This document shows positions 1 to 3,809 of a stretch of 3,809 bases of DNA, one piece after another (positions within the stretch are counted from its first letter, which is position 1; each line of letters opens with the position of its first letter). A program made the position numbers and the translations under genes. This stretch comes from Naegleria gruberi (lineage: Eukaryota): assembly GCA_000004985.1 (NCBI GenBank), contig GG739206.1; one strand, 5' to 3'. The notes under the pieces are model-generated. The model did not search any database and had not been told where the DNA came from. It saw only the letters and a program-made list of their open reading frames with translations.

Positions 1-1259
1 AGATCATGATCGATACATTCTCCATGGGATGAACATGTACTGGAATCATTAGCTGAAATGTTGAAACAAATTGGAATTTCACATTGCATTCCAGTATATC
101 CTTCATGACATTGACATTGATCTGGTTTTTGACAAATACCATGTGAAAAACAAACAGGTTGGTTGGTGGCATTTATACCAAAACATATTGGAATGGAGCA
201 ATTGAGTCCTGTATAATTTGAATGACACATACATTCATTATATTGAATACATTGTCCATTACCATTACACGACTGAGTTTCATTTGATGGAATTCCAAAA
301 CAAAGTGGAATTTCACATTGTAATCCAATATGATTTTCATGACATTTACAATTATTTGGAGAATAACATTCACCAAATCCATTACACACTGATTGATTGG
401 AAGCATCAATGTTGTAACAAATTGCCATGGAACAATTTTCAGCTGTATATCCTTCAAAACACGAACAGTTATTTGGAGCCAAACATTGTCCATGTGAAGA
501 ACAAACCACTGACTGACTGGAATCTAATCCATAACATATTGGGAGTGAACAATTCAATGCGGCGGTGTATCCATCATGACAAGAACAGTTATTGAACTCA
601 ATGCATTCTCCATGAGATGAACATGTACTGGAATCATTAGCTGGAATATTGAAACAAATTGGAATTTCACATTGCATTCCAGTATATCCTTCATGACATT
701 GACATTGATCTGGTGCTTGACAAACGCCATGTGAAAAACAAACATGACTTTGATCAGTGGCATTAATTCCAAAACATATTGGAATGGAGCAATTGAGTCC
801 TGTAAAATCTAAATGACACACACATTCATTATATTGAATACATTGTCCATTACCATTACACGACTGAGTTTCATTTGCTGGAATTCCAAAACAAAGTGGA
901 ATTTCACATTGTAATCCCACATGATTTTCATGACATTTACAATTATTTGGAAAAGTACATTCACCAAATCCACTACATACTGAACTATTGGAAGCATCAA
1001 TATTGTAACAAATTGGAATGGAGCAATTATCAGATGTAAATCCTTCATGACATGAACAATTATTTGGTGATAGGCAATCACCATGTGAAGAACAAACTAA
1101 AACGTCGGAACTGTTGAGAGCATAGCAAACTGGACTGGAGCAGTCAATATCCACATAACTAGGCATGCAACTGCAATTGTTATGATCAATACAAGAACCA
1201 TGGCTTGAGCATACCAAGCTATAATTTGCTAATATTTCAAAGCAAATTGGCACTTGGCA
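1..1259 (-). repeat. Two complete 588-bp higher-order repeat copies (1259->672 and 671->84), plus the start of the next copy at 83->1. Each unit is 117 or 120 bp.
   Basis: Unit tops on the minus strand are 1259 (A-like, divergent), 1142 (B-like, divergent), 1025 (C), 908 (D), 791 (E), 671 (A), 551 (B), 434 (C), 317 (D), 200 (E) and 83 (A). There is an exact 65-nt match between 61..125 and 649..713, which is 588 bp apart. The protein-level unit order A-B-C-D-E is the same as in the array above the gap. Confidence 0.85.
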
Positions 1260-1580
1260 TTCTAGTCCTGTATATCCAGTGTCACATTGACAAGTATCCC
1301 AATTCACACATTTACCATGTGAAGAACATATTGAACTTGAATTAGTTCCATTAATACCATAGCAAATAGGAATAGAACATGTCAAACCAGTAAATCCCAA
1401 TTGACATTGGCATTCATCAACGGATTGGCAGGAACCGTGAGAAGAACATACATTGGAATCATTAGCTGGAATGTTGTAACAGAGAGGAGTTTCACATTGT
1501 GATCCAATGTGATTCTCTGAACAAGAACATTGATTTGGAGATGTGCATTCACCGAAAGAATTACAAGCTGAACGGTTGTT
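1..1580 (-). CDS. Continuation of the same tandem EGF-like-domain protein (the same gene, or at least the same exon family). Partial: it enters from the N gap and continues past position 1.
   Basis: I translated the minus strand by hand from 1580 down to 1 in the frame whose codons end at coordinates congruent to 2 mod 3 (1580 itself is the first base of the first codon, 1580-1578). There are 526 consecutive sense codons and no stop, reading NNRSACNSFGECTSPNQCSCSENHIGSQ|CETPLCYNIPANDSNVCSSHGSCQSVDECQCQLGFTGLT|CSIPICYGINGTNSSSICSSHGKCVNWDTCQCDTGYTGLE|CQVPICFEILANYSLVCSSHGSCIDHNNCSCMPSYVDID|CSSPVCYALNSSDVLVCSSHGDCLSPNNCSCHEGFTSDN|CSIPICYNIDASNSSVCSGFGECTFPNNCKCHENHVGLQ|CEIPLCFGIPANETQSCNGNGQCIQYNECVCHLDFTGLN|CSIPICFGINATDQSHVCFSHGVCQAPDQCQCHEGYTGMQ|CEIPICFNIPANDSSTCSSHGECIEFNNCSCHDGYTAALN|CSLPICYGLDSSQSVVCSSHGQCLAPNNCSCFEGYTAEN|CSMAICYNIDASNQSVCNGFGECYSPNNCKCHENHIGLQ|CEIPLCFGIPSNETQSCNGNGQCIQYNECMCHSNYTGLN|CSIPICFGINATNQPVCFSHGICQKPDQCQCHEGYTGMQ|CEIPICFNISANDSSTCSSHGECIDHDL. 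The unit types are the same as those above the gap. The track does not list this frame because it has no stop inside the window. The mod-1 frame that the track carries through the gap (1382..1580 of ORF 1382..3655, 'TTVQLVILSVNAHLQ...') is the wrong frame here. Confidence 0.9.
84..200 (-). other. Representative single EGF-like domain (E-type unit, 39 aa): CSIPICFGINATNQPVCFSHGICQKPDQCQCHEGYTGMQ.
   Basis: This unit has the canonical EGF cysteine framework. Its first Cys is the terminal Cys of the preceding domain and 'SIPI' is the inter-domain linker. It then runs Cys-x10-Cys-x5-Cys-x5-Cys-x-Cys, followed by an 8-residue loop containing G-Y-x-G before the next Cys. N-A-T and N-Q-P lie in the first loop. 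Confidence 0.8.
1260..1580 (-). repeat. A more divergent partial higher-order repeat copy next to the gap: a C-like tail, a D-like unit and an E-like unit.
   Basis: The units CETPLCYNIPANDSNV...QLGFTGLT (1496->1380) and CSIPICYGINGTNSSS...DTGYTGLE (1379->1260), plus the partial ...NSFGECTSPNQCSCSENHIGSQ (1580->1497), keep the 6-Cys scaffold and the unit order. Their loop sequences differ much more from the canonical D and E units than the other copies differ from each other. Confidence 0.7.
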
Positions 1581-2554
1581 NNNNNNNNNNNNNNNNNNNN
1601 NNNNNNNNNNNNNNNNNNNNNNNNNNNNNNNNNNNNNNNNNNNNNNNNNNNNNNNNNNNNNNNNNNNNNNNNNNNNNNNNNNNNNNNNNNNNNNNNNNNN
1701 NNNNNNNNNNNNNNNNNNNNNNNNNNNNNNNNNNNNNNNNNNNNNNNNNNNNNNNNNNNNNNNNNNNNNNNNNNNNNNNNNNNNNNNNNNNNNNNNNNNN
1801 NNNNNNNNNNNNNNNNNNNNNNNNNNNNNNNNNNNNNNNNNNNNNNNNNNNNNNNNNNNNNNNNNNNNNNNNNNNNNNNNNNNNNNNNNNNNNNNNNNNN
1901 NNNNNNNNNNNNNNNNNNNNNNNNNNNNNNNNNNNNNNNNNNNNNNNNNNNNNNNNNNNNNNNNNNNNNNNNNNNNNNNNNNNNNNNNNNNNNNNNNNNN
2001 NNNNNNNNNNNNNNNNNNNNNNNNNNNNNNNNNNNNNNNNNNNNNNNNNNNNNNNNNNNNNNNNNNNNNNNNNNNNNNNNNNNNNNNNNNNNNNNNNNNN
2101 NNNNNNNNNNNNNNNNNNNNNNNNNNNNNNNNNNNNNNNNNNNNNNNNNNNNNNNNNNNNNNNNNNNNNNNNNNNNNNNNNNNNNNNNNNNNNNNNNNNN
2201 NNNNNNNNNNNNNNNNNNNNNNNNNNNNNNNNNNNNNNNNNNNNNNNNNNNNNNNNNNNNNNNNNNNNNNNNNNNNNNNNNNNNNNNNNNNNNNNNNNNN
2301 NNNNNNNNNNNNNNNNNNNNNNNNNNNNNNNNNNNNNNNNNNNNNNNNNNNNNNNNNNNNNNNNNNNNNNNNNNNNNNNNNNNNNNNNNNNNNNNNNNNN
2401 NNNNNNNNNNNNNNNNNNNNNNNNNNNNNNNNNNNNNNNNNNNNNNNNNNNNNNNNNNNNNNNNNNNNNNNNNNNNNNNNNNNNNNNNNNNNNNNNNNNN
2501 NNNNNNNNNNNNNNNNNNNNNNNNNNNNNNNNNNNNNNNNNNNNNNNNNNNNNN
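1581..2554. other. Assembly gap: a run of 974 N inside the EGF-repeat coding array.
   Basis: Uninterrupted n characters. Both flanks are minus-strand EGF-repeat coding sequence. The coding phase differs across the gap: codon ends are congruent to 1 mod 3 above and to 2 mod 3 below. The stated gap length therefore cannot be the true length if this is one exon. Confidence 0.95.
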
Positions 2555-3809
2555 AATAGCTGGAATATTGAAACAAATTGGAATTTCACATTGCATTCCA
2601 GTATATCCTTCATGACATTGGCATTGATCTGGTTTTTGACAAATACCATGTGAAAAACAAACATGACTTTGATTAGTAGCATTAATTCCAAAACATATTG
2701 GAATTGAACAGTCTATTCCTGTATAATCTGAGTGGCACACACACTCGTTATATTGAATACATTGTCCGTTACCATTGCAAGCTTGAGTTTCATTTGATGG
2801 CACGCCAAAACAAATTGGAATTTCACATTGTAATCCAATATGATTTTCATGACATTTACAATTATTTGGAGAATAACATTCACCAAATCCACTACATACT
2901 GAACTATTGGAAGCATCTATGTTGTAACAAATTGGAATGGAACAATTATCGAATGTAAAACCATCAAAACATGTACAGTTATTTGGAGCCAAACATTGAC
3001 CATGTGAAGAACAAACCATTGATTGACTAGAATCTAATCCATAACATATTGGAAGGGAGCAATTCAATGCAGCAGTGTATCCATCATGACATGTGCAAAG
3101 ATTATGGTCGATACATTCTCCATGGAATGAACATGTGCTGGAATTGGTTGCTGGAATGTTGAAACAAATTGGAATTTCACATTGCATTCCAGTATATCCT
3201 TCATGACATTGACATTGATCTGGTGCTTGGCAAACGCCATGCGAAGAACAAACAGTTGGGTTGGTGGCATTACTTCCAAAACATATTGGAATTGAACAGT
3301 CTATTCCTGTATAATCTGAATTACACACACATTCATTATATTGAATACATTGTCCATTACCATTACACGACTGAGTTTCATTTGATGGAACTCCAAAACA
3401 AATTGGAATTTCACATTGTAATCCAATATGATTTTCATGACATTTACAATTATTTGGAGAATAACATTCACCAAATCCATTACACACTGATTGATTGGAA
3501 GCATCAATATTGTAACAAATTGGAATTGAACAATTATCGAATGTAAAACCATCAAAACATGAACAATTATTTGGAGCCAAACATTGTCCATGTGAAGAAC
3601 AAACAATTAGCTGACTAGAATCTAATCCATAACATATTGGAAGGGAGCAATTCAATGCAGCAGTGTATCCATCATTACATATACAAAGATCATGATCAAC
3701 GCAGTTACCATGTCCATAACAAGAATGTGAAAAATTGGCAGGAACATTGAAACAAATTGGAATTTCACAATTGACACCTGTATAACCATTCTGACAGGTA
3801 CAGGTATTA
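2555..3809 (-). CDS. Internal fragment of a large extracellular-type protein built from tandem EGF-like domains (tenascin/teneurin-like 6-Cys EGF array). It is partial at both ends: it continues upstream beyond 3809 and downstream into the N gap.
   Basis: I translated the minus strand by hand; codons end at coordinates congruent to 1 mod 3. Position 3809 is the third base of a split codon, so full codons run 3808 down to 2555. Reading from 3808 downward gives NTCTCQNGYTGVN|CEIPICFNVPANFSHSCYGHGNCVDHDLCICNDGYTAALN|CSLPICYGLDSSQLIVCSSHGQCLAPNNCSCFDGFTFDN|CSIPICYNIDASNQSVCNGFGECYSPNNCKCHENHIGLQ|CEIPICFGVPSNETQSCNGNGQCIQYNECVCNSDYTGID|CSIPICFGSNATNPTVCSSHGVCQAPDQCQCHEGYTGMQ|CEIPICFNIPATNSSTC..., ending at the gap with ...CEIPICFNIPAI. 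There is no stop anywhere. The track's ORF 1382..3655 starts only at an internal TTG (3653-3655) shown as M; the frame is actually open up to 3809, with 3656-3808 encoding ...GHGNCVDHDLCICNDGYTAALN. Cys spacing is invariant, with 6 Cys per 39-40 aa unit. Confidence 0.9.
2591..3769 (-). repeat. Two complete copies of a 5-unit higher-order coding tandem repeat (A-B-C-D-E EGF-like units): 3769->3182 is 588 bp and 3181->2591 is 591 bp. Partial copies flank them at 3770..3809 and 2555..2590.
   Basis: First-Cys codons of the units sit at minus-strand tops 3769, 3649, 3532, 3415, 3298 for copy 1 and 3181, 3061, 2944, 2827, 2710, 2590 for copy 2. The 53-mer ggaatttcacattgcattccagtatatccttcatgacattgacattgatctgg is exact at 3171..3223 and also at 73..125 and 661..713; at 2580..2632 it has one mismatch. 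The 3-bp length difference comes from an extra residue in the first Cys-Cys loop of the second E unit (NATNQSHVC versus NATNPTVC). Confidence 0.85.

What the first reader, a model, noticed from the sequence alone, without database searches (positions are those of the whole stretch)
1..1580. A 526-codon stop-free coding frame that the ORF track does not show
Hand translation of the minus strand in the frame whose codon ends are congruent to 2 mod 3 gives 526 sense codons from 1580 down to 1 with no stop. They encode 13.7 EGF-like domains. The supplied track apparently lists only ORFs that have a stop inside the window, so the one real gene below the gap is invisible. Instead the track offers out-of-frame minus ORFs (173..493, 554..772, 809..1084) and antisense plus ORFs (218..595). 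Anyone relying on the track would mis-annotate this half of the window.
Basis: seen in the sequence. Interest (0 to 1): 0.5.

Follow-up and report, generated by a model that had tools for sequence, protein, structure and literature searches.

The report
Protist EGF-repeat gene fragment, both ends open
The window is an internal piece of an ordinary eukaryotic (Naegleria-like protist) gene for a long, cysteine-rich, sugar-coated chain of EGF domains, and the ORF list misses it only because the reading frame runs off both ends of the sequence.

Summary
The minus strand from 1580 to 3 is 526 sense codons with no stop. The chance of this is about 1e-16, and the longest open run in 2000 shuffles was 180 codons.

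The product is a pure tandem array of EGF-like domains. Pfam gives EGF_TEN 1.9e-48 and 13 EGF_2 stretches. All 144 cysteines keep one spacing. The AlphaFold model has pLDDT 94, and its best solved matches are Jagged, Delta and Notch EGF arrays.

There are 22 full and 4 partial units. Five unit types (A to E) form a super-repeat of 196-197 aa present at least four times. Copies differ with dN/dS of 0.13-0.37, so the frame is under purifying selection.

The closest relatives (39-48% identity) are uncharacterised EGF-array proteins of Naegleria, Willaertia and uncultured eukaryotes. Most carry a membrane-spanning segment after the array. The source is not in any searchable collection.

The listed out-of-frame and antisense ORFs have no family matches. 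This is a new member of a known kind, and interest is low.

The parts
3..1580 (-). Open coding frame of 526 codons with no start and no stop. It holds EGF-like units L0 (partial), L1-L12 (full) and L13 (partial).
   Evidence: no stops; Pfam EGF_TEN 1.9e-48, EGF_2 in 13 stretches; cysteine spacing and unit boundaries
2555..3808 (-). Open coding frame of 418 codons belonging to the same repeat protein. It lies N-terminal to the part below the gap. It holds units R0 (partial), R1-R10 (full) and R11 (partial).
   Evidence: no stops; the other frames have 8-47 stops; EGF_TEN 2.8e-42
1581..2554 (.). Assembly gap of 974 N. Its length is not a multiple of 3, so the frame appears to shift across it. 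The flanks end in unit type A (right) and a C-like unit (left). The smallest fill that keeps the A-E order is 234 bp, or 825 bp with one more super-repeat.
   Evidence: N run; unit types at the gap edges; the fill sizes are inference
3167..3754 (-). Super-repeat copy 1 (units A-B-C-D-E, R1-R5)
2576..3166 (-). Super-repeat copy 2 (units A-B-C-D-E, R6-R10)
1128..1481 (-). Three divergent EGF units (L1-L3). They are 33-58% identical to all other units and fall outside the A-E scheme.
657..1127 (-). Super-repeat copy 3, units B-C-D-E only (L4-L7)
69..656 (-). Super-repeat copy 4 (units A-B-C-D-E, L8-L12). This is the stretch whose structure was predicted.

Best explanation
The window is an internal fragment of one protein-coding gene of an AT-rich, intron-poor eukaryote, most likely a heterolobosean amoeba close to Naegleria or Willaertia. 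It is read on the minus strand across the whole window and interrupted only by an assembly gap.

The visible 944 codons encode only tandem EGF-like domains that do not bind calcium. Each unit is 39-40 aa with the pattern C1-x10/11-C2-x5-C3-x5-C4-x-C5-x8/9-C6, joined to the next by a four-residue linker, usually [E/S]-I-P-I. Five unit types form a super-repeat of 196-197 aa that was amplified at least four times, probably with gene conversion between copies.

Shown: the coding frame, the domain identity, the fold, purifying selection and the repeat hierarchy.

Inferred by analogy with the nearest relatives (signal peptide, often an NHL, Kelch or RCC1 propeller, then an EGF array, one membrane-spanning helix and a short tail or a kinase): the array is extracellular, disulfide-locked and heavily N-glycosylated. 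It would act as a stiff stalk that holds a binding domain away from the cell surface, or would itself mediate adhesion. The repeats are also the likely cause of the assembly gap.
For: - Open frames of 526 and 418 codons against 8-64 stops in the other frames. The chance is about 1e-16 and 6e-14, and the longest open run in shuffles was 180 codons.
- Pfam: EGF_TEN 1.9e-48 and 2.8e-42, EGF_Teneurin in 11 and 9 stretches, EGF_2 in 13 and 10 stretches, all far above the curated cut-offs.
- All 144 cysteines keep one spacing pattern and no unit is broken.
- Units fall into five types, 66-97% identical within a type (65-70% for the outlying unit R1 of type A) and 30-56% between types, in a fixed order A-B-C-D-E. 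The DNA period is 588/591 bp.
- dN/dS among super-repeat copies is 0.13-0.37, with differences concentrated at third codon positions.
- The AlphaFold2 model of one super-repeat has pLDDT 94.2 and five repeated helix-turn plus beta-hairpin units. Its best solved matches are the EGF arrays of Jagged-1, DLL1, DLL4, Notch1 and integrin beta, at E about 1e-9. By sequence the best PDB match is the WIF-1 EGF array, 3.2e-08.
- N-x-S/T sequons number 25 and 15 against 8.5 and 5.7 expected. By my reading of the unit list, 19 of 22 full units have one in the C1-C2 loop.
- The nearest proteins are from Naegleria lovaniensis, N. gruberi, N. fowleri, Willaertia magna and uncultured eukaryotes, at 39-48% identity. 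Their sequences show a signal peptide, an NHL domain, an EGF array and a membrane-spanning segment. A hydrophobic segment follows the array in 33 of 58.
- The contig of the best hit carries VPS11, ubiquitin, RhoGEF and ankyrin genes, so it is eukaryotic.
- Window GC is 34.8% against 34.5% for L001. Codon usage correlates at r = 0.81 with the P0001 gene and 0.73 with N. lovaniensis exons.
Against: - Neither end of the gene is in the window, so no signal peptide, membrane anchor or partner domain is seen. Extracellular location and the stalk role rest on analogy.
- The two halves are in different frames relative to the stated gap length (974 is not a multiple of 3). They could in principle be two tandem paralogues.
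- The source organism is unidentified. No collection searched holds the sequence and the best protein hit is only 42-48% identical.
- No expression data are available.
Confidence: 0.88

Rival explanations
1. The gene is real, but its product is a secreted matrix, cyst-wall or coat protein rather than the stalk of a membrane-anchored receptor. The cysteine-rich EGF cyst proteins of Giardia are an example of this kind.
For: - 25 of 58 homologues show no hydrophobic segment after the EGF array, although many of them are partial.
- The visible sequence is nothing but EGF units over 944 codons.
- A family of Giardia cyst proteins with EGF repeats is described (PMC2867935, title and abstract seen).
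Against: - The best-matching complete homologues (P0001, P0003, P0005, P0007, P0013, P0026) do have a C-terminal membrane-spanning segment.
- No Giardia protein appeared among the hits.
Confidence: 0.2
2. The window joins two separate tandem paralogous genes, or is a chimeric scaffold of two repeat-rich loci. On this reading the parts above and below the gap are not one reading frame.
For: - The frames on the two sides differ modulo 3 given a gap of 974 N.
- Units L1-L3 next to the gap diverge from the A-E scheme.
- In the relatives L001 and L003 the EGF-coding DNA changes frame along the locus.
Against: - Both sides have the same strand, unit types, unit order and codon usage.
- Copies on the two sides are as similar to each other as neighbouring copies on one side: 85-87% DNA identity in all pairs, with a 105-nt identical run between copy 1 and copy 4.
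- Lengths of N runs in scaffolds are estimates (established knowledge of assemblies).
- No stop, start or non-EGF sequence appears at either gap edge.
Confidence: 0.1
3. The array is a decaying pseudogene or a non-coding satellite whose open frame is a by-product of repetition.
For: - Tandem repetition copies a stop-free unit many times, so the probability of about 1e-16 overstates independence.
- No start, stop or expression evidence is available.
Against: - Copies have diverged by 13-15% at the DNA level, yet no stop and no frameshift has arisen.
- All 144 cysteines are kept.
- dN/dS is 0.13-0.37, with an excess of third-position changes.
- The three divergent units L1-L3 (33-58% identity to the others) also keep the full EGF pattern.
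Confidence: 0.04
4. The gene belongs to a bacterium or a giant virus rather than to a eukaryote.
For: One hit (P0029, 30% identity) carries the name of a Sulfitobacter metagenome-assembled genome.
Against: - All named close hits are heterolobosean, and the best hit lies on a contig with eukaryotic housekeeping genes.
- Scans of 185,579 bacterial and archaeal genomes and of 2.9 million viral contigs found no relative.
- No promoter- or terminator-type evidence was sought, because no gene end lies in the window.
Confidence: 0.03

Closest known systems
Uncharacterised 'EGF-like domain-containing proteins' of Naegleria lovaniensis, N. gruberi, N. fowleri and Willaertia magna, and P0001 from an uncultured eukaryote
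   Same: - The EGF subtype is the same. It has a long C1-C2 loop that usually carries an N-x-S/T sequon, then V-C-S-[SG]-H-G-x-C, C-x-C, G-Y-x-G and a 4-residue linker. Identity is 39-48% over hundreds of residues.
- These genomes are also AT-rich and their codon usage is similar.
- Long EGF-coding stretches of about 1000 aa also exist at L001 7981-11638 and L003 3176-6260.
   Different: - Their EGF units do not map onto the window's five unit types, so the A-E super-repeat is specific to the window's lineage.
- Annotated relatives have at most 12 units, against at least 24 visible here.
- Their other domains (NHL, RCC1, kinase, membrane-spanning segment) cannot be checked in the window.
EGF region of teneurins (Pfam EGF_TEN PF25024, EGF_Teneurin PF23106) and the tenascin-type EGF (EGF_2 PF07974)
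   Same: These are the best-scoring profile families: 165.6, 159.7 and 159.1 bits. They share the six-cysteine, non-calcium-binding EGF type with an S-x-H-G-x-C core.
   Different: - From my own knowledge, teneurins have eight EGF units, two with an odd cysteine for dimerisation, followed by NHL, YD-shell and toxin-like domains. Here every unit has exactly six cysteines and there are at least 24 units.
- From my own knowledge, tenascin EGF units are about 31 aa. Here they are 39-40 aa.
- None of the non-EGF parts of either family is visible.
EGF arrays of Notch and its ligands Jagged and Delta
   Same: - These are the best matches among solved structures: Jagged-1 at 1.4e-09, then DLL1, DLL4 and Notch1 EGF8-12.
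- The unit length (about 38-40 aa) and the rod of tandem EGF domains are similar.
- Pfam EGF_DL_JAG and JAG1-like_EGF2 also match.
   Different: - There is no calcium-binding consensus and no Asp/Asn hydroxylation site (0 matches).
- There are no O-glucose sites and only 2 O-fucose-type sites.
- No DSL, C2 or LNR domains are visible.
- Sequence identity is only 20-30%.
Giardia EGF-repeat cyst proteins (EGFCPs; PMC2867935)
   Same: They are protist proteins made largely of cysteine-rich EGF-like repeats (title and abstract).
   Different: No Giardia protein was among the 58 hits at E <= 1e-10. No direct comparison was made.

Membership tests
EGF-like domain (Pfam EGF_2 PF07974 / EGF PF00008) | Profile match above the curated gathering score | tested here: met
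   EGF_2 scores 159.1 bits against a cut-off of 22.1, in 13 stretches. EGF scores 46.7 against 21.5.
EGF-like domain (Pfam EGF_2 PF07974 / EGF PF00008) | Six cysteines per unit with EGF spacing, including the C4-x-C5 pair | tested here: met
   The pattern C-x10/11-C-x5-C-x5-C-x-C-x8/9-C-x4 holds without exception for all 144 cysteines.
EGF-like domain (Pfam EGF_2 PF07974 / EGF PF00008) | EGF fold (small beta-hairpins locked by disulfides) | tested here: met
   The AlphaFold2 model has pLDDT 94.2 and five repeated units. Foldseek finds EGF arrays of Jagged, Delta, Notch and integrin beta at E down to 1.4e-09. The disulfide pairing itself was not examined.
Calcium-binding EGF (EGF_CA) | N-terminal [DN]-x-[DN]-[EQ]-C motif and the C-x-[DN]-x4-[FY]-x-C hydroxylation consensus | tested here: not met
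   Both motifs have 0 matches in the 944 residues. EGF_CA is not among the Pfam matches.
Teneurin | EGF region matching the teneurin EGF profiles | tested here: met
   EGF_TEN scores 165.6 bits against a cut-off of 65, and EGF_Teneurin 159.7 against 24.3.
Teneurin | Eight EGF units, two of them with an unpaired cysteine for dimerisation (from my own knowledge of the family) | tested here: not met
   There are at least 24 units, each with exactly six cysteines.
Teneurin | Type II membrane topology with NHL, YD-repeat shell and C-terminal toxin-like domain | not testable with these tools
   The window holds only EGF units, and the gene runs off both ends. Some Naegleria relatives do have NHL or TEN_NHL matches, but they lie N-terminal to the EGF array in a type I layout.
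Tenascin | EGF units of about 31 aa followed by fibronectin type III repeats and a fibrinogen globe (from my own knowledge of the family) | tested here: not met
   Units are 39-40 aa. No FN3 or fibrinogen match was found in the window. The regions outside the window are not testable.
Heterolobosean EGF-array membrane proteins (uncharacterised; Naegleria, Willaertia) | Best reciprocal similarity and a shared EGF subtype | tested here: met
   The top named hits are all Naegleria or Willaertia, at 39-48% identity. The unit consensus is shared.
Heterolobosean EGF-array membrane proteins (uncharacterised; Naegleria, Willaertia) | Signal peptide and a single membrane-spanning helix after the array | not testable with these tools
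   Neither end of the gene is in the window. The feature is present in 33 of 58 relatives.

The most novel reading that the evidence does not exclude
The fragment may belong to an unusually long surface protein of more than 30 EGF units and more than 1,270 residues of pure EGF array, from a heterolobosean-like protist whose genome is not represented in the searchable protein collections. On this reading, its lineage-specific five-unit super-repeat is kept partly homogeneous by gene conversion. That would make it a rapidly reshuffling adhesin or coat protein rather than a static stalk.
Probability: 0.2. Interest if true: 0.3.

Novelty: new member of a known kind. Interest (0 to 1): 0.12.

Why it matters
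Biologically this is an ordinary find. EGF arrays are among the commonest extracellular modules, and relatives are already in the databases as unnamed proteins.

The practical lesson is about annotation. A mechanical ORF list that needs a stop codon inside the sequence hides the only real gene of a short scaffold. It offers out-of-frame, antisense and N-spanning ORFs instead. The same under-calling is visible in the related loci L001 and L003.

Minor interest lies in the clean two-level repeat hierarchy with traces of gene conversion. It explains the assembly gap, and it could serve as an example of concerted evolution in a protist surface protein.

Tried and rejected
- **Finding the source sequence.** An exact 48-mer gave 0 matches in viral contigs. 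Protein-guided scans of metagenome contigs, bacterial and archaeal genomes and viral contigs found no relative. The origin therefore stays unknown.
- **Tandem Repeats Finder.** It reported nothing. The 117-120 bp units are only about 60-70% alike, and the 588/591 bp period exceeds its 500 bp limit. The repeat finder and protein-level segmentation recovered the structure.
- **N. gruberi DNA for a codon-usage comparison.** Look-ups of P0004 and P0026 found no record. N. lovaniensis and Willaertia loci were used instead.
- **AFDB fold search.** The library was not available.
- **Literature.** Searches for Naegleria or heterolobosean EGF-repeat proteins found nothing specific. Two papers opened were not relevant.
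- **Non-coding RNA.** Rfam and the tRNA scan gave 0 matches.
- **Calcium-binding EGF** was considered and rejected because the motifs are absent.
- **Teneurin or tenascin membership** was considered and rejected because the unit number, cysteine count and unit length differ.
- **Orthology of unit types A-E with units of homologues** was considered and rejected because best and second-best scores are indistinguishable.

Full report
**Observation.**
The reverse complement of 1..1580 translates into 526 sense codons without a stop. The other five frames of that stretch contain 9 to 64 stops. The frame occupies 1580..3, and bases 1-2 are a partial codon. With the base composition of the stretch a random codon is a stop with probability 0.068. 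The chance of 526 stop-free codons is therefore about 1e-16. In 2000 shuffles the longest open run in any frame was 180 codons.

It does not hold the real frame, because the tool omits ORFs that run off an end. The three minus ORFs share the minus frame that has 9 stops, so they are out of frame. None of six such alternative ORFs has any Pfam match at E <= 1. Several listed ORFs, such as minus 1382..3655 (757 aa), exist only because they cross the run of 974 N at 1581..2554.

The same strand is also open above the gap. Positions 3808..2555 give 418 codons with no stop, against 8 to 47 stops in the other frames. That product belongs to the same family. The coding region therefore fills the whole window apart from the gap, and the window contains neither the start nor the end of the gene. 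The gap length is not a multiple of three, so the two halves appear to be in different frames. Since N-run lengths in scaffolds are estimates, this says little.

**Anatomy.**
Pfam matches the 526-aa product to several EGF families, all far above their cut-offs:
- EGF_TEN at 1.9e-48 (165.6 bits, cut-off 65)
- EGF_Teneurin in 11 stretches
- EGF_2 in 13 stretches
- EGF, EGF_DL_JAG and JAG1-like_EGF2

The 418-aa product gives the same list.

All 144 cysteines follow one pattern, C1-x10/11-C2-x5-C3-x5-C4-x-C5-x8/9-C6-x4, without a single exception. This gives 22 complete units of 39-40 aa and four partial ones. Below the gap there are 12 complete units plus partials of 33 and 22 residues, about 13.4 units rather than 13.7. 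The linker between units is nearly always [E/S]-I-P-I. The calcium-binding EGF motif and the hydroxylation consensus are absent (0 matches).

N-x-S/T sequons are three times as frequent as composition predicts: 25 and 15 against 8.5 and 5.7 expected. By my reading of the unit list, 19 of the 22 complete units carry one in the long C1-C2 loop.

**Repeat hierarchy.**
The units fall into five types. Identity within a type is 66-97%, apart from the outlying unit R1 of type A (65-70%). Between types it is 30-56%. The types always come in the order A-B-C-D-E.

Read in the direction of the protein, the window holds:
- the tail of an E unit
- ABCDE
- ABCDE
- the start of an A unit
- the gap
- a C-like unit
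- three divergent units
- BCDE
- ABCDE
- the start of an A unit

At the DNA level this is the 588/591-bp periodicity found by the repeat finder. Tandem Repeats Finder missed it because the period exceeds 500 bp and the basic units are too divergent.

The four super-repeat copies are 85-87% identical in DNA. Differences are concentrated at third codon positions, and dN/dS is 0.13-0.37 in all six comparisons. This is direct evidence of purifying selection on this frame.

Identity along the copies is patchy. Stretches of 98-100% identity occur, including a 105-nt identical run between the non-adjacent copies 1 and 4, next to stretches of 73-85%. This fits gene conversion or unequal crossing-over, but uneven constraint is not excluded. 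Such repeats are a sufficient reason for the assembly gap. The smallest fill that keeps the unit order is 234 bp, and 825 bp with one more super-repeat, against the stated 974 (inference).

**Fold.**
An AlphaFold2 model of super-repeat copy 4 (196 aa) was built with the other copies and 13 homologues as the alignment. It has a mean pLDDT of 94.2 and the same short helix plus beta-hairpin pattern five times. Its best matches among solved structures are the EGF arrays of Jagged-1, DLL1, DLL4, Jagged-2, Notch1 and integrin beta subunits, with E down to 1.4e-09. By sequence the best solved relative is the EGF array of Wnt inhibitory factor 1, at 3.2e-08.

**Relatives and origin.**
A search of 5.8 billion proteins found 58 hits at E <= 1e-10. 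The best is 42% identical over 90% of the query (P0001, from a 46.8-kb metagenome contig). All hits that carry an organism name and are close are from Naegleria lovaniensis, N. gruberi, N. fowleri or Willaertia magna (39-48% identity). No metazoan EGF protein made the list.

The P0001 contig carries VPS11, ubiquitin, RhoGEF, RING and ankyrin genes, so it is eukaryotic.

The relatives read as signal peptide, often an NHL, Kelch or RCC1 propeller, an EGF array, a spacer, one hydrophobic helix and a short tail or a kinase. A membrane-type segment follows the array in 33 of 58.

The window resembles these genomes in GC content (34.8% against 34.5% for L001 and 37.6% for L002). It also resembles them in codon usage (r = 0.81 and 0.73; GC3 is 0.166). 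The absence of any interruption over 1578 and 1254 bp fits an intron-poor protist. In animals EGF units are typically on separate exons (my own knowledge).

The units of the relatives cannot be assigned to types A-E, because best and second-best scores are alike. The super-repeat therefore arose in the window's own lineage.

The window itself, or anything close to it, is absent from the metagenome, prokaryotic-genome and viral collections.

Long arrays as such are not unique. In L001 the EGF-coding DNA runs from about 7981 to 11638, beyond the called gene. In the Willaertia locus L003 it runs from 3176 to 6260 in three frames.

**Mechanism.**
Shown: a selected coding frame for a rod of at least 24 disulfide-rich, non-calcium EGF domains with regularly placed glycosylation sequons.

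Inferred from the relatives and from general knowledge of EGF arrays: the array is extracellular and N-glycosylated. It would serve as a stiff, protease-resistant stalk or adhesive surface of a type I membrane protein.

A secreted matrix or cyst-wall role is the main functional alternative (about 0.2). The other readings are unlikely for the reasons listed with each rival: a pseudogene (0.04), two tandem genes or a chimeric scaffold (0.1), and a bacterial or viral origin (0.03).

**Comparison with known families.**
The domain is a bona fide EGF-like domain by profile, cysteine pattern and predicted fold. It is not a calcium-binding EGF.

It scores best against the teneurin EGF profiles, but the protein cannot be filed as a teneurin or a tenascin. 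Unit number, cysteine count and unit length differ, and the defining non-EGF domains are outside the window.

It is best filed as a new member of the uncharacterised heterolobosean-type EGF-array proteins. Literature searches found no study of these proteins.

**Verdict.**
- the gene also covers 2555..3808
- there are about 13.4 units below the gap, not 13.7
- both ends of the gene are open

The finding is an ordinary gene fragment. Its main value is as a caution about ORF lists that require an in-window stop. Interest is 0.12.

Noticed in passing
window 2555-3808 (minus strand): There is a second stop-free frame of 418 codons above the gap. It encodes the same EGF array (10 full units, two super-repeats). 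The ORF list does not show it either.
   Followed up: yes
window 1382-3655, 1499-2653, 1543-2559, 1561-2691: Four ORFs in the mechanical list (757, 384, 338 and 376 aa) exist only because they run through the 974-N gap. They are artefacts.
   Followed up: yes
window 69-656 vs 3167-3754 (and the other super-repeat pairs): Identity between super-repeat copies is patchy. It ranges from 98-100% (a 105-nt identical run between non-adjacent copies) down to 73-85%. This suggests gene conversion or unequal crossing-over within the gene.
   Followed up: partly
L001 7981-9984 (upstream of the P0001 gene at 10001-12742): About 2 kb of further EGF-coding DNA (38-40% identical to the window product) lies in another frame, where the gene caller placed only three small ORFs. 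The P0001 gene model is probably truncated at its N-terminus, or an intron or frameshift separates the two parts.
   Followed up: partly
L003 2001-7049 (Willaertia magna JBEGDK010000060.1): The gene model spans 5 kb for a 644-aa product. EGF-coding DNA is found in three different frames between 3176 and 6260. Either many introns are present or the array is under-annotated.
   Followed up: partly
window 3-1580 product, residues 435-470: There is a weak sequence match (E 2.5e-05) to a 'tubular mastigoneme protein' (PDB 9ufe). It is probably just a shared EGF module.
   Followed up: no
P0029: A 496-aa EGF-array protein is named as coming from a Sulfitobacter metagenome-assembled genome. It sits on a 2.1-kb contig, which is likely a mis-binned eukaryotic fragment.
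   Followed up: no
window 1128-1481 (units L1-L3): Three EGF units next to the gap are much more divergent than the rest (33-58% identity to all others) and break the A-E order. They may mark the older, unamplified part of the array.
   Followed up: partly

What the first reader, a model, noticed from the sequence alone, without database searches (positions are those of the whole stretch)
1..3809. Five-unit higher-order repeat (A-B-C-D-E) of EGF-like domains with a 588/591-bp period, apparently homogenised
The array is a strict cycle of five distinguishable domain types, not a simple repeat of one domain. Type A is CEIPICFN.PA...DGYTAALN (40 aa). Type B is CSLPICYGLDSSQ...F[DE]G[FY]T... (39 aa). 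Type C is CSIPICYNIDASN..CSGFGEC...CKCHENHIGLQ. Type D is CEIP[IL]CFG[VI]P[SA]NETQ.CNGNGQCIQYNEC.CH..[YF]TG[IL][DN]. Type E is CSIPICFG.NAT...C.SHG.CQ.PDQCQCHEGYTGMQ. The cycle is seen at least 4.5 times, at minus-strand tops 3769, 3181, 1259, 671 and 83. Whole 588-bp copies are more similar to each other than the five unit types are to one another. They share exact 53-65-nt stretches. Substitutions concentrate in the inter-cysteine loops, while Cys, the G-Y-x-G motif and the linker Pro are fixed. This is the signature of concerted evolution (unequal crossover or gene conversion) acting on a 5-domain module, with purifying selection on the scaffold.
Basis: seen in the sequence. Interest (0 to 1): 0.6.

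Follow-up and report, generated by a model that had tools for sequence, protein, structure and literature searches.

The report
Five-domain EGF super-repeat in Naegleria gene
The window is part of a Naegleria gruberi gene for a large EGF-repeat protein in which blocks of five EGF domains were duplicated in tandem and later patched against each other by recombination, which is real but an ordinary way for repeat proteins to grow.

Summary
The minus strand is one open reading frame, cut by a 974-N assembly gap. It encodes 22 complete and 4 partial EGF units of 39-40 residues. Seventeen complete units fall into five types, A to E, in fixed order with a 588/591-nt period.

- **Similarity:** same-type units are 72-97% identical in DNA; different types are 46-67%.
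- **Tree support:** bootstrap is 96-100% for types B-E and 56% for A.
- **Corrections:** the cycle at 1259 is not a homogenised copy. Positions 1580-1026 hold an old, in-phase, synonymously saturated cycle. G-Y-x-G is not common to all types.
- **Selection:** copies are under purifying selection (dN/dS about 0.2-0.4). Amino-acid changes avoid the Cys/Pro/Gly scaffold.
- **Recombination:** informative sites form blocks supporting incompatible groupings (p=2e-5). This indicates short-tract gene conversion, unless the assembly is chimeric.
- **Identity:** the closest protein is the N. gruberi model NAEGRDRAFT_62182 (XP_002682216.1), 82% identical overall and 100% over copy 2.
- **Fold:** the predicted fold is a regular EGF array (pLDDT 93).

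Multi-domain block duplication and homogenisation of EGF arrays are known, so this is a new member of a known kind. Interest is low to moderate.

The parts
3770..3808 (-). Last 13 residues (NTCTCQNGYTGVN) of a non-repeat EGF unit lying upstream of the super-repeat. It matches the second EGF unit of N. gruberi XP_002682216.1.
   Evidence: It is 54-56% identical in DNA to the ends of the type E units, which are 100% identical to each other. It matches unit 1 of P0068 at 13 of 13 residues.
3182..3769 (-). Super-repeat copy 1 (588 nt): A 3769-3650, B 3649-3533, C 3532-3416, D 3415-3299, E 3298-3182.
2591..3181 (-). Super-repeat copy 2 (591 nt): A 3181-3062, B 3061-2945, C 2944-2828, D 2827-2711, E 2710-2591. 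This E has 40 residues.
   Evidence: All five of its units are identical in protein to units 7-11 of P0068. It was the query for the structure model.
2555..2590 (-). First 12 residues (CEIPICFNIPAI) of a third type A unit, cut by the gap.
   Evidence: It matches the start of unit 12 of P0068 at 12 of 12 residues.
1581..2554 (.). Run of 974 N, an assembly gap or masked stretch inside the array. Its size is an estimate.
   Evidence: The reading frames differ on its two sides. Repeat offsets across it are 155-158 nt away from a multiple of 588.
1026..1580 (-). Old, diverged cycle in the same phase: C' (partial) 1580-1497, D' 1496-1380, E' 1379-1260, A' 1259-1143, B' 1142-1026.
   Evidence: These units are 43-69% identical in DNA to every other unit. 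Best protein matches are C' to C 0.65, E' to E 0.62, A' to A 0.50 and B' to B 0.68; D' is ambiguous. Synonymous sites are saturated, with pS 0.63-0.87. B' groups with type B at 86% bootstrap.
672..1025 (-). Canonical C (1025-909), D (908-792) and E (791-672), following the diverged A'B' in phase.
   Evidence: The C unit equals unit 14 of P0068 at 39 of 39 residues.
84..671 (-). Complete super-repeat copy (588 nt): A 671-552, B 551-435, C 434-318, D 317-201, E 200-84.
3..83 (-). First 27 residues of a further type A unit. The reading frame runs off the window.
   Evidence: It matches the last unit of P0068 at 27 of 27 residues.
3159..3211 (-). A 53-nt stretch spanning the E-to-A junction, which is the super-repeat boundary. 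The same stretch recurs exactly at 2568-2620, 649-701 and 61-113.
   Evidence: Exact repeats. It lies in the longest invariant codon run among copies: 17 codons, permutation p=0.003.

Best explanation
The window is an internal piece of a Naegleria gruberi gene for a very large EGF-repeat protein. It is the locus of NAEGRDRAFT_62182, its other haplotype, or a very recent paralogue. The readable part has no introns.

Each 39-40-residue unit is a non-calcium-binding EGF domain of the tenascin/teneurin type. It has six Cys, a four-residue x-x-P-x linker, and usually an N-glycosylation sequon in the long first loop.

The array grew by tandem duplication of a block of five already distinct domains. 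A block is 588 nt, or 196 codons, so every gain or loss stays in frame. Misaligned pairing between 588-nt copies allows unequal exchange by whole blocks. Short-tract gene conversion then copies tens of nucleotides between same-type units, which produces the mosaic. Selection keeps the Cys, Pro and Gly scaffold.

Homogenisation is uneven. It is strongest at the E-to-A junction and the end of C, weak in the core of A, and absent from one old cycle.

Shown here: the periodicity, the five types, purifying selection, the mosaic, the EGF fold and the identity with the N. gruberi model.

Inferred: the protein product is a long, disulfide-bonded, glycosylated extracellular rod or stalk; and the exchange mechanism itself.
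For: Periodicity and types are shown.

EGF identity:
- Pfam EGF_TEN scores 166 and 145 bits (cut-off 65), EGF_Teneurin 160 and 138 (cut-off 24.3), and EGF_2 159 and 130 (cut-off 22.1).
- The AlphaFold2 model of one copy has pLDDT 93.3 and pTM 0.66, with five regular units.
- Foldseek matches the Jagged, Delta-like and integrin beta EGF arrays.

Selection: dN/dS is 0.17-0.37, and scaffold columns vary far less than loop columns.

Mosaic: p=5e-4; p=2e-5 and p=0.002-0.013. There is also an invariant 17-codon run at the E-to-A junction (p=0.003).

The old in-phase cycle is documented.

Identity:
- P0068 is 82% identical overall.
- It is XP_002682216.1, a predicted protein of N. gruberi.
- It is colinear with window units u00-u11, and copy 2 is identical.

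Relatives with complete gene models (P0001, P0003, P0004) end in a hydrophobic segment and a short tail, which fits single-pass membrane proteins (read directly from the sequences).
Against: - No DNA from a second species or strain was available. Ongoing homogenisation, as opposed to past exchange, is therefore not shown.
- The window is a two-contig scaffold with a gap inside the array, so some of the mosaic could be chimeric assembly.
- The ends of the gene are outside the window.
- The N. gruberi gene model is unreliable in its 3' half. It contains an odd unit, a truncated unit and a probable frameshift stop. It shows no signal peptide or membrane segment, so surface location rests on more distant relatives.
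- The higher divergence of type A is not significant when only codons with unchanged amino acids are counted (9/25 against 29/130, p=0.2).
Confidence: 0.8

Rival explanations
1. Block duplication only. The five-unit block was duplicated a few times and the copies have since diverged independently, with no gene conversion or unequal exchange afterwards.
For: The main pattern, copies more alike than types, needs nothing more than this. One cycle and the core of A are old, so homogenisation is clearly not pervasive.
Against: Under a single history, one grouping of the four copies should dominate. Instead all three groupings are supported (8, 5 and 8 sites) in spatial blocks (p=2e-5). The proportions of site patterns also differ between units (p=5e-4). 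For example, D of copies 1 and 2 differ at 12 sites while D of copies 3 and 4 differ at 5, yet C of copies 1 and 4 differ at 4 and C of copies 3 and 4 at 14.
Confidence: 0.08
2. Assembly artefact. The mosaic, and part of the apparent homogeneity, arise because reads from different copies or from the two haplotypes were merged in a small unplaced scaffold.
For: A 974-N gap lies inside the array and the frames differ on its two sides. The window differs from the N. gruberi model in copy 1 (10 of 196 residues) and in arrangement after the third A, but is identical in copy 2. Naegleria is described as a heterozygous diploid (PMC9928731).
Against: The five-type periodicity is also present in the independently modelled protein P0068, at 0.79 against 0.46 at other lags, so the super-repeat is not an artefact. 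Copies differ by about 12% overall, and the exact stretches are at most 105 nt. From general knowledge of assembly, that is short compared with Sanger or long reads, so chimeric joins are not expected.
Confidence: 0.1
3. Functional five-domain module. The five positions have different roles, for example matching a periodic partner or setting a fixed geometry, and selection keeps the order A to E. This would resemble the seven-module super-repeat of nebulin.
For: Type-specific residues persist in an old in-phase cycle that is saturated at synonymous sites. B', C' and E' are 62-68% identical in protein to their types, against about 31-50% to the other types. Type C always replaces the usual G-[YF]-x-G with ENH[IV]G.
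Against: Common descent of an old block copy explains the in-phase similarity equally well. D' cannot be assigned to D. Among 116 relatives with at least 10 units, no protein except P0068 has a strong five-unit period. Weak periods of 2, 3, 5, 7 and 10 occur instead, which points to historical accident rather than a required module size.
Confidence: 0.12

Closest known systems
Naegleria gruberi predicted protein NAEGRDRAFT_62182 (XP_002682216.1, EFC49472.1, UniRef100_D2V061)
   Same: It has the same five unit types in the same order. Its units 1-12 are colinear with window units u00-u11. Copy 2 is 100% identical in protein and copy 1 is 186 of 196 identical.
   Different: It lacks the diverged cycle seen at 1580-1026. 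Its 3' half is arranged differently, with duplicated D-E pairs, an odd A unit, a truncated C and a probable frameshift stop. It is an uncharacterised model with no paper found under its accessions. The window is therefore another haplotype, strain, assembly version or recent paralogue, not the same sequence.
EGF arrays of vertebrate tenascins, with homogenisation of EGF repeats within tenascin-X (Hughes 1999, as summarised in PMC2267704)
   Same: They share the tenascin/teneurin-type EGF unit without the calcium-binding motif, with short linkers between units. The repeats are more alike within a gene than expected, and this was attributed to homogenisation.
   Different: Tenascin repeats are about 31 residues and are homogenised as single units. 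Here the units are 39-40 residues with a long glycosylated first loop, and the repeating block is five domains. The rest of the protein is unrelated: the N-terminal 822 residues of P0068 match no Pfam family.
Multi-domain super-repeats, such as the nebulin seven-module repeat (Bjorklund et al. 2006, PMC1553488)
   Same: Domain arrays expand by duplicating several domains at a time. This is detected as an autocorrelation peak at a lag greater than one domain.
   Different: That study, which surveyed mainly animals, plants, yeasts and prokaryotes, found that EGF domains mostly duplicated one at a time and linked this to exon shuffling. Here an apparently intron-free protist gene duplicates five EGF domains at once.
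[quoted passage not shown] 2007, cited in PMC2267704)
   Same: A giant extracellular protein contains EGF-bearing modules that are repeated and homogenised within one gene.
   Different: From memory, the dumpy modules are EGF-DPY-EGF units and PIGSFEAST repeats spread over many exons. I did not read this paper, so the comparison is a lead and not a test.
Higher-order repeats of satellite DNA, such as alpha satellite
   Same: Monomers of distinct types occur in fixed order, whole blocks are much more alike than neighbouring monomers, and a diverged copy lies beside homogenised ones. This comparison draws on general knowledge.
   Different: This array is protein-coding, in frame and under purifying selection.

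Membership tests
EGF-like domain, tenascin/teneurin type (Pfam EGF_2 PF07974, EGF_Teneurin PF23106, EGF_TEN PF25024) | Score above the curated Pfam cut-off | tested here: met
   EGF_TEN scores 165.6 and 145.4 bits against a cut-off of 65. EGF_Teneurin scores 159.7 and 137.5 against 24.3. EGF_2 scores 159.1 and 129.8 against 22.1.
EGF-like domain, tenascin/teneurin type (Pfam EGF_2 PF07974, EGF_Teneurin PF23106, EGF_TEN PF25024) | Six conserved cysteines per unit, including the C-x-C pair | tested here: met
   All 22 complete units have six Cys at fixed positions. These columns are invariant, one nearly so (90% or more), in the 29-row alignment with relatives.
EGF-like domain, tenascin/teneurin type (Pfam EGF_2 PF07974, EGF_Teneurin PF23106, EGF_TEN PF25024) | EGF fold: small beta-hairpin domains arranged in a tandem array | tested here: met
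   The AlphaFold2 model has pLDDT 93.3 and five repeated strand patterns. The best solved matches are the Jagged-1, DLL1, DLL4 and integrin beta EGF arrays, with E from 7e-7.
EGF-like domain, tenascin/teneurin type (Pfam EGF_2 PF07974, EGF_Teneurin PF23106, EGF_TEN PF25024) | Disulfide pairing 1-3, 2-4, 5-6 | not testable with these tools
Experimental mapping would be needed.
Calcium-binding EGF (cbEGF) | D/N-x-D/N-E/Q motif before the first Cys of the domain | tested here: not met
   The residues before the canonical first Cys are [ES]-[IL]-P-[IL] in every canonical unit. No acidic motif is present.
Teneurin or tenascin proteins (whole-protein membership) | Family-specific partner domains: NHL/YD shell and toxin-like domain for teneurin; heptad region, FN3 and fibrinogen globe for tenascin | tested here: not met
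   The window holds only EGF units. The 822 residues upstream of the array in P0068 match no Pfam family at E<=0.1. Some other Naegleria relatives do carry NHL repeats, but this gene's counterpart does not.
Multi-domain super-repeat (higher-order repeat) made by block duplication | Similarity peak at a lag of n>1 units that exceeds the one-unit lag | tested here: met
   In DNA, identity is 0.75 at lag 588 against 0.45 at lag 117. In protein, identity is 87% at lag 5 against 41-50% at other lags.
Multi-domain super-repeat (higher-order repeat) made by block duplication | Units cluster by position within the block, not by neighbourhood | tested here: met
   Bootstrap support is B 96, C 99, D 100, E 99 and A 56.
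Concerted evolution of repeats | Repeats within one genome are more alike than orthologous repeats between species | not tested
   No orthologous DNA was found in the genome, metagenome or viral collections. No DNA is on record for P0068. The next closest proteins are only 40-43% identical.
Concerted evolution of repeats | Mosaic or incongruent relationships along the repeat, i.e. gene-conversion tracts | tested here: met
   Chi-square 27.2, p=5e-4. Block-wise incompatible partitions, p=2e-5, and long concordant runs, p=0.002-0.013.
Concerted evolution of repeats | Copy-number or arrangement differences between alleles or strains in whole-block steps | tested here: inconclusive
   The window and P0068 differ in arrangement after the third A. 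However, the P0068 gene model is unreliable there and the window has a gap.

The most novel reading that the evidence does not exclude
The array may be an actively unstable locus. Unequal exchange in 588-nt steps, together with short conversion tracts, would make the two haplotypes or different strains of N. gruberi carry different numbers and mosaics of five-domain blocks. The amoeba population would then have length and loop variants of a large, probably surface-exposed glycoprotein. The five positions might in addition be functionally distinct.

The differences between the window and the reference model fit this reading. Copy 2 is identical, copy 1 differs at 10 residues of which 5 carry states seen in other same-type copies, and the 3' arrangement differs. 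These differences could equally come from assembly and gene-model errors.
Probability: 0.2. Interest if true: 0.45.

Novelty: new member of a known kind. Interest (0 to 1): 0.27.

Why it matters
This is a clean protist example of an EGF array that expands five domains at a time. The survey by Bjorklund et al. of mainly animal, plant, yeast and prokaryote proteomes found EGF domains mostly duplicating singly (PMC1553488).

It shows that the public N. gruberi model for this gene is probably truncated and mis-assembled within the array. That matters to anyone using Naegleria surface-protein catalogues.

It offers a small, testable system for intragenic gene conversion in a heterozygous diploid amoeba. 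It does not reveal a new mechanism or a new protein kind.

Tried and rejected
- **Tandem Repeats Finder** found nothing. Its longest period is 500, and neighbouring 117-nt units are only about 45-55% identical.
I computed exact repeats and autocorrelation in a script instead.
- **Scans for related loci** in genome, metagenome and viral contigs found no relative, so the window's flanks could not be read.
- **The word-indexed protein search** returned nothing above 48% identity and missed the 82% match. Only the exhaustive search found it.
- **DNA for P0068** is not on record, so synonymous comparison between the two versions was impossible.
- **Rfam** found no family at gathering thresholds. 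Plus-strand ORFs are short mirror artefacts of the repeat.
- **Pfam on the N-terminal 822 residues of P0068** gave nothing.
- **Literature search by accession** gave nothing.
- **Idea that type A is older than the other units:** Nei-Gojobori pS is 0.54 for A against 0.15-0.29 for the others. On codons with unchanged amino acids the excess is not significant (p=0.2), so I treat it only as a suggestion.
- **Idea that positive selection drives variation in A:** dN/dS for A is 0.19, no higher than for the other types. Rejected.
- **Idea that this is a teneurin or tenascin homologue as a whole protein:** rejected, because only the EGF subtype matches.
- **A viral or bacterial origin** is not supported. 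All named close relatives are Naegleria or Willaertia, and the best metagenomic relative lies on a eukaryotic contig beside VPS11, ubiquitin and RhoGEF genes.

Full report
**What is in the window**

The window has 3809 bases with 35% G+C. Positions 1581-2554 are a run of 974 N.

On the minus strand, one frame is open for 418 codons (3808-2555). Another frame is open for 526 codons (1580-3). The two frames differ, so the length of the N run is an estimate or the run hides something that shifts the frame. Plus-strand ORFs are short and come from the repeat itself. Rfam finds no family at gathering thresholds.

**Checking the observation**

Splitting the translation at every C-x-x-[PA]-x-C gives 26 units, 22 complete and 4 partial. 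Each has 39 or 40 residues and six cysteines. Type A units start at 3769, 3181, 2590 (cut by the gap), 671 and 83 (cut by the window end). The spacings are therefore 588, 591 and 588 nt. The 591 comes from a 3-nt insertion in the first loop of some type E units.

The periodicity is far above chance:
- In the upstream segment, identity at lag 588 is 0.75. It is 0.45 at lag 117, and the background is 0.27 with SD 0.037.
- In the downstream segment, the peak is split between 588 (0.50) and 591 (0.47). It is also diluted by diverged units.
- Tandem Repeats Finder reports nothing because its period limit is 500.

The types are distinct:
- Same-type units are 72-97% identical in DNA (mean 89%). Different types are 46-67% identical (mean 56%).
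- Whole copies are 87-88% identical.
- In a neighbour-joining tree with 500 codon bootstraps, the types group at B 96, C 99, D 100, E 99 and A 56.

**Corrections to the observation**

2. The cycle listed at 1259 is not a homogenised copy. Units at 1496, 1379, 1259 and 1142 are only 43-69% identical to anything else. They are saturated at synonymous sites against their presumed types, with pS 0.63-0.87.
3. These diverged units are still in phase. The partial unit at 1580 is C-like (0.65 protein identity). The unit at 1379 is closest to E (0.62), 1259 to A (0.50, weak) and 1142 to B (0.68, with 86% bootstrap). Only 1496 cannot be assigned to D. This is therefore an old copy of the same five-unit block. 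It runs without a break into canonical C-D-E at 1025.
4. The 13 residues before the first A (3808-3770) are not the end of a type E. The homogenised block therefore starts at 3769.
5. G-Y-x-G is not common to all types, and one linker Pro is Ala in the unit at 434.

**Selection**

Between same-type copies, pooled dN/dS is 0.17-0.37.

Eight columns are shared by all five type consensuses: six Cys, the linker Pro and one Gly. They vary in amino acid in 1 of 40 type-columns. Loop columns vary in 46 of 155 (Fisher p=1e-4). Synonymous variation is similar in both sets, at 12/40 and 34/155, which is not significant.

Every unit except type B carries an N-x-S/T sequon at positions 10-13, in the long first loop.

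**Duplication alone, or exchange as well?**

Greater similarity between copies than between types needs only block duplication. Other evidence, however, shows that copies have exchanged sequence:
- For copies 1, 2 and 4, the proportions of the three site patterns differ between units (chi-square 27.2, 8 d.f., permutation p=5e-4).
- For the four copies of C-D-E, 21 informative sites support all three possible groupings (8, 5 and 8 sites). They lie in five spatial blocks with only four switches (permutation p=2e-5).
- The longest concordant runs between copy pairs exceed expectation (p=0.002-0.013).
- At the protein level, the first loop of E groups copies 2 and 3, while the next loop groups copies 2 and 4 and copies 1 and 3.

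Homogeneity is uneven along the block:
- The longest invariant run is 17 codons across the E-to-A junction, which is the block boundary (p=0.003).
- The core of type A differs by 35-41% between copies.
- The higher Nei-Gojobori synonymous divergence of A is not significant on codons with unchanged amino acids (p=0.2).
- dN/dS in A is not raised, so I do not read this as positive selection.

Short-tract gene conversion on top of block duplication is the best reading. Chimeric assembly is the main caveat, given the gap inside the array.

**What the units are**

Pfam places both segments well above the cut-offs of EGF_TEN, EGF_Teneurin and EGF_2.

The linker between domains is x-x-P-x. There is no calcium-binding motif.

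I built an AlphaFold2 model of copy 2 from a 29-row alignment of five-unit windows taken from the window and its relatives. It has pLDDT 93.3 and pTM 0.66, with five regular units. Its best solved matches are the EGF arrays of Jagged-1, DLL1, DLL4 and integrin beta. By sequence alone, only a mastigoneme protein and WIF-1 are found in the PDB.

**Where it comes from**

The word-indexed search gave at most 48% identity. Its named hits were from Naegleria gruberi, N. lovaniensis, N. fowleri and Willaertia. The best metagenomic relative lies on a eukaryotic contig. Scans of genome, metagenome and viral contigs found no related locus.

The exhaustive search found P0068, which has 1693 residues and is 82% identical. 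It is XP_002682216.1 / EFC49472.1, predicted protein NAEGRDRAFT_62182 of N. gruberi, on a 941,567-bp scaffold.

P0068 has this layout:
- 822 N-terminal residues with no Pfam match.
- Two non-repeat EGF units.
- The same A-E block repeated at least four times.

Its units 1-12 are colinear with window units u00-u11. The tail of the second non-repeat unit matches 13 of 13 residues. Copy 1 matches 186 of 196, and copy 2 matches completely. The start of the third A also matches up to the window's gap.

After that, the two sequences differ:
- P0068 lacks the diverged cycle.
- It has duplicated D-E pairs, an odd A unit and a truncated C.
- It ends with ECIDHDLLHMS. One extra T in the CTTTGC of a canonical A unit would produce that ending. 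This is my inference from the window's own A-unit DNA.

The window is therefore not the sequence behind that model. It is another version of the same locus: the other haplotype, another strain or assembly, or a very recent paralogue. Naegleria is described as a heterozygous diploid (PMC9928731).

Of the 10 residue differences in copy 1, five have both states present in other same-type copies. Three adjacent ones in D equal the state of the window unit at 908. That is compatible with templated exchange but does not prove it.

**How unusual it is**

I examined 116 relatives with at least 10 recognisable units. Only P0068 shows a strong five-unit period (0.79 against 0.46). Weak periods of 2, 3, 5, 7 and 10 occur in others (and for the first set).

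N. gruberi and related metagenomic eukaryotes encode EGF-array proteins of up to about 7000 residues.

Expansion of domain arrays by several domains at a time is well documented. Nebulin's seven-module unit is the classic case. In the surveyed proteomes (mainly animals, plants, yeasts and prokaryotes), EGF domains mostly duplicated singly, and this was linked to exon shuffling (PMC1553488). Homogenisation of EGF repeats within tenascin-X and within Drosophila dumpy has also been reported (PMC2267704). No paper mentions this gene by accession.

**Verdict**

The five-domain super-repeat is real and strongly supported, and it lies in an uncharacterised N. gruberi gene.

The mechanism is tandem duplication of a 588-nt, in-frame block of five distinct EGF domains. 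Later short-tract exchange between copies and purifying selection on the disulfide scaffold shaped the copies further.

The protein role is inferred from the fold, the sequons and the membrane-anchored architecture of relatives. It is probably a long glycosylated extracellular rod.

This is a new member of a known kind, and interest is low to moderate. The most useful practical point is that the reference gene model is probably truncated and mis-assembled within the array.

Noticed in passing
window 1581-2554: A run of 974 N lies inside the repeat array. The reading frames differ on its two sides, and repeat offsets across it are 155-158 nt away from a multiple of 588. Its length is therefore an estimate. 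If the phase is kept, the true gap should be about 234, 822 or 1410 nt.
   Followed up: partly
window, unit positions 10-13 of every unit (e.g. 3742-3734, 3382-3374, 3271-3263): Every unit except type B has an N-x-S/T sequon in the long first loop. Type B instead has N-C-S/T at positions 28 and 39. The relatives show the same habit, which suggests a heavily N-glycosylated array.
   Followed up: partly
window 3159-3211, 2568-2620, 649-701, 61-113 (minus strand): The E-to-A junction, which is the boundary of the five-unit block, is the most uniform part. A 53-nt stretch is identical in four copies, and 17 consecutive codons are invariant (p=0.003). It could be a hotspot of exchange or a recently converted tract.
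   Followed up: partly
window 3745-3680, 3157-3092, 647-582 (core of type A units): The core of type A differs by 35-41% between copies, far more than the rest of the block (2-20%). dN/dS is not raised (0.19), and the synonymous excess is not significant on strictly synonymous codons.
   Followed up: yes
P0068 (XP_002682216.1), residues 1491-1693: The N. gruberi reference model looks damaged within the array. It has an A unit reading ECIDFMIFHC, a C unit cut to 15 residues and fused to D, two identical D-E pairs, and an end (ECIDHDLLHMS) that one extra T in a canonical A unit would produce. The window ends at the same ECIDHD.
   Followed up: partly
window 417-434 (minus strand): In this one unit the otherwise invariant linker Pro is Ala (CSMAIC instead of CSIPIC).
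   Followed up: no
P0071, P0076 (N. gruberi) and P0069-P0078 (JGI and Logan metagenomes): There are giant proteins of about 2700-7100 residues, 40-43% identical to the query, with up to 18 separately matched stretches. The same EGF unit type is hugely expanded in Naegleria and in related uncultured eukaryotes. Some relatives combine it with NHL, RCC1, Kelch, kinase, GPS or RGS domains.
   Followed up: partly
search tools: The word-indexed homology search missed an 82%-identical N. gruberi protein that the exhaustive phmmer search ranked first. For highly repetitive queries, the indexed search should not be taken as evidence that no close relative exists.
   Followed up: yes
P0015, P0096, P0074, P0137, P0155, P0084: Other members of the family show weaker multi-unit periods of 2, 3, 5 and 10 units. 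Block duplication of varying size therefore recurs in this family.
   Followed up: partly

What the first reader, a model, noticed from the sequence alone, without database searches (positions are those of the whole stretch)
1581..2554. The gap is probably collapsed tandem repeat; a testable prediction of its true length
The sequence above the gap stops 12 aa into an A unit (CEIPICFNIPAI). The sequence below it resumes 11 aa into a C-like unit (...NSFGEC...). If the A-B-C-D-E order is preserved, the missing sequence is 28+39+11 aa = 234 nt plus a whole number of roughly 588-nt cycles: 234, 822, 1410 and so on. For one continuous exon the true length must also be a multiple of 3, because the phase shifts from mod 1 to mod 2 across the 974-N gap and 974 is congruent to 2 mod 3. 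The value 822, which is 234+588, satisfies both conditions and is the closest to the assembler's 974 estimate. Identical 50-65-mers 588 bp apart explain why short-read assembly broke here.
Basis: inference. Interest (0 to 1): 0.5.

Follow-up and report, generated by a model that had tools for sequence, protein, structure and literature searches.

The report
Assembly gap inside EGF-repeat gene
The run of 974 N is an ordinary scaffold gap inside one long open reading frame that encodes tandem EGF-like repeats. The missing DNA is most likely more of the same repeat (about 822-828 nt), but nothing available here can prove its length.

Summary
The N-run is exactly 1581..2554. The coding strand is minus. 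The upstream part stops 12 aa into an A unit and the downstream part resumes 11 aa into a C-like unit. Both edges fall on codon boundaries, so a continuous ORF needs a gap length divisible by 3, and 974 is not.

The gene is a tandem array of 39-40-aa EGF-like units in a five-unit cycle (A-E) of 588 or 591 nt. The nearest named relatives are Naegleria EGF-array membrane proteins (39-48% identity).

- Every value 234+588n is divisible by 3, so the frame argument does not single out 822.
- 974 lies about 150 nt, half of a half-period, from the nearest in-register value, so the size estimate neither supports nor contradicts the register.
- Only the 2555 edge sits at a long exact repeat (64 nt). 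The 1580 edge is unique sequence.
- The suggested PCR anchor at 2600-2700 is not unique.

No other assembly of this organism was found in any collection, so the length stays untested. This is an assembly artefact in an ordinary repeat gene, of low interest.

The parts
1581..2554 (.). Run of 974 N: a scaffold gap of estimated, non-round size
2555..3808 (-). Upstream coding part, 418 codons with no stop: E-tail, A1 B1 C1 D1 E1 A2 B2 C2 D2 E2, then A3 (first 12 aa)
3..1580 (-). Downstream coding part, 526 codons with no stop: x1 (last 28 aa of a C-like unit), x2-x5, C4 D4 E4 A5 B5 C5 D5 E5, then A6 (first 27 aa)
2555..2590 (-). Truncated A3 unit at the gap edge (CEIPICFNIPAI). It differs from A5 at one base (2556), which turns the usual N/T into I, so this may be a contig-end error.
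2557..2620 (.). 64-nt exact repeat (= 638..701). Its inner 53 nt occur in four copies. This explains the contig break on this side.
1497..1580 (-). Truncated C-like unit x1 at the gap edge. It is unique sequence: 26/84 nt differ from every C copy, and 22-mers in its gap-proximal part (1500..1580) are at least 4 mismatches from any other site.
1026..1580 (-). Divergent cycle x1-x5 (C', ?, E', A', B'). It is the best unique anchor for PCR or read mapping.
2711..2827 (-). Unit D2, the only reasonably distinctive stretch near the upstream gap edge (22-mers at 2715..2790 are mostly 3-5, at worst 1, mismatches from other copies)

Best explanation
The N-run is a scaffolder's size estimate for unassembled sequence inside a single continuous minus-strand exon. 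That exon encodes a long extracellular array of 39-40-aa EGF-like domains arranged as a five-unit super-repeat (A-B-C-D-E, 588 or 591 nt per cycle). The copies are 85-97% identical in DNA and share exact stretches of 50-105 nt, so reads from the missing copies could not be placed uniquely.

The missing sequence is most likely the rest of A3 (28 aa), a B unit (39 aa) and the first 11 aa of x1, plus n whole cycles: 234 + n x (588-591) nt. n = 1 (822-828 nt) is most likely, n = 2 (about 1410-1419) comes next, and n = 0 (234) is unlikely.

Shown: the coordinates, frames, unit identities, periodicity, the exact repeat at the 2555 edge, and the EGF family assignment. Inferred: that the two contigs are truly adjacent, that the gap holds only array sequence, that the A-E order is kept, and the value of n.
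For: - 944 stop-free codons in 35% GC DNA, with both gap edges on codon boundaries.
- Pfam EGF_TEN scores 145 and 166 bits (cut-off 65), and EGF_2 scores 130 and 159 bits (cut-off 22).
- Differences between copies concentrate at third codon positions (146 against 83 and 48) and pooled pN/pS is 0.28, so this is a real, constrained coding array.
- k-mer offsets are 588/591 within contigs and 1919, 2507/2510 and 3098 across the gap.
- There is a 64-nt exact repeat at the 2555 edge.
- The units flanking the gap are A and C-like, compatible with A-B-C, and E', A', B', C, D, E... follow in order below the gap.
- EGF arrays of the nearest relatives lie in uninterrupted coding sequence. P0001 is a single 2742-nt ORF, and the three introns of N. 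lovaniensis P0003 all lie outside its EGF array.
- With a Gaussian error of 150-300 nt on the 974 estimate, n = 1 takes 69-98% of the weight among in-register values.
Against: - No spanning sequence was found in any collection.
- 974 is no nearer to an in-register value than a random number would be.
- The 1580 edge is unique sequence, so the break there is not explained by repeats visible in the window.
- x2 in the D position is not D-like.
- Homologues show no five-unit order.
- If only whole units are required, A3 plus 7 units gives 936-957 nt, which is closer to 974 than 822 is.
- Links between contigs that consist of repeats are prone to error (general point made in PMC4262078).
Confidence: 0.6

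Rival explanations
1. The gap holds array sequence but the five-unit order is broken. It contains extra, missing or divergent units like x1-x5, so the length is 117 + m x (117-120) nt with m not equal to 1, 6 or 11. For example, m = 7 gives 936-957 nt.
For: x2 occupies a D position but resembles E or A more than D. A1 and the E tail at the upstream end are also divergent. Homologous arrays have the same 39-40-aa unit but no A-E order. 936-957 nt is the unit-compatible length closest to 974.
Against: Wherever the order can be read, all 23 visible units follow the A-E cycle in position. A divergent, and therefore unique, unit in the gap should have assembled.
Confidence: 0.15
2. The join is a scaffolding error. 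The two contigs come from non-adjacent parts of the array, from a paralogous gene or from the other allele, and were linked by read pairs misplaced among near-identical copies. In that case the gap has no definable true length.
For: Both contigs consist almost wholly of repeats with exact matches of 50-105 nt. Copies in different contigs are as similar as neighbours: C1-C5 differ at 4/117 and D1-D5 at 9/117, against 12/117 for D1-D2. Repeats are a known source of spurious links (PMC4262078).
Against: The contigs share the same strand. The unit phase is compatible. The downstream edge is unique sequence, to which mates map unambiguously.
Confidence: 0.15
3. The gap contains a short intron or other non-coding insert in addition to repeat units. 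For example, 822-825 nt of array plus about 150 nt would equal 974, so the N count could even be close to right and the frame shift real.
For: 974 - 822 = 152 nt, somewhat longer than the 83-124-nt introns in the N. lovaniensis homologue's gene. The frame differs across the gap as written.
Against: No intron interrupts the 944 codons visible here, and none lies inside the EGF arrays of P0001 or P0003. N-run lengths in scaffolds are estimates, not measurements.
Confidence: 0.08

Closest known systems
EGF-like domain-containing membrane proteins of Naegleria (for example N. lovaniensis C9374_001210 = P0003 and N. gruberi 'predicted protein' P0004) and the environmental homologue P0001
   Same: They share the 39-40-aa unit with C-x4-C-[FY]-G...C-x5-C-x5-C-x-C-x8 spacing and many N-x-S/T sequons, and the arrays lie in uninterrupted coding sequence. 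Identity is 39-48% over 50-90% of the query.
   Different: Relatives have 5-13 individually diverged units and no super-repeat. This gene has at least 23 units in a recently homogenised five-unit cycle with 85-97% DNA identity between cycles. The rest of its architecture (signal peptide, NHL or other domains, membrane anchor) lies outside the window.
Teneurin and tenascin EGF arrays (Pfam EGF_TEN PF25024, EGF_Teneurin PF23106, EGF_2 PF07974)
   Same: Closely packed six-cysteine EGF domains with a C-x-C-x2-G-[YF]-x-G motif. Scores are far above the Pfam cut-offs.
   Different: The unit is 39-40 aa, longer than the roughly 31-aa tenascin repeat (from my own knowledge, not tested here). No FN3, fibrinogen, YD-shell or teneurin intracellular domain is visible. 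The nearest full-length relatives are protist proteins, not metazoan teneurins.
Scaffold gaps at tandem-repeat coding arrays in draft assemblies
   Same: An N-run of non-round length flanked on both sides by the same repeat family on the same strand, with a contig end at a long exact repeat.
   Different: One flank (1580) ends in unique sequence. 'Collapsed' is not quite the right word, because nothing shows that copies were merged. The sequence is simply missing.

Membership tests
EGF-like domain array (Pfam EGF_2 / EGF_TEN / EGF_Teneurin) | Score above the curated Pfam gathering threshold | tested here: met
   EGF_TEN 145.4 and 165.6 bits (cut-off 65), EGF_Teneurin 137.5 and 159.7 (cut-off 24.3), EGF_2 129.8 and 159.1 (cut-off 22.1)
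EGF-like domain array (Pfam EGF_2 / EGF_TEN / EGF_Teneurin) | Six conserved cysteines per domain with a C-x-C and a G-[YF]-x-G motif | tested here: met
   Every full unit has 6 Cys at fixed spacing. Cys makes up 15% of residues.
EGF-like domain array (Pfam EGF_2 / EGF_TEN / EGF_Teneurin) | EGF fold with 1-3, 2-4, 5-6 disulfides | not tested
   No structure was predicted. PDB sequence matches are to the EGF regions of WIF-1 and Delta-like proteins only.
Teneurin or tenascin proper | Accompanying domains (teneurin: intracellular domain, TM, NHL, YD shell; tenascin: heptads, FN3, fibrinogen globe) | not testable with these tools
   The ORF runs off both window ends, so only EGF units are visible.
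Heterolobosean (Naegleria-type) EGF-array membrane proteins | Significant full-array similarity with the same 39-40-aa unit | tested here: met
   P0001 E=4.5e-120 (42% identity, 90% coverage). Naegleria P0003, P0004 and P0008 have E from 1e-67 to 1e-60. Unit lengths are 39-40 aa.
Heterolobosean (Naegleria-type) EGF-array membrane proteins | Signal peptide and C-terminal membrane anchor | not testable with these tools
   Both termini lie outside the window. P0001 and P0003 carry a C-terminal hydrophobic stretch.
Scaffold gap caused by tandem repeats | Both flanks belong to the same repeat family, on the same strand, in a compatible unit phase | tested here: met
Scaffold gap caused by tandem repeats | Contig ends coincide with exact repeats longer than a typical assembly k-mer | tested here: inconclusive
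   Met at 2555 (64-nt exact repeat). Not met at 1580, where no repeat of 14 nt or more lies in the last 40 nt.
Scaffold gap caused by tandem repeats | Excess read depth on flanking copies, or spanning long reads that show repeat content | not testable with these tools
   No reads are available and no second assembly was found.

The most novel reading that the evidence does not exclude
The gene could be an unusually long protist surface protein of 30 or more EGF units whose five-unit cassette is being actively homogenised and reshuffled by gene conversion. Copy number would then vary between individuals, and the gap would reflect real length heterogeneity in the sequenced population rather than only an assembler limit. 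That would also account for a break inside unique sequence at 1580.
Probability: 0.07. Interest if true: 0.3.

Novelty: not a real feature. Interest (0 to 1): 0.08.

Why it matters
It matters only for assembly and annotation quality. As written, the scaffold puts the two halves of one ORF in different frames, so automatic annotation would split or drop the gene. Replacing 974 N by a measured length would restore one gene model. The gene itself is an ordinary, if long, member of the EGF-array surface proteins common in heterolobosean amoebae. No new biology depends on the gap.

Tried and rejected
- Tandem Repeats Finder found nothing because its period limit is 500 nt, below the 588-nt cycle. 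I used k-mer offsets instead.
- I looked for the source or another assembly that spans the gap, using a 23-nt pattern present 8 times in the window. It gave one chance hit in a bacterial pyr operon in genome contigs, none in viral contigs and none in metagenome contigs. A protein-guided scan of metagenome contigs gave no relative.
- The 5.8-billion-protein search gave nothing above 48% identity. The organism, or at least this locus, is therefore absent or hidden from all collections.
- I tested whether the homologues share the A-E order, which would have supported order conservation in the gap. They do not.
- I considered that the N-run might be a mask of exact length rather than an estimate. 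This cannot be excluded, but it would require a frameshift or an insert of about 150 nt, so I folded it into the intron rival.
- I spent no further large protein searches. A near-identical model of either half would already have been found through the shared canonical cycles.

Full report
**1. What is in the window**

The window has 3809 nt and 35% GC outside a single N-run at exactly 1581..2554, which is 974 N. The minus strand is coding. It is open for 418 codons from 3808 to 2555, and in another frame for 526 codons from 1580 to 3. The ORF runs off both ends of the window. All other frames are full of stops. The 40-125-aa ORFs listed on the plus strand and in other minus-strand frames are by-products of the repeat.

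**2. The gene**

Both halves score far above the Pfam cut-offs for EGF-type families. EGF_TEN scores 145 and 166 bits against a cut-off of 65, EGF_Teneurin 138 and 160 against 24, and EGF_2 130 and 159 against 22.

Splitting at the C-x2-[PA]-x-C-[FY] motif gives 39-40-aa units with six cysteines each. There are five recurring types in a fixed order:
- upstream: (E tail) A1 B1 C1 D1 E1 A2 B2 C2 D2 E2 A3 (12 aa);
- the gap;
- downstream: x1 (28 aa) x2 x3 x4 x5 C4 D4 E4 A5 B5 C5 D5 E5 A6 (27 aa).

Canonical copies of one type are mostly 79-97% identical in protein (A1 is lower, 70% to A2) and at most 56% identical to other types. x1 is C-like (64% against at most 43%), x3 is E-like, x4 is weakly A-like and x5 is B-like. 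x2 sits in the D position but is not D-like.

A cycle is 196 or 197 aa because E is 39 or 40 aa long, so the period is 588 or 591 nt. This is also seen directly as the dominant exact-k-mer offsets.

Differences between copies concentrate at third codon positions (146 against 83 and 48), and pooled pN/pS is 0.28. With 944 stop-free codons, this is a genuine, constrained coding array. Cysteine makes up 15% of residues and there are 40 N-x-S/T sequons, which fits an extracellular glycoprotein.

**3. Relatives**

The best match in 5.8 billion proteins is an environmental protein, P0001 (42% identity, 90% coverage). Next come Naegleria lovaniensis, N. gruberi and N. fowleri, and Willaertia, EGF-like proteins at 32-48% identity.

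P0001 has 12 recognised EGF units, then a non-EGF region and a hydrophobic C-terminal anchor. P0003 has an NHL region, then seven EGF units, then an anchor.

These arrays use the same 39-40-aa unit but show no A-E order. The five-unit super-repeat is therefore a recent amplification or homogenisation in this gene. The organism is probably a heterolobosean-like protist. This inference is weak because it rests on a single repeat gene.

**4.

All of the following are correct:
- the coordinates;
- the 12-aa A stub (CEIPICFNIPAI);
- the C-like restart 11 aa into a unit;
- the change of frame;
- 974 = 2 mod 3.

The last upstream codon ends at 2555 and the first downstream codon starts at 1580, so a continuous ORF needs a gap length divisible by 3.

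The statement about identical 50-65-mers is an understatement. Exact repeats reach 87 nt at offset 588 and 105 nt between cycles 1 and 5.

**5.

The register arithmetic holds at DNA level. Exact matches across the gap sit at offsets 1919, 2507/2510 and 3098. So 945 + g must be a whole number of 588/591-nt cycles, which gives g = 231-234, 819-828 or 1407-1419.

Five qualifications apply.
- (a) Every member of 234+588n is divisible by 3, so the frame argument cannot favour 822. It only shows that 974 is not exact, which is true of any estimated gap.
- (b) 974 is 150 nt from the nearest in-register value. That is 0.51 of a half-period, exactly what an arbitrary number would give. The size estimate therefore carries no information on whether the register is kept. 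It only ranks n once the register is assumed. With an error SD of 150-300 nt, n = 1 takes 69-98% of the weight, n = 2 takes 2-27%, and n = 0 takes at most 4%.
- (c) The 2555 edge lies 2 nt beyond a 64-nt exact repeat whose inner 53 nt occur four times, which fits a repeat-induced break. The 1580 edge lies in unique sequence with no exact repeat of 14 nt or more in its last 40 nt. The break on that side is not explained by anything visible in the window. Possible causes are a second copy of x1 elsewhere, heterozygosity, low coverage or end trimming.
- (d) Order preservation is an assumption. x2 breaks the type pattern and homologues have no such order. If only whole units are required, A3 plus 7 units gives 936-957 nt, which is nearer to 974 than 822 is.
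- (e) The two contigs are made almost wholly of repeats, and copies in different contigs are as similar as neighbouring copies. A repeat-induced misjoin therefore cannot be excluded. The scaffolding literature names repeats as a main source of spurious links and treats gap sizes as estimates with uncertainty (PMC4262078).

**6. Could an intron sit in the gap?**

No intron interrupts the 944 visible codons. P0001 is one uninterrupted 2742-nt ORF. The N. lovaniensis gene for P0003 has three introns of 124, 99 and 83 nt, all outside its EGF array. An intron in the gap is therefore unlikely. It is not excluded, because 974 minus 822-825 is about 150 nt.

**7. Search for a spanning sequence**

A 23-nt pattern present eight times in the window found:
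- one chance match in a bacterial pyr operon in genome contigs;
- nothing in viral contigs;
- nothing in metagenome contigs.

A protein-guided scan of metagenome contigs also found no relative. The true length therefore cannot be checked here.

**8. Predicted minimal fill**

This prediction is an inference from the paralogous copies.
- The rest of A3: [ND]SSTCS[FS]HGECI[DE][HF]N[LN]C[TS]CHDGYTAALN.
- Then a B unit: CSLPICYGLDSSQ[SL][MIV]VCSSHGQCLAPNNC[ST]CF[DE]G[FY]T[FA][DE]N.
- Then CSIPICYNIDA-like, joining NNRSACNSFGEC.
- Zero, one or two full cycles would be inserted after the B unit.

**9. Practical correction**

22-mers there are 0-2 mismatches from other copies, and 2622..2663 is identical to 115..156. 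D2 (2715..2790) is the nearest usable anchor, with 22-mers mostly 3-5 (at worst 1) mismatches from other copies. On the downstream side, 22-mers across most of 1200..1580 are 4-9 mismatches from other copies, but in the bins from about 1300 to 1320 and 1440 to 1500 the minimum falls to 1-2.

**10. Verdict**

The feature is an assembly gap in an ordinary, though long and recently homogenised, EGF-repeat gene. Among in-register lengths, 822-828 nt is the best guess. My overall confidence that the gap is purely in-register array sequence is about 0.6, and that n = 1 specifically about 0.45. Biological interest is low.

Noticed in passing
window 201..434 vs 3299..3532; 2711..2827: Similarity between copies is mosaic rather than graded by distance. 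D1 is much closer to D4 and D5 (pS about 0.09) than to its neighbour D2 (pS 0.44). C1 and C5 differ at 4/117 nt. The longest exact repeat (105 nt, 306..410 = 3404..3508) links cycle 5 to cycle 1. This suggests patchy gene conversion or non-adjacent duplication.
   Followed up: partly
window 1380..1496: Unit x2 sits in the D position of the divergent cycle but resembles E or A more than D (36% identity to D, 54% to E). The five-unit order is therefore not strictly kept next to the gap.
   Followed up: partly
window 1541..1580: The contig end at 1580 lies in unique sequence, with no exact repeat of 14 nt or more. The reason the assembly stopped here is unexplained. A second copy of this unit elsewhere, heterozygosity or end trimming are possible causes.
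   Followed up: partly
window 2555..2557: The last codon before the gap (ATT, Ile) differs from the Asn codon of A5 by one base, at 2556, the penultimate base of the contig. This may be a contig-end error rather than a real variant.
   Followed up: no
window 3650..3808: The upstream end of the window is also divergent. A1 differs from A2 at 30/120 nt, and the E tail (NTCTCQNGYTGVN) differs from other E copies at 10-14 of 38-39 nt. The canonical block may therefore start only at B1.
   Followed up: no
window 218..595 (+), 3169..3546 (+), 173..493 (-): Repeated ORFs of 100-125 aa occur in non-coding frames of the array. They recur with the 588-nt period and are by-products of the repeat, not genes.
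   Followed up: no
L002 8001..10742; L003 3001..5841: The homologue P0001 is a single-ORF protein with 12 recognised EGF units, a non-EGF region and a C-terminal hydrophobic anchor, on a eukaryote-like metagenome contig (neighbours VPS11, ubiquitin, RING). The gene for N. lovaniensis P0003 has three short introns (124, 99 and 83 nt), all outside its EGF array.
   Followed up: partly
L001 260..282: The only genome contigs match to the 23-nt repeat pattern lies in a Zixiibacteriota MAG next to pyrimidine-biosynthesis-like ORFs. It is a chance match with no EGF coding.
   Followed up: yes
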